This document shows positions 1 to 64,000 of a DNA stretch of 64,000 nt, in pieces (the stretch's first letter is position 1; each line of letters opens with the position of its first letter). The translations under genes and the position numbers were made by a program. Source of the stretch: Nannocystales bacterium (GTDB lineage: Bacteria > Myxococcota_A > Polyangia > Nannocystales > Nannocystaceae); NCBI GenBank assembly GCA_050633305.1, contig JBOEGF010000014.1, positions 395,436 through 459,435 of the forward strand, in the 5' to 3' direction. The notes beneath the pieces were generated by a model. The model did not search any database, was not told the origin of the DNA, and worked only from the letters and a program-made list of their open reading frames with translations.

Positions 1-1923
1 TGGGAGTCCATGTACACCGAGGCGTGCGAGGCGACGACACTGCGAGGAGAGCAGAGTGCAGACGTGATGGCGCAACGCATGCGATGTCTTCACCGCGCCA
101 AGGCTGGGCTCCAGGCGGCGACCACCGTGTTCGCGGAGGCGGATGCGGACGTGCTGGAGCGTGCCTCCGAGATCGTCACTCAGCTCGACCCGCTACAGCG
201 TTGCGCCGACCTGGATGCGCTCGGCGACGACGTCCCGCCGCCCGCTGCGCATGAGGAGGCGAGCGTCGCAGAGGTGGAGGCTCTGGTCGCGCGTTCGCGT
301 GCCGAGGCTTCTGCGGGGCACTACCCGCTCGCCCAAGAGATCGCAACGCAGGCGTCGCTGCGCGCCGAGGGGCTCACGTACGTCCCGTTGCTGGCCGAGG
401 TCGCATGGGCCCGAGCGCTCTCCTACGACGTCTCGGACATGCGAGCGGGGCACGAGCACGATGGCCTCGAGCCGAGCCTCCGCGAGGCCTTGAGGCTTGC
501 ATTGACGTCGCGAAAGGAAAGCCTTGCACACGGTGCGGCGACCCGGCTGATAGGACTCGTGGGCGGCCGGGTGGGTCGGGCTGAGGAGGGGCTTCGGTAC
601 CGCGAGGTGGCCGAAGCACTGATACGGAACGACCCTCGCCGCGAGGCGCTCACGCGAGGGGCGCTGGCAAGAGTGCTTCGCAAGCAGGGCAAGCGGGCGG
701 AGGCCCTCGAAGAGCTGCGTGCGGCGGCGCAGCTGGTGAGCGATTCTGAACCGATGCTCCGACTCGAGCTGCAGGGGCAGATTGCAAGCCTTCTCGTCGG
801 CCTCTCGCGTGCCGACGAGGCCGAGGTGCTTCTGCGCGAGATGCTGGAAACCTACGACGGGTTCCTGGGCCCGGACCATCCAAGTCTGGGCGCGCTTCAC
901 CGCCGGTTGGCGTTCGCGTTGATGTGGCAGCATCGCTACCCCGAGGCGGAAGCCATTTATCGGGAGGCCGTCGAGTCCTTGGTGCGTGCGTTGGGCCGCG
1001 ACCACGCCAACGTGTCCATGGCTCGTTCCGAACTCGCTGCGGTCCTCGATCAGCAGGGGAAGCATGGCGAGACCGAGGAACAGCTACGGCTCGTCATCGA
1101 GCTGCATCAACGTCGCATCATTGCTGCGGACCCCGATTCGGCAGAGGTCTTCCGTTTGATCGCGGAGGGCCGATTCGCGGATGCGGACGCGCTCGACCGC
1201 GAGTCCAGGGGCTCGCACCGCCGCTCGGTTCGTGTCGAGTATCGGACCTTGGGCACGGCGTACCAGAATCTCGCGGTGGCGCTGCGAAAACGAGGCGAGT
1301 TCGGGCGCGCCGAGCTCGAGAGCCGGCGCAATCGCGAGTTCGCAAAGCGGTCGGGTGGAGACACGGGCTATCTCTCATCGATCGGGCATCGCATCGGGTA
1401 CTTGCAGTCCCGACAGGGCCGGCACGCCGAGGCCCTCGCGGAACATCGCGCGACGCGAGCGATGCTCGAGCGCGAGCGGGACCCCACGGACCCACGAGTT
1501 CTCGGGGCGCGAGCCCATGTTGCCGATGAGCTGATGCAGCTCGGGAAGACGGCCGAAGCAGAGGCCGAGTTCCGGGGAGTGCTGGAGTTGATGGAGTCTG
1601 CCGACGTGTCACCGCTCGAGCGGGCCGGGGTCGAAACGGGCCTAGCCCAGGTTTTGCTGTCGCGAGGAGACGTCACAGGGGCGCAGCCGTTGGCCGAGTC
1701 GTCGTGGGGACGGCTCGAGGCCCTCAAACCGTCCGCGTTTCGTGCCGGTTCAGCCTTTGCGGTCGCGCAGGTCCGCTGGCAGGTCGCTCACGGCCCTGTG
1801 CACAGAGAGGACGCGCGGGAGCTCGCTCTTCAGGCGCTCGCGTACTTCACTCCGAGAGCAGAGTTTGCGACGGAAGCTGCCGAGATCGAGGCTTGGCTAG
1901 ACGGCAAACGCGAACCGTTGTGA
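1..1923 (+). CDS. C-terminal part of a Ser/Thr kinase-TPR protein (5'-truncated by window edge)
   Basis: Frame is open from base 1. The segment ACEAT..RGEQS...RMRCL parallels the kinase-TPR at 4791-7583. TPR-like repeats (LGPDHPSL, LGRDHANV). Confidence 0.8.
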   Translation, partial: WESMYTEACEATTLRGEQSADVMAQRMRCLHRAKAGLQAATTVFAEADADVLERASEIVTQLDPLQRCADLDALGDDVPPPAAHEEASVAEVEALVARSRAEASAGHYPLAQEIATQASLRAEGLTYVPLLAEVAWARALSYDVSDMRAGHEHDGLEPSLREALRLALTSRKESLAHGAATRLIGLVGGRVGRAEEGLRYREVAEALIRNDPRREALTRGALARVLRKQGKRAEALEELRAAAQLVSDSEPMLRLELQGQIASLLVGLSRADEAEVLLREMLETYDGFLGPDHPSLGALHRRLAFALMWQHRYPEAEAIYREAVESLVRALGRDHANVSMARSELAAVLDQQGKHGETEEQLRLVIELHQRRIIAADPDSAEVFRLIAEGRFADADALDRESRGSHRRSVRVEYRTLGTAYQNLAVALRKRGEFGRAELESRRNREFAKRSGGDTGYLSSIGHRIGYLQSRQGRHAEALAEHRATRAMLERERDPTDPRVLGARAHVADELMQLGKTAEAEAEFRGVLELMESADVSPLERAGVETGLAQVLLSRGDVTGAQPLAESSWGRLEALKPSAFRAGSAFAVAQVRWQVAHGPVHREDARELALQALAYFTPRAEFATEAAEIEAWLDGKREPL

Positions 1924-2004
1924 GTGGATCGGGTTGCGCCGCGGTCGGTTCGCCAAGCAAGCGGCAGCGGCGAGTCGCCACGGAGAGCCGGCGGCGAAAC
2001 TGCC

Positions 2005-2364
2005 TCATCGGACGTCCGCGCCGTTGGGGACGCAGTGGCCCTCGTCGACCGCCGGGTCCTTGAAACCGCAAGTGTGTCCCGTGACGCAGACGCTGTCTTT
2101 GGTGCACGCTGCGTCGGCAGCGAGCTTGGCCTGACAGGTTCCCACTGCGGACTTCTTATCGGGTCCATTGGCCTCGAGAACCAGTGCTCCTTCCGAGTCA
2201 CGGGTGGGATGGCAATACAGATCCGCCGCGCAGCCTTTCGTTGGGGTGTCCGCGGCGTAGTTGCAGGCCGCCCCTTTCGCGGCGGGACCCTGACTCTTGT
2301 CACAACCAGGACCCACGACGACGAGGGCGAGCGAGAGGGCGAAAGAGCGGTAGAGCGCGTGCAT
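2005..2364 (-). CDS. Small Cys-rich lipoprotein
   Basis: GAGGA RBS, signal peptide ending in GPGC, 8 further Cys. Confidence 0.7.
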   Translation of the reverse strand: MHALYRSFALSLALVVVGPGCDKSQGPAAKGAACNYAADTPTKGCAADLYCHPTRDSEGALVLEANGPDKKSAVGTCQAKLAADAACTKDSVCVTGHTCGFKDPAVDEGHCVPNGADVR

Positions 2365-2631
2365 CTAGGAGTCCTCGAGAACGAAACGACGCGTCCGGGA
2401 TCGCAGGTATTTCCTGGAACGCGAAAAAGGTGACCCACTGTGCCATTTCTCGCCGAGGCGCGGCAACCCGCTGTCGAGCGCTCCGCGCCGGAGACAACCG
2501 ATCTGGATCCGGTTGGGGTTCCGCGCATCAGCTTCGTCTCCGGCGCCAGCCACTGGGCCCGCTCTCTCCGAGGAAACGAAAGACATGGTTCAGGAATCGA
2601 TTGGCATCGCCCGCCCCACTACAGCGCGGAC

Positions 2632-4746
2632 ATGCAGATTGCGCAGTTTCGATCCTGTGTCGCGTTCCTTCACGGGTACGTACCGAGGCTGACGCGACGA
2701 CGGTCGAGCGGCTCAACTGGGACCCGCTCGGGCGCTGTGGCGGGATTGGTTGCGTTGGCGGTTGGCGCGCTTGTCGGATGCACGCCGGAGGAATCCGCGG
2801 GGGGAGAGGGGCAAGAGAGCTCCATGGCGTTACGAGGCGGGACACTGGCCGTCGAACCTCGGCGGCCGCTCGCCAAGGCACCGCTCCCGCACCCGATGCC
2901 GGGTCGCAGCGCGAAGGACCACCGCCTGGTCGTCAAGTTCACCGATGCCGCAGCGGTCCGTCGGACGGACCCGGGGCGTGTGAACTCGACCACCGGCCTC
3001 AACATGTCGACGCTGGAAGACTTGGCGGTCCAGACGGGGCTGCGACTGACACCCCTGTTCGATGCACCCCCCGAGGCGATTGATGCGTTCGCGCGGCGTG
3101 CCCGAGAACGCTCCGGGCGGGAGCAGCCCGACCTCGAGGGCCTGTTCCGCGTGGAACTCGAGACGGCCGACGCGACCGAACTTCGGCACGTGGGCGACCA
3201 GCTGCAAGCGCTGGACGTGGTGGAGTTCGTCTCGTTTCAAGCGACGCACGCCCCGCCTCCCGCCGACATCGACCCCCCGACGCCGGATCTCACCGGGTTC
3301 CAGGACTATCGTGGAGAGTCCCCCGGAATGAGTTTCGACGACGCCATCGCGCTGGGCTACGACGGTAGCGGGATCCAGGTCTCGGACATCGAGTACGCAT
3401 GGACACTCTCTCACGAGGAGCTGGAGGACGCCGGTATCGAGCCCGAACCCGGCGCCGCCTTGGGCACCAACTTCGCCGACCACGGCACGGCGGTGCTGGG
3501 CATCCTGGTCGCGGACGTGGGGGACTACGGCGTCGACGGGCTGTGCCCGGGCAGCGAGGTCCGCGTGTTCCCTCAGTACACGCCGTCGGGGGTCGATCGG
3601 GCGGAGACTGCCGTGCTCAACGCGCTGGCTGGATCGGAGCCTGGTGACGTCGTCTTGTTCGAGATGCAGATCGAGGGCGTCCAATTCGCAGGTGCACCCA
3701 AGGAGGTCGACTCGGTCTTCTGGATGCTCTCGCGCATGGCGACCGACGCGGGCATTCTCGTCGTGGGAGCCGCAGGCAATGGCTCGGTCAACCTGGACGC
3801 GCCCACACTGGAGTTCTACCGTGAGCGTGGGGACAGCGGGGCGCTCATCGTCGGGGCGGGCGAGCCCGATTCATTGGCCCCGACCGACTTCAGCAGCTAC
3901 GGAAGCCGCGTCGACGTCCAGGCTTGGGGCCGCGACGTGTTCACGACCGGGTACGGGACCCACGCCTCCTATGGCAACGACCCCCGGCAGCGCTACGACG
4001 AAGGATTTGGCGGGACGAGCAGCGCCTCTGCCCTGGTGACAGCAGCTTCCGTTTTGGTGCTCGACGCCTTTGCGCAAGCCGGTCGCGAACTCTCTCCTAC
4101 TCAGCTCAGGCAGCTCCTCATCGCCACGGGGACTCCGCAGGCAGAGGGGGTGCTCGTCGGGCCGAGAATCAACGTTGGTGCCGCCGTGCGGGCCGTCGAG
4201 GACGATGGCCCGCCGCATGTTGAGTTCTCCGCGCCGTCCGAGGATGTTGTGGTCGATGCCGCAATGCACTCCGCCACGCTCGAAGTGGAGGCCGAAGACA
4301 TGGCGGGCATCTTCAGCGTGGGCTTGCAGGTCAACGGCGAACTTCTCCCCCAGATAGACGCCGATCCGCCGTTCATCTTTTCCGACGTCGTGTTCCCAGA
4401 AGGCGCGTGGGAAGTCGTGGCGGTCGCTGAGGATGGCCTCGGCAATGTGGGGGAATCTGAACTGCTCACGATCTACGTTGGGGTGGAGCCTCCGCCACCG
4501 GAGACCTCGAGTTCTTCGGGCTCAGCAGGGACCGAGGGGGACGCCAGTACCACCGAGCCGTTCGAGACCGACGGCTCCCAGGGCACCACGACAGACGACG
4601 GGGATGCGTCGAGCGGGCCCAGTGGGGACGCCGAGGGCGACGGTTCGGGCTGTCGCGTGACGGGCTCGGGCACCTCGGGGCTCACACCTTGGTTCTTGTT
4701 GGCCTTGTTCGGCGGATGGACCCGGCGGCGGCGAGTCCGCGGATAA
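2632..4746 (+). CDS. Subtilisin-like S8 peptidase with Ig-like domain and MYXO-CTERM-like tail
   Basis: Triad motifs VSDIE, HGTAV, GTSSAS; oxyanion AAGN; lipobox LVGC; C-terminal GSGC...hydrophobic...RRRR. Start uncertain. Confidence 0.9.
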   Translation: MQIAQFRSCVAFLHGYVPRLTRRRSSGSTGTRSGAVAGLVALAVGALVGCTPEESAGGEGQESSMALRGGTLAVEPRRPLAKAPLPHPMPGRSAKDHRLVVKFTDAAAVRRTDPGRVNSTTGLNMSTLEDLAVQTGLRLTPLFDAPPEAIDAFARRARERSGREQPDLEGLFRVELETADATELRHVGDQLQALDVVEFVSFQATHAPPPADIDPPTPDLTGFQDYRGESPGMSFDDAIALGYDGSGIQVSDIEYAWTLSHEELEDAGIEPEPGAALGTNFADHGTAVLGILVADVGDYGVDGLCPGSEVRVFPQYTPSGVDRAETAVLNALAGSEPGDVVLFEMQIEGVQFAGAPKEVDSVFWMLSRMATDAGILVVGAAGNGSVNLDAPTLEFYRERGDSGALIVGAGEPDSLAPTDFSSYGSRVDVQAWGRDVFTTGYGTHASYGNDPRQRYDEGFGGTSSASALVTAASVLVLDAFAQAGRELSPTQLRQLLIATGTPQAEGVLVGPRINVGAAVRAVEDDGPPHVEFSAPSEDVVVDAAMHSATLEVEAEDMAGIFSVGLQVNGELLPQIDADPPFIFSDVVFPEGAWEVVAVAEDGLGNVGESELLTIYVGVEPPPPETSSSSGSAGTEGDASTTEPFETDGSQGTTTDDGDASSGPSGDAEGDGSGCRVTGSGTSGLTPWFLLALFGGWTRRRRVRG

Positions 4747-4790
4747 CGCTGCAGACCGACAACGATGGGGAGGACGCCGGTTCCGCTACA

Positions 4791-7583
4791 CTACCGAGTC
4801 GAAGCGAGCAGGGCTTGTGCCCGCTTCAGGCGGTTGCCTGGTCTGTCCTGTGCGAGCTCGACCGCGAGGTTGACGAGCGGTTCCGCCTGTTTGTGTCGAT
4901 TGGTCGTGATCAGCACTTCCCCAAGAAGAAGCAGCACGTCCACGCGATCGCCGTGCTCCGGGGGCAGGGAGGCGTCTGCAACCCGTAGCGCTTCTCGGAG
5001 TTCCTCCTCCGCGGCAACGAACTCCTCGCGCGCGAACAGGACCTTTCCAAGGGTAAGTCGGCCAAGCACGACCTCGGCATGGTCCGGACCCAGCGCCTCC
5101 ACCCGGAGCGCGAGGCCTCGTTTGGCGTCTCGGAGCGCGGCATCCAGCTCGCCCTCGGCCAGCGAGACTTCGGCCAGGTTGATGTAGATCGTGCCGAAGT
5201 CGGGATGACCCTTGGGGAGGGTCTCCTCGTAGAATGCGAGCATCTCCCGGTAGCCCTTCCGAGCGGCGTCGAAGTCTTTGCGCTTGGCTGCGTTGCCGGC
5301 CAGGTTGAGTTGGGCGCTTCGATAGAAGGCATGGTCGGTGCCCACGGCCTGCTCGTAGACTCTCAGGGCCTCTTCGTAACCCGCCTTGGCGGTCTCGGGG
5401 GCGCCGGCGTCATCGTCGAGCAGCGCGATGTTGATCAGCGAGTGGCCGATGTCTGCGTGCGGGCCTTCGTGGAGTCCGCGGTCGATCTCGAGCGAGGTTC
5501 GGTGAGCTTCGCGGGCTTTGTCCAACTCGCCGACTTTGTGGAACGCGTTGCCAAGCGTTCCATACGACGCCGACGTGTTTCGGTGGGCGTGGCCGAACAC
5601 GATCTCGGCGGAGGCTACGGTCCTCTCGGCGGCCTCGACGGCTTGCGCATAGTCGCCAGCCTCTTGGGCGAGAATCGCACGGGTAAACTGGATGTTGAGC
5701 TGCGTCGTTGGGTCGCCGCCTGCTCGCTGCCCTGCAACTTCAGCGGCGCGTGCCATCCAAGATGCGGTCTTGGGATCTCCCAGGCCGAACCCGTGGGCTT
5801 TCGCGAGGAGCAGCCAAACGTTGGCCTCGATGCGAGGATCGTCTGCGCGTGCGGCTGCTTCGGGAGCGGAGCGCAGCACCTCGACCGCGTCCTCGAATCG
5901 GTTGTTCCGCAGCAACGCGTTGCCGTAGTTCTGCAGGTACCGGGCGAGCTGGGGCCCGTGGTCGAGGGTCTGGATGCTCTCGCGAATCTCAGCGAATGCT
6001 GCGAGCGCGTCGGCTTCACGCCCCGCGACGCCCAGCGCATCGGCCCGGTCGATCTCGTGGTGCAGCCGCTTCCACTCCTTGCGGATGTCCGGGGCATCTG
6101 GAGGCGGGACCATGCTGGCGAGCAACTCCGTGTTCGCGCAGGTGTCGACCGACGGCATGGCGCCGCCGATGTTGTTTGCGGCCGCCACGGTCGAGGCTTG
6201 GGGCGTCGCGAAGGCGTCGAGCAAGGTGTCGACGCGATCGAGCCTGCGCTGCAGACAGAGCATGCGACGATCGAAGAGGCTCCCCGACTGCTCTCCGCGG
6301 ACGCGGTGTGCCTCGCAGGCGTCGAGGTGTCCGGCTTTCCACTCGTCTGTGAACGAGGCTAGAGCATCCTCGACCGCTTGATGGGCTTTGGGTGCGGCAT
6401 CGGCATTGGCACCGGCGAACGAGTCCCGAAGGCTGGACGAGCGCTTCGGGTTCCAGACCTCCTCCACTCGTGGGCTCCCGTCCGAGCATGCGGGCTCCGG
6501 GATGGCTCCGAGGCCCGCGGCGATGGATAGGGCGCTGCCGGTTAGCCCAAGAGCCACTGCGCCAAACAGCCAGCGTCCCTTTTGCTCCGCAGGGTTGCGC
6601 TGCAGAGCGACCAAGAGACTGCGCATGTCGGGCCACCGCTGAGAAGGGTCGTTGGCGAGACCGCGTTCCACCACGTTCTGAACGCGTCGGGGCACCTTGG
6701 TCTCGCGGGGAATCTCGAGTCGACGGCCGTCGCAGACATTGGCTCGTAGTTCGGCCAGGGTATCGCCAGCAAACGGTCGGTGCCCGTACAGGGCCTCGTA
6801 CAACGACACGCAGAAGGAGAACTGGTCCGAGCGTGCGTCGAGCTCCTTGCCCGCTTCGGGTGCCATGTACGCGGGGGTTCCGAGCATGCTTCCGGTGCGC
6901 GTGAGCGTGACCTCGGCTTCGGCCGAAATCCGTCCCGAGCCGGAGGCCGCGGTGTCCTGCACACTTTCTCGAACACTGGAGGCCGGGTCGTCGTCGATGT
7001 CGAGCGCACCGACGAGGCCGAAGTCGGTCACGCAGACACGGCCATCGGATCCCATCAGGACGTTGTCCGGCTTGAAGTCGCGGTGGACGAGGTCTTGCTC
7101 ATGCGCTGCCGCAAGGCCGGCGCCTGCGGCCGCGTAGACCTCGACCACCTGCTTCCACGACGGGGACGTTGAGTTCCAGTCCCGTAGGGTGCCGCCGTCG
7201 ACGAACTCCATCGCGATGAAGCTCTGACCACTGTCCATCTGGTCGACCTCGAACACGGTGATGACGTTCGGGTGGGAGAGCTTTGCCATCGCCCGGGCTT
7301 CTCGCAGCATGCGCTGAACTGCGGCGCCGCCCGAACTCGAGAACAGGCTCGCGCGGAGGACCTTGATGGCGACGCGGCGGTGCAGGTCCGGGTCATACGC
7401 GAGCACCACTTCGCCCATCGCCCCCGCCCCGAGCTGGTCGATCATCACGAACCGACCGATGCTGACCCCCCGCCGGAGTTCTGCGACGGACGGTTCGGCA
7501 CCTTCGTTCACAGTGGCGACCTCCGCTTCGGGGGGGCGGAGCGTAGACGCCGTGGCCTGGCGAGTGACGTCCTGCGGATTCAC
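4791..7583 (-). CDS. Ser/Thr protein kinase with TM helix and TPR repeats
   Basis: GAGAMG, VAIK, HRDFKPDN, DFG, GTPAYMAPE; TM segment; TPRs. Start re-assigned to GTG at 7583 because the longer ORF overlaps the vWA gene. Confidence 0.92.
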   Translation of the reverse strand: MNPQDVTRQATASTLRPPEAEVATVNEGAEPSVAELRRGVSIGRFVMIDQLGAGAMGEVVLAYDPDLHRRVAIKVLRASLFSSSGGAAVQRMLREARAMAKLSHPNVITVFEVDQMDSGQSFIAMEFVDGGTLRDWNSTSPSWKQVVEVYAAAGAGLAAAHEQDLVHRDFKPDNVLMGSDGRVCVTDFGLVGALDIDDDPASSVRESVQDTAASGSGRISAEAEVTLTRTGSMLGTPAYMAPEAGKELDARSDQFSFCVSLYEALYGHRPFAGDTLAELRANVCDGRRLEIPRETKVPRRVQNVVERGLANDPSQRWPDMRSLLVALQRNPAEQKGRWLFGAVALGLTGSALSIAAGLGAIPEPACSDGSPRVEEVWNPKRSSSLRDSFAGANADAAPKAHQAVEDALASFTDEWKAGHLDACEAHRVRGEQSGSLFDRRMLCLQRRLDRVDTLLDAFATPQASTVAAANNIGGAMPSVDTCANTELLASMVPPPDAPDIRKEWKRLHHEIDRADALGVAGREADALAAFAEIRESIQTLDHGPQLARYLQNYGNALLRNNRFEDAVEVLRSAPEAAARADDPRIEANVWLLLAKAHGFGLGDPKTASWMARAAEVAGQRAGGDPTTQLNIQFTRAILAQEAGDYAQAVEAAERTVASAEIVFGHAHRNTSASYGTLGNAFHKVGELDKAREAHRTSLEIDRGLHEGPHADIGHSLINIALLDDDAGAPETAKAGYEEALRVYEQAVGTDHAFYRSAQLNLAGNAAKRKDFDAARKGYREMLAFYEETLPKGHPDFGTIYINLAEVSLAEGELDAALRDAKRGLALRVEALGPDHAEVVLGRLTLGKVLFAREEFVAAEEELREALRVADASLPPEHGDRVDVLLLLGEVLITTNRHKQAEPLVNLAVELAQDRPGNRLKRAQALLASTR

Positions 7584-7730
7584 GGGAACCAGGGTACCGC
7601 TGTGTTCGTGGTACCGCCGGATGGGCTGTTTGTTTCGGCTGTTTGTGACCGGAAAGTTCGCTTTTTGCCAGGCCAAAGGCCTCTGTCGTGCGTTGAGAGC
7701 CGCCACGCCTCCGAGGCGTTGGAGCAGGTG

Positions 7731-9161
7731 ATGACGATGATGAACCGACGATGGATGATGGGGGTCGTGGCGTTGAGCGCTACGGCGGGATGTACACCGG
7801 TAGAGGTCGACACTGCCGAGCCGGAGCCTCTGGCGGTGGCGAACGGGCCAGATGAGGCCCCCGCCAAGGCAGACTCGATGCAGTCGACGACTCCGTCGCA
7901 AGCGGGGAGCCTGTCGGTCGAGGTCGTCCCGCAGTACGGCAAAGTCCTTGCTGGGACTGCTGGGCATCTCGACGTACTGGTCCGGGTTCAAGCGGTCGAG
8001 GTTCCAGGGGGCGAGCGTCCTCCGCTCGACCTGGCGCTCGTTCTCGACCGGAGCGGGAGCATGGCCGGGGAGAAGCTCGCGGCGGCGAAACAGGCGGCCA
8101 TGGAGACGATCCGTAAACTCGACCCGGAAGACCGCATGACCTTCATCTCGTACGACGACCGGGTCAACGTGCACACCCACCGCGCGAAGGTGGGCAACGG
8201 CAAAGCACTTCGGCGAGCGGTGCTCCGGGTCACCGATGGGGGAGGGACAGCGCTCGGTCCGGCTCTACGGAGCGGGTTGAACGAGCTGACCCATGCGCAG
8301 CGGGGGGACGACGCCCTCGCCCACCTGATGTTGCTCAGCGACGGGTTGGCCAACGAAGGCGAATCCCGACCCGAAGTGCTGGCGAACTGGACGTCGAAGG
8401 CGTTCGGCGAAGGCGTCGCAACGACGACGCTTGGGGTCGGGCTCGACTACAACGAAGACTTGATGACGCGGATCGCCGATGCAGGGGGCGGCCGGTACCA
8501 TTTCATCGAGACTGGGGAGCAGGTCCCCGAGGTCCTGGCGGATGAGTTTGCGGGACTCACCGCGACCGTGGCCCGCAACGTCACGTTCGAAGTCGACGCC
8601 GCGCCGGGCATCGAAGCCGGAGAGATCCCCGGCTACCCCAACGTCGTGGATGGAGATGTCGTCATGGCCAAAGTCGGCTCGATCTCCGCGGGTCGGAAGC
8701 GCGAGCTGCTGGTGCGGATGGACTACCAGCCGCCCCAGGGGGACACGATGGCGCTTGGCTCCTACACGCTACGGTTTCGCGATGTCCTCGACGAGGGGGC
8801 TCCCGTCGAGATCGTGATCAAGCCAACCGTCGCGGTCACGCAGGATGCCGCCGAGGCCGAGGCATCCGAGAACTACGCCGTGACCGTTCGAGCACAGGAA
8901 CTCGACGTCGCGTCCGCGCTTCAGGCGGCAAGCGAACAGGTCGACCAAGGGAACTACGAGGAGGCCCGTCGAGATCTCAAGCGCAAGACAGAAGCGCTGC
9001 AACAGCAGGCGGCCGAGAATCCGGAGGTCGACTACGCGCCGATGCTGGATGACCTCCAGGAGGCCGAGGGCGACCTGAATCGCGCCAAGGAGAGCGTCCA
9101 GGAGCGCAAGCGCTACCAGAAGAAGAACAAAGCCAAGGCCTACAAGAAGCGCAAGAAGTAG
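7731..9161 (+). CDS. vWA-domain lipoprotein
   Basis: MIDAS DRSGS, GGT, LLSDG motifs; lipobox TAGC; GGAG RBS before ATG 7731. Confidence 0.9.
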   Translation: MTMMNRRWMMGVVALSATAGCTPVEVDTAEPEPLAVANGPDEAPAKADSMQSTTPSQAGSLSVEVVPQYGKVLAGTAGHLDVLVRVQAVEVPGGERPPLDLALVLDRSGSMAGEKLAAAKQAAMETIRKLDPEDRMTFISYDDRVNVHTHRAKVGNGKALRRAVLRVTDGGGTALGPALRSGLNELTHAQRGDDALAHLMLLSDGLANEGESRPEVLANWTSKAFGEGVATTTLGVGLDYNEDLMTRIADAGGGRYHFIETGEQVPEVLADEFAGLTATVARNVTFEVDAAPGIEAGEIPGYPNVVDGDVVMAKVGSISAGRKRELLVRMDYQPPQGDTMALGSYTLRFRDVLDEGAPVEIVIKPTVAVTQDAAEAEASENYAVTVRAQELDVASALQAASEQVDQGNYEEARRDLKRKTEALQQQAAENPEVDYAPMLDDLQEAEGDLNRAKESVQERKRYQKKNKAKAYKKRKK

Positions 9162-9191
9162 GACTTGCCGGTGAGGTCGTCGCGGTGTGTC

Positions 9192-11261
9192 ATGCCCGCG
9201 ATGAACCTCCGCGCCAGTGTCGGTCTCGCGTCGCTCTTGCTCGCGCTCGGTTGCGCACCGCCCAACGCGGCGACGCCCTATCCTTCCGCGCCACCGGAGG
9301 TGGGGAGCGCATCGCCAGCGCAAGAGGCCGAGCCCGTGGCAGCACCGGAGCCGGAGGTTCAGGGCATTGCCAGCTACTTCGAGCGGGAGGTCGACCTCGC
9401 TCCGTTCCTCGCTGGCTTTCCGTACGGCCGCATGCGGCCGGACCTCAAGACCGGGAAGCTCTTCTATTACGAACTCGGTGAGCAGTACGCGCTGAAGATG
9501 CTCGACATCCCGAAGTCGGGCACCTGGGATCTGAGCGCGGGCGAGTCGATCTCCGATGTGGACTGGTCCAAGCGAAGCCTGTGGGGGATTCACCACCACG
9601 AGGATTCCAACACGCTATGGCTTCACGCCGACGAGTCGAACGACGAGGTCATGAACCTGTGGACGCTCGACCTGGGCTCGGGCGCGCTCGAGCAGGTGAC
9701 GCACCACGACTACGTCTACGGGTTGGGGTTCAGCGAGGACGAAACCCAGGTGGCCTACCTCCCTCGCAAGGGAAAAAAGGCGCCGTTCTCGACGTGCCTT
9801 CGGGTGCGAGACGTCAAGACCGGGGGGGAGCGTGAGGTGGTCTGCGACTCGCCGGACCTCACGTTCACGTGGTCCGACATCCGGTTCACCCCCGACGGCA
9901 ACGAGGTGTTCTTCAACGCTCAGGTGAAGGGCGATCGCACCAAGGGGCAGCTCGTGCGAGTTGACCTCCGCAAGAAGGCACCGAAGGTTCAGCTCGTCAC
10001 CAACACCAAGGTTTCGCGCAACTCGCCGTCTCCGCTCGAGGGCTGGAGCGGCAACGAACTGCTCTACACCGCCAACGACGACGGCTACTCCAACCTCTAC
10101 GCCTACGACCGGGTCACCAAGAAGACGCGGCAGGTCACCCGGTTCAAGGAGGACCTCTCGGCCGAACGCAGTGGAGACAAGGTCATGGGCGTCCACAAAA
10201 CGCCGGCGGGGTCCACGGTCGTTCTCATCGACCCGAAGTCCTCGAAGGTCCTGCAGACGCGAAAGCTCCCCGGGTCCGTTTCGCTCAGCGACGTCCATGG
10301 TGACCGCGCGTACCTGACCCAAACATCCCCCGACATCTACCTGGAGGGGTACTCGATGCGGCGCGGGGGGGAGTCGCTCGGCGACATGGAGACCGTGCTC
10401 GCCCTGGAACCAGAACTCCAGAAGCGGATCGTGGCCTGCAAAGCCAGCACCGTGAAGATCCCGACCTTCGACAAGGATCCGAAGACCGGCAAGACCCGGC
10501 AGCTCCACGCGTTCTTGCTCGAGCCGCGCGACCCGGTGCCGCAAGAGCAGCGCATGGCGATGATTACCGCCTTCTACGGGGGCTCCAACGGCTACAGCAA
10601 GTTCGACAACATCATGTGCGCGGCGGGTCTCACCGTGCTCTCGCCAGCTGTTCGTGGAAGCTCCGGCTTCGGCAAGGACTTCTACTCGCTCAACGACAAG
10701 GACCTCGGCGGGGACGAGATCGTCGATGTGCTCTACGCTGCGCGGTGGCTGGAGGAGCACACCGGGTTGTCCGCGCGCCGGATCGGCGTCAAGGGAGGGA
10801 GCCACGGTGGCTACGCAACGATGCGCGCGCTGACCTACCCCGCGGCGACCAATGGCCGCAACGAGTCCTACCCGCTGGGCTTCGGCATGGCGCACGCGGG
10901 CTTCAGCGACATCAAGACTTTCTACGACGCGACCAACATCCCCGACTGGGTCGCCCTCGAGAGCGGGGATCCCAACGTCCCCGCGGAGCTGGCCCGGATG
11001 AAGGACCGTTCGCCCATGCAGCACGTCGACCTCCTGCGCGCGCCGCTGCTGCTGACCCACGGCAGCAAGGACTGGCGGGTCCCGGTGGACGAGAGCCGGC
11101 AGTTCGCGAAGGCAGCTCGCGACCTGAAGAAGCCCGTGCAGTACGTCGAGATCGACGGCCAGGGCCACCACATCGAAGGGCTTTCGCTTCAGGTGCAGGT
11201 GTACCAAGCGCGGTTCGATTTCTTGGCTGCGGTGGCGAAAGCGGCCGCAGGCGCACAGTAG
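9192..11261 (+). CDS. S9 (prolyl oligopeptidase-family) peptidase lipoprotein
   Basis: Lipobox LALGC; beta-propeller-like N-terminus; GGSHGG nucleophile elbow, KDWRV Asp, GHH His. Confidence 0.9.
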   Translation: MPAMNLRASVGLASLLLALGCAPPNAATPYPSAPPEVGSASPAQEAEPVAAPEPEVQGIASYFEREVDLAPFLAGFPYGRMRPDLKTGKLFYYELGEQYALKMLDIPKSGTWDLSAGESISDVDWSKRSLWGIHHHEDSNTLWLHADESNDEVMNLWTLDLGSGALEQVTHHDYVYGLGFSEDETQVAYLPRKGKKAPFSTCLRVRDVKTGGEREVVCDSPDLTFTWSDIRFTPDGNEVFFNAQVKGDRTKGQLVRVDLRKKAPKVQLVTNTKVSRNSPSPLEGWSGNELLYTANDDGYSNLYAYDRVTKKTRQVTRFKEDLSAERSGDKVMGVHKTPAGSTVVLIDPKSSKVLQTRKLPGSVSLSDVHGDRAYLTQTSPDIYLEGYSMRRGGESLGDMETVLALEPELQKRIVACKASTVKIPTFDKDPKTGKTRQLHAFLLEPRDPVPQEQRMAMITAFYGGSNGYSKFDNIMCAAGLTVLSPAVRGSSGFGKDFYSLNDKDLGGDEIVDVLYAARWLEEHTGLSARRIGVKGGSHGGYATMRALTYPAATNGRNESYPLGFGMAHAGFSDIKTFYDATNIPDWVALESGDPNVPAELARMKDRSPMQHVDLLRAPLLLTHGSKDWRVPVDESRQFAKAARDLKKPVQYVEIDGQGHHIEGLSLQVQVYQARFDFLAAVAKAAAGAQ

Positions 11262-11274
11262 GTCCCGCGAGCCG

Positions 11275-12366
11275 ATGGACCCAATCACGATCGCTCTGAT
11301 CGCCGCCGGTGCTGTTGCCGGCACTGGCGGTGTCGCGGCATGGTGGGCCCGGCGGAACGCACAGCTTCGTCATGAGGCGATGCGCCGGGCGGTGGAGACC
11401 TCGATCCCATGCGGCAGCGATGCGCCCGTGAGTTTGCTTGATCTGTTTTGGGATCTGGGCGCGAGCGACTTCGCGTTGGAGATGCTCGCCCACGGGCAGC
11501 TGTTACTCGATGAGCCCGCGCAACTGTCCTCGCTGATGCGGGAGTTGCCGAGCCGGATCGCCGAGGCGGGTTCGTATCGCGCGCTGGTCGACGAGCTTCT
11601 CGAGGCGATCAGCGTGTACTCGCAAGAGCATCGCGGTGCCGGAGACCGGCGGGCAATCCCGGCTCTTGCCGCACCTGCGGTCAAGGCCCTTCCTGCCGCG
11701 GGCGGATCGGGCGGCACTCCGATGCGCCTCGCCTCGCGAGACTGGGAGGGCTGGCGGACCGGGCAGACCCGGGGTGCGTTGGTTGCAGAACCAGTTGCGG
11801 CGACCGACCTCGAGAATGCGCTGAGTACCGGCGTTGGCTCGCTCCTGTCTGGTCTGTTCGAGGGCAACTTCGGCCAGGAGTTCAAACGCTGGAATGCGCA
11901 GCGCGAAGCGAAACGGCTTCGGGACGAACTGGATCGCGCGCTGGAGGATCTGCTGCGCCCGTACTTGGAACACGTGGCCCACGATGCTCGGGCGCACGAG
12001 TTTTTGCGCGATGCGTCGCACCGTTGGAAGGCGGAGGCGAACCGGATCGAAGTGCTGCGCGGGGCAGGGGCGTTCCGCGATCGGTCGTGGGCAACCTGTG
12101 CCGACACACTGCTGGAGGCCTCGTCGGGATTGGCCGCGACGATGGCCGACGCTGCCGAGCGCAACGTCACCGAGACGCTCGCTCGGATCGACGAGCTGGC
12201 GGCCGGGGACCGCAAGGCGATGGCAGGCTACTTGGTGTACGTGAATCGCCACGCGCTGTTCGTTGGACGCATGTCGGTTTGCGAGGACGAGGTCGTGGCG
12301 GTGGAGCGAGCGAGTGCGGCGCTGCGGGTGCAGTTGCTGCAACTCGAGCGCAAGGGCCTGGCTTGA
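11275..12366 (+). CDS. Hypothetical membrane-anchored helical protein
   Basis: Long ORF directly after the S9 gene; N-terminal TM segment. Confidence 0.7.
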   Translation: MDPITIALIAAGAVAGTGGVAAWWARRNAQLRHEAMRRAVETSIPCGSDAPVSLLDLFWDLGASDFALEMLAHGQLLLDEPAQLSSLMRELPSRIAEAGSYRALVDELLEAISVYSQEHRGAGDRRAIPALAAPAVKALPAAGGSGGTPMRLASRDWEGWRTGQTRGALVAEPVAATDLENALSTGVGSLLSGLFEGNFGQEFKRWNAQREAKRLRDELDRALEDLLRPYLEHVAHDARAHEFLRDASHRWKAEANRIEVLRGAGAFRDRSWATCADTLLEASSGLAATMADAAERNVTETLARIDELAAGDRKAMAGYLVYVNRHALFVGRMSVCEDEVVAVERASAALRVQLLQLERKGLA

Positions 12367-12429
12367 GCAGCCGGTTTGCGTGCTGACCATCGTGGGCGGT
12401 ACCGTTGGTCGGTGGGTTGCGGAAGGTGG

Positions 12430-13320
12430 ATGGTCGGCTCCGTGTGGCTTGCGATGAGCGCATGTGGTCCGACGGTATCCACGTCGTCAAGCGGGGCCGC
12501 GGATGGGACCGCAGTCTCGACCACGGGCACGAGCGGCGCAGACACGGGCACGACGTTGCCAGGGGGCACGTCGGTGTCGACTCTCTCCACCACCTCGACG
12601 ATCGGTCCTGTCGACCCCGGCACGGATGATGACTCCAGCGGCGGTTTCTTCGGGTTTGACTGCGGAGTCTATGCCGAGCCGGGAGTCCAGGCCCACTGCA
12701 TCGGCACGCCCTGCAGTGTCTTCGAGCAGGACTGCGGAGGGACCTCCAAGTGCGTCCCAATCCCCAGTGGCGAGCTCCGATACAGCGGTCGGCAATGCGT
12801 TTCGGTGGGATCCGAGCCGGGCCTCGCCGGCGATGTCTGTTCGCCAGGCGGCGGGTTCGACGGGTGTGACTACGGACTGATGTGCTACCTCGTCAATGCA
12901 GACACCGAAGAGGGCATCTGCACCCCTTTGTGCGAAGGGACGGAGGACGAGCCTACTTGCGCGGCGGCGGGGACGGCTTGTTTCGATGAGGTGCCTGTAT
13001 GCATGGCGCAGTGCGACCCGCTCATGCCGGATGCGTGCGGAGCCGGCCAAACGTGCGCCTGCACGAACGCGGACGGCCCGTGCCAGTGCGTCCAGCAAGC
13101 CACGCTTCCGGCCGAGCCTCTCGAAGACTGCGGATTCCCCGGAGAGTGCGCCGATGGTCTGGCATGCGCGCCCACGGGCAGTCTCGACTGCACGGGGGCG
13201 TCGTGCTGCACACCCTACTGCGATCTGGCGATGCCCAACACCTGCCCGGAGATCGACGCCGGTCAGCTGTGTTCACCACTGTTCGGCGACGAAGGCGGAG
13301 TCGGGGTCTGCAGCTTCTAG
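12430..13320 (+). CDS. Cys-rich myxobacterial lipoprotein
   Basis: Lipobox MSAC, Thr/Ser linker, many Cys (CSVFEQDC, CDYGLMC, CCTPYCD). Confidence 0.75.
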   Translation: MVGSVWLAMSACGPTVSTSSSGAADGTAVSTTGTSGADTGTTLPGGTSVSTLSTTSTIGPVDPGTDDDSSGGFFGFDCGVYAEPGVQAHCIGTPCSVFEQDCGGTSKCVPIPSGELRYSGRQCVSVGSEPGLAGDVCSPGGGFDGCDYGLMCYLVNADTEEGICTPLCEGTEDEPTCAAAGTACFDEVPVCMAQCDPLMPDACGAGQTCACTNADGPCQCVQQATLPAEPLEDCGFPGECADGLACAPTGSLDCTGASCCTPYCDLAMPNTCPEIDAGQLCSPLFGDEGGVGVCSF

Positions 13321-13537
13321 CGACTTCAAATCACTGCACCCGCGGTCCCCCGGCGAACGTGCCAGGGGGACTCCGCCATCGCGTTGTCGGGCTGGGCGCC
13401 ATGGCCGACCAGCTCTGCGCGAATGCAGATGCGTTGAGGAGACAGAGACCGAGGAGACCCTCGACGCACTCCTCGCGGTCGGGGGTATGCTGCGGCCGAG
13501 GATCCGGGAGGGACGGTCGCCGGGGCCGACCTCGGAT

Positions 13538-14002
13538 CTACGCGGCCGTGGCGGAGAGACCACCGGCGAGGTGGTTCGACAGTCCCGCGAGCGCGGTGTC
13601 GAACGCCTTGCCGAGCATGCGCTTCATCATCAGCGTGTTGACGACCCAACCGAACGGGCCGTACTGCACGCCATACACCACGGAAAACGTCACCTCGGTC
13701 TCGGTTGCCGACGCTTGGGCGACGCGGATGGTGACCACGGCGTCCTGCATGAGCGGAACCTCGGTCATCGACATCTGCACGTACTCGTGTTCGGACTGCT
13801 CGGTGACGGTCTCGACCGCTCCGCCGCCCCCGTGAAACTCGACCCGTCGGGACGCGCCGATGCCGACATCGTGGTCGGTGAGGACTTTGGCCGCAGCGAC
13901 GTTGGGGTGCCAATCCGCGACGGCCCCCATGCGGGAGATCGCCGTCCACGCGGCTTCGATGGGTGCGGGAATGACGAGGGACTTCTGAACTTGGTGTGCC
14001 AT
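13538..14002 (-). CDS. SRPBCC (polyketide cyclase/START-like) family protein
   Basis: IPAPIEAAW...WHPNV...GIGASRRV pattern typical of SRPBCC. Confidence 0.85.
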   Translation of the reverse strand: MAHQVQKSLVIPAPIEAAWTAISRMGAVADWHPNVAAAKVLTDHDVGIGASRRVEFHGGGGAVETVTEQSEHEYVQMSMTEVPLMQDAVVTIRVAQASATETEVTFSVVYGVQYGPFGWVVNTLMMKRMLGKAFDTALAGLSNHLAGGLSATAA

Positions 14003-14245
14003 TTTGGACTCTTGGAGCGGCGCTGCTTGGCCTGCTCACCTCGGAGACACATCCCAGCGTCGACCGTGACCGTTCGGGTCAGTGTTTTTCACTTTTTTCT
14101 CGGCGATGCCTCTAGCGTGCTCTCAGAGCGTATTGAGGGCCGCTTTGGGAGCGCGGTGCAGCTTGGGCCTGCCGAGAGGGCGAACAGTGCGCCAGGTCTC
14201 AGGTCCGCGTGAATCCACCCCCGCAGGTTCGCGTCTGCGGGAGAC

Positions 14246-14884
14246 ATGCATGTACGGCACCTGTGCTTGGTTCCCCTTCTGGTTTCCCTTGCCGCTTGCA
14301 AGGCTCTGACCGTGCCCGCGGGTCTCGAGGCGAGCGCGACCAAGATGCCCGTGGAGCGGGTGGACCGGAAAACCATGGCCTTTGGGGCGTACGACGTGAC
14401 CGAGGTGCGACGTGGGATGGCAGTGGGCGCCGAAGGAGGTATCGGGGGCGTGAGCGGGAAGCAGGATCAGCGACGGTTCTCGTTCACCCTGCAGCGGGAG
14501 GGCGACTCCTACGCGGTGACATGCAAGCGAAAGGGGTCCTCGGTGTCCGTGGGGGACTTCGCCGTCGATTCGAAAGAGGCGGTGGAGTGTGACCTGGCCT
14601 CTGGCGATGCTCCATGGTCGATCACGTTGGCTGGAGAAAAGAAGGGGGAGGTCCGCGGTCACCTCCGTCAAGGCGACCGAAAGATCTCCATTTCGCCGGC
14701 CCACGGCGGGATGTTCGGTCCACGCGGCTACTACATCCGCGAGGACCAAGAGATCGCTGCTGTGGATGTTGGGCGAAAGAGCAAGACGGTCTGGGTTCGC
14801 AACGAACTCGAACCGAAGTTCGCGCTCGCCCTGGCTGCAACGTGCACGGCGTTGATGCTGTACGACAACGGGCAGTCAGGCTGA
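14246..14884 (+). CDS. Hypothetical lipoprotein
   Basis: GGGAG RBS, lipobox LAAC, beta-rich body. Confidence 0.7.
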   Translation: MHVRHLCLVPLLVSLAACKALTVPAGLEASATKMPVERVDRKTMAFGAYDVTEVRRGMAVGAEGGIGGVSGKQDQRRFSFTLQREGDSYAVTCKRKGSSVSVGDFAVDSKEAVECDLASGDAPWSITLAGEKKGEVRGHLRQGDRKISISPAHGGMFGPRGYYIREDQEIAAVDVGRKSKTVWVRNELEPKFALALAATCTALMLYDNGQSG

Positions 14885-14907
14885 GCCGCGAGCCCAATCT
14901 CGCCACT

Positions 14908-15744
14908 CTAGGCCGAGTCGAATCTACAGCTTGCGTCGGTCTCCGAGAGCCACACGTGAAGCACACCCGCATCGCCGAACCGGACGTCGAAGAAGTCGCT
15001 CGCGAGGGCGTACGCATAGGTCATCGACCCGTTACCGTGTGGGCTCGAGCGTAGAAGTCGATCCTCGGCGCCAGAGATCGGAAAACCACCGATCTTGCTC
15101 CCCGGATGCAGCGCCGACGCCAGTCCATAGGCGTCCAACTCGTGAGGTAGTGCGGCGAAGTCTTCAGCTTCGTGCCAATCGTGCCATCGTCCATTCTCGT
15201 TGTACCCCGTGGACTCGAACAACTCGGGGAGGATGTCGAGAAACGGCTGGCCCTGGACCGGGACAAGGGCCTCCGCCGCGATGTGCCATACCGCGGCCAC
15301 ATCGGCCGTCTGGGGGTCGATTCGACCTACACGAACCGCGGCGTCACCGAGATTCCAAAACCCGGTCTCGTCGAAGTCGGGATGTGTGCAGACGGTGACC
15401 CACCGAGGGCCAACGCCCGGTGGCGGGGGCACGACCGCCGCGAACTCGTAGCCGTCTCGTGGCGGTGGGAGCGGGCACCGATACCGTTGGGCGAGCGCCC
15501 GCATCGCGGTCTGCTCCTTGGTCCACGCGGTCTCTCCCCCATCGGCTGGGGCCTCGCGCGTGGCGACTGAAGCGACGGCTCGGCCAACGGCGGCCCAGTG
15601 CGTGGAGTCTGGCGCGGGGTTGTCAGGTGTCCACCAGTCGCAGTCGGGGTCGGCGTCGACCCGAACCCGCCCGCGCACCGCGGCGAGAGGATCCGAGGTC
15701 CTGCGGTCGGGCAGCAAGGCTGTCGCAGAGGTTGAAATTCGCAT
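14908..15744 (-). CDS. Hypothetical protein with DUF1963/YwqG-like C-terminus
   Basis: SKIGGFP...FGDAGVLHVWL motif. Start uncertain. Confidence 0.55.
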   Translation of the reverse strand: MRISTSATALLPDRRTSDPLAAVRGRVRVDADPDCDWWTPDNPAPDSTHWAAVGRAVASVATREAPADGGETAWTKEQTAMRALAQRYRCPLPPPRDGYEFAAVVPPPPGVGPRWVTVCTHPDFDETGFWNLGDAAVRVGRIDPQTADVAAVWHIAAEALVPVQGQPFLDILPELFESTGYNENGRWHDWHEAEDFAALPHELDAYGLASALHPGSKIGGFPISGAEDRLLRSSPHGNGSMTYAYALASDFFDVRFGDAGVLHVWLSETDASCRFDSA

Positions 15745-16020
15745 GGCGTCGTTTCCGCGTCCTCAACGACGAGAGGCGAGCCGCCATGTTGCAGGTCGCC
15801 GGCGCGCGCGAGTTTCTTCGGGCGGCTCGGGTGCACCCCAACCTCCGCAAAGACGCGGCGGATGGGCCTCGGTCGCGCGCGGTTGTTGGCATGCGAGCCG
15901 GCCCATCCCCATTCTCGGCGTTGGGGGAGTAAGCGCTTGTCTTTACGGATGAATTGTACCGACCTGGGCCGCGAGTTGTCGGTTCGTGCCGGCTCCATAG
16001 ACTCAGAACAGCGCCCTGCC

Positions 16021-18288
16021 ATGTCCGACAAGAACGACAGTACGAAGTCCGTGCGATCCGCCCGCAACCAGAAAGAGGGGTCGGATCAAGAGGTCGGGGG
16101 GCTGTCCGCGGCCAAACTGCGCACGCTTGGCGCGCGACTGATGAAGCTCCGTGACGACTCCCGCATCTTCCACGCGCTGGAAACCGCCTTGGAGGACGAT
16201 GACGACTGGCGGGCGGTGCTGGTTCATCTCGTCCTGCACGACTTGGTCGATGCCGGGAAGAACGCGTACGTCGCGATCGCGCTCGAACGGGCTCTGTGCT
16301 GGGCGCACAACGAAGGTACCGACATGGCGGCGGAGCTTGACGCGGCGGAGCGAGCCCTTGTGGCAATGCCGAGCAAGGTCAAGTTCGAGGAGACCCCGCT
16401 CCTCCCCAACCTCCCGATCGAGGTTGTCCACTTGGCTGCGTTCCTATCCGTCAAGGCGCCCGATCGGGCGCGCGCGATCTACCCGAACGTCAGCCGCAAC
16501 GTACAGACCGCGCTCGCGTTGTCGCTGGCGCTGGACGAGGCGGCGTTGCCCGAGGGTGCCGCAAAGCCCCTGACTCGGGCCCTAACGCCTTGGATTGGCT
16601 CGTACGCCGACACGGTCCACGGACCGTGGGAGGGGCGGGAGATCGACATTGAGGGCTTGGCAGCGCGTCTCGGGACCGAGGAGACCCTCACCAAGGCGGC
16701 GGCGAAGCTGCTCTCCGGCACGGACCCGAGCATCGACACCACTGTCGGGATCCTCCCGGCGTTGCGGATCGTGCCCAAGGAGGCGGCGCGCAAGGGGTTG
16801 TCTTCGTTCCTGCGTCGGAACGGGAACCCCAGTCAATGGAAGGAGCTCCGTGCGGCTCTCCTGGAACGCCCCGACCTCGAGGAACTCGTGATGGAGCTCG
16901 CGGAGGTGAACGAAGGCGGCAGCGACAGCGAGAAGCTGCTCCTGTTCAATCTCCTGGACTCCGTGCCCGAAGGGGTCGAGCGCTCCGTGTGGTTCTCCAA
17001 ACTCTCGACCGGCGACGAGTTTCTCGTAGAGTACGAACAGTTCCTTCGCACGCTTGGGAGGACCCGGGCGCTCGCGTTGGCCGAGCATGCGTTCACACTG
17101 CCCAAGCACCGACAGGACTGGGTGCTTCTCCTGCATCGGGTGTTTGGGGACGAGGCTCGACCCATCCTGCTCGAGGCCATTCAGCGCGGGCTGCTGCGGT
17201 ACGTCGGCCTCGTGCCGGAGGCCGCACTCGACGTCCTCGAGACTGCCGACCTCAGCGACGAAGAGCGCAGGAAGGCGCGGTTGAAGATCGCGCTGGGTCT
17301 GGGCAAAGCCGGGCAGCCCATTCCCAGCTCGCTCGACAACGTGCTGGGAGAATCTCCGGGGGCTTTGTGCGTCGTTGCGGGGCAGCTCGCAGAGCAGAGG
17401 GCACTTCGCCTGCTCGACCAGTGCATGCTCGCTCATCCGCCGGAAGTCGTGCTCGAGAGTCTGGCCCGGTGCCCCGACGCACCCGAAGCCCTGCGAGAGC
17501 GCGGCATCCAGGGCTTCGTGGAGCGGCGCAAGAAGGTGAAACGGACGGTCGACGCACGTCGAGCCTTGCGCGACATCCCAGGGGCTGCTGAACTGCTCGA
17601 GCGATTCATCGTTGGGCTCGACCCTTCGGAGAAGAAGCTCTTCGGGATCCTGGAGAAGGCGTTCGACGCCGAGACCTACGCCAAGCTTGTCGAAGCTGCG
17701 GGGGGCGAGGCGGAGACGCGGATCCAAAAGTTCCAGCGTCTGAGCGAAGCCGGAGGAAAGACCACGCTGTTCTTCCCCGCCGAAGGGGACCTCGATGCAT
17801 TGGCCGTGCCGTCGTGCAGCTACGCGGGCGGTCCTGCTCCCGCAGGCGTTGAGGCGCCCAGGGGGAGAGAGGAAGCGAAGCAGCACGTGCTTTCGATCGA
17901 CCTCTCGCCGTTCCCCGACCTCGTCCAGGAGTTCGGTGGCGAGACCATGTCTCTGTTCGTGGAGGCGCCGCGCAGTGGCGAATTCAACGATGACGCGACG
18001 TTGGTGTGCTCAGCCAAACTGGGGAGCATCCCCGAGGGTGGACGACCGCTGCAAGTGGGGGCGCTCAACCTGCCCGCGGCACTGCGAGAGTCGGGAAGAA
18101 AGGCCGACCAGCGAGAGCTTCGGGGTCTTCTTCGCCCCATGGATGGGCACGTCTTTGGCCCCGCGTACTGGATTCAGGAGAGCCTCGGCGCGTCCGTGAC
18201 GCTGCAACTCAACGACGCCTACATCAACCTCGGCGATGCGGGGTCGCTCTATATCGGCGACTTCGGAACGACCTGGCAGTGCAGCTGA
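16021..18288 (+). CDS. Large helical protein with C-terminal DUF1963/YwqG-like domain
   Basis: C-terminal FGPAYWIQ...LGDAGSLYI...WQCS. Confidence 0.7.
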   Translation: MSDKNDSTKSVRSARNQKEGSDQEVGGLSAAKLRTLGARLMKLRDDSRIFHALETALEDDDDWRAVLVHLVLHDLVDAGKNAYVAIALERALCWAHNEGTDMAAELDAAERALVAMPSKVKFEETPLLPNLPIEVVHLAAFLSVKAPDRARAIYPNVSRNVQTALALSLALDEAALPEGAAKPLTRALTPWIGSYADTVHGPWEGREIDIEGLAARLGTEETLTKAAAKLLSGTDPSIDTTVGILPALRIVPKEAARKGLSSFLRRNGNPSQWKELRAALLERPDLEELVMELAEVNEGGSDSEKLLLFNLLDSVPEGVERSVWFSKLSTGDEFLVEYEQFLRTLGRTRALALAEHAFTLPKHRQDWVLLLHRVFGDEARPILLEAIQRGLLRYVGLVPEAALDVLETADLSDEERRKARLKIALGLGKAGQPIPSSLDNVLGESPGALCVVAGQLAEQRALRLLDQCMLAHPPEVVLESLARCPDAPEALRERGIQGFVERRKKVKRTVDARRALRDIPGAAELLERFIVGLDPSEKKLFGILEKAFDAETYAKLVEAAGGEAETRIQKFQRLSEAGGKTTLFFPAEGDLDALAVPSCSYAGGPAPAGVEAPRGREEAKQHVLSIDLSPFPDLVQEFGGETMSLFVEAPRSGEFNDDATLVCSAKLGSIPEGGRPLQVGALNLPAALRESGRKADQRELRGLLRPMDGHVFGPAYWIQESLGASVTLQLNDAYINLGDAGSLYIGDFGTTWQCS

Positions 18289-18351
18289 CCGGATTCGCCA
18301 CGGTCCCGGCCCACCCGTGCGTGGTGCCTGTGCAACGACCCCGGGCGGGCC

Positions 18352-20053
<1,702 letters not shown>

Positions 20054-20655
20054 GACGGACCGATCGCCAAACCGTTAGCCGCCCATTTCTCATTTTTGCG
20101 GCCATCGACCAGCCCGGTGACCAATGGCCGCGGTAGAATATCATCAGGGTTAGCCCGGGCTGTGAGGAGCGAGGGCCGGCGAGATGCTCCCGGACACCTT
20201 CGCCGTCGACTGGCGCTGGGCTGCACGAACGCGCTGGCGCGGCAGGCGGACTCCGGGGAGCGCTGTGTCTCGTGCTGTTGGAAGCCCCAGCTGTGGATAG
20301 CGTCCGCCAATACTTGAAATAGCCGCAACACATGGGGGGATAGGTCCCCGGGGCGCAGGAGGTCACTTGTCGTGCGGAGGAAAGCCTGGGGTTGCGCTCG
20401 CCGTGGTTCGACCGTTTGCGGCCAGGCTCGGCAGCAGCGGCGGTTCGGTGCGGTTCCTCGAAACCAGTGCCGAGGGCACCACCGCGTCGTTCGGGCTCGA
20501 GACTACCGATGTGATCCTCGTGCGGGGACCGTGCGATGTGGTCTCGAACCCCGAGAGGGCCCGTCTCGAGGGTCCCGGCTCGGCTGGCGCTTGCGCCGAG
20601 CGTTTGCATACTGAGCAAAGGCGACACGGCTTGTCGTCATCGGGACCAGAACACC

Positions 20656-21762
20656 ATGCACGATTCAACGGACGTTGCAGCACGAGATGAGGATCGAACG
20701 TGGGCTGGGAGTGACACGGTGCCACGCCATGGACGACGAACCCTCGACGCGAGGCCATGCGTCCTCGCGTCCCCGGATCCAGCGCGCTCGTCCACACGTT
20801 CGCCGCAAGACAGTCGCCCGCTGCTGAGCCCAACCCCACCGCGGGTTGGAACGGTCATCGACAAGCGATACGTACTCCTCGAACCGCTGGGGCGCGGGGC
20901 CTCGGGCTGGGTTTGGAAGGCCAAGCACAGGGTGATCGGCAAGCTGTGTGCCGTGAAAGTCTTGGCGCCGCACGAGGGCAGCTATGACAGCAAGTCGGTG
21001 GTTCGGATGCTTCGAGAGGCGACCGCCCTGTCCAAGGTGGAACACCCCGGCGTCGTCGAGGTGTCCGACTTTGGCCATACGGAGGAAGGCACTCCGTTCA
21101 TCGTCATGGAGCTGCTCGAGGGGCAAGACCTGCAGTCCACCCTTCGCGCGCGACGGCTGAGCACCGAGCAGGCCCTCGAGTGGGGCGTGCAACTGCTGCA
21201 GGCCGTCGCTGCGGCGCACGCCAAGGACATTGTCCATCGCGACATCAAGCCGGCGAACATCTTCGTGTCCGCAAAGGACAACCGACTCAAGCTCCTGGAC
21301 TTCGGGCTCGCCCGTCTCCACCAGCACGAGGGCTCCGATGCATCGGGGGAGTGGGATGGAAGACTCACGCCCGAAGGCGAACTCCTGGGAAGCCCTGCCA
21401 CGATGAGCCCCGAACAGCTGCGCGGCGCCGACCCTGATGCGCGCAGCGACATGTACAGCGTCGGCTGCGTGCTCTACGAGATGCTCGCTGGGCGCGCTCC
21501 GGTCCAGGGGAGGACGACCCAAGTTCTGTACCAGCACATGTACGAGGAGCCGCCGGAGCTGCGAGAGTTCGCGGCAGCGGACACGCCGGACGCTGTGCTC
21601 GAACTGGTCGAGGCGTGTCTGGCGAAAGAGCCTGAGCAACGACCGAGCAGTACGCAGGCGGCAGTGGATGCGGCACGGGACTGGCGGACCGATGCCGCGC
21701 CACAGCGGGGTGTCAGTCGGTTGTTGCGGGCGTGGCAACGCCTGCGTTCCGCGGCAAGCTGA
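20656..21762 (+). CDS. Ser/Thr protein kinase (cytoplasmic)
   Basis: GRGASG, AVK, HRDIKPAN, DFG, MSPEQ. Start uncertain. Confidence 0.9.
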   Translation: MHDSTDVAARDEDRTWAGSDTVPRHGRRTLDARPCVLASPDPARSSTRSPQDSRPLLSPTPPRVGTVIDKRYVLLEPLGRGASGWVWKAKHRVIGKLCAVKVLAPHEGSYDSKSVVRMLREATALSKVEHPGVVEVSDFGHTEEGTPFIVMELLEGQDLQSTLRARRLSTEQALEWGVQLLQAVAAAHAKDIVHRDIKPANIFVSAKDNRLKLLDFGLARLHQHEGSDASGEWDGRLTPEGELLGSPATMSPEQLRGADPDARSDMYSVGCVLYEMLAGRAPVQGRTTQVLYQHMYEEPPELREFAAADTPDAVLELVEACLAKEPEQRPSSTQAAVDAARDWRTDAAPQRGVSRLLRAWQRLRSAAS

Positions 21763-21834
21763 CCGCCGGACCGGGCGCATGCGAGACCCACTTCGACGCG
21801 TTCCTGCTCACCGGGATGGCGCTATGCTCCTGGG

Positions 21835-22641
21835 GTGACCGAGACGTTCGACCTGGAGGTGTTCATCGCCTTTGCGCACGAGTTGGCCGACGCGGCGAAG
21901 CTCGAGACCTTGCCGCGGTTCCGTTCACCGCTCGCCGTGGACAACAAGGTCGCTGCCGACTTCGATCCTGTGACCGATGCGGACCGTGAAGCGGAGCGGG
22001 TGATTCGTGCTCTGATCGAAGACCGGTTCCCCGAGCACGGCATCCTCGGCGAGGAGCACGGCGAGCGGTTGCCTCAGGCCCACCGTCGTTGGGTGCTCGA
22101 CCCCGTGGACGGGACGCGCTCTTTCATCTGCGGTTCCCCAACCTGGACCACGCTCATCGCTCTCGAGGCGGATCGAGAGCCGTTGCTCGGTGTGATCGAT
22201 CAGCCCTACGTGGGCGAACGTTGGATCGGGACCGATGGACGAGCATGGCTGCATCGGCATGGCAGCGTGAAGGTGATTCGTACGAGCAGCTGCCGATCTT
22301 TGGCGGACGCGCGAATCTCGACGACCGATCCCCGTGCGGCCGGCTACTTCGATGAGGACCAGGCCGCCCTCTTTGCGCGCATCGCCGCGGCAAGCAAGCT
22401 CGCTCGTTTCAGCATGGATGCCTACGCATACGCCTTGCTCGCCAGCGGAGAACTCGACCTGGTGATCGAGTCCGGTCTCCAGCACTACGACTACGCCGCA
22501 CTCGCGCCCGTGGTTCGAGGCGCGGGCGGGGTGATCACGGGGTGGGGTGGAAAGGCTTTCGACGCGGCCGGTGGTGGGCACACCGTCGCGGCCGCAACAC
22601 CCGAACTGCATGCGGCTGCCCTGGAGTACCTCAACGGCTAG
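21835..22641 (+). CDS. hisN: Histidinol-phosphate phosphatase (inositol monophosphatase family)
   Basis: FDPVTDADREAE, GILGEE, WVLDPVDGTRSF, DAYAYALLASG motifs. Confidence 0.8.
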   Translation: MTETFDLEVFIAFAHELADAAKLETLPRFRSPLAVDNKVAADFDPVTDADREAERVIRALIEDRFPEHGILGEEHGERLPQAHRRWVLDPVDGTRSFICGSPTWTTLIALEADREPLLGVIDQPYVGERWIGTDGRAWLHRHGSVKVIRTSSCRSLADARISTTDPRAAGYFDEDQAALFARIAAASKLARFSMDAYAYALLASGELDLVIESGLQHYDYAALAPVVRGAGGVITGWGGKAFDAAGGGHTVAAATPELHAAALEYLNG

Positions 22642-23420
22642 GTGCTGCGATCAGCGGGGTCCTGCTGGTAGAACCCTCTCAGGACTTCGTACAGCTCGGA
22701 GTGCTTGCGCTGCATCGTCTTGCCCTGTTCGAAGAACTGCTCGGTCGCGACGGCGAAGAACTCGGCAGGGTTCGTCCCCGCGTACGCGTCGAGGAACGTC
22801 TTTCGCTTGCGGTCGAGCCCTTCGTGCAAGACCTCCCACTCCCTCTGGAAGACCGTGATCCACCGATCGTAGACATCTTGGTCGTGGATGCACGGCACGC
22901 CATCAGCACCGCCCGAGAGCATGTCGAGCTTGTGGGCGAACTCGTGGAAGACGACGTTGTGGCCGTCGTTCGCGTCCCTGCCCCCGCGCAACACAGCGTC
23001 CCAAACCAGGATCAAGGGTCCATTCTTGAATGCTTGGCCAAGGATGGGCATGCCTTGGTCGGCCATCTCCGAGGACACTTCGAACATCCCGGGCTTTCGC
23101 GCTGGTGTCCGGACGGCCGAGGGATAGACGAGGATCGACTCCACGCTTCGATACAAGTCGTGTGGCAGCTCGAGCACCAGGAGACACGCTTGCCCTGCGA
23201 TGGTGACCCGGACCTCGTCGTTCATCTCGAGCCCGCCCAGGCCCTCCCAGTTCTTTTCGGCGACAAACACCTGGACGAGCTGCTTGAGGTTCGCCTGTTC
23301 TTCGGGGCTCAACGACCGCCACACGGCCATGTTGCTCTCCAGGATGTCCGACCAAGCCTCATCGAAGGGGTTGGCGAGGATCTTGTCGCGGCGACGCTGT
23401 CGGAGCCAGTCGAAGAGCAC
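22638..23420 (-). CDS. MtfA-like zinc peptidase (M90)
   Basis: IAGQACLL, NVVFHEFAHKLD, YAGTNPAEFFAVATEQFFE. Confidence 0.9.
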   Translation of the reverse strand: MLFDWLRQRRRDKILANPFDEAWSDILESNMAVWRSLSPEEQANLKQLVQVFVAEKNWEGLGGLEMNDEVRVTIAGQACLLVLELPHDLYRSVESILVYPSAVRTPARKPGMFEVSSEMADQGMPILGQAFKNGPLILVWDAVLRGGRDANDGHNVVFHEFAHKLDMLSGGADGVPCIHDQDVYDRWITVFQREWEVLHEGLDRKRKTFLDAYAGTNPAEFFAVATEQFFEQGKTMQRKHSELYEVLRGFYQQDPADRST

Positions 23421-23453
23421 GAGCGAACTGTACCTTCGTATGTTCGCGCGTGC

Positions 23454-23900
23454 TCAGTCTCCGCAATCGCCTTCGGGAACACGCCACGGTGTGTTCGGGT
23501 CGGGAAGGCAGGCGTCGAGGTCGCTGCAGTTCCCGACGCAGCCTCGACAGCCCTCGAACGTCGCGAGGTCGGCATCGCTGGCATCGACGGACTCGAGAGC
23601 CTCCACGCAGCGCGCGAGGACCACCGCTCGCCGGTCCTCGGGAAGGTCGGTGCCGCTGACCGCCTCGACCGAGCTATCTTCGGTCTCCTCGCAGTAGCCC
23701 AGGATGTAGTCCTCGCAGGCCTGCACGTAGCGCGGGTCCTGGGGCGTTCCCGCGGGCTGTGGCCGCTCCGCGATCGCGGGGGATTTTGAGGCTATCGCAG
23801 GCGGCGTCGATGCGGCCGAGCTCGGCGGCGGAGCGGCGTCCGCCCTTGTACGGCATGCGGCCAGGGCGACAAGGACAGTGAGCGCGGCCACTCTGAGCAT
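23454..23900 (-). CDS. Hypothetical Cys-containing lipoprotein
   Basis: Lipobox LAAC, Pro/Ala linker, Cys-rich C-terminus. Confidence 0.6.
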   Translation of the reverse strand: MLRVAALTVLVALAACRTRADAAPPPSSAASTPPAIASKSPAIAERPQPAGTPQDPRYVQACEDYILGYCEETEDSSVEAVSGTDLPEDRRAVVLARCVEALESVDASDADLATFEGCRGCVGNCSDLDACLPDPNTPWRVPEGDCGD

Positions 23901-24003
23901 GCGGGGAGTATACGGGCTCGGCCGTGGCGCGGCGCTCTCGGAGGGACCCAGCCGCTGCATCGGTTCGGACTCAAGTCGCTGCGTCGTTCACCTCGGCTGT
24001 TCG

Positions 24004-24564
24004 TTACAGCACGCGGATTTCCAACGCATCCGCTCGAAATGCAAGATTAGCGGCAAGCTGCGCTTGAGTCTGGGGGGCCCTAAAGGGCGGGGGGGCCCCA
24101 ACGGCGCGGTTGGGGTCCCAAAACCGGTCAACTCCGGTTTGAACAACAAAATGCCCCGAAATGCCGACGCTGAACTCGCGCAGCAGGAAAAAATGCTGGT
24201 TGTTCCAATACCCCGCGTTGGTTGGATTTACGGGGGACCTGTGCTGTCGTCCGCCGGTTGCCTTGTTGACCAGACCGCCCCAGTGGGGTCTTGTATCCCG
24301 CACCTTGACTTCTTCCACATCAAGCAAGCCCTGAGCGTTGTTGCGGATCCTATCAGCGATCTTGGCCGATATGCTGCCTAGTCTGTGAACGCCAGGAACT
24401 ACAAGGCCGATATACTCTTGGTCACCCATTCGAGGGCGGGCGCCTATGGCTGGTCTTACTCCTGCTGCATAGTTGACAATCGACGCGACGCAGCAAGAAC
24501 CGCAGTTCGGCAAGTGCCGTTGTTGCTGGATCCACGCGGCTCGGAAGTTGGCTTCGTCGATCAT
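24004..24564 (-). CDS. Stand-alone C39-like (papain-fold) peptidase candidate
   Basis: QQQRHLPNCGSCCVASIVNY, then NQHFFLL and FWDPN, in the Q-C-H-D order of C39 peptidases. Visibly lower GC than the flanks. Confidence 0.5.
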   Translation of the reverse strand: MIDEANFRAAWIQQQRHLPNCGSCCVASIVNYAAGVRPAIGARPRMGDQEYIGLVVPGVHRLGSISAKIADRIRNNAQGLLDVEEVKVRDTRPHWGGLVNKATGGRQHRSPVNPTNAGYWNNQHFFLLREFSVGISGHFVVQTGVDRFWDPNRAVGAPPPFRAPQTQAQLAANLAFRADALEIRVL

Positions 24565-24867
24565 GATGGGATTCCGTCCCCGTCCCCTAGGGCATTGAGA
24601 CACCCCAAGAGTGGATGCCGTGCCGGTGTCGGGTCAGCTGGAGACTGGTCTTGACCTGGCATTCGGTGGGTAGTGATGGCCGAGGTTGATCGGATTGCGA
24701 CGAGCCGAAGAATCCTCGGGCCGCCGGGCCGTCTGTTTGGGATCGACACTGCTGACTTTGCGTCCTCGTTCCCAAGAGGCCCGACTTCGGGCAGGCGGAC
24801 TCGGTGGAACCGGCCGTCGTGGAGGTGCTACCCGACTCACGGAAACCATTGTTGATACGGTGCGCGC

Positions 24868-25896
24868 GTGCGCCGGATCCCGACCTCCACGCTGGACGGC
24901 TTTGTCTCACCCATCACGATGGCCGCTGCACTCGTCGTCGCTCTCTCGCCCGGCTGTACGGAAACGAAATCGCGGCTCGAAGTGATTTCGGACCAGGCCG
25001 AGGAGAGGGCGGCCGTTGAGATGTCGCAGGACCAGGCATCGTTGCTGCAGCTGCCGGCCAGCTCGACCCCTCCGCAAGGGATGCCGTCTGGTGTCTGGAC
25101 CGACCTGCATTGGCTCCCCCCCACCGTGGTCGGAGTCAATGGAACGCCGCCGGGAGAACAACCACTACTTGCCCGTTGGGTGTTCTCGCAGTCATTCGCC
25201 GATCACGAAAGCTGCCAAGAGGTCGAGAGGGGACTGGTCGGCGGGTATGGTGTCGAATGGGAGAAGCCGCCGCAGAGCTTCGTGTTCTTTGGAACGGCAG
25301 CGTTCAAACAGATCGAGACCTGTGCGATCGCGTTCATGCGAGGACTGGGCGGTTCGGCTCGCATGCAAGGCCAGGCGCTCCACCTCGTGATGGACGGTGT
25401 TGAGAGCAAGGTTGTCTTCGCACGGCGGGGTGATCAACTCGTCGCTGTCGTCGACGACGGAAGAATGGGAGCCGTGGGCGATGCATATCCGGGCCGGCTG
25501 AAGAAGAACGCGGCTTTGGTCGAACTGCTCGAAGGTCTCGACCCGACCGAAAGTGTATGGGCTGTATCAACGCTCGACATGACTCGTGTGCCGTTGGGTG
25601 TGCCAAGCCGCGGCTACGTGATGCATGCAACCTCTCCGGGGCAACTGAAGATCCGTTTCGTGTTCGGCTCGATCGATGAAGCGAAGCGCGCGTATGCGGC
25701 GACGGGTCCCTTCTTCGAGGAACTCGAGACCTTTCTCGGGGCCTCCCTCCACCCCACAGCGGCGCTGTCCGAGAACGGCCTGCTGGCCACCGCTGACTTG
25801 ACGGTGCTCGATGCTCTTGGACCAGAGAAGTCGGAGGCCCTCCGGCAGAAGACGGAGGACTTCGCAGCCGGCCGCCGCCAACCGCCGGACCTCTGA
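24868..25896 (+). CDS. Hypothetical lipoprotein
   Basis: Hydrophobic stretch ending SPGC; long ORF. Start uncertain. Confidence 0.6.
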   Translation: MRRIPTSTLDGFVSPITMAAALVVALSPGCTETKSRLEVISDQAEERAAVEMSQDQASLLQLPASSTPPQGMPSGVWTDLHWLPPTVVGVNGTPPGEQPLLARWVFSQSFADHESCQEVERGLVGGYGVEWEKPPQSFVFFGTAAFKQIETCAIAFMRGLGGSARMQGQALHLVMDGVESKVVFARRGDQLVAVVDDGRMGAVGDAYPGRLKKNAALVELLEGLDPTESVWAVSTLDMTRVPLGVPSRGYVMHATSPGQLKIRFVFGSIDEAKRAYAATGPFFEELETFLGASLHPTAALSENGLLATADLTVLDALGPEKSEALRQKTEDFAAGRRQPPDL

Positions 25897-26300
25897 GCGC
25901 TGTGTGTCTCCGAAGTGGCGCTACCGCCGAGGCCGAGGAGCAGTGAAAGCGTAGAGCAGGACGAACGTCGGGCGGAGTCGAGTTCGCCGTTTCTTCATTT
26001 TGTCCTCCCTGCGTCTCCGCACCCTCAAGTTCTCGTTGGATTCGACAATGCTAGGGGCGTCCCTTGATTCGGGTTGTATGCAGAACGCCGTCAGCGGACG
26101 GCAGTGCAAGGCGCGAGGAGCGAGCTTGTCGGGCACAAGCGGCCGACGAGGCGGCAACCCCGCGAACTCCGGTTCCGCCGAGGACACCCTCGAACTCCGG
26201 TCGCTGCCCCGCGGCGGGTCCGACCGCCCACCGTTTGGCCCCGTCGCTCCGAGCCTCACAAGCCTCAGACCCAATACGAGGCTCGGCCGTACTGCGTCGC

Positions 26301-26975
26301 ATGTATTACGCCTCCGTCGTTTGGACGTGTCGCCGCGGTTGCTTGGCGGCCACCGTTCTCGCCCTTTCCGTCGGCGCTTGCTCAACCGGTGCTGCTGCCA
26401 GAGCCCACACCACGGAGCACTCGGCCCACAGGGAGGCCGAGACGTTCGGGGCCCAGGACACTGACGACTCGATTTCCAGTTCGGCATCCGAGGAACCGTG
26501 GTCCGCGCGTACCCGGGAAAGCGCTGGCGCCGTGCCGCCGGAGTCTACCCCGCTCACACCACAGGTTCCCCCTTCGGTCCGCGAGATCGCAGCGACAAGT
26601 CGTACCTCAGTCACGAGCGCGAGCATGGAGGGGATGTTGACGGAGGTGCGGGTGCCTCTGCGGAAGACCTGCCCCGCGGGCGCACAAGATTTCGGCGTCG
26701 CCGCGGCAGCCGTCGAGGGGGATACGCTAACCGTCGTGACCTGGGTCCATTCCGGTGGCTGCAACAAGCACAAGATCGGCGTGTGCTGGGAGGGTGGGAC
26801 CTCGGGTGCCTCTCCTCCAGAGGTCTCGATCAAGCTCCTGCATGAGGACGGCAACGACTCGTGTAAGGCCCTGGTGAACGAGAAGGTGACGGTTGATCTG
26901 ACTCGGGTGCGAGCGCAGGTCGGAGCGGCGACCCTTCGTGTCGGTGGCGAAACGATCGCCTACACGCCGTCGTAG
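26301..26975 (+). CDS. Hypothetical lipoprotein (HSGGC..H motif)
   Basis: Lipobox VGAC; C-terminal beta domain HSGGCNKH...DSCKAL. Confidence 0.6.
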   Translation: MYYASVVWTCRRGCLAATVLALSVGACSTGAAARAHTTEHSAHREAETFGAQDTDDSISSSASEEPWSARTRESAGAVPPESTPLTPQVPPSVREIAATSRTSVTSASMEGMLTEVRVPLRKTCPAGAQDFGVAAAAVEGDTLTVVTWVHSGGCNKHKIGVCWEGGTSGASPPEVSIKLLHEDGNDSCKALVNEKVTVDLTRVRAQVGAATLRVGGETIAYTPS

Positions 26976-26995
26976 TGGTGTCGTCGTCGGTTTGG

Positions 26996-27023
26996 TTGCT
27001 TGCGTTAGACCGATCGGTATAAT
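26996..27023 (+). promoter_or_regulatory. Sigma-70 promoter overlapped by an 18-bp TetR-type operator palindrome
   Basis: TTGCTT (26996) - 16 bp - TATAAT (27018). TTAGACCGATCGGTATAA (27005-27022) is palindromic except for one pair. Confidence 0.75.
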
Positions 27024-27032
27024 GCGGTCGTC

Positions 27033-27656
27033 GTGACTACCACACTCAAGCTGCACCGTTTCACGTTGTCGGGCCACAGCCATCGAGCGGAGCTGATGCT
27101 CTCGATGCTTCAGCTCGACTACGAGGCCATCGACGTCGACTTCCTCGGCGGCGCCCACAAGCAGCCGGCGTTCATCGACAAGAACGTGTTTGCTGAAGTC
27201 CCGGTCCTCGAGGACGGTGAAGTCGTCATTCCGGACTCCAACGCCATCCTGGTCTATCTAGCGGCCGCGTACGATCCCGACCGGACTTGGCTTCCGACGG
27301 ACCCGGTCCGCGCGGCGGCGGTCCAGCGATTCCTCTCGGCGGCGGCGGGTCCGATCGCGTCCGGTCCCGCAACTGCACGCTTGGTGACGGTGTTCGGCGC
27401 CCCGCTCGACCACGAAGCTGCCATGGACCGCGCCAATCGGTTTCTCGTCCCGTTTGACGCTCTGCTTGCAAATCGGGACTACCTGGTGGGGGAACCGACG
27501 ATCGCCGACGTTGCTTGCTACTCCTACCTCGCCCATGCCCCCGAGGGGGGGGTCTCGCTGGAGCCGTACGCGAACGTGCAGGCGTGGTTGCGTCGCATCG
27601 AGGGCTGGCGCCACTTCGTTCCGATGCCCAAGTCGGCGGCGGGCCTTCGTGCCTGA
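27033..27656 (+). CDS. Glutathione S-transferase
   Basis: SGHSHR, VPVLEDG, DSNAILVYLA, PTIADVACYSY. Confidence 0.93.
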   Translation: MTTTLKLHRFTLSGHSHRAELMLSMLQLDYEAIDVDFLGGAHKQPAFIDKNVFAEVPVLEDGEVVIPDSNAILVYLAAAYDPDRTWLPTDPVRAAAVQRFLSAAAGPIASGPATARLVTVFGAPLDHEAAMDRANRFLVPFDALLANRDYLVGEPTIADVACYSYLAHAPEGGVSLEPYANVQAWLRRIEGWRHFVPMPKSAAGLRA

Positions 27657-27709
27657 GGCGTGAGGGCATGAAGGCTTCGCGTACCGGGATGTTATGATCT
27701 CGTGCTCGC

Positions 27710-28270
27710 ATGCCCGCGCCGCGCATCTCCAAGGAGACCGTTCTCGAACGGATCACGCTCTCGTTTCGGACGCACGGCTACCACGGCACGAGCCTTCAGG
27801 ACCTGTGTGAGGCCACTGGGCTGCCCAAGGCGAGCCTGTACAACTACTTCTCGGGTGGGAAGGCGGCGATGGCTCGAGCGGCCCTCGACAGCGTCGCAGC
27901 ATGGTTGTCCGAACGCATCATTGTGCCGCTCTCCGAGCCGGGCGACCCACGTGCCCGGTTGGCATCGATGTGCACGGAGCTCGCTCGCTTCTACGACAAA
28001 GGCCGGATGGGCTGCCTCATCGACCTCTTTGGGATCGGCGCCGAGGAGGCGGGCGTCGGCGAGGCGCTGCGGGACGCCGTTGCCAAGTGGCACGCAGCAA
28101 TCGTCAGGCCCCTGCAGGATGCCGGGTTCAGCAAACGCGAGGCCTGGGATCGGGGGGAGCTGGCGGTGGTGCGAATCCAGGGCGCGCTGGTGCTCGCCCG
28201 GGCCAGCGGTGACCCCAAGCTCTTCATGCGCCACCTTCGGCGGCTTCCCGACGACCTGCTGGCGCCGTAG
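27710..28270 (+). CDS. TetR/AcrR-family regulator (NemR/LmrA-like)
   Basis: GYHGTSLQDL..ATGLPKASLYNYF.GGK HTH; GCL motif; IQGALVLAR. Confidence 0.92.
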   Translation: MPAPRISKETVLERITLSFRTHGYHGTSLQDLCEATGLPKASLYNYFSGGKAAMARAALDSVAAWLSERIIVPLSEPGDPRARLASMCTELARFYDKGRMGCLIDLFGIGAEEAGVGEALRDAVAKWHAAIVRPLQDAGFSKREAWDRGELAVVRIQGALVLARASGDPKLFMRHLRRLPDDLLAP

Positions 28271-28327
28271 TCGACACGACGGGCGCCGCTCACGACAACG
28301 CGCCGGGCGAGCGGGGCCGCAAACCTG

Positions 28328-29731
28328 TCACGCAGGCGGGGTGATGTTGAGCGCGAAGTTACCCGTCTCGTCACCACTTCCGCCCACGCCGATCAGCACG
28401 GGAATCCCCTCGGTCAGCTCGACCTCGACCTGAGAGATGCCGTCGGGGAGCGCATCGTCGTTACACGCTTCGGTGTAGGCGACATGGCAACCCTCATACA
28501 CGGCCAGGACCGTGTTGAAGTCCGAGCCTGCGGTATCGATGGTGTGGGTGCCAGTCGCCGTGGGCATGAACCGAACGAGGTGTTCCGGGCCGTCCGCTGC
28601 GCAGGGATGGACAATATCGTTGTCGGCAGCCGAGGTGTCTCCAGTGGCGACGTCGTCCCCGGTCGCCGTGTCGATATCCTCGTCTGCACAGGTCAGGGAC
28701 GGGATGACATTGATGACGAACTCGCCTGTCGCGCCACTGGACCCCTCGACCGCGAGAAGCACGGATTCGTTCATCGCCACCGTCACGGTGAGCTGCGAGA
28801 GGTCACTCCCGGCGAACCCGTCGTCATCGCAAGCGAGCTCGGACGCGCTGTCGCAGTCGCTGAATACCGCGAGCGCGGTGTTGTAGTCCGAACCGTCCGT
28901 GTCGAACGTGTACTCGTCGTCGGCGAGCGAGACCCATGCGAACAGATGCTCTGCTCCCCCGCCGCCGCCACAGGAGATGACGACGTCGTTGTCTTCTTTT
29001 GCCGTGCTTCCAGTGAGGATGGCGTTGCCAATCGCCGGTCCCGTGCCGAAATCCAGGCTACACACGGGTGCATCGCAAGCAGAGGTATCGAACGCGCTGC
29101 AGTCATCGCCGCAGGCCAAGAGGCCGCTCAGATAGCCCACGGAGACGCAGTCTTGATCGGCGAGGTTCTTTCCATCGCAGGCTTCGTCGCCTTCGAGGTC
29201 GCCGTTCCCACAGACCTGCATGAAACAGCCGGTGGTGTCGTAGTCGCTGCAGTCGTCCGCGCAGGCGAGGTCCCCGCCATCGAACCCCTGACTTGCGCAG
29301 TCTTCATCGCCGAGGTCTGCTCCATCGCACGTGTCCTTGCCGTCGATGGCTCCGTCGCCACATGTCATCGTGGTGCACCCGGAGGTGTCGTAGCTTCCGC
29401 AGTCGGCAGCGCAGGCGAGGTCACCACCGTCGAAGCCTTGGCTCGCGCAGTCTTCACCGCCGAGCTCGATACCATCACAGACCTCGTCCGCTCCGAGCAT
29501 GTCGTCGCCGCAGCTCGGCGTGTCGGTGTCTCCTTGGGTTGTCTCGCTTCCCGTGGCTGGACCTGTGCTGCTCGAGTCCTCCACCGCTCCCGTCGAGACC
29601 TCCTCCGAGGTCGTCGAAGGGTCTTGCGTCCCGGTTGAGGTCGACGCGTCGCTCACCTCGCCGGTGCTGTCGTCGCCGCAGCCAAGCGACAAACTCGTGA
29701 TCAATCCCAAGTAAACTCCAATCCGATCCAT
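28328..29731 (-). CDS. Cys-rich repeat lipoprotein with two PPC-like domains
   Basis: Lipobox SLGC; three CGDG...CDG.DL...DC.S.G...G.LAC..DC repeats; two DT.GS..NT.LAV...C...ACND domains. Confidence 0.85.
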   Translation of the reverse strand: MDRIGVYLGLITSLSLGCGDDSTGEVSDASTSTGTQDPSTTSEEVSTGAVEDSSSTGPATGSETTQGDTDTPSCGDDMLGADEVCDGIELGGEDCASQGFDGGDLACAADCGSYDTSGCTTMTCGDGAIDGKDTCDGADLGDEDCASQGFDGGDLACADDCSDYDTTGCFMQVCGNGDLEGDEACDGKNLADQDCVSVGYLSGLLACGDDCSAFDTSACDAPVCSLDFGTGPAIGNAILTGSTAKEDNDVVISCGGGGGAEHLFAWVSLADDEYTFDTDGSDYNTALAVFSDCDSASELACDDDGFAGSDLSQLTVTVAMNESVLLAVEGSSGATGEFVINVIPSLTCADEDIDTATGDDVATGDTSAADNDIVHPCAADGPEHLVRFMPTATGTHTIDTAGSDFNTVLAVYEGCHVAYTEACNDDALPDGISQVEVELTEGIPVLIGVGGSGDETGNFALNITPPA

Positions 29732-30296
29732 GCTCGGGACTATTCCACAGGCCGGCCTCGACCCGTGATGATTCCGATTCCCGGCAGCCGATTCCCGATC
29801 CCTGTCCGGGCATGGCGCACCTGCGCGGCTCGGCCAGCGCCGCGCAAACGAAGTCCTACGAGCACCGCTGCGTGGGTGAGTCCGTTCTCGCTTGGTGGAC
29901 GCCTCGAGCCAGCACATGCTTGCGTGGTGAGGGGGTGGTCGCCGGGGAACTGTGCCTGGCCCCGCTCGCGAACCGTGTTCTGTGTGTACGCTACAGACGT
30001 CTCGCGCTCCACGGGTCGTTCGAGCAGCCGGAGCGCTGATGACCCTCGTTTGGTGCGCATCGCTGTTCCATGTCCAATGCGAGGGATGCCCCGCGGGCAG
30101 TGAGCGCGAGCGATTCCCGGATGCTGCCCGTACGCGCCGCAGAAGGGCCCAGGACGCCAGGCGAAAGCGGCCGCGACATCACCGCTCCCAGCCGTGGCGT
30201 ATGGCTGTCCCCTTCGTCAAGGCCGGTCTCGATGGGTCCGACCGGACGAGAGCTTCGGGCACGAGCCCGGAATGTGCGGCCAGGCCCCGGATCGGG

Positions 30297-31937
30297 CTAC
30301 GGGAAGGTCGGGAAGGTCGGGAACGTCGGGAAGACGGGGAACACCGGCAGAGCTTGCATCTGGGTTCCGAGCCGTCGGCAGATGGGACGGGTGCCCTGGG
30401 CGGTCGGTGTCGCGTGGACGGTTTGGCCGGCCCAGGTTTCGAGCCCGACCACGAACTCGCCACGCTCACAGGTCCGAGTACGCAGGGTGCCGTTGGTGTT
30501 GGCGCCCCGGTACGGGGTATAGCTCAACGCGGGGAACGAGCTTCCGCCGACCCATGCTCCGGGGTCCGCACACGTGGCTCGCACTCGGCCCACTCGATCG
30601 CCCCGTACTTGCAGGCCGACCATGAGTTGTCCGTCTGGGCATTGGTCGTCGAAGTTGACCTCGCCTCCGAGGCCGCCGCGGGCTTCGAGGGTCTGGTACT
30701 CGGACCCATCGATAAAGGGGACTCCGAGGAAGGTTGAGCCGGTGGGGCGACAGCGTCCGCCCAGCCGATCGACCTCTCCGCCAGCCCGGCCCCAGAGCCC
30801 AACCATCGCCCCGTAGCCGGAGCAGAACTGGCGCTCGGACGATCCGGCGGTGCTGCCCGCCGCAGTGAGGTACCGGTTTGGTCCGCGGGGGTTGGTCGGG
30901 TGGTCCTGGCAGACAACTCGAAGCTGGTCGATGCGGGCCCCCGACCGTCCGTGAATCGCGGACACCGCCATCCCGGCGGGACAGACCCGCTCGACTGCGT
31001 GCCCGGAGAAATCGCCGCCGCCCAGCCATCGTGCGCTGTCGTAGCCGGTCTCCATGTTCTCGACTGCAGTTTCGCTAGCACAGAGCATTGTGAGGTTCCC
31101 AATGTGGTTGTCGGTCGCTCCGCGAACACCGACAACGACTTGCCCCGCTGGACAGCTGCGGTCGCGCGTCGATGTAGAATCGTAGTACGCGCCAACAGAT
31201 CCGGTGTCGGTGCCCTCACAATGCATCCGGATTCGGTTCACATGGTCAGCGGACGAATCGACTCGGAACCCCGTGGACACGCGGCCGGGTGGGCAGGACA
31301 GGTCGAAGGGCGAGCCGCCGTGACCCCCGATCCGGGCGAGCTCGGTCTCCCCGGGCGCTTGGCTTCGGAGCAGGCCATCGGGTTCGCCCGACCGCATGCA
31401 CTCTTGGACTTGGCGGATTGCCCGGAATCGCGAGTCTGGCTCGAACCACGACCCGGGGTGGTTGTAGTTCTTGTTGTGGGCGACCTCGTGCAGGATAACG
31501 CCGGCCACCGACTCGACCTCTGCCTCCATGACATACGAGCGTTTCACCGAAATCCGCTCGTCGCTGATGCCCACGCCGGCGCAGCCGACCGCGCTGTCGG
31601 TGCCGCAGACCTGGTCCTTGCACTCGATCAGAGTCGGCATGTCCTGGCGCAGCCGGGCGAGGACCTCCTCGGGAAGATGCCCGCGATCCTCGGTCATGAA
31701 TGCGTCCCCTACACACTCAAGGTACGCGTCACTGTGGAGCTTGCCCATGATGATCGACATGGCGTCCTCGATCCGGGATTGTTCGGGGGCCGAGCAGCCG
31801 TCGAACTCGATCTCGCCGTTGATGCGAAGGCTCTCGCCATCGGTGTCTACGAACTCGCCGGGCGAAAACTCGCTGTCGTTCACGCAACCACCCTGTGCCA
31901 CAGCGGCGGCTATCAATATCAAATGCCTGAATCTCAT
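30297..31937 (-). CDS. Lipoprotein with HExxH zinc-peptidase domain and jacalin-like beta-prism repeats
   Basis: GGAGG RBS; QGGC; ILHEVAH; six GG.GG...CP.G...G..GR.G..IDQL..C repeats. Confidence 0.75.
   Translation of the reverse strand: MRFRHLILIAAAVAQGGCVNDSEFSPGEFVDTDGESLRINGEIEFDGCSAPEQSRIEDAMSIIMGKLHSDAYLECVGDAFMTEDRGHLPEEVLARLRQDMPTLIECKDQVCGTDSAVGCAGVGISDERISVKRSYVMEAEVESVAGVILHEVAHNKNYNHPGSWFEPDSRFRAIRQVQECMRSGEPDGLLRSQAPGETELARIGGHGGSPFDLSCPPGRVSTGFRVDSSADHVNRIRMHCEGTDTGSVGAYYDSTSTRDRSCPAGQVVVGVRGATDNHIGNLTMLCASETAVENMETGYDSARWLGGGDFSGHAVERVCPAGMAVSAIHGRSGARIDQLRVVCQDHPTNPRGPNRYLTAAGSTAGSSERQFCSGYGAMVGLWGRAGGEVDRLGGRCRPTGSTFLGVPFIDGSEYQTLEARGGLGGEVNFDDQCPDGQLMVGLQVRGDRVGRVRATCADPGAWVGGSSFPALSYTPYRGANTNGTLRTRTCERGEFVVGLETWAGQTVHATPTAQGTRPICRRLGTQMQALPVFPVFPTFPTFPTFP
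30300..30347 (-). repeat. 9-bp tandem repeats encoding a C-terminal (P-x-F)5-P tail
   Basis: CGGGAAGGT x2, CGGGAACGT, CGGGAAGAC, GGGGAACAC, encoding PVFPVFPTFPTFPTFP-stop. Confidence 0.9.
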
Positions 31938-32397
31938 TGGATGGGTCCTCCCTCGTTCGGGTCTCGGTATGGATAGACTCGCTGAGGTCGTATTCGATCA
32001 TTGTTTTTTTTCCGTCGCCATGACTAAGTGGAGGCGGCGGGCACATCGTCGGGCCAGACCGCTCTCGCGGACCTTGCGCCGGATGAAGAGGAGGCATGCG
32101 CGGCGAAGCCGAAGCCGTCGCCGCGCATCGGCGTTCCAGTGCCGCGACAAGGTCAAGTTCTCCGGTCGCGTCTCCGTAGAAGCTCCGCAGTAGGGACAAC
32201 AGGGCCCGCGCTTGGCCATGTCGATCCAAGTCACGTCCCATCCCGAGCCGAAGTCGTCGGCGGCATGCAGCAGGACATAGTCCATCGCCCGTCATCGAAC
32301 ACCTCCGACCCAACAGCGCCCGAGCTTCGAGTCCCTGACAAGCAACGGGGATACGCCACCGCTGAGAGGGGGGACGGCGCGAGCGCACGTCGACGCC

Positions 32398-32421
32398 AAA
32401 TCGGAAATCGATTTCCGATTT
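32398..32421. repeat. Perfect 24-bp palindrome
   Basis: AAATCGGAAATCGATTTCCGATTT is its own reverse complement. Confidence 0.95.
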
Positions 32422-32684
32422 CGTGCGCCCCATGTTCGAACGGTGTTGCGTCAAGGACCCCCACCTTGGGTGTGCTCCGAATCGGCAAGAGAGTGCACCG
32501 GGCATCGCGGCGTCGACCTGAGTCGTGCTCATGCGACAGTCAAGTACGCCCGGTACAGCTGTGTTTTGACTCGTACCGAGGAGCCAACGCTACTTCGCGA
32601 GCCGCCGCGCCGGCCCTCTCAACGGGCTGCTAGGATCTCGCTTGCGCTGGTCCTGGGCGACGGCGCCTTTTCACCGAATACGGC

Positions 32685-33678
32685 ATGTCAGCAGAGCAAG
32701 CACCGTCGGAAGAATCGACGTCGTCACCTGCGCCATCTCTCCCTGCCGTGTCGCCCTCACTGTAGACCAAGCGAGCCCGGCTGCGCCTTTGCTGGGCTTT
32801 GTGCTGCGCGACAGAGTCGCGGGGATCGCCGGCCTCAGCTACGTCCCGCTGCTTCCGACTGCACTCGGCGTGGTCGCGATGGGGGTCATGCTGCGTGCGC
32901 ACGCCGTCCGCCGACGGCTACGTCTGGTGCTCGGCGGCGTTCTGTGTGCAGCGCTCTTCCTGCTCGAATCGGTTGGAACCGACCGGTCGCCGACGTTCAC
33001 GGGCCCGAGCTTCACCCTCCTTCACCAGAACGTACTCTGGGGCGGCAGCGACAAGTCTGACTCTTGGATCTCGATGGCAAGGAGATACAGGCCCACAACC
33101 CCGACGTCGTGGTTGTCAGCGAGTGTCCCAGCCGTGCGGCGATGAAGCCGTTCGTCGAGGGTCTCGGGTTCGCATCGATGGCATTCGCGGAGGGCCGTTC
33201 CTCACGCTATTGGTATTGCCTAGCGGTGGCCTCTCGATGGGCGACTCGCATGGTCTCCCTCCAGCAGGTCCGCGCGGGAATAGTCATGCACGTAAGGGTC
33301 GACATGCCGGGACAACCGCTCGAGTTCTTTGTCGTCGACGGCCACAGCGATCCCCTCCGTGACCGCCGACGCATGCCCGCCGACCTTCGCGCTCTTCTCG
33401 ACGCCGCCGACCCCCCGATCGACGTTGTCGTCGGCGACTTCAATGCTCCCTCTCGGTCGGTAGGCCTGGATGAGATGAGGGGCGACTACTGGTTGGCTGC
33501 AGAGACCTCTGGCCAATACGCGATGACCTGGCCACACCCGTTGCCCCTGTTCGACCTCGACCAGATCTGGGTCACCCTGCAGCGAGGCGGCCGCGACGCG
33601 AAACTCTACACGTTGCCTCAGGGAGATCATCGTGGGCAGACGGTCCGTATCTCGGCCTCTCCGCGCTCCGAACATTGA
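32685..33678 (+). pseudogene. Endonuclease/exonuclease/phosphatase-family membrane protein, interrupted
   Basis: TM region plus LLHQNV lie in one frame; PDVVVVSE, VVGDFN, DLDQIW, GDHRG lie in another. Frames join at ATGGCAAGGAG (~33079). Additional TAG at 32763. Confidence 0.7.
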
Positions 33679-33822
33679 GTTGCGGGTTGTTGTCCTCGGC
33701 TCGTGCGACGGCGGGTGACTTTCGCGCGTCATCCCGCCCTGGAGGTTCATCGTGGGCCACAGTCATCGGGGCTGGCCCGCTTCAAAATAGGCCGCACGGG
33801 ACGACCGCTCTAGAGAACGAGC

Positions 33823-35421
33823 ATGGGACAGTGGCGAACGATGGTGCTGGTTGGGCTCGGCATTGCGGCGTGTGGCGGAGAGCGGCCAGGGCTGACGCAA
33901 GCCGAGGAGATTCTCCCCGACCCGGGAAGTTCGTCGGAAGGCGTGCCCGCAGATGAACCTGTCGGCGGCAGTACAGGCGGCGGGTGGGGCGGCGGAGAAG
34001 GCGAAGACACTGGTGACGGAGGCGGGTGGGGCGGTGGGGAAGGCGGCGGCTCATCATCGGATCAGCCCGAGCCGGGCCCCGTCGAGCCTGAGCCCGAGCC
34101 GGGCCCCGATGGGAATGCGGTGATCTCGGGCTCTCGTCTCCATCGCCGCAGCCTCGCGAGTGCTGACAGTCCTGCGTCGCACGGGGGGCTGTGGGACAGC
34201 GAACTGGAGGTGCCGTGCTCCTTCGAACGAGCGAGCGACGGCGAGCTGCGGTGTATGCCCGATGCGCATGGGTCCGTGATGTTCTCCGACGCGGAATGCA
34301 CGCAGCCCGTGATTGCCTCGTATTGGTCTTGCGTGGAGCCAGACCTCCGCTATGCCCGACGTCATCTGGGCGAGAGTGACTGCGACTGGACCATCGAAGC
34401 GTACGCGGCCGTGGACGGCGAGACGCCGGCGGAGATGTCCGTGTTCTCCGACTGGACAGGGGAGTGCGTTGAAGAGGGGATCGAGATGGCTGTCTCGGCT
34501 CAACCCATCGCTGACACTGAGCTGGTCCGCGCGACCGTGATCGAGCAGCCACGTGCAGACTGGATGTCGATGCGCGTCCTCCAGGCGGACGACGGCGCGG
34601 CATTCCCGAACGAGGTCTTTGATGTCGGGCGCGGTGAGCGTTGCAGGCCAGACACAGAGAGCGGCCGCTGCGTCCCTGTTTCGGCTGGAACATTCTCGCC
34701 GTGGAACACGCGGTACGATGCGTCCTGCCAACAGCGCGTGGTCTCCGTGGACGCATGCGGCGGGTCGACCCTGCGAGGCCGGGAGAGCGCATGCGACCCG
34801 TGGTCATTCTACGAGCACGGAGATGAGATCGGGATGGAGGCGGTCTCGGTGCTTGAAGAGGACAACGTCTGCGAGGCTGCTCAGGGGGTCTACGCCACTC
34901 ATGTGACCGTTGGCCCAGTCATCGCGGCCGATACGTTTCCCGCTGTCGAGACCGTGATGGTGGGGGAGGGCAGGATCCGGGAGCAGCGTCTGGTCGACGC
35001 TGCGGGGAGCTCCCTCGCAGCGAACGGCTGGGGTCGCACGCTCTACGACACGGACCTCGGGGAGCGGTGTGCGCCGCGGCGGATGGCCGACGGAGCGATC
35101 CGTTGTTTGCCGCCGGCGTTGCAGGTCTCGTCTATCCAACTCTTCGCCGACGACAACTGCACTCAACGAGTCGTGAGCGCCCACTCGCCTCACTGCGAGG
35201 TGACGCCGGCACCTGGGTACGCGGTTGTGAGTGGTGGATGCGGTGTTGCTGCTTCCATCTACGTGCTCGGGGGGGAACTCGATATCGCGGAGGTCTATGC
35301 GGAACCGGGTGGATGCTCGCTCGTCCAACAGCTGCCCGACAACATGGTCTTCTTCCCTGTGGTAGAGGAACTCCCGACCGAGGCGTTTGTCGAGTTGGAC
35401 TACGTGGTAGACGGTCCCTGA
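33823..35421 (+). CDS. Hypothetical lipoprotein with three Cys-containing internal repeats
   Basis: Lipobox IAAC; repeats WDSELEVPC..DGELRCMP / FDVGRGERC..GRCVP / YDTDLGERC..DGAIRCLP. Confidence 0.8.
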   Translation: MGQWRTMVLVGLGIAACGGERPGLTQAEEILPDPGSSSEGVPADEPVGGSTGGGWGGGEGEDTGDGGGWGGGEGGGSSSDQPEPGPVEPEPEPGPDGNAVISGSRLHRRSLASADSPASHGGLWDSELEVPCSFERASDGELRCMPDAHGSVMFSDAECTQPVIASYWSCVEPDLRYARRHLGESDCDWTIEAYAAVDGETPAEMSVFSDWTGECVEEGIEMAVSAQPIADTELVRATVIEQPRADWMSMRVLQADDGAAFPNEVFDVGRGERCRPDTESGRCVPVSAGTFSPWNTRYDASCQQRVVSVDACGGSTLRGRESACDPWSFYEHGDEIGMEAVSVLEEDNVCEAAQGVYATHVTVGPVIAADTFPAVETVMVGEGRIREQRLVDAAGSSLAANGWGRTLYDTDLGERCAPRRMADGAIRCLPPALQVSSIQLFADDNCTQRVVSAHSPHCEVTPAPGYAVVSGGCGVAASIYVLGGELDIAEVYAEPGGCSLVQQLPDNMVFFPVVEELPTEAFVELDYVVDGP

Positions 35422-35569
35422 GCTCGCGCGTGTGCGGCCGTAACGGCCAGAGGTGTCTCCTTCGCGGGTCGTCTTCCGTGGCGAAGTGCAACTCTCGAGT
35501 CGATTCCACGAAGTTTTCACACCGCGTCGACGGTGTGTTGACGCGGCGGCTGGGAGGCTGAGGGTACCG

Positions 35570-36697
35570 ATGTCCATTCAGGTCGATCCACGTGTCCCCC
35601 GGTTCCTGACGGTCTCCTGCCTGCTCCTGTGCGGGTGTGGTGAGCACGCGGAGGTCCCACGAGAGGAACTTCAGGCTCTGCCAAGGGTTGCGCCCTCGCC
35701 AGCGGACAACCCTCTGACCACGGAGAAAGTGGAGCTGGGACGCTTGCTGTTCTGGGACCCGATCCTGTCGGGACATCAGGATGTGGCCTGTGGGACGTGC
35801 CACCACCCCGACTTCGGCTACGGAGATGGTCTGGACCTGAGCATCGGGGTCGGTGGCAGTGGCCTCGGTCCGTCTCGGATTCCCGGCCGCGAGATGCCCA
35901 TCGTGCCTCGCAACGCCCCCACCGTTCTCAACACTGGGTTCAACGGGTGGGTCGATGCCGACGCCCCGCCGGACCCGGCGCTCGCTCCGATGTTCTGGGA
36001 CAACCGCGAGGTGAGCTTGGAGGCTCAGGCACTCGGCCCGATCCGGTCAGACGTCGAGATGCGCGGTGACGCGTACTCCGAGGACGAGGCGGTGTCGCGG
36101 GTGGTGGAGCGGCTCGCCGAGGTCCCGGAGTATGTCGTGCTGTTCGCGGAGGCTTTCGAGCAGGATCCCTCCGAGGCAGTCTCCGAAGAGAACCTCGCTC
36201 GTGCCATTGCGGCCTTCGAGCGGCATCTGTCCCAGCCGAACAGCGCGTACGACCGTTGGTTGGCGGGCGACGACTCGGCGCTCAGCGGGCGCCAGCGCCG
36301 AGGGCTCAACGCGTTCCATGGGCTCGGCTGCGCGGACTGCCACTTGGGCCCCATGTTCTCCGACTATGAGATGCATCGAATCGGCGTCCCCGAGCAGCCC
36401 GGTACGAACGACGAAGGGGACGGGACTGGACGTTTTCGAACGCCGACGTTGCGCAACATCGCCCTGACCGCGCCATATATGCACAGCGGTCGTATCGGGG
36501 GAATGAACCGTGCCATCGAGTTCTATGACGAGCCCGAAGGTCGCGACTTGGACCCTCTGGTGCGGGGTCTCGACGTGGAGCGTCGCGACGAGAAAGACCT
36601 CGAGTCGTTTCTGCGAGCGCTCACCGACGACTTCGATCGCGAGATCCCGACCCGTGTTCCCAGCGGTCTGCCCCCCGGCGGTGAGATCGCTGGATAA
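35570..36697 (+). CDS. Di-heme cytochrome c peroxidase / MauG-MbnH family lipoprotein
   Basis: LGRLLFWDPILS, CGTCH, RNAPT, CADCH, FRTPTLRNIALTAPYMHSG. Confidence 0.92.
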   Translation: MSIQVDPRVPRFLTVSCLLLCGCGEHAEVPREELQALPRVAPSPADNPLTTEKVELGRLLFWDPILSGHQDVACGTCHHPDFGYGDGLDLSIGVGGSGLGPSRIPGREMPIVPRNAPTVLNTGFNGWVDADAPPDPALAPMFWDNREVSLEAQALGPIRSDVEMRGDAYSEDEAVSRVVERLAEVPEYVVLFAEAFEQDPSEAVSEENLARAIAAFERHLSQPNSAYDRWLAGDDSALSGRQRRGLNAFHGLGCADCHLGPMFSDYEMHRIGVPEQPGTNDEGDGTGRFRTPTLRNIALTAPYMHSGRIGGMNRAIEFYDEPEGRDLDPLVRGLDVERRDEKDLESFLRALTDDFDREIPTRVPSGLPPGGEIAG

Positions 36698-36749
36698 AGA
36701 TGTCCGCCCCGCATGCTAGCGTTGTGTACTCGTCCCCTCTTCGGTTTCC

Positions 36750-37415
36750 ATGCGCGTACTCCTCATCGAGGACCACCTCGACATCGCCGACAACATCACG
36801 GACCACCTGGTGGCGCGGGGGCACACGGTCGAGCATGCGCTCAATGGCCTTGGCGGCCTTCACCTGGCGGTCACAGGGGTCTTCGACGTCATCGTCTTGG
36901 ACGTAAACCTTCCTGGCATGGACGGTCTCACCGTCTGCCGACGCCTTCGCGAGTCGACCAGCGCGGGCGTTTCGGTCTTGATGCTCACCGCCAACGACAC
37001 CCTCGAGGACACGTTGGCCGGGTTCGAGGCGGGCACCGACGACTACCTGTCCAAGCCGTTTTCGTTGCGCGAACTCGAGGCGCGGTTGCTGGCACTCACG
37101 CTGAGGAGGCGCGTGGAACCCAGCCGGCTCCAAGTGGGGGACCTCGTGCTCGACCTGGGGACCCTCGAAGTCTCGCGCGCGGGGCAGGCGATACGCTTGA
37201 ATCGAATGGGTGTCGCCCTGCTGGCCGAGCTGATGCAGGCCTCGCCGAATGTCGTGAGCCGCGACCACTTGCTGACCCAGTTGTGGGGAGACGATCCGCC
37301 CGGGAGTGACGTGCTGCGCAGCCACGTCTACGCACTGCGTCGCGCCATCGATCGCCCGTTTTCCACCGCGCTTGTGCACACCGTCCATGGTTCGGGTTGG
37401 CGGCTCGTCTCTTGA
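36750..37415 (+). CDS. OmpR-family response regulator
   Basis: LLIED, VLDVNLPGMDG, DDYLSKPF, winged-helix C-terminus. Confidence 0.95.
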   Translation: MRVLLIEDHLDIADNITDHLVARGHTVEHALNGLGGLHLAVTGVFDVIVLDVNLPGMDGLTVCRRLRESTSAGVSVLMLTANDTLEDTLAGFEAGTDDYLSKPFSLRELEARLLALTLRRRVEPSRLQVGDLVLDLGTLEVSRAGQAIRLNRMGVALLAELMQASPNVVSRDHLLTQLWGDDPPGSDVLRSHVYALRRAIDRPFSTALVHTVHGSGWRLVS

Positions 37416-38698
37416 CTCCCATTCGAAGCCTTCGCCTCCGCTTCCTGCTCGCCTTCGGGCTCTTTGGGGCGTTGCTCACGGTCATCTACGGCGCGGTTGC
37501 GTGGGCTTCGACCACGCTGTCCGAAGACCTGATCATGGAACGGTGGCTCGAATCGGAGGCCCAGCACATCCAGCAACGCTATTTGGAGCAGCGGGAGGTC
37601 GCACTTCCAACGGGGCGTCTGATCTCCGGAGCTATCGAGGTCGAACGATTGCCGCTTGCTTTGCGGGCGCGAGCCGGGGCCCTGGCCGTCGGTCCGCATG
37701 AAGTCCTTGGTCCCGGGGAGGGGCGGTGGCAGCTGCACGTGCTGCAACTACCCGCTGGCCCTCGGGTGTACCTGTACATCAATGAGAACGACCTCGAGGC
37801 CAGCGAACTGGTCGAGCAGCAGCTCGGATGGCTATTGCTCGGGCTGTCTGCCCTCGTGGCGCTCATCGGTGTCGGCCTCGGCGTGCTCACGACCCGTCGC
37901 ATCATCGCGCCCCTGCGGCGACTCACCGAAGCCGTCTCCGCCCACGAACCGGACGCCCCGCTGCCGAGTCTGCGCGAGCTCGTCTCCAACGACGAGCTGG
38001 GGCTGTTGGCTGAGCACATGGAGACCGCCATGGGCCAGGTCGCTGCCTCGGCACGGCAGGAGCAACTCTTCGGGCGGTACACAAGCCATGAGCTGCGTTC
38101 CTCGCTCGCCGTCGCGCGCGGGGTCTCGGAGTTGCTCGATGACCTCGACGACCCGCGGCTGAGTCGACCTCTGGCTCGCCTCGACCGTGCGCTCCAAGAC
38201 ATGGGTGGGATCGTGGAGACGTGCCTGTGGCTCGCCCGCAGTCAGGCGCAGATGCCCCCCTGTGAGCACGTGGAACTCCGCCCGCTCATCGACGAGTTGG
38301 TCGCGCGAGTGGGGCGGCGAGTCAGCCCCGGTGTCGCGCTCCGTGTCGATGTTCCCTCGGATGCCTTCGTCAATGCTCCGCGACTTGCGCTGCGCATGAT
38401 CCTCAGCAATCTGCTGGGCAATGCACTGCGTCATACGGTCGAGGGAAGCATCGTGCTCAGGGGAGACACCGACGGGATCGAGGTCGAAGACTCGGGACCT
38501 GGAATCCCCGACGAGATCCGAGTGCGGATCACCGAGCCATACGTCCGAGGCCCCGGGGAAGGGCATGGACTCGGCCTGGCGATCGTCAACGGACTCTGCG
38601 TCCGGCTGGGCTGGCGCTTCGACGTGCAGAGTGTCGTGGGGCGGGGGACCAAGGTTCGGGTTGAGCTCACAGGGGCTCCAGATCGGCCTTCGCAGTAG
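37412..38698 (+). CDS. HAMP-containing sensor histidine kinase
   Basis: Two TMs, SHELRS H-box, NLLGNA, DSGPG, GLGL; TTGA overlap with the regulator stop. Confidence 0.93.
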   Translation: MTPIRSLRLRFLLAFGLFGALLTVIYGAVAWASTTLSEDLIMERWLESEAQHIQQRYLEQREVALPTGRLISGAIEVERLPLALRARAGALAVGPHEVLGPGEGRWQLHVLQLPAGPRVYLYINENDLEASELVEQQLGWLLLGLSALVALIGVGLGVLTTRRIIAPLRRLTEAVSAHEPDAPLPSLRELVSNDELGLLAEHMETAMGQVAASARQEQLFGRYTSHELRSSLAVARGVSELLDDLDDPRLSRPLARLDRALQDMGGIVETCLWLARSQAQMPPCEHVELRPLIDELVARVGRRVSPGVALRVDVPSDAFVNAPRLALRMILSNLLGNALRHTVEGSIVLRGDTDGIEVEDSGPGIPDEIRVRITEPYVRGPGEGHGLGLAIVNGLCVRLGWRFDVQSVVGRGTKVRVELTGAPDRPSQ

Positions 38699-38848
38699 AG
38701 ACTCGCTCACCTCAGTCCGAACGTCTCCGCCTGTCGAGACCGTCACGGAACTTCGGGGGGCGTTGCACGACAGGACGAGGGCTGGAGTGGTGCGTCTTCG
38801 ACCCATGCGCTCGGGGAGGAACTCGACACCGAGGAGATCGACTGGGAG

Positions 38849-39877
38849 GTGGTCCACAGCCCCTGGGACTGGGTGAGGTGCTCGCAACGGAACCTTCTGT
38901 GCTGCGCGGTGTCTGAGTCGGACGTGGGGCGCGCGTGGTCTTGGGTGGTGTTGGTGGGTCTCTTGGGCTGCGGCCAGGACGTGGCATCCGCGGACTCGTC
39001 GATCGTGACGGCAAGACCCCCAGCGGTCACGCATTCAGTAGCCCTCGGGGACCTGTCCGAGCTCTCACCCTCCGTGCGTCGAGCGTTCGAGGCCCACCCG
39101 GAAGACTTCTCGGTCCTCCCCGAACCGGGCGCCGACGACTGGCGCACTTGGAACACCGAGTCGCCACAGAGCGTGGGCAACTACTGGGTCAGCGGCCCGA
39201 ATCGGCCAGGACACGAGGGGCGGGACACGCTCTACATCCTCCCACTCGGGCCGGTCCCGGACACCTCGGCGCTCGAGACGTTCGCGCGCGACTTCTTCGC
39301 GACGCCGGTTGTGGTGCTGGAGGCGGCGGACCTCTCCGGCGTCGAGTTGACTCGGCGGACACACGGCTCCCGCGAGCAAGTTCTGGCCGGAGACCTACAG
39401 ACCTACCTGAAGTCGCGCCTCCCCGAGGACGCCTACGCGATGCTCGGTCTGACTTCGGAGGATATCTACCCCAGCGACGACTACAACTACGTCTTCGGGC
39501 TCGCATCGACGACCGACCGCACGGGCGTGTTCAGCCTGGCGCGCTACGACCCGCGGTTCTACGAGCCGAGCGCCGATCCGAACCCGGTGTTGCAGCGCGA
39601 GCGGGCGTTCAAGATCCTGGCGCACGAGGCCGGCCACATGTTCGGCATTGGGCACTGCTTGCACTTCGCGTGCGTGATGAACGGGGCCAACCACAGCGAG
39701 GAACTCGACCGTGCTCCGCTTGCGTTGTGCCCGGTCTGCTTGCGAAAGCTGCACCTCCTCGTCGGGTTCGACCCGAAGGCTCGCTACGATGCCTTGGAGC
39801 GACGCTACGCGGAATCCGAACTCACCAGCGCCGCAGCATTTGCCCGGACCCGCGCGGACCGCATCGCCGGAGAGTGA
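38849..39877 (+). CDS. Archaemetzincin (M54) zinc protease, probable lipoprotein
   Basis: HEAGHMFGIGHC..ACVM...LCPVC; lipobox LLGC. Start uncertain. Confidence 0.88.
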   Translation: MVHSPWDWVRCSQRNLLCCAVSESDVGRAWSWVVLVGLLGCGQDVASADSSIVTARPPAVTHSVALGDLSELSPSVRRAFEAHPEDFSVLPEPGADDWRTWNTESPQSVGNYWVSGPNRPGHEGRDTLYILPLGPVPDTSALETFARDFFATPVVVLEAADLSGVELTRRTHGSREQVLAGDLQTYLKSRLPEDAYAMLGLTSEDIYPSDDYNYVFGLASTTDRTGVFSLARYDPRFYEPSADPNPVLQRERAFKILAHEAGHMFGIGHCLHFACVMNGANHSEELDRAPLALCPVCLRKLHLLVGFDPKARYDALERRYAESELTSAAAFARTRADRIAGE

Positions 39878-39910
39878 ACTCCGCTGGCGGGGTTGGGACC
39901 GCGGGTGGAC

Positions 39911-41326
39911 TCAGTTCGTCGAGCGGACGACCGTCAGTGCGTCCGCGGCATCCGAGGTGACGACGATGTCCGGCACACCATCGCCGTTGATGTCCCCGGT
40001 GCTCAGCGTTTCGGTGACGTGGGGAAGGCTGACATCCTCGCCTGCCGAGAAACCGCGCGCCTCGTTTCCGAGGTAGACGGTCAGCGTATTGCGGTCGGAG
40101 TAGCCCACGACGAGGTCGTCGACGCCGTCCTGGTCGACGTCAGCGGCTTCGACCCGGCTCGTCGTGCCGGAGTCGACGGTGATGTCGTCGGCCTCTGTGA
40201 AGCCGAGACCGCCGTTTCCGTACACCACGCCAATCGTGGAGCCGTCCGCGATGGCGATGTCGGTCTCACCATCTCCGTCGAAGTCTCCGATGGTGAGGTC
40301 TCGAGCGTCCTGCGTCGTGACGAAAGGAGCGAGCGGGGAGCTGTTGAGCGTCCCGTCCCCGTTGCCCAGAACCATCCGCACCTGGTTGCCGTCCATGTAG
40401 TCGCCCAAGTACAGGACATCGAGCTGCTCGTCTCCATTGAAGTCCGCGAGCGTGATGTCGAGCTGGTCGCTGAAGTCGCTGATGTCGACCGCATCGGTTT
40501 GAACCATCGTCCCGTCGTCGGCGATCGAGAACACCTCGATACCGGAGAGCACCAGAACGACCGCCTCTTCGCGCTCATCGCCGTTCATGTCGCCCATTGC
40601 GAGCGCGTAGGCCTCGGTGCCGTCTCCATCCGCGATCGCGTAGTCGCCGGAGGTGTTTCCAAAGACCGTGTACAAGACCCCGCCTGACTCCGAACGGAGG
40701 AAGCCGTCGAGGACGTCGTCGTCGTCGATGAAGGAGAACCCCATCTGGTTGAGGGTCGAGACGCCGGCGAAGGCACTGGTGGTGGCGAGCCCAAACACGC
40801 CATCGGTGTTGAGTTGTACGACGATCTCCCCGTTGGAGGCGGAGTAGATCAGGTCTCGGTCGTCGTCGCTGTCGAGGTCTTCGAAGTACCCGAACCGATA
40901 GTTCGACCCCGTCAGCTCCTCGGCGACCTCGTAGCAGACCTCCGTGGCGACCACGATGCCATCTCCACAGCCAGGCTCTGCCGGTTCGCCCGTGCTGCTC
41001 GACCCCGAGCTCCCCTCGGAGTCGGACGCGTCCCCGGTTGATGCGTCGTCGGATGTTGTGGTTCCGTCAGAGGTTGTGCCGCTCGGATCGGTGGCATCGG
41101 TCGTCTCGCCGGTCTCCGGCGCTGTGGTTGCACCCGAGGCCGTGGCCTCGGTGATCGATGTTGAGCCGGAGCCGCCGGACTCCGTGTCGGTGTCACCCAG
41201 GGCGGGAGCATCGTCGGGGTTGAAACAGCCAGTCGCGAGGCAGCCCAGCAGGCCGATCCACACGGCCTGGCGCGAGCCGGAGGTGGAGTCTGGGCGGGGG
41301 CGACGAGGGGCCGAGCCGAAGTCCAT
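39911..41326 (-). CDS. FG-GAP/VCBS repeat lipoprotein
   Basis: ATGCFNPDD; repeated D(F/M)NGD..D motifs. Confidence 0.88.
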   Translation of the reverse strand: MDFGSAPRRPRPDSTSGSRQAVWIGLLGCLATGCFNPDDAPALGDTDTESGGSGSTSITEATASGATTAPETGETTDATDPSGTTSDGTTTSDDASTGDASDSEGSSGSSSTGEPAEPGCGDGIVVATEVCYEVAEELTGSNYRFGYFEDLDSDDDRDLIYSASNGEIVVQLNTDGVFGLATTSAFAGVSTLNQMGFSFIDDDDVLDGFLRSESGGVLYTVFGNTSGDYAIADGDGTEAYALAMGDMNGDEREEAVVLVLSGIEVFSIADDGTMVQTDAVDISDFSDQLDITLADFNGDEQLDVLYLGDYMDGNQVRMVLGNGDGTLNSSPLAPFVTTQDARDLTIGDFDGDGETDIAIADGSTIGVVYGNGGLGFTEADDITVDSGTTSRVEAADVDQDGVDDLVVGYSDRNTLTVYLGNEARGFSAGEDVSLPHVTETLSTGDINGDGVPDIVVTSDAADALTVVRSTN

Positions 41327-41449
41327 GACCCCAGTATTGCGTTCGCGGATCCGGAAGCGAGTGCAAGCGGATGACGTCGTCGCAAAGCGGGACTAGCCAC
41401 CCCTTGAGGGCCTCCACGGGCGCTGCGGGAGCCGTTACACTACGATTTC

Positions 41450-41737
41450 ATGGCAACGCGATCCGAGGCTTGGGAACCCGAAGGCGGCTGGGACCGGTTT
41501 TCCCGGGCGGACGACGTGGAGGAACTCGCGTGGGAGGTGCTCGCCGGATGGCACTACATCAACCCCACGGCCACCACGTCGGTCTGGGAGTCACCGGACG
41601 GCGCGACCGTGTACTTGGCCTTCGATGATTCCCATGCGTTGATCGAGTTGGTCATCGGGCACGGCCCCGAAGAGGACGCTGATCTTCAGGACTTCACGGT
41701 GCGCCTGCGCAAGCTCGGACTGCGGCCTTCGGGCTGA
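41450..41737 (+). CDS. Hypothetical small protein
   Basis: 95-aa ORF with globular composition filling the gap; no recognised motif. Confidence 0.55.
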   Translation: MATRSEAWEPEGGWDRFSRADDVEELAWEVLAGWHYINPTATTSVWESPDGATVYLAFDDSHALIELVIGHGPEEDADLQDFTVRLRKLGLRPSG

Positions 41738-41809
41738 TCCTCGAGGACGCGGCGCAGAGCTTGCGCGTTGGGTTGTCGACCGGGCTCTGCGCGGTAGGTC
41801 ATCCATGCC

Positions 41810-42118
41810 ATGAGACAGGGACGCACTCGCGCAGTCTTCCTCGGAGTCTTCGCAGCGCTCGCACCCGCGACAGCGCGTGCGGCAGGAGATGGGGGCCCCG
41901 ATGGATCTGTGCTGATGGCCGCACTCCTGGCTCTGGGCTTGGCCATTCTCGGCGGCACCCTTGCCCAGGGGCGTGCAGCTGCGGCGGCCTACGACGGGAT
42001 CTGCCGAAATCCGGCGGCCGCGGAAAAGGTGTTCACGCCCATGATTCTTGGGCTCGCGCTGATCGAGTCGTTGGTCATCCTCGGGTTCGTTGCGCTCAAC
42101 ATGGTGATGTTCGCTTGA
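41810..42118 (+). CDS. atpE: F0 ATP synthase subunit c (orphan)
   Basis: [15 protein letters not shown]...RNP...[12 protein letters not shown]; two-helix hairpin with the conserved Glu. Confidence 0.88.
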
Positions 42119-42124
42119 GCGTAG

Positions 42125-42250
42125 GTGAATGACCGGGAGAACCTCGCCGACCGTTTCGGTTTGCACCGACGCTCGCGCAGGGGCGAACCAGTCCGCTGGG
42201 GTGTCATGGGTTGAGTTCTCGCTCGGCGAGACTCACCCGGTCATTGCACG
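42125..42250 (-). ncRNA. Candidate sigma-54-dependent structured small RNA (~125 nt)
   Basis: 5' and 3' ends are complementary (42125-42150 vs 42223-42249). Internal UCGGU-GCAA-ACCGA GNRA hairpin on the minus strand. 5' end lies at the predicted sigma-54 start. Confidence 0.55.
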
Positions 42251-42260
42251 CGTCAACAAA

Positions 42261-42277
42261 AGCAAGGCGCGTGCCAG
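42261..42277 (-). promoter_or_regulatory. Sigma-54 (-24/-12) promoter
   Basis: Minus strand reads CTGGCACGCGCCTTGCT, matching YTGGCACG-N4-TTGCW exactly. Confidence 0.75.
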
Positions 42278-42379
42278 AGAGCGGAGCCCCTGACTGCAGG
42301 GCCTTCGGTGCGGGTCGGTTGGGCAGCGTTGCCCGTGCTGCGCAAGGACCTGCTCGGATTGCGCAGCGAGGCTTGGAGC

Positions 42380-43141
42380 TCAGAGCACGAAGGGGATCAG
42401 CGCTCTACGCTCGGCCGGGTAGTTCGGAAAACGCTCGCGGTACCAACGGTGGTTCGCCAGTGCCCGAGGCCCGACGTTGGCCGCGGTGTACAGGGCGAAG
42501 GCCAGACCCGGAAGGGCCCAGGTGGCGATGGCAAACCCGGTCCACTCGATGATCTCACCGAGGTAGTTGGGGCAGCTGACGACACGGTACAGGCCACCCT
42601 TGGGGATCTTGTAGCCGGTCTCTCCTGGCTTGCGCAGGTTGATGAGGATCTGGTCCGAAGTGACGTTGATCCAAAACCCCGCTGCGAAGATGACGACCCC
42701 GACGATGAACCGAGGGTCCCACAGCCAGCTGGCGTCGTACCCGGCGAAGTGGCTGAGCCACGTTGCGTTGACGTAGGCGTTGAGAATGTTGAAGCCGACC
42801 GCCATCGCCGCGATCACGGCGGGCATGCTCTTGCCCTTGGTCCGAAGCCGGAACGGGAAGATGAAGGTGCGGTGGATGTAGTGCACTTGCCACAGCGAGA
42901 GCAGTGCAAGGGGGACGAGGTCCCAGCGGAGCTCTCCCTGCGCGTAGAACCACACGAAGACTCCGACGGCGGGGAATTCCATCACGATCCAGCCGATGCG
43001 GGAGGGGATCTGCGGGCCCCAGCCTCGTCGGACGTGCCGGCCATACGGCGCGTTGATGGCGAGCAGGGCGATGCACGTCAGGGCGGCCAGGGCGATCTCC
43101 AGCCACGTCATCCACCGATGAAAGTCGGCGTCGTGCATCAC
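42380..43141 (-). CDS. 3-oxo-5-alpha-steroid 4-dehydrogenase (SRD5A/DET2-like)
   Basis: APYGRH, WIVME, HYIHR, SDQIL.NLRKPGETGYKIP.GG, CPNYLGEIIEW, RALANHRWY. Confidence 0.9.
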   Translation of the reverse strand: MMHDADFHRWMTWLEIALAALTCIALLAINAPYGRHVRRGWGPQIPSRIGWIVMEFPAVGVFVWFYAQGELRWDLVPLALLSLWQVHYIHRTFIFPFRLRTKGKSMPAVIAAMAVGFNILNAYVNATWLSHFAGYDASWLWDPRFIVGVVIFAAGFWINVTSDQILINLRKPGETGYKIPKGGLYRVVSCPNYLGEIIEWTGFAIATWALPGLAFALYTAANVGPRALANHRWYRERFPNYPAERRALIPFVL

Positions 43142-44190
43142 GCAGCGAGGACTGCGCCGTAGCGCTCGGGCTGGAGCTCGGCAGCGGGGCTCTTGAGGCT
43201 GCCGTGCGCTGCGAACCAGGCGTAGACGTCTCGTAGCGTGTGCAGAAGCGGACGCGGACGATAGTCGAGTTCGACACCGGCCTTGCTTCGCTCGAAGCGG
43301 ACGTCGCTTCGCAGCGCCATGAGGGACTCTTCGGTGTACAGCGGCTCCATCCGCATCAACTTCGCCGTGGCCTCCGCCGCAGGGGCGAAGAAGTTGGCGA
43401 GCGCCAGCGGCATGGTGAGCTTGGGAGCGCCGCGTCCGGTCACGTTCGCGGCTACGTGCGCCAGGTCGGGGATCGAGGCGAAGTTGCCGGAGAGGATGTA
43501 GCTCTCGCCGGTGCGGCCTTTGTCGGCCGCGGCGCGAATGCCCTGGCCAACATCACGAACATCGACCCAGTCGAAGCCTCCCCCGAGAAGGGCAGGCATG
43601 CGGCCGTTGCCCAGAGACAGCAGGACCTTGCCCATGCGTGACGGGCTGAAGTCGAACGGACCAATGACGCCTGAGGGGTGCACGATGACGGCGTCGAGCC
43701 CCTTGTCGACGAGCTTGCGAATCTCGACCTCGCCCGCCGCCTTGCTCGCGTCATAGGCAGGACACGTCTCCTCGCGTGAGCGCTTGTGCGTCTCGTCGAT
43801 GGTGCGAGGTTTCCCGGTCTGGCCGACGCCGAGCTCGAAGGCGTGCACCGAACTGACGTGAACCATGCGTTTTGCCCCGGCGGCGAGCGCTGCTTCACCG
43901 ACGTTGCGAGCGCCGTGCACGTTGACGGCGCGCACCTTGCCGTCCATCGGTCCCACGATCGAGATCAGAGCTGCAAGGTGATAGACGCGTTCGGCCCCCT
44001 CCACCAGAGGTTTTAGGGTGCTGGGCTGACAGATGTCGCCGCGCACGATCTCGATGTCGAGGCCTTCGAGCGATGGCGGCGCCTTTTCGTCGCGAATGAG
44101 CGCCCGCACCTCGTGCCCGTCGGCGAGAAGTTGTCGGATCAGGCAAGGCCCCAAGTGCCCTGTGCTTCCCGTGACTGCTACACGAGCCAT
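43138..44190 (-). CDS. Extended SDR (NAD-dependent epimerase/3-beta-HSD/HpnA-like)
   Basis: VTGSTGHLG, YHLAA, HVSS, YDASK; 4-bp overlap with the reductase gene. Confidence 0.88.
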   Translation of the reverse strand: MARVAVTGSTGHLGPCLIRQLLADGHEVRALIRDEKAPPSLEGLDIEIVRGDICQPSTLKPLVEGAERVYHLAALISIVGPMDGKVRAVNVHGARNVGEAALAAGAKRMVHVSSVHAFELGVGQTGKPRTIDETHKRSREETCPAYDASKAAGEVEIRKLVDKGLDAVIVHPSGVIGPFDFSPSRMGKVLLSLGNGRMPALLGGGFDWVDVRDVGQGIRAAADKGRTGESYILSGNFASIPDLAHVAANVTGRGAPKLTMPLALANFFAPAAEATAKLMRMEPLYTEESLMALRSDVRFERSKAGVELDYRPRPLLHTLRDVYAWFAAHGSLKSPAAELQPERYGAVLAA

Positions 44191-44501
44191 GGCCCGGAGA
44201 GTACCTGCGGGCTCGTCGGGACGCGAGGAGCCGCTCGGTGACGTGCAGGCCCAGCGCTCCTCGTAGCGCCGGCGCCGGGATAGCCGGTGTTCCCGCGGTG
44301 GCTCGTGGGGACGCGCACACCCAGGAACGCGAGCGGCAGGTGGTGTCACACGGCGATCGACAGAATCGCTGCGGAGGGCAGCTTCTCTCCGATTCGCGCC
44401 TCGGGGGCACGCGCCGGCGGAGATTCGATGGCTCCGAGGAAAATCGAAGTTTCTGGTGGGCGTGAGCGCAAACGAGTCTGGTTCGCGCATCCGTCATCAA
44501 C

Positions 44502-46004
44502 GTGGCCCGCTCGAACGCCCTCATCCCGCTCCGTCAACTCTTGGCGGCTGCGCTCCTGTCAACGTTCGCTTGCGATTCGGTGGACGATGCGGCGGATCCA
44601 GTCCTCGAGCTGAGCCAGCCCTCGAGGTCAGCGCCGCGGGCTCGCACCACCGGCTCGCTTGAACTTCCGGACCCTCCGGCGCCCCACGTCTTCGGCGGCG
44701 CAGAAGCGGAGCTGTGCCAATGGCCGACGACAGTGGCCGTGCTCGATGAGGCCTCGTTGTGCACGGGAACCTTGGTGCACCCGCAGGTGGTGACGTACGC
44801 CGCCCACTGCGGGAGCGTGGGCAAGACCATCGCGTTTGGCGAGAACCTCAGCGACGGCCCGATGCGGACAACCCAGCGTTGCGTTGCCAATCCGCAGTGG
44901 ACGGGTGCAGCGGACCAAGGTCAGGACTGGGCGTTCTGTGTGTTGGACGAGCCCATCCTCGACCTCCCCTTCTCCCCCCCCGCGTATGGGTGCGAGATTG
45001 AGCTCATCCAGCCCGAGCAAGGGGTTGTCATCGCAGGCTTCGGCGACGACGACTTCGGCGTCGCGGGGACGAAACGATGGGGGGCAACCAGCATCATGGC
45101 CACGGCGTCCGACACCGTGCAGATTGGCGGCCAAGGGACGGGGGTCGCCAACTGTCTCGGTGACTCCGGGGGGACGGCCTACCTGCCGATGCCCGACGGC
45201 TCCTTTCGCTCAATCTCCATCGGGTCGACGAGTCCCTCTCCCGTTTGCTCGGACGTCACGACCACGCACGCGTTGCTGCACGCCGCGGTCCCCTGGATCG
45301 AGGAAAACTCCGGGATTGACATCACGCCGTGTCACGACGCCGACGGGTCCTGGAATCCAACCCCGAGTTGCAGCGGCTTCTTCGGCGGTGGGAAGACGGC
45401 GTCGGGCACCTGGGAGAACATGTGTGAGGGCACCTTGGCCTCAGGCCGGGGTGCGCTGTGTGGCCCCGCCTTTGATGCACAGCCCGACGACCAGCCTCCA
45501 GCGGTCGTGGTGGTCGACCCCATGCAGGGAGCCGAGCTGGAGTCGGGCACCACATTCGACATCGACATCGAAGCCGTCGACGCAGGACAAGGCGTCGGGG
45601 AGGTCTGGATCGAAATCAACGGCCAGGAGCAGCCGGCCCGGGACACGCTACCGCCATTTGGATTTGCCAACGTTTCCCTCCCTGACGGTGTCTACACGTT
45701 CGTCGCCCACGCGACGGATTGGGCTGGCAATGAAGGGGTCTCCGAGCCCGTGACGATCGGGGTCAACGCACAAGTCCCCGATCCCCCCGACGCAAGTTCG
45801 GGAGGGGGAAGCTCGGGCCAGGAGACCGAAGACGCCCCGGGCGCCGAAACGGGCGGCGACTCGCCGTCTGACTCGGGCGGGAGCTCGGGTCCTGCGAGCT
45901 CCGACGGGGGCGGAGGAGGCGGTTGCCATGTTGAGACCGCCGGACCCAGCGGGTTTGTGCTGCTCGGCCTCTTCGGCCTCTTCGCACGACGCCGCCGGTC
46001 CTGA
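44502..46004 (+). CDS. Trypsin-like (S1) protease with Ig-like domain and MYXO-CTERM-like tail
   Basis: CTGTLV..YAAHC, DWAF, GDSGG; lipobox TFAC; GGGC...hydrophobic...RRRR. Confidence 0.9.
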   Translation: MARSNALIPLRQLLAAALLSTFACDSVDDAADPVLELSQPSRSAPRARTTGSLELPDPPAPHVFGGAEAELCQWPTTVAVLDEASLCTGTLVHPQVVTYAAHCGSVGKTIAFGENLSDGPMRTTQRCVANPQWTGAADQGQDWAFCVLDEPILDLPFSPPAYGCEIELIQPEQGVVIAGFGDDDFGVAGTKRWGATSIMATASDTVQIGGQGTGVANCLGDSGGTAYLPMPDGSFRSISIGSTSPSPVCSDVTTTHALLHAAVPWIEENSGIDITPCHDADGSWNPTPSCSGFFGGGKTASGTWENMCEGTLASGRGALCGPAFDAQPDDQPPAVVVVDPMQGAELESGTTFDIDIEAVDAGQGVGEVWIEINGQEQPARDTLPPFGFANVSLPDGVYTFVAHATDWAGNEGVSEPVTIGVNAQVPDPPDASSGGGSSGQETEDAPGAETGGDSPSDSGGSSGPASSDGGGGGGCHVETAGPSGFVLLGLFGLFARRRRS

Positions 46005-46043
46005 GGGGACACGCTCCGCACAACCGAAGCGTCTGATGGCGAG

Positions 46044-47504
46044 TCAAGGAACCATCAGGAAGATCGCGACTCCGCCCTGGTGGTCCTCGGTCGCGCTGTG
46101 GGCCACCGCGATGTCCGGGGCACCGTCGCCGTTGAAGTCCGAGACGTCGGCGGCGGTGGGGCGACCCATGAGCGGCATGGTCACCAGCTCAGCCAGGGTG
46201 CCGTCGCCGTTGCCGAGCGCGAGGAACAAGGCGGGATCGTCTTCGTCGGCCGAGACGATCATGACATCGAGGATGTCGTCGTTGTTGAGGTCGACCACGT
46301 CGACGTCGACGCTCCCGCTCGCCGGCACGACCATCACGGGGCCCCATGTACCGTCCCCCACTCCGGGGGCAATCGAGACCCCCGCCGAATGGGTCATCAA
46401 GATCTCAACCTCGCCGTCGCCATCGAGATCGGCCGCGGCGAGGTCGGTCGGCTCGCAGCCGGCCTCGCCACACATGGGAATGTCGGTGCCCAATCCACCC
46501 GTGAACGTTGCGTCACCGTTGCCGCGGACTGGGACCACCCCGCCGCCTCCAAACCTCGAGGCTACGACGACGTCGGCGAAACCGTCGCCATCGAACCCGA
46601 ACTCTGTGACGGCAACGTGAGAGTCGCCGCCGGTTGCCTGGACCGAACCGTCACTGCCGCCCCCGGATGGACCCGCGATGTAGTTGCCACCGGACATGCG
46701 GCCGAGGAAGACGTTGGTGTTGTATCCCTCGGTGGCGACGATATCGATCGCGGGGTCGAGGTCCATGTTGCCCACGCCCATGCCTTCGGGACCACCGAAG
46801 CCGAGGTCCACAAACCCTCCGCCTTGAAATGCTCCCACCCCGTTGTTGAGGAGCCATACGGCTTGGCGCGACGCCCCTGCGACGATGTCGATGTCTCCAT
46901 CGGGCTCGAGGTCAGTCGCAGCCAGGAAGCCCGGCCCGCCACCCCCGCCGCCACCGCCGTTTCCGACGTCCGCGGAGATCGGGGGGCCGAAGCCGCCCGC
47001 ACCGTCCGAGGGGGCGACGAAGATCGCGTTGTCCGCAGGGCTAATCGTGATGACGTCGACCCGGTCGGCGCCTTGGAGCCGCGCCAGCACGAGGTCCGTC
47101 GGGTTCACGCCCATGCCCGTAATGACCGTCTCCGGAGCGTTCGGGGGGCAGAGTTCTCCGGGGTCGGCATTGCCGTCGTCACAGGCCGCTGGGGGGTCTC
47201 CTGTCTCGGAGCCCGTCGCGGGATCGGTGGGGTCATTCGTCGTGCTGGTGGGGTCGTCCGTCGTGGTGGACCCCGTGTCGGCACCGCTGGTCGGGTCCGT
47301 GGGGTTCGTCGTGGGGCTCGTCGTGGTGGCGGGGTCGGTCGTGCCCATCGTCGCGGTGCTCTCCTCAGACCCGGAGCCGTCGGAACTGCCCATGGGGTCT
47401 GTGTCGACGGTTGCGTCATCCGGGTTGAAGCAAGCGGGCGTGGCGAGCAATGCGAGGGTCGCCAGGAGAGAAGTCGGTCGGGTAGGGATCCTAAGGTGAG
47501 TCAT
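46044..47504 (-). CDS. FG-GAP/VCBS repeat lipoprotein
   Basis: PACFNPDD; DLDGDG, DLNNDD, DFNGDG repeats. Confidence 0.88.
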   Translation of the reverse strand: MTHLRIPTRPTSLLATLALLATPACFNPDDATVDTDPMGSSDGSGSEESTATMGTTDPATTTSPTTNPTDPTSGADTGSTTTDDPTSTTNDPTDPATGSETGDPPAACDDGNADPGELCPPNAPETVITGMGVNPTDLVLARLQGADRVDVITISPADNAIFVAPSDGAGGFGPPISADVGNGGGGGGGGPGFLAATDLEPDGDIDIVAGASRQAVWLLNNGVGAFQGGGFVDLGFGGPEGMGVGNMDLDPAIDIVATEGYNTNVFLGRMSGGNYIAGPSGGGSDGSVQATGGDSHVAVTEFGFDGDGFADVVVASRFGGGGVVPVRGNGDATFTGGLGTDIPMCGEAGCEPTDLAAADLDGDGEVEILMTHSAGVSIAPGVGDGTWGPVMVVPASGSVDVDVVDLNNDDILDVMIVSADEDDPALFLALGNGDGTLAELVTMPLMGRPTAADVSDFNGDGAPDIAVAHSATEDHQGGVAIFLMVP

Positions 47505-47545
47505 GGCGGTTTCCTTGGCGATCAACGCGGCAAAGGAGCGAGCAA

Positions 47546-48904
47546 CTACGGCTGGGCGAGCATGACACGCAGCCCGTCTACGCTACCACTGTGGTAGGCG
47601 ACGTCGTTGGCTCCGTCATCGTCGAAGTCGGCGACGACGAACTGCACACACGGGCTGGCGCTGAAGTGTTCGGGGTCTTCGAGGGCGGCTGTACCGTCGG
47701 CCGCCCAAACACTGATCGAGGCCAGCACCCCGCGACCACAGGTGACGAGGTCGTCCCGCCCGTCATTGGTCAGGTCGGCGAAGAGCGCAGACCGTGGCTC
47801 GCCCACCGCATCGAGTTCGACCGGAGCGGCGGGGCCACCGGGGCCACCGACGAACAGAAGTACGTCGTCGCTCTGGGACCTTGGGAACGCTGCTTCCGCG
47901 ATGCCGTCGCCGTCGAGGTCCGCGCTCGCGGCTCGGCCACCGACGACCTCCAGTCCTACAGGGATGTCGGTGACCGTGAAGGTCCCATCGCCACTGCCCT
48001 GCACGAAGGCGATCACGTCGCGATTTGGCTGACCGACGAGGACATCAGGTACAGCGTCGCCGTTGAAGTCCCCCCACGCCAGCGGGCCAGCGCTCTGGAT
48101 CGGAGCGGCGGCGGAGAACGTGAAACTGCCGGTGCCGGCTCCTCGGCCAAACGCATAGCTGAAGCCGGTGCTTCGCAGTACGAACACGTCGAGCACGTCG
48201 TCTCCGTCAAAATCAGCCGGCGCCATGCCTCCGGCGTTGGCGATGTCGTCCAGCGCCGCAGCCCCCGACTGGGTGAACGTGCCGTCGCCGTTGCCGAGAA
48301 ATGTTGTGACCACGGACGAGCTGCCGTTCGCGATCAGGTCGAGGTCGCCGTCGGCGTTGACGTCTGCGATGACGACGTTGCCCGAGCCGATCGACCCCAC
48401 GGTGTCAAACGTGGGCTGAACCGAGAAGTTGCCCGCCCCATCGCCGAGGTGGAGCGTGGCGTCTCGATCGGTGGCGGACAGCAGGTCGACGAAACCGTCG
48501 TTGTCGAAGTCGCCGCCAAAAAGGAAGTCGGCCTGCGGGCTCGCGAGGGTCGCGATGGGTCCGAGGCAAACCTCGCCAGGGCTCACGAGCCCGTCTTCGC
48601 ACATCGCCGGTGGACCGCTGGTGTCTCCTGTCGAGCTGTCCTCGGTGCCCGAGTTGCCCGTCGGCGCCCCGGTCACTGAGTCGTTCGTCCCGCCCGGTCC
48701 TGTGGTCGGGGCCGCGCTCGTTACGCTCGCGCTGTCGCTGCTCCCGTGGCTCGTGCCGGCGGGGTCGGTCTCTGACTCGTCTCCGTCGGTCGCGGTGTCT
48801 TGGATGGCGGATTGAGGCGCGGTGTCGTCGGGGTTGAAACACGCCGTCGGCGCAACGAGGAGGGCGGCGGTGGCCAAGCTTGGGAAGAAGTGGAAGCGGA
48901 TCAT
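47546..48904 (-). CDS. FG-GAP/VCBS repeat lipoprotein
   Basis: TACFNPDD; seven D(F/V/L).(G/N)D..D repeats. Confidence 0.88.
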   Translation of the reverse strand: MIRFHFFPSLATAALLVAPTACFNPDDTAPQSAIQDTATDGDESETDPAGTSHGSSDSASVTSAAPTTGPGGTNDSVTGAPTGNSGTEDSSTGDTSGPPAMCEDGLVSPGEVCLGPIATLASPQADFLFGGDFDNDGFVDLLSATDRDATLHLGDGAGNFSVQPTFDTVGSIGSGNVVIADVNADGDLDLIANGSSSVVTTFLGNGDGTFTQSGAAALDDIANAGGMAPADFDGDDVLDVFVLRSTGFSYAFGRGAGTGSFTFSAAAPIQSAGPLAWGDFNGDAVPDVLVGQPNRDVIAFVQGSGDGTFTVTDIPVGLEVVGGRAASADLDGDGIAEAAFPRSQSDDVLLFVGGPGGPAAPVELDAVGEPRSALFADLTNDGRDDLVTCGRGVLASISVWAADGTAALEDPEHFSASPCVQFVVADFDDDGANDVAYHSGSVDGLRVMLAQP

Positions 48905-49247
48905 ATCCAAGCCCGGGACAAGCCTTCCATGGCTCACGGGCCATCGCAAGACGATGCGGCCAAGGGACAACGTGCCTCCTGGCCGGTCAGGCGGAGCGCA
49001 TTTTTTCGAAGCTTTCTCTGTTCGCCGCGCAAATCCGGTCCGGGCGCGCATCGATCAAGGTGTTCACCCCACGGCGCCCTGACGTCGCGTTGTCGCAACT
49101 GCGCCCTCGCCACGCACGAACGTGAAGACGTCCGTGCGCGGCAGGCCGGGCGGCATGGCGAGTTCATCCCAACGGTTTTTTCGGGGCGTCAGAAACATCG
49201 GACTCGCAGCAAAGAGCAGGGGTTCGCAGCAACGGGAGCGCACGACG

Positions 49248-50366
49248 ATGAAGATTCTGATCCCAACTCTCACCCAAGACATTCACGCCAAGGTCGTCGC
49301 GCGAGCGCTTCGCCAGGACGGTCATGAAGTGACGTTGTGGTACGGGAGCGACCTTCCCTCTCAGCAGACCGTCAGCCTGGAGATCGACGGGGGCACCTCG
49401 ACGTTGGATCTCGCGGGGCGGGAGTTGTCCGCGCAGGGACCGTTCGACGTCGTCTGGCTTCGACGCCCTGCCGACGCTGTGCTGCCTGAGGACATGCACC
49501 CGGGGGATCGAGAATTCGCGGAGCGGGAGTGGTACCGGTTTGCCCGGGCCCTGTGGAAAACGGTCGGCCGAGACGCGTTCTGGGTCAACCCTCTGGAGGG
49601 CGCGGCCCGTGCCACCTCCAAGACGCGTCAGCTCTTGGATGCCGCGGCGGTGGGGCTGTCGACGCCTCGAACGCTGTGCAGCAATGACCCTGAACGCATC
49701 CGGGCGTTCATTCGGGAGAGCCCCGCGCAGACTATCTACAAGCCGTTCTGCACGGGGCAGTGGAGGACCGAAGAAGGGTCGGCGTTTCTATTCACGGCCG
49801 TGGTCACAGACGCCGACCTTCCGCCCGACGATGTCCTGCGGCTGTGTCCGGGCATCTTTCAGCCGCGCGTCGAGAAGTCGCACGAACTGCGCATCACCGC
49901 GATGGGAGACCGGCTGTTTGCCGTTCGGCTCGAGTCCCAGTCGCTCGACCTGGCGCGTGTCGATTGGCGCGCAGGCACCCGCAACATCGACATGAAGGTC
50001 GTCGAGCTCGATCCCGACGTCGAGAAGCGATGTCGTGCGCTGATGCGCCGCCTCGGCCTGGTGTTCGGGTGCCTGGACTTCATCGTGACCCCGTCGGGGG
50101 AGCACGTGTTCCTGGAGGTGAACGAGATGGGGCAGTTCCTCTGGCTCGAGGAGTTGCTTCCCGAGTTGCCACTGCTCGATGCCTTCTGCGCCATGCTCAC
50201 CCAGCGGCGCCCGGACTTCGAATGGGACCCTGCAACGGCGGCTCGATCGTTCTCCTCGCTGCACGACCCCGAGCGTGAGGCCAAGGCCGACGCTCAACAC
50301 ACTCGGCACCCCCAACGGTACGTGATGGACGACCGCACCCGCGTGGCCCCATCGCCGAGCGCATGA
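49248..50366 (+). CDS. MvdC/MvdD-like ATP-grasp peptide ligase (graspetide synthetase)
   Basis: GGGAG RBS; WLRRP, FWVNP, SK..QL..A..VGL.TP.TL.SND, IYKP, PGIFQ..VEK..ELRIT, DWR, FGCLDFIV....VFLEVN..GQFLWLE. Confidence 0.9.
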   Translation: MKILIPTLTQDIHAKVVARALRQDGHEVTLWYGSDLPSQQTVSLEIDGGTSTLDLAGRELSAQGPFDVVWLRRPADAVLPEDMHPGDREFAEREWYRFARALWKTVGRDAFWVNPLEGAARATSKTRQLLDAAAVGLSTPRTLCSNDPERIRAFIRESPAQTIYKPFCTGQWRTEEGSAFLFTAVVTDADLPPDDVLRLCPGIFQPRVEKSHELRITAMGDRLFAVRLESQSLDLARVDWRAGTRNIDMKVVELDPDVEKRCRALMRRLGLVFGCLDFIVTPSGEHVFLEVNEMGQFLWLEELLPELPLLDAFCAMLTQRRPDFEWDPATAARSFSSLHDPEREAKADAQHTRHPQRYVMDDRTRVAPSPSA

Positions 50367-50407
50367 GATTCGCCGGGAATCCCTCGGCGATTGGATAGGA
50401 AAAAAAC

Positions 50408-50581
50408 ATGAAACAACCCAACAAGGTCAACAGCAAGAAAAACGAAACCGCCACCGGAAGCCGGATCCTCGGTCGGCGCCTCGCCAAAGAGATGACCTCC
50501 GAAGAGATTCACTCGGTCACCGGCGGCACCACGAGCTGCAGCTGCGGCGGCGCGGACGACTGCGACCAGCAGGCGTTCTAA
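50408..50581 (+). CDS. RiPP precursor peptide, 57 aa, double-glycine leader
   Basis: Hand translation MKQPNKVNSKKNETATGSRILGRRLAKEMTSEEIHSVTGG|TTSCSCGGADDCDQQAF; AGGA RBS at 50397; lies between the ligase and a C39 exporter. Confidence 0.88.
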   Translation: MKQPNKVNSKKNETATGSRILGRRLAKEMTSEEIHSVTGGTTSCSCGGADDCDQQAF

Positions 50582-50601
50582 GCACCGTAGCCGCTTGGCT
50601 C

Positions 50602-50640
50602 GGCCGTCTCCACCTCGACCGTTGTGGGGTCGGGACGGCC
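50602..50640 (+). terminator. Stem-loop after the precursor (partial terminator or mRNA stabiliser)
   Basis: GGCCGTCTC...GGGACGGCC arms with further inner pairing, followed by pyrimidine-rich TCCCTTTCTCTC. Confidence 0.6.
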
Positions 50641-50652
50641 TCCCTTTCTCTC

Positions 50653-52089
50653 ATGCTGACTCACGACACCTGGCTCCGCGCGATGCTGGCGACCCTACGG
50701 TCCGTCGCCGTGCAACGTGATCCCAGTGCCGTCGAGGTGATCGTCCGCGAACTGCTCCTCGACCACGTTGGAGAACGGGCGCGCTGCCTGTTCTACGACG
50801 GCGACTCGCACGCCCTTTGGTGCTCCGACGAGGACGTCCCAAGCGACGCTCTTGGGCTGAGCCACGAAGCGGTGCGCACACTCGATGCGTACGTCGTCGA
50901 GCAGACGGCGGATGACCCTCGCGTGGTGCTGAGCGTCGACGATCCTGCGGCTGTGTGTGGGCGACTGTTGATTCAGCCGGTCTACACCGCCGCAGGCGAG
51001 GTGCACGCGGTCTTGACCGTGGGCCGCTCCATGGCTGCGCCGAGCTTCTCCGAGCGAGATCAGGCGCGCGTCTGCGACGTCGCGATGCGTCTGGCACCGT
51101 TGCTCGATCAACTGGCGTTGCAGGTGGAGCTCGATACCACCGAGGCCAAGACGGACCCCGGTGTCCCGAGCCTGCAGGGCCCCTATCGTCCCGAAGCAGT
51201 TGCCGCCTACATGACCCGCAGTGAGTGGGGCGAGGCGATGCACGTCAACTCCGGGTGGATCAGCGTCTCATACCGAATTCTGGTTTCGCTTCTCGTCGCA
51301 GCGGTCGTCTACGTGACGGCCGTCCCGGTGGGGGACTACGCGCGCGGCCCTGCTGTCGTTCGGCTCGGCGGGAGGGTGGAGGCCACAGCCCGAACCGGAG
51401 GCAGCGTTGTCGAAGTCTACGTCCGGCCCGGTGACGTCGTGGCGGCTGAGCAACCCCTCGTTCGGCTCCATGACGCCGCAGATGCGGCCGAGCTCCGGCG
51501 TCTGTCGGTCGAACTCGAGCTCAAGCTTCGCGCCATGCTCAGCGATCCGAGCGATGCCTTGGCCCGGGAAGCCGTCGCGCGCATCCGGGCCGAACAGGAA
51601 CGGGCCGAGCTCCGGGCTCGCGACCATGTGGTCCGGGCTCCCGTCGCTGGCGTTGTCCGAGACGTTCGGGCGCGCACGGGGCAGGTCGTCGAAGCGGGCG
51701 ACGTGCTCATGTCGGTGGGGGGCGAGCACTCCGCGCCGCAGCTGGTCGCGTTGATCCCCGGTGACGAGCGGCCGCGGCTTCGCCGAGGGATGGAGTTCCG
51801 TCTGGAGCTCGATGGGTATCCCGACGCGCCCCAAAGCGTGAAGGTCGACGCCGTCGACGAAGATGTGGTGAGCGCCGACGAAGCGCTACGGCTGCTGGGC
51901 CCCGCGGTCGCCCAAGGCCTGGCCGTCAATGGGCCGGTGGTGATCGTTCGAGCCTCGCTCTCCCAGGCCAGCTTCGTGTCTCGGCAGCAATCGTTTCAGT
52001 TTCACGACGGCATGCGTGGAGAGGCGGAAATCGAGGTGCGGACGACCTCGATCATCGAAGCGCTGATCCCCGCACTGGAGGAGCTATGA
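50653..52089 (+). CDS. HlyD-family adaptor with N-terminal GAF-like domain
   Basis: N-terminus LLIQPV...VHAVLTVGR...FSERD (GAF-like); TM; VYVRPGDVV and VRAPVAGVV lipoyl half-motifs; GMRGEAEI. Confidence 0.85.
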   Translation: MLTHDTWLRAMLATLRSVAVQRDPSAVEVIVRELLLDHVGERARCLFYDGDSHALWCSDEDVPSDALGLSHEAVRTLDAYVVEQTADDPRVVLSVDDPAAVCGRLLIQPVYTAAGEVHAVLTVGRSMAAPSFSERDQARVCDVAMRLAPLLDQLALQVELDTTEAKTDPGVPSLQGPYRPEAVAAYMTRSEWGEAMHVNSGWISVSYRILVSLLVAAVVYVTAVPVGDYARGPAVVRLGGRVEATARTGGSVVEVYVRPGDVVAAEQPLVRLHDAADAAELRRLSVELELKLRAMLSDPSDALAREAVARIRAEQERAELRARDHVVRAPVAGVVRDVRARTGQVVEAGDVLMSVGGEHSAPQLVALIPGDERPRLRRGMEFRLELDGYPDAPQSVKVDAVDEDVVSADEALRLLGPAVAQGLAVNGPVVIVRASLSQASFVSRQQSFQFHDGMRGEAEIEVRTTSIIEALIPALEEL

Positions 52090-54245
52090 CGGCCCTAAAG
52101 GGGGGAACCCGGAGCGCGCGGCGCAGGGTTCCGTTCGTCCCGCAGATGCAAGACGGCGATTGCGGAGCGGCCTGCCTTGCGATGGTCCTCGCCTTCCACG
52201 ACCGACCGGTCGAGATCGGACCGCTGCAGGAGGCGATCGGTGTCGACCGCAACGGGGCGGATGCGGGGGCGATGTTGGCGGCCGCCAGCCGGTTCGGCCT
52301 CCACGGGCGGGGCTTGTCCATCGAGGTTGAGCAACTCGAACAGCTGCCGGCTGGCAGCGTGCTTCACTGGGGCTTCAACCACTTCGTGGTGTTCGAACGC
52401 ACGACCTCGCGCGGGCTTGTGGTCGTGGACCCTGCTGCGGGGCGCCGGGTCGTGCCGTGGCCCCGGGTGCGCCGATCGTTCACAGGCGTCGCGCTCGAGT
52501 TCGAACCCTCCGTTGACTTCGATCCGCCCGCGCGGACCCCCAGCCGTCTCATCCCACTGTTGCGTCGGATGTTGGTGGACCCGCGGTTGCTCCTGCGCAT
52601 CGTCGTCACCTCGCTGAGCCTGCGGTTGTTCGCCCTGTCGGCACCGATCCTGACCGGGTTCGTGGTCGACCGGGTCGTGCCCCGAAACGACCGCGCAATG
52701 CTGTGGGCGGTGTTGGGAGGCCTGCTGTTGATGGTGGGCTTTCAAGCCGTGTCCTCGCTGCTTCGGGGTCACCTGCTGCTCGTCCTGCGCAACCGCCTCG
52801 ACGTCATGCTCAGCGTGGGGTTTCTCGGGCACCTCACGTCGCTCCCGTACGCGTTCTTTCAGCGGCGCTCGTCGGGTGACTTGATGATGCGGGTCAACAG
52901 TCACGCGACGATCCGGGAGATGCTCACGACCAACACGCTGTCGGCGCTGCTCGATGGCACGTTCGTCTTGGTCTACGTCGCCATCATCGTCAGCCTGAGT
53001 CCTGCGATGGCGGCTCTGGTGGTCGGGCTGGCGGGGCTCCAGCTGGTCATCTTCCTCTCGTCCCGTGGGCGGTACCGCGACCTGGCCGCGCAGGAGCTGG
53101 AAACTCGGGCTGTCGCTCAGAGCCACCTCGTGCAGTTGATCGGCGGCATCGAAACGCTGAAGGCCCAAGGCTGCGAGCGTCGGGCTGTCCAGCGGTGGAA
53201 CCACGCGTTCGTCGACGAGATCAATGTCTCGCTCGCGCGGGGCCGGCTCGCTGTTCTCATCGAGGCGGCCACCACCGCGTTTCAGACCCTGGCGCCGCTT
53301 TCGGTCCTCGGGCTGGGCGCGTTTGAGGTGATGAACGGCGGGCTCTCCCTCGGGACGATGCTGGCGCTCAGTGCTCTCGCGGCTGGCGTGTTGGGCCCGT
53401 TGCGTTCGCTGTTCGACAGCGCCCTGCAGCTGCAGGTGCTTCGCGGATACGTCGATCGAATTGACGATGTGTTGCGGGTCGCACCGGAGCGCGATCACTC
53501 GACTGGACGCCCCGCCCCGCGGTTGCGCGGGTCGATCTCCCTGCGAAACGTCAGCTTCCGCTACCAGTCCGGAGGCGCCGCGGTCCTCGAAGACATCAAC
53601 GTCGAGGTCGAGGCCGGGTCATGCGTGGCGATCGTCGGGTGCTCGGGTTCTGGAAAGTCGACGCTCGCCAAGCTCATGCTGGGGCTGTATGAGCCCGACG
53701 AAGGCCAGATCGAATACGACGGTCACGATCTGTCGGGTCTCGACTTGGGGAGCGTCCGCCGTCAGCTCGGCATCGTCATGCAGAGCCCGCACCTGTTCGG
53801 AGGATCGGTTCGCAGCAACATCGGTCTGGGTTCGCTCCGGGCAGAGATGGTCGATGTCCGTGCCGCGGCGGAGCAGGCTTGCATCCATCGCATGATCGAG
53901 GCGCTCCCGATGGGATACGAGACCATCGTGGGGGACGACGGCGCTGCGTTTTCCGGGGGGGAGCGACAACGCATCGCGCTTGCCCGCGCCCTCGTGGGAC
54001 GCCCGGCGATCTTGTTGTTGGACGAGGCGACCAGTGCGCTCGACACCGAAGCCGAGCGGGCGGTCATGGGGAACCTGGCGACGCAACGGGCGACCCGCGT
54101 CGTCATCGCGCACCGCATGAGTACCGTCGCGCAGGCGGATACGATTCTGGTCCTCGACCGGGGACGGATTGTCGAGAGAGGCACGCACGAGTCGCTCATG
54201 GCTCAACGGGGTCGCTACTACGAGCTGGCAGGGGGTCTGTCGTGA
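52086..54245 (+). CDS. Peptidase-containing ABC transporter (C39 + TMD + NBD)
   Basis: QMQDGDCGAACLAM, HFVV, VVDPA; Walker A GCSGSGKS, FSGGERQ, LLLDE. Confidence 0.95.
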   Translation: MTALKGGTRSARRRVPFVPQMQDGDCGAACLAMVLAFHDRPVEIGPLQEAIGVDRNGADAGAMLAAASRFGLHGRGLSIEVEQLEQLPAGSVLHWGFNHFVVFERTTSRGLVVVDPAAGRRVVPWPRVRRSFTGVALEFEPSVDFDPPARTPSRLIPLLRRMLVDPRLLLRIVVTSLSLRLFALSAPILTGFVVDRVVPRNDRAMLWAVLGGLLLMVGFQAVSSLLRGHLLLVLRNRLDVMLSVGFLGHLTSLPYAFFQRRSSGDLMMRVNSHATIREMLTTNTLSALLDGTFVLVYVAIIVSLSPAMAALVVGLAGLQLVIFLSSRGRYRDLAAQELETRAVAQSHLVQLIGGIETLKAQGCERRAVQRWNHAFVDEINVSLARGRLAVLIEAATTAFQTLAPLSVLGLGAFEVMNGGLSLGTMLALSALAAGVLGPLRSLFDSALQLQVLRGYVDRIDDVLRVAPERDHSTGRPAPRLRGSISLRNVSFRYQSGGAAVLEDINVEVEAGSCVAIVGCSGSGKSTLAKLMLGLYEPDEGQIEYDGHDLSGLDLGSVRRQLGIVMQSPHLFGGSVRSNIGLGSLRAEMVDVRAAAEQACIHRMIEALPMGYETIVGDDGAAFSGGERQRIALARALVGRPAILLLDEATSALDTEAERAVMGNLATQRATRVVIAHRMSTVAQADTILVLDRGRIVERGTHESLMAQRGRYYELAGGLS

Positions 54246-55180
54246 CTCGGCGCGTGCTCTGGAACGCTCTTTGGCTCGTCGTTGCGGCGGGGGCCTGCAG
54301 GCCATCGGAGGGGCCGACAGAAGCAAGGAGGGGACAAAGCGGTCCCGAGTCCGGCCCCGTGGGCGCTGCAGACCCGCCTTCGAACGCTTTTCAGCCCGAT
54401 GAAAGGTCCGAGGCCGACGGGTATGTCGCGGTCGTGGTCGCCCCGCGGGCCGTGGACCTCTCGGCGCCTGTTCGCGGCATCCTGGTGGAGCAGATGGCGA
54501 CGCTCGGTCAAGAGGTGGCCACCGGTGATGTCGTTGCCCTCGTTCAGGCGCCCGCGTTGCCCGAGGAGATCGAGGCGGCTCAAGCGGCGCTCTCAGGGGC
54601 CAAGGCTGGGTTGAAGGGGGCCCAACTCGCGGTGTCCCAAGCCCGCCGGGAGACCCACCGTGAACGCGCTCTCGTCCAGCGCGGTGCCAGTACGACCGAA
54701 GCCCAGGACCGAGCGGAGGCGAAGCTCGAGAGCGCCCAAGCTGCGGTTCGGGAGCGAACGGCTCAGGTTGCAGAGCGCGGTGCCGACCTGCGGCGGCTGC
54801 GTGCACTGCGGGAGGCCGGCTACGTCCGCGCTCCGTTCCCGGGCCGGGTTGGGGCTTGGTTCGAGGCGCCGGGGTCGGTGGTCGGCCCCGATGATGCCGT
54901 GGTCCGACTCACCGCTGCCGAGCGGCTCTGGGTTCGCTTTGCGGTCCCTTCGACTGACGTGGACGCCGATGGTCTCGCCGTCGGCCGAGCGGTCACCGTG
55001 CATCCGGCCGGAGGCCTGCCGTCTGCCACCGCCACCATTGCTCGTATCGCGCCCGAGCTCGACCTTGCGTCTCAGATGATCGTCGTCGAGGCTCGGTTGC
55101 ACCCCTCGGCCACGATGCGTCCAGGATTGGCGGGGCGCGTACTGTTGGCCGCACCGACTCCCCCGGAAGCCCGTCCATGA
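54242..55180 (+). CDS. Second periplasmic adaptor (RND/HlyD MFP) lipoprotein
   Basis: GTGA overlap with the ABC stop; lipobox AGAC; LSAPVRG, coiled coil, VRAPFPG, MRPGLAG. Confidence 0.88.
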   Translation: MTRRVLWNALWLVVAAGACRPSEGPTEARRGQSGPESGPVGAADPPSNAFQPDERSEADGYVAVVVAPRAVDLSAPVRGILVEQMATLGQEVATGDVVALVQAPALPEEIEAAQAALSGAKAGLKGAQLAVSQARRETHRERALVQRGASTTEAQDRAEAKLESAQAAVRERTAQVAERGADLRRLRALREAGYVRAPFPGRVGAWFEAPGSVVGPDDAVVRLTAAERLWVRFAVPSTDVDADGLAVGRAVTVHPAGGLPSATATIARIAPELDLASQMIVVEARLHPSATMRPGLAGRVLLAAPTPPEARP

Positions 55181-56112
55181 ACCGACCTCTCGTTCTTCTC
55201 TCCACCGCGACCCTCCTGTGTGCGGTCTCGTGTGCCAAGCCAGTCCGGTCGGTCGCCGCGCTCGACCCTGTCGCTCCGGACCCCGATCCCGTCGCAGCTG
55301 AACCCGGACCCATCGCCGACCCCGCGGCGGCGGAATCACCGATCGACTGCGGTGCCCCCATTGAGGGGTCCGAGCCGTTGCTCGAACCGGGACGACTCAT
55401 CCTCATGGGAGAGCTGCACGGCACCACGCAGATACCGATGTTCGTCGCCGAGCTCTCCTGCAAGGCCGCGCGGTCGGGCACCGCAGTCCGACTTGGTCTC
55501 GAGATCCCACGCGCGGAGTCCTCCGCCGTGGCCGCATTTCTGGCGTCCAACGGCGACGAGGCGGCTCTTGCAGCCCTGACCGCTGGTTCACACTGGACAC
55601 GTCCGGACCAAGACGGTCGAAGCAGCGTCGCCACCGTGTCCGTGCTCGAGCATGTCCGGCGCTGGCGCAATGCAGGCCTGGAGATCGTGCCGTTTGCGTT
55701 CGATGTCGACGAGCACGGGGCGTGGAACGAGCGGGACGCGTCGATGGCCGCGGAGATTCTCAAACACTCCACGGCCGACCCGGACGCGCTGGTCCTCGTG
55801 CTGTCCGGCAACCTGCACAACCGCACGAGCGTTGGCTTGCCGTGGGACCCCGAAGCGGTGCCGATGGGAGTGAGCATCGCGGGCGCACGTCCGGACATGC
55901 TGAGCCTCGACGTCCGATATCGAAAAGGAACCGCGTGGATCTGCGCTCCCCAATGTGGTGTCGCCGAGATCGGCGGCAGCCAGGCAGCCCCGGGCGAGAC
56001 AGAGCGTTCGGTCGCTCTGTTTGAGAGTCCGAACGAGTTCGGGCACCACGGGGTGTTCACCGTCGGTGCGGTCGAAGCCGCCGTACCCGCTGTGGCAGGG
56101 GAGTCTGGATAG
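55177..56112 (+). CDS. EreA/ChaN/TIKI-like lipoprotein
   Basis: ATGA overlap; lipobox AVSC; MGELHGT, LGLEIP, ERDASMA, LSGNLH motifs. Confidence 0.65.
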   Translation: MNRPLVLLSTATLLCAVSCAKPVRSVAALDPVAPDPDPVAAEPGPIADPAAAESPIDCGAPIEGSEPLLEPGRLILMGELHGTTQIPMFVAELSCKAARSGTAVRLGLEIPRAESSAVAAFLASNGDEAALAALTAGSHWTRPDQDGRSSVATVSVLEHVRRWRNAGLEIVPFAFDVDEHGAWNERDASMAAEILKHSTADPDALVLVLSGNLHNRTSVGLPWDPEAVPMGVSIAGARPDMLSLDVRYRKGTAWICAPQCGVAEIGGSQAAPGETERSVALFESPNEFGHHGVFTVGAVEAAVPAVAGESG

Positions 56113-56136
56113 GAGGTCAGCCGGGTGGGCCGTGGA

Positions 56137-58179
56137 TCAGCGCGGTGGTGCGATGTCGTTCATCCACGGCATCGGTTTCAGCCCGGGTCCGCGAGCTTGG
56201 GTGCTCACCCAGTCATCGTCGAGGCGCTCGAAGTTCTCGGTGATGACCTCGGCGTAGCTGGACACGAACCCGCGGTAGGCGATGCCGTCGATCCTGACCT
56301 CGATCAGCTGCGGAAATCCGGTGGCGGCGTGCAGCACCTTGCCCACCAGATTTCCGAGGTCATCCGTGGGTTGAGTGTGCACATCGACGATGGTCGGGCG
56401 GTGGAACTTGGCGGACTCGTTTCGGTAGTAGATGTCTGCCAGCCACCCGCCGACCGTGTACGAGACGTCGGACCCGGACCCGACCCTCTCGCCGTGGATC
56501 GACACCGCGTGATTGACGAAATCGAGGTGGTCGGGGGTCATCGGGAGGCCCTGCCGCTCGTTGCTCGCAATCTGGCGTAGCGTGCTCATCACGGCGGCCA
56601 GGCGTTCGAAGTACTGCTTCATCGCGCCGTCGTCGTCGAGTTGGAGGTCGTCGGCAAGCGTTTTGCCATGCTCCGCAAACACGACGAGTCGGGCAAAAAA
56701 CTCCGGGTAGGGATCGACGTAGGCCTTCGGGTAGCTACACCCTGCGATCACGGTGACCGACTGTTTGGCGTAGAGGATTGTGTCGTGGCGTCGCTCCGCC
56801 CAAGATGCGAGCTGCGTGTTGAGGACCCGGCGCCGCCACGCAGGCGAGGTCATCACCTTCGGGAGACCCGTGGGTGCCTGTCCAGAGAGCGTGCGCAGGG
56901 CATCGAGCCAGAGGTGCGACATGCTTCCTTCCCACAGTCCGGGCCCTGCCGCGTCGAACTCTCGCTCCATGCGTTCGAGTGTCGGGCGTAGCGCGGGGTA
57001 ACGTTCGTACTCGGCCGCCAGAAGTGTGTCGGCCTCCGGGTTCCCAAAGATCGCGGCTGCGATGTCCAGAGTGTTGGGCATCATCCGCATCGCGCGCTCG
57101 GGTTCGACGATCGGGAGACTGTCGTAGCTGGTCGTGCTCAGGAGATGACTGTCCGCGATGTAGCGCTGACCGAACACCCACAGGGGGATCGTTTTCTCCT
57201 CCTGCCGCACCATCTGCGTGTTGATGCGCTGTTGCGAGAGCGGCCCCAGCGTGTTCAGAATCTGAGCGGCGTCGAGACTGCCGACGGATTCCCACGTCAG
57301 GCCGATCGTCTTGGCGGCGCCTGCGAACTGCGGCAGCGACATCGAATCCGCCGGCCCAACCATGAGCTGGGTCGCGCGGTCGATCCGGGCCCAGGCCTGC
57401 TGCGCTCGGGGAGTTTGAGACTCCCACAGTACCAGCGCACCCGCGAGGGCTTCCCGTTTGACCTCCAGCGGCCCTGGCCCGTCAGTATGTGCGAGCCGAA
57501 GTTCGATGCGCCCTAGCCAAGACAGCGCACGAAAATACCGCTCCAGCTCAGGGCTACGGGTGTAGTGGCCCCGTGGCTTCATCATCGAGAAGTCGACCAG
57601 CATCGGCTCCCCAAACAAGTGTATCTCCTTCGCACCTTCAGCCGCGATCGCAGCTTCGGTGAACTCGCGAACTCGCTGCGGATCTGCTCCCGCCACTGGG
57701 GCGACGGCGCCACCGTTGAGCAAACCCTTTGCCACCGAGACGATGAGGTCGACCTCGGCTCGCGCTTGTCCTGAACTCCCCGCGTGCTGGGGGAGCTGGT
57801 CTCGAAGCTCATCGAGAAAGACGCGGAGTTCGCCGATGAGAACCTCATGCTCGAGATCGATCAGAATGTCGTCGAACGAGGCATGAACCGCATGGAGTAC
57901 GGCGTCCGCGGTGATGTAGACCGGCTGGTCCTCCTCGAACAGGGCCGAGTAGCCGAAGTGAAAGCTCGGTGCGGTCACCGACGGGACGATGACGAAGCCG
58001 TTGTCTTCCGCGGCCCGGCTGGCGACATCGGAAAGCGGCGCAGTGGCTTCTGCCTTGGTCTTGTCCAGCAGCTGAAGCGGTGCCGCGTCTCCTCCCGTTC
58101 GCCGCTGGAGGACCTTGCCGCTGCATCCGAAACCGATGCAAGCGCTGAGAGCCGACCCTACGGCGAGTGACCGACGCAC
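56137..58179 (-). CDS. DUF3160-like lipoprotein
   Basis: PVYITADAVLH, DFS..KPRGHYT, LNTQLASWAE.RHDTILYAKQS, IVDVHT. Start uncertain. Confidence 0.85.
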   Translation of the reverse strand: MRRSLAVGSALSACIGFGCSGKVLQRRTGGDAAPLQLLDKTKAEATAPLSDVASRAAEDNGFVIVPSVTAPSFHFGYSALFEEDQPVYITADAVLHAVHASFDDILIDLEHEVLIGELRVFLDELRDQLPQHAGSSGQARAEVDLIVSVAKGLLNGGAVAPVAGADPQRVREFTEAAIAAEGAKEIHLFGEPMLVDFSMMKPRGHYTRSPELERYFRALSWLGRIELRLAHTDGPGPLEVKREALAGALVLWESQTPRAQQAWARIDRATQLMVGPADSMSLPQFAGAAKTIGLTWESVGSLDAAQILNTLGPLSQQRINTQMVRQEEKTIPLWVFGQRYIADSHLLSTTSYDSLPIVEPERAMRMMPNTLDIAAAIFGNPEADTLLAAEYERYPALRPTLERMEREFDAAGPGLWEGSMSHLWLDALRTLSGQAPTGLPKVMTSPAWRRRVLNTQLASWAERRHDTILYAKQSVTVIAGCSYPKAYVDPYPEFFARLVVFAEHGKTLADDLQLDDDGAMKQYFERLAAVMSTLRQIASNERQGLPMTPDHLDFVNHAVSIHGERVGSGSDVSYTVGGWLADIYYRNESAKFHRPTIVDVHTQPTDDLGNLVGKVLHAATGFPQLIEVRIDGIAYRGFVSSYAEVITENFERLDDDWVSTQARGPGLKPMPWMNDIAPPR

Positions 58180-58266
58180 CCCTTGACTATGGACACGTGA
58201 GTCCCTGGCCTTCAACCGCGGTGGGGCGAAACTTCGGAGGCTCGGTGGGCGCGCGCCGCGACACCG

Positions 58267-58908
58267 TCAGTTGGGTTCGAGCTCGGACTCGAGCACCCAC
58301 CCGTGGCTGAGGCCGGGGCAGATGTCGTTGAACTCCTTGAACAGCCTGGAGCGCTCTTGGTCCAGCCCCTTGGCAGAACCGGGGGGCACGAAGTCGCAGA
58401 CCTCGGCTTGGTTTGCGATGAACGTGCACCGAAACGAGCTGAGGACCGCCTCCGAATCCAGCGCATGCTCTGCGAACCGGTCGCGTAGGTCCGACACGCG
58501 GGAGTCGGGAAGTTCGAGTGATTCGAGGGCTTCGGCAAACTCGCCGCTCACCCTCGCCAGGATCTCAAACTCCTCCAGGACGTCCCGGCTGCGCTCGATG
58601 TGCACGCCCCGGGCGTTGGGATCGGCGCCCAGATAGTGGCCGATCGCTTCGTCGAGTTCCACGCATGACGCGATATTCTGCTCAAGTCCCTCGAACGTCT
58701 GCAGCACGCCCCGGGCGAACAGGGCGCCACAGCTCAACACGACGACGCCGACCAACCACAGGGGCAAGCTGTTGCTTTTCCCTCCGGTGGTCTGCTGGCG
58801 GAAGTCGTGGCCTGGCCCGGGTTGCCGCTGCGACGCTTGCTCTCGGCGAATGCGCTCGGCGGGAGGAACGTAGCCGGGACCGAAGTTCGGAGGGAGATGC
58901 TTGCTCAT
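58267..58908 (-). CDS. Hypothetical membrane-anchored protein
   Basis: GGAG RBS, single TM, helical body. Confidence 0.6.
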   Translation of the reverse strand: MSKHLPPNFGPGYVPPAERIRREQASQRQPGPGHDFRQQTTGGKSNSLPLWLVGVVVLSCGALFARGVLQTFEGLEQNIASCVELDEAIGHYLGADPNARGVHIERSRDVLEEFEILARVSGEFAEALESLELPDSRVSDLRDRFAEHALDSEAVLSSFRCTFIANQAEVCDFVPPGSAKGLDQERSRLFKEFNDICPGLSHGWVLESELEPN

Positions 58909-58935
58909 CGTGTGCTCCAAGAGCGTCGTTCGGAG

Positions 58936-59772
58936 CTACATCGGGCAGCAGGACATGTCGTTCTCGTCTGTCCCGCACCAATCGTAGCCGACCTCGCACG
59001 CGCACTCCTCCCCATCGTCGTAGCTGAACGATCCACGCGACCCGCATTCGACTTCGTCTTCGTAGCTCATCGATGACAACCCCGAGAGGAATACGAGTCC
59101 GGCGGCGAGGCTCGTCAAGAATGGGGCTCGGGCCGCGTGCCATCGCATAACGACGAATAAGAAGTATGCCGGCCAGAAGAATAGCGCTGCGACCGCCCAC
59201 AGCCCTCCACCCACCTCCGCGATGGCGGAGAGCATCCAAACGAAACAGACGAACTGCATGATCGCGGCGAGGATCACAATGGCTGTCGTCACGCTCCCGA
59301 GGGCATCACCGAACGCTAGGAGCAGGAGTGTCACTGGGACCGCGATGAGGTACGCCCAACTCACGACGCCGAGCGACGAGCCGCGAGGTGCGGGTTCCAT
59401 TCGCTCGATGGGGTGGCTTGGTGGTGGAGGACGCGGCGCAGCGGGCTTCGGGAGCGCGTATGCTGCGTCGAAGTCGACCGCCAAGGCTGGACCGTCGGCC
59501 CCGCGTCCACGTTGAGGCGCATTTGGCATTCGCTCGGCTCGCGCGACGACACCGCAGCGCCGGAGCGCATCGACGTAGGTCTGCGACTTCGCCTGGTCGA
59601 GGTCTTTCTTGACCACTTCACGACCACCGCGGAGAAGATCGGCTGCTGTCGCCTCTGGGAGGCCAAATCGCTGGACGAGCGCAACAGTGGCCTGTTCGGT
59701 GTTGTGCCCCGGGAGCAAGGTGCCATCGACGACGACTTCGTACGCCATGGATGAGGTGGGGTATCCGTTCAT
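58936..59772 (-). CDS. Hypothetical multi-pass membrane protein with Cys-rich C-terminus
   Basis: GGAGG upstream; soluble N-domain, ~4 TMs, CACEVGYDWC...CCP. Confidence 0.65.
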   Translation of the reverse strand: MNGYPTSSMAYEVVVDGTLLPGHNTEQATVALVQRFGLPEATAADLLRGGREVVKKDLDQAKSQTYVDALRRCGVVARAERMPNAPQRGRGADGPALAVDFDAAYALPKPAAPRPPPPSHPIERMEPAPRGSSLGVVSWAYLIAVPVTLLLLAFGDALGSVTTAIVILAAIMQFVCFVWMLSAIAEVGGGLWAVAALFFWPAYFLFVVMRWHAARAPFLTSLAAGLVFLSGLSSMSYEDEVECGSRGSFSYDDGEECACEVGYDWCGTDENDMSCCPM

Positions 59773-60237
59773 CGTCCTGCCTCCTGGAGATGCACCCGGC
59801 GGTCCTACGCGAGCGCGGTTACAATGACCCCAAACCTGGGCAGTGTCCAGGCGCGCCTTCGGCTGGGGACGGGGCCAGTCACGGGCCGGTCGACCGACCG
59901 GATCTGTGGTGATCACTCCGGTGTCGATTCGAGGATGATCTCTGCGTCCTGGGGGACGCGGATGGAGCCTGCGTGCCATGGAGTGGAGACTCGACCGAGC
60001 CGGGCTGCGGCGCGCCGGTCGACTGCGATGGCCCTCCTTTCCAGAACGACCTCGACGGCCAGCTTGGCGCGTTCTTCCAGTGTGGCGGCTCGCCACCGAT
60101 CGGCAGCTCGCCTTGCACGTACGTGGAACCTGGCGTGTTCGAGTCCGCGGCATCTGGCTGCATCTGCGATGGAGTCGACGAATAGACAAAGAGAGCGTCG
60201 CAGTGATCCGGTTCGACGGTGGATGGGCTCCCCAACC

Positions 60238-60780
60238 ATGAGAACGAAATCAAACCGCTCTTTGTCTCTTCTGTCTTTGGCCGCATCTATGGCGCTCGTA
60301 CTCGGAGGTTGCGACGACGCCGAGGGTGAAGACTCCATCGCACGTCAGTTCGTTGCACCGCTGGTCGAGGCGGGGCTGGATGCCGACAGCTCAGAGATGG
60401 ACGACGCGATCGACCTCCTGATGGCGGCGGGGGCCGATCCATCCTCCGATGTGACCGAGCGCCTTTCCGGCGAGGCGCTTGAGCTTGCCGCAGAGGAGCT
60501 CGATGAAGCAGAGCTGGCGCTCACGGCCGAGTCGGCCGAACTTGATCGGCTTCGCTCTGGCGCGTTCTCGAAGACAGGGTATGGCGCAAGTCACCTCTGG
60601 TGTTCCTTGGCCGGGATGTCCACGGCCCGAATCCGGGCGCAGAGGGATGCCGACGCCAGGGCGCAGGCCACATGTGGAAATGCAGCCGCGCTGTCGATCC
60701 CTGGAACGCAGCAGGTCTCGTACTCCGAACCAAACAACCGCTGCAGAGCGGCCTACACGCGCATGTATTCGTGCCTCTGA
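60238..60780 (+). CDS. Hypothetical lipoprotein, acidic N-half and basic 4-Cys C-half
   Basis: Lipobox LGGC; compositional switch at LDRLR|SG. Confidence 0.7.
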   Translation: MRTKSNRSLSLLSLAASMALVLGGCDDAEGEDSIARQFVAPLVEAGLDADSSEMDDAIDLLMAAGADPSSDVTERLSGEALELAAEELDEAELALTAESAELDRLRSGAFSKTGYGASHLWCSLAGMSTARIRAQRDADARAQATCGNAAALSIPGTQQVSYSEPNNRCRAAYTRMYSCL

Positions 60781-60857
60781 ACGCGGGCGCTCCCGGGTCG
60801 AAGGCGAGACGGGCCCGAGCGCGGCCCGTCTCCCAAGGCTGGTGGGCCCAGCGATGA

Positions 60858-62117
60858 TCAGCCACCATGTTTGTACAGCTGTAGCTGGCTCTCGGTCGCC
60901 CATGCAGTGACGCCACACTCGGGGATCGAGGCGACGATCGGAGCCTCGCTGCTGCTGAAGGGCCACGGCGTCTCCGAGAAGTCGTCGATGAGGGTGTACA
61001 CGTCCGCCTGGCTGTCGAACTCGTAGAGCAGGTGCTGCTCGCCTGCCATGAACAGGTAGCGATCGGTCAGCGGATCGACGGTCAGCAAGTCGACCCGAAT
61101 CCCGAAACCGATCGGCGCATCCGACATTCGATGCACCTGCGCATCGGCGTCGACCCGGATCACGACAGTCCCGGTGTCGTTGCCGCCCGCGAGCAGGACC
61201 TCTCCCAGTCCAGGGTTGTCTCGACCCAACGAGTGGTGGCCGCTGACGTCAAAGTCTCCGTACTCTTGCCAGGCGCGTGTCTGTGGGTCGTAGAGTCGAA
61301 GCCCGCCGTCTCGGCTGTAGTTCAGTAGCTCGTCGCGCGCCGAGAACCATTCGATGATCGCGGTCAGCTGAGGGTCCACGCCTTCGGGCAACACGCTCCA
61401 CGACTCGTCCTCGATGTCGAAGCGATGGACGTCCGTCTGCAGGTGATAGAAGTGCCCCCGCGAAGTGTCGAGTGCATTGCGGGCATAGATGTGTCCGAAC
61501 GCGTTGTAAAACGGCGGGCCCGCGTAGTCCGGTACGGTGTCGTCCAGCCCGACGTCGCTCCACATGTGGTCCTGCGCCGAGTACCGCACGAAGCGACGGG
61601 TCTGCCTCAGCCCCATGAAGTAGATCTCCGACGTGCCGGGGTTCCACTGCGCGTCGTCGGACCACGTCGCGATGTCCAGGCCTCCGACCGAGCCATTCTC
61701 GGGATGCACATAGGGCGGTGCCCATTGCAGCTCGCCGAGGCCCGGTCCGACCTCGGCCCAGCTCCGGTTTGGCATCGATGCCGCGACGCGACCGAGTACC
61801 GTATCCCCGCAGTCGAGGGTGGTGCCTCCACTCGACGAACTCTCGCTTTCGGTCGCCTGCCCGGTTGAGGTGCTCGCGCTCGAGGCTGAGGAACTGGACG
61901 AGCCGCTCGTCCCCGCCTCCGCGGTCGTGGAGGGCCCAGCGCTGCCCTGTGAGGCCGCGTGGGTCCCCGTCCCCGAGCCTTCCGTGCCCTCCGTGGTGCC
62001 TGCTCCCATTCCAGCGTCGTCGTCACCGCAGCCGGGCACGAGCAGCGCCAACGCCAGGGGCAGTAAACATCGAAGGTGTCGAAAAACCGGGGAACGTGCG
62101 TGATGTTGTGTCGTCAT
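60858..62117 (-). CDS. Kelch-like beta-propeller lipoprotein
   Basis: Lipobox VPGC, Ser/Thr linker, repeated YS/FD/YD..W blades, LLAGG. Confidence 0.7.
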   Translation of the reverse strand: MTTQHHARSPVFRHLRCLLPLALALLVPGCGDDDAGMGAGTTEGTEGSGTGTHAASQGSAGPSTTAEAGTSGSSSSSASSASTSTGQATESESSSSGGTTLDCGDTVLGRVAASMPNRSWAEVGPGLGELQWAPPYVHPENGSVGGLDIATWSDDAQWNPGTSEIYFMGLRQTRRFVRYSAQDHMWSDVGLDDTVPDYAGPPFYNAFGHIYARNALDTSRGHFYHLQTDVHRFDIEDESWSVLPEGVDPQLTAIIEWFSARDELLNYSRDGGLRLYDPQTRAWQEYGDFDVSGHHSLGRDNPGLGEVLLAGGNDTGTVVIRVDADAQVHRMSDAPIGFGIRVDLLTVDPLTDRYLFMAGEQHLLYEFDSQADVYTLIDDFSETPWPFSSSEAPIVASIPECGVTAWATESQLQLYKHGG

Positions 62118-62401
62118 GGCTTCGTGTCGCGGAGTCAGGCGCGAGGTTTTCGGGAGCCTACCTGCGCGGCGTCTCGAGCGAGACCTCTGTGCTGCGCAAA
62201 CACGGACAAGTTCGAGCGGTGCCCTCAGGTCGAGGGCCACATCCCCCGCACGGACCCCAGGAAGGGGGCTCCCTGCGGTGTCTGTAAGCACCATCATCTT
62301 CGACGAGCTAGGGTGCTCGTAGACTCGCGCCCCCATCCCCCGGGAACCCGCTTGGACCTTGCCCGTCAGCTCGAATCCTGCCGCGGCTCTTCGCGGGGAT
62401 C

Positions 62402-62851
62402 CTAGTCGAGCGCCGACGCAGCCAGAGGTCGGTCGTCGTCGTGGGTCACGGGGATGCAGCCGGCTTCGGAGCCACACTTGAGGCAGCCGCCTCCACAGTC
62501 GCCGGGTGCCATGACGACCCTGCACCGCGCGCAGACGAAGAACGGCACGTCTCTCGTTCTCACGACGGCCTTGAGGGCGTCGCTCGCCAGGGATTGAGGC
62601 GGCGGAGTTTGAACATCGAACTCGCGGGCCAGTCGAGCTTCGTTGCTGAACAGTCGAGCCAAACAATAGAACATGTACGCGATGCCGACTCCGAGCAGCC
62701 CGAGGCCCAGCCAGCCGATGGGGGGCAGGATCCGCGCGGCGAGCAGACCAAGTCCGAGAAGGAGCGCGGCAACACCACCGGTATGTCCGTGCGCATCGAG
62801 CTTCCGCAGCGGATAGCATTCTCTACGCCAACCCGGGTTCGGCCGCGACAT
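62402..62851 (-). CDS. Hypothetical membrane protein with Zn-ribbon-like C-terminus
   Basis: Two TMs; CARC...CGGGCLKCG. Start uncertain. Confidence 0.55.
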   Translation of the reverse strand: MSRPNPGWRRECYPLRKLDAHGHTGGVAALLLGLGLLAARILPPIGWLGLGLLGVGIAYMFYCLARLFSNEARLAREFDVQTPPPQSLASDALKAVVRTRDVPFFVCARCRVVMAPGDCGGGCLKCGSEAGCIPVTHDDDRPLAASALD

Positions 62852-63249
62852 TCCGTCCTCACTACGGCCACGAGCGCGGTGTCGATTCGCGCAAACCACG
62901 GAATCAGCGTGGAGAGCTCCACGGCCGTCACGGCCATGGGTACGCCGATCCAGACGAAGTCGAGGACCAACGCGATACCCCAGCACCACAGCACCACGGT
63001 GAGCGGTCCACCGCCATCGTTGCGACCAGAGAGTGCGTGGACACCAAGGAGAACCACCGCCCAGCCGATGATGTTCACGGCGGCTTGCGCCCAGCTGAGG
63101 TAGGCCAGCATTTCGAAGTCGGATTCGAGGAGCCCGGCTCCATCGGCCGCCTGCCATGTGCCCGCCTTGAAGAAGAGCAGCGTCAGGCCCAGGACCAGCA
63201 TGGCGGCGAAGGCCAGGCGGATCTGTCGAGAGGTCTGGGCGGCATCCAT
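62560..63249 (-). CDS. Hypothetical membrane protein, 3' end doubtful
   Basis: Three or four TMs to ~62860; after that the frame overlaps the next gene and loses protein-like composition. Confidence 0.45.
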   Translation of the reverse strand: MDAAQTSRQIRLAFAAMLVLGLTLLFFKAGTWQAADGAGLLESDFEMLAYLSWAQAAVNIIGWAVVLLGVHALSGRNDGGGPLTVVLWCWGIALVLDFVWIGVPMAVTAVELSTLIPWFARIDTALVAVVRTECRGRTRVGVENAIRCGSSMRTDIPVVLPRSFSDLVCSPRGSCPPSAGWASGCSESASRTCSIVWLDCSATKLDWPASSMFKLRRLNPWRATPSRPS

Positions 63250-64000
63250 GGGTGGACCGGGGACCCCGCGCCGCGAATCGACCCTGCGCCAGGGGGAAAC
63301 GTCGTCGCGACCGCCGACGAGGATTGGGGCATCACGTCCGGACCCGGCAACAACGCTCGGAGGTCCACCTCGTAGAAGGCGGAATCGACTGGTCGTCGAT
63401 GCGCACCTTTCGTTCCGCGTCGATGCAGAGTTCCACAACCTCCTACGGCAGTTCCGGCAGCGTGGGTTCGTACGGCCCCGGAGTGCGGGGATCGATCACG
63501 TGTTCCTCCGCGACCCCGAATCGGTGCTTGCTGGAGAGCAACTCGGAGGCCTTCCTTGCCGACCATGAACTCGATGGTGCGACCTCCCGGATGAGTGACC
63601 ACCGATTCATGCTCACCGACCTCGAGATCGACGGGCCGGGGGGGTCGTCGACCTGCTCCCAGTGGTCGAGAGCATCTTCTGGTTCGGGCTACATCATCGC
63701 GGGAGACAGGGCGTTCGTGACATTCGGCCCGGAAGACGCGTGGGATCTGCCTGCCGCGACTCTTCGTGAGTCTTAAAAAACCGTGGCAGCGGTCGCTGTC
63801 TCGATAGGTGGGCCGAATGCCGATACGTGGGGTCGGAGCCGCCTCGTTCTCGCGACCTCGTGATCGAGTCGGGGACGGTATCCCCTCTCCACGAAAACCT
63901 GGCCCTGGGGACAGGTACGTCGAGCCCAACCGCCCCAGGGTCCGCCCAGGGAACCCGCTGGTTTGCTGGGAATCGGGGGGAATCCCTGCAGGACTGTACA

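Follow-up and report, generated by a model that had tools for sequence, protein, structure and literature searches.

A six-gene cluster of the group 8 graspetide type with a predicted EreC-fold lipoprotein gene in a member of the Nannocystaceae

The window, the whole stretch of 64,000 nucleotides analysed from a Nannocystales bacterium, contains an intact cluster of six genes in which every frame and catalytic motif is preserved. Its features are:

49248-50366, + strand: graspetide synthetase gene (372 aa, open ORF)
50408-50581, + strand: precursor gene (57 aa, open ORF)
50408-50527, + strand: precursor leader, residues 1-40, with the RILGRRLA motif, M(-12), I(-7) and V(-4), and GG at 50522-50527
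50528-50581, + strand: core peptide TTSCSCGGADDCDQQAF and stop, 17 residues after G39-G40
50653-52089, + strand: GAF-HlyD fusion gene (478 aa, open ORF)
52086-54245, + strand: C39-ABC transporter gene (719 aa, open ORF)
54242-55180, + strand: second periplasmic adaptor gene (312 aa, GTG start)
55177-56112, + strand: EreA/ChaN-like lipoprotein gene (311 aa, open ORF)

The initial annotation had described six same-strand genes, the last four joined by 4-bp overlaps, and the ORF coordinates bear this out, with all frames open. The overlaps are ATGA (52086-89), GTGA (54242-45) and ATGA (55177-80); the intergenic gaps are 41 nt between ligase and precursor and 71 nt between precursor and adaptor. 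GC3 ranges from 0.73 to 0.83 across the six genes. A promoter scan of the cluster found none, and one terminator-like hairpin lies at 50626-50642 (3.3 such hairpins expected by chance). No outer-membrane channel gene is found within the cluster. Foreign origin was considered on composition and rejected, cluster GC (67.1%) and genome GC (65.9%) giving no signal.

The ligase scores 211.6 bits with TIGR04187, 178.2 with MvdD and 174.0 with MvdC, and lies under the curated cut-off of these and every other NCBIfam model, as do the published group 8 homologues. RimK and GshB reach 17.8 and 15.6 bits, about 190 bits under the graspetide models. All six PDB matches are ATP-grasp chains (best 5ig9, E=1e-37), other matches to ATP-grasp macrocyclases being 7m4s, 7mgv and 7drm; Pfam searches of the whole proteins gave no match for ligase or precursor. 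The motif residues K125, K165, E213/R215, D239-W-R241, D277 and E290/N292 are all found, and we take them to have catalytic roles. The earlier reading of a graspetide-type rather than a RimK/GshB-type ligase holds on both counts, 174-212 against 16-18 bits and ATP-grasp structural neighbours.

Alignment scores were calculated from BLAST bits with the EFI formula against two listed group 8 ligases, outside the full network, and came to about 149 and 114, both above the group 8 network threshold of 70. Group numbering and threshold follow Carter et al. 2026 (PMC13097080). The closest named ligase, WP_266215262.1 from Paraliomyxa miuraensis (68% identity), carries the group 8 label in that dataset, as do the named homologues WP_106391303.1, WP_146157569.1, MFV8756398.1 and MFV8750613.1. 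The ligase is thus almost certainly a graspetide synthetase of published group 8. The earlier suggestion of a possibly undescribed subgroup falls, since the ligase joins group 8 far over the threshold and near-identical precursors stand in the same dataset. Membership of group 16 (the thatisin group), suggested by the leader, was rejected, as the dataset places the nearest ligases in group 8; a regular expression for thatisin-type precursors found no match in nine loci.

Double-glycine leaders have hydrophobic residues at positions -4, -7 and -12. The transporter matches PF03412, PF00664 and PF00005 above cut-off, giving a C39 domain, an ABC membrane domain and an ATPase. Its C39 triad (C26/H99/D115) is intact, and so are Walker A, signature, Walker B and H-loop. 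A C39 triad fused to an intact ABC transporter, beside a GG leader hydrophobic at -4/-7/-12, is the combination of PCAT (double-glycine) export. The sequence agrees with the proposed cut after G40, the leader ending in G39-G40, and cleavage of the leader and export of the core by this transporter are very probable. In Rheinheimera, a C39 domain was shown to free the core of a graspetide by cutting at GG (PMC11626197).

Both adaptors are HlyD-type proteins. The first (HlyD_3, E=8e-16, Pfam) gave no GAF match as a whole protein, and its N-terminal 176 aa match PF13185 at E=1.7e-5, below the gathering score. GAF_2 is matched in 6/9 homologues, and Foldseek matches a structure model (pLDDT 85.7) to GAF domains, among them 5w10 with E about 2e-7 and a TM of about 0.7. 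The GAF-HlyD identification made earlier is confirmed by the N-terminal GAF_2 match and the predicted fold. The layout comprises GAF at about residues 1-165, a membrane helix near 209-227 by hydropathy, and a periplasmic adaptor part. The second adaptor (HlyD_3, E=4.5e-13) is RND-MFP-like, with TIGR01730 at 90.2 against a cut-off of 94.9, and is a predicted lipoprotein with Cys19, the lipobox being read by eye.

The sixth gene encodes a predicted lipoprotein of the EreC fold, from the EreA/ChaN/Tiki superfamily, with all five catalytic-type residues. PF04187 is barely above cut-off (29.7 against 27.7) and is matched in 14/14 homologues; PF05139 gives no match for the protein itself and weak matches in 2/14 homologues (best E=6e-4). 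The protein may be Ere-like in action, though it is not filed as Ere. Profile and fold comparisons alike give EreC (6xcq) as its top PDB match. E79, H81, E109, R186 and H214 are invariant in 14/14 homologues and align with the EreC catalytic set E47/H50/E78/R261/H289. The EreA/ChaN-like label of the initial annotation is supported by PF04187 and by fold, lipoprotein status being predicted.

An EreA-like gene is present in 6/7 complete clusters of the family, and it adjoins ATP-grasp ligases in differing orders and lineages, either after the adaptor or immediately before the ligase (L006, L007, L074, L081, L090). It also stands beside more distant ligases (L052, L190, L197). Among long loci it occurs in 6/14 with ligase identity of at least 45.5%, against 1/41 below. 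It was found with no other cluster gene in 8/12 neighbourhoods checked, and 12 of the 18 family genomes with an EreA-like match have no close ligase. The gene was not found in G073 and G075 (completeness not stated), genomes with the same core type; an obligatory role in core production was rejected on this absence and on the inconstant cluster association. An esterase homologue (cluster 575) was noted beside two gammaproteobacterial graspetide loci by Makarova et al. 2022, who suggested extra modification or resistance (PMC8939145). Partner proteins of the EreA/ChaN-like or GAF type may already be listed for group 8 in co-occurrence table S4 of Carter et al. 2026.

The lipoprotein may hydrolyse the ester rings of the core, for self-protection or as an off-switch, a reading that we hold tentatively and at rather less than even chance. 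There is close to an even chance that it is no ring-opening esterase; it might instead trim the core as a periplasmic peptidase, serve as a receptor or binding protein, or be a passenger of RiPP loci. The fold family includes esterases, heme binders and effectors, and the non-esterases are proteins without the EreC minor lobe (excerpt of PMC7979712); at 311 aa the protein is shorter than the EreC structure (408 aa), and the two superpose with a TM-score near 0.5. The family genomes without a close ligase, and one homologue annotated as TraB/GumN family, point the same way. Against a non-esterase stand the five invariant residues, the recurrence of the gene beside ATP-grasp ligases across orders and lineages, and its concentration at loci with closer ligases. 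This question bears on the hydrolase step alone, and not on synthesis or export of the peptide.

Four homologues match the precursor at 67-85% identity. It is encoded next to the ligase and carries conserved Ser/Thr donors and Asp acceptors, within the Ser/Thr/Lys and Asp/Glu set that defines graspetide precursors. A motif of the type R-[ISVLT]-x-x-R-x-x-A occurs in 111/132 related precursors, and RILGRRLA in the leader would, from this conservation, be the part that binds the ligase. PFFARFL is found in 0/132 of these precursors and is absent here too; its absence, and a single core without repeated TTxxxxEE, had been noted earlier and are borne out by the sequence. The core has three Cys and a T-x-S-x-S...D-D-x-D pattern, with neither Lys nor Glu. 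The initial annotation had named Ser/Thr-Asp/Glu esters or Lys amides as products; the graspetide class stands, and amide rings are not expected, since the core has no Lys. By sequence the precursor matches listed group 8 precursors: core residues 1-15 are identical to two published Enhygromyxa salina group 8 precursors (15/17 residues), and TTSCSC precursors fill at least six rows of the published table, group 8 in all rows listed.

Ser/Thr1 and Asp13 are kept or lost jointly in 27/27 full-length related cores. Among 34 unique in-register cores, of which three (two from L043, one from L123) are possibly out of register, Asp13 occurs in 19/23 with Ser/Thr1 and 0/11 without; when stop-shortened cores are excluded (n=27), the counts become 19/19 and 0/8. 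The four remaining cores retain Ser/Thr1 and end before position 13. Read by eye, the ligase tree shows joint losses in four or more distinct branches; it excludes 22 loci marked as duplicates, together with identical copies and matches below 230 aa. Three group 8 'DDCG' precursors of the published table, two of them from other phyla and outside the co-variation set, all have no Ser/Thr1 (3/3). Position 2 is also weakly correlated with Asp13 (p=0.017). The rows are related, not independent, and were chosen on positions 3, 5, 10 and 11, so that T1-D13 is the one pair testable by co-variation.

These patterns suggest nested esters T1-D13, S3-D11 and S5-D10, and three nested ester rings are a fairly likely, by no means assured, outcome. 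A ladder of S3-D13, C4-C12, S5-D11 and C6-D10 is disfavoured, as Asp13 follows position 1 and C6 is variable. Other wirings, namely crossed inner rings (S3-D10, S5-D11), two esters, or a thioester between C4 or C6 and Asp, are unlikely on present evidence. The class includes interlocked rings (excerpt of PMC13097080), and the two inner pairs lie beyond what co-variation could test. As to thioesters, Cys replaces Ser/Thr at position 5 in 7/34 related cores, being the sole Cys in that of L007/L090, and ester-forming synthetases took engineered substrates with Cys (excerpt of PMC12291112). On the other side, the Ser/Thr residues at 1, 3 and 5 equal the three Asp in number, C6 is conserved in 6/34 cores alone, and nesting is simplest with T1-D13 as the outer ring. 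A C4-C12 disulfide formed after export, leaving C6 free, is weakly supported by the sequences, and is weakened by the occurrence of C12 without C4 in 6/17 cores. Calculated monoisotopic masses of the core are 1707.58 Da unmodified, 1653.55 Da after three water losses and 1651.53 Da with one disulfide as well.

Three further genomes in the family (L154, L158, L159+L160) have the identical six-gene order, and the cluster therefore exceeds chance. The first five genes stand in unchanged order without the sixth in L157; L155 and L156 have the gene set and retain the precursor-ligase-export order, although their accessory genes have shifted or the GAF part escaped detection. Conservation of ligase, precursor and exporter together extends across phyla. 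The ligase was not found in 6/6 other same-genus genomes searched (72-94% complete), and in a phylum-wide search of 401 genomes, with four candidates per genome scored, the source genome alone matched, a weak result. That the ATP-grasp gene is a RimK/GshB-type ligase with an unrelated small ORF and transporter, or that the cluster is a dead remnant, as the missed model cut-offs and the same-genus absences might suggest, is very improbable given the 190-bit score gap, the co-conservation across phyla and the unbroken frames and catalytic motifs.

The genes together probably encode a group 8 graspetide pathway with three nested Ser/Thr-Asp esters, GG cleavage and export, and possibly an accessory hydrolase. 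The RILGRRLA leader helix would be bound by the ligase, on which ATP would phosphorylate the core Asp carboxylates before the esters close. Asp phosphorylation followed by ester closure is the established chemistry of the class (excerpt of PMC13097080). The most likely wiring is a hairpin in which T1-D13 is placed by co-variation and S3-D11 and S5-D10 by nesting. Removal of the 40-residue leader would follow, with the C39-ABC transporter cutting after the double glycine. GAF-HlyD and the lipoprotein adaptor would pass the core through an outer-membrane channel presumably encoded elsewhere, and after export a C4-C12 disulfide might form with C6 free; the GAF domain might, speculatively, couple export to a cytoplasmic signal. 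The EreA-like lipoprotein, placed outside the cytoplasm, would in its likeliest role, though at less than even chance, be an accessory hydrolase that opens ester rings. A distinct subtype uniting three nested esters with a cystine cross-brace, Cys-thioester relatives and a dedicated EreA-like macrolactone hydrolase is doubtful.

The cluster is a further member of the already catalogued group 8 graspetides, and carries little weight as a new-family discovery because group and near-identical precursors are already in the published dataset. The literature searched holds no ring structure for any group 8 graspetide, and the compact 17-mer brings to this group a co-variation-based prediction of its outer ring, T1-D13. 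The EreA-like neighbour bears on the 2022 suggestion that such enzymes modify or detoxify graspetides. Should the protein open peptide macrolactones, these would be candidate natural substrates of enzymes related to macrolide esterases, the protein would be the first found to open graspetide rings for self-resistance or as an off-switch, and RiPP immunity would be linked to macrolide esterases.

Predicted group 8 members in Paraliomyxa miuraensis (WP_266215262.1), Enhygromyxa salina (WP_106391303.1, WP_146157569.1) and Nannocystaceae ST9 have ligases 54-68% identical to the one here and share its leader type with GG. Differences from the E. salina precursors are confined to the N-terminal leader and core residues 16 and 17. 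Group 8 frequently co-occurs with an NHLM-type peptidase transporter, as here. The literature search returned no report of production or solved structure for these members, and no paper producing this Cys-rich core subtype. Gra-7A/B of Legionella pneumophila, also in group 8, underwent three water losses, and LahT150, a C39 protease, freed the modified core of Gra-7 precursor A (excerpt of PMC9576775); that excerpt characterises them only in part, giving the three dehydrations without ring positions or activity. They have a similar R-x-L-A leader ending in GG. Their core is longer, contains one Cys and spaces donors and acceptors at intervals of four, whereas the core here is compact and has three Cys.

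Thatisin is a group 16 graspetide of Lysobacter antibioticus. Group 16 precursors of that species closely resemble the present one in their leader (R-x-L-A-R-x-x-A-R-E-L...I-S-GG) and in their single Thr/Asp core, and a transporter co-occurs there too, but thatisin belongs to another network group, and its Pro-containing core shows cis/trans isomerism and lacks Cys. The ATP-grasp macrocyclase fold and chemistry are common to the present cluster, microviridins (group 1) and plesiocin (group 2); unlike microviridins, the cluster has no PFFARFL, no Lys in the core and a single ligase, and unlike plesiocin, its core is single, without Glu and without repeated TTxxxxEE. EreC shares fold and catalytic residue set with the sixth-gene protein, which is shorter, a predicted lipoprotein, and 13% identical to it by structure.

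The six genes at positions 49248–56112 of the window make up a complete group 8 graspetide cluster of ordinary architecture; its product so far exists only as a prediction in public data. All six ORFs lie uninterrupted on the + strand in the window sequence, and the last four are linked, as the initial annotation had described, by 4-base overlaps (here ATGA, GTGA, and ATGA):

49248–50366, + strand: ATP-grasp ligase
50408–50581, + strand: precursor, 57 aa, with a 17-residue core after G39-G40
50653–52089, + strand: GAF-HlyD protein
52086–54245, + strand: C39-ABC transporter
54242–55180, + strand: second adaptor
55177–56112, + strand: EreA/ChaN-like protein

Homologues of the ligase align from residue 1, in support of a start at 49248. 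The precursor gene has a GC3 of 0.83 and a purine-rich stretch upstream. Two tandem FG-GAP-repeat lipoprotein-like genes (46044–49051, - strand) lie divergently upstream of the cluster, with similar ORFs starting at 41326, and a DUF3160 gene (56137–58215, - strand; PF11369, E=3e-124) converges with the cluster end, leaving 24 nt between the stops.

Against NCBIfam models, the ligase scores 211.6 (TIGR04187), 178.2 (MvdD), and 174.0 bits (MvdC), all below the model cut-offs, compared with 17.8 (RimK) and 15.6 bits (glutathione synthetase); it does not side with the RimK or GshB enzymes that the initial annotation had named as the alternative. Two published group 8 ligases give the same score pattern. 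All six PDB sequence matches are ATP-grasp chains (best 5ig9, E=1e-37), and the sequence holds the motifs expected for ATP and metal binding. Calculated from BLAST bits by the EFI formula, the ligase reaches alignment scores of about 149 and 114 against two group 8 members. The closest named homologues come from Paraliomyxa, Enhygromyxa, and Nannocystaceae ST9, which makes a myxobacterium of the Nannocystaceae the most likely host. Supplementary file 2 of Carter et al. 2026 (PMC13097080) assigns the best of them, WP_266215262.1 (68% identity over 362 residues), to group 8, and WP_106391303.1, WP_146157569.1, MFV8756398.1, and MFV8750613.1 have the same entry in its table. In that table, the precursor associated with WP_266215262.1 differs from the window core at three positions, and the precursors of two Enhygromyxa salina entries match it over residues 1–15. 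Because these five homologues are listed in group 8 and the scores far exceed 70, at which the groups were cut (PMC13097080), the cluster belongs to a subgroup already described. The earlier suggestion of a possibly undescribed one falls, while the graspetide class, the double-glycine/C39 export, and the GAF-HlyD and EreA/ChaN-like labels are supported.

The window's own genome (G000, window at C14:395436–459435) is 11.0 Mb and 92% complete. Distribution of the ligase is patchy: close copies occur in 5 of the 71 other genomes of the family, and a search of the six other genus members (72–94% complete) did not recover the ligase. The cluster shows no GC anomaly. In G051, the intact ligase gene has a copy of its first 143 residues about 8 kb upstream (L159:5553–6263 and 13670–14890), with transposase-like ORFs, judged by eye, in between.

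An iterated profile search of the fetched loci returned 156 precursor matches (132 unique strings). They generally carry an R-x-L-x-R-x-x-A leader motif and a GG-type site, and their cores are diverse. In the register x-x-[STC]-x-[STC]-x4-D-D, which 34 unique cores fit, 19 of the 23 that begin with Ser/Thr also have Asp13, compared with 0 of the 11 that do not; with cores cut short by a stop set aside (27 remain), the figures are 19/19 and 0/8. Positions 4, 6, and 7 show no such link with Asp13, and position 2 a weaker one. Joint losses of Ser/Thr1 and Asp13 map to four or more branches of a ligase tree of 125 sequences (FastTree, midpoint root; read by eye), and the group 8 "DDCG" rows among those listed in the PMC13097080 table follow the rule in three of three cases, two from other phyla. 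Co-variation p-values overstate the link, since rows were selected on positions 3, 5, 10, and 11, three are perhaps shifted in register, and related sequences do not count as independent. The simplest reading is a set of three predicted esters, T1-D13 on the outside and S3-D11 and S5-D10 nested within it, so that three waters would be lost, as happens with Gra-7.

C4 and C12 co-occur in related cores (15/17 vs. 6/17), so a C4-C12 disulfide is possible, if weakly indicated. Seven of the 34 cores have Cys at position 5, in one case as the sole Cys, which hints at putative natural thioesters in relatives; in the available text of PMC13097080 and PMC12291112, thioesters are mentioned only as non-native or engineered. 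Candidate natural thioester graspetides, with Cys at donor position 3 or 5, are those of loci L006 (precursor ends 9301), L007 (9316), L090 (9315), and L004 (9465); in L007 and L090 the donor is the sole core Cys. DDCD-ending Cys cores also stand behind unrelated leaders (PMC13097080 supplementary file 2, rows 19180, 20269, and 20741; group 28 and unnumbered groups), which suggests reuse or convergence of the motif.

The C39 triad of the transporter (C26, H99, and D115) is intact and its ATPase motifs are complete; leader positions -4, -7, and -12 are hydrophobic. Group 8 commonly co-occurs with such peptidase-containing transporters (PMC13097080), and C39 release of a core has been demonstrated in another graspetide group (PMC11626197). 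No outer-membrane channel gene lies within the cluster. The N-terminal domain of the HlyD protein is GAF by profile and fold, bearing out its label, and was seen in six of the seven complete clusters of the family as well as in two more distant loci; since GAF-HlyD fusions have been reported from another setting (PMC4452313), the architecture is not new. Four further HlyD-transporter modules occur in G000, three with a second adaptor, and their HlyD proteins align to that of the cluster only from about residue 175. One lies in a second, plesiocin-like graspetide cluster (L165:4254–9574; G000:C10 ~588250–593570):

precursor: 72 aa, double-glycine, four TT(L/M)A(V/L)GEE repeats
ligase: divergent ATP-grasp, TIGR04187 94.6 bits
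export: HlyD without GAF, C39-ABC, and adaptor

It adjoins an HlyD/C39-ABC/adaptor module beside a lantibiotic-dehydratase-domain gene (L165:11762–18919; PF14028, PF04738), so L165 is probably a multi-RiPP locus. Two more modules are on contigs C39 and C14.

The sixth gene product has an EreA/ChaN fold (model pLDDT 87.5), in keeping with its label; the best fold match is the erythromycin esterase EreC (E=1e-6, TM ~0.5). E79, H81, E109, R186, and H214, invariant in 14/14 homologues, correspond to EreC residues that hydrolyse macrolide lactone, as described in PMC7979712. The gene is present in 6/7 complete family clusters, in every one of the six family genomes that have a close ligase (E < 1e-100, own genome included), and in 6/14 long loci with ligase identity of at least 45.5% vs. 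1/41 below, a threshold picked after the tree was seen. Its position differs between lineages. The pairing recurs beyond the close clade, as EreA-like genes directly flank more distant ATP-grasp ligases at L052:8001–9339, L190:1253–3295, and L197:7083–10010, one alphaproteobacterium among them. In the L157 cluster, the export genes are followed not by the EreA-like gene but by another adaptor and a 1052-aa ORF, judged by eye to be an RND-type pump (L157:12994–17328). An essential role was rejected: of the 18 family genomes that carry a homologue, 12 have no close ligase, 8 of 12 homologue neighbourhoods (some on short contigs) have no cluster gene, and no match came from two genomes whose cores are of this type. 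In two other graspetide loci, Makarova et al. 2022 found a homologue of erythromycin esterase, for which they suggested modification or resistance (PMC8939145). Weighing fold, residues, and ligase association against these exceptions, and with that proposal, we tentatively predict, at slightly under an even chance, an accessory extracytoplasmic hydrolase, most likely ring-opening.

Group 8 graspetides are thinly characterised; a literature search, mostly of papers free of subscription, found none by the phrase "group 8 graspetide" or on the window core. The nested rings, the Cys chemistry, and the EreA-like partner are the testable extras of this cluster. Gra-7A and Gra-7B of Legionella pneumophila, which lose three waters each and whose ring mapping was prevented by yields, belong to the same group but have another core spacing (PMC9576775). 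Precursors of group 16 (thatisin, Lysobacter antibioticus) share the leader type of the window precursor (PMC13097080).
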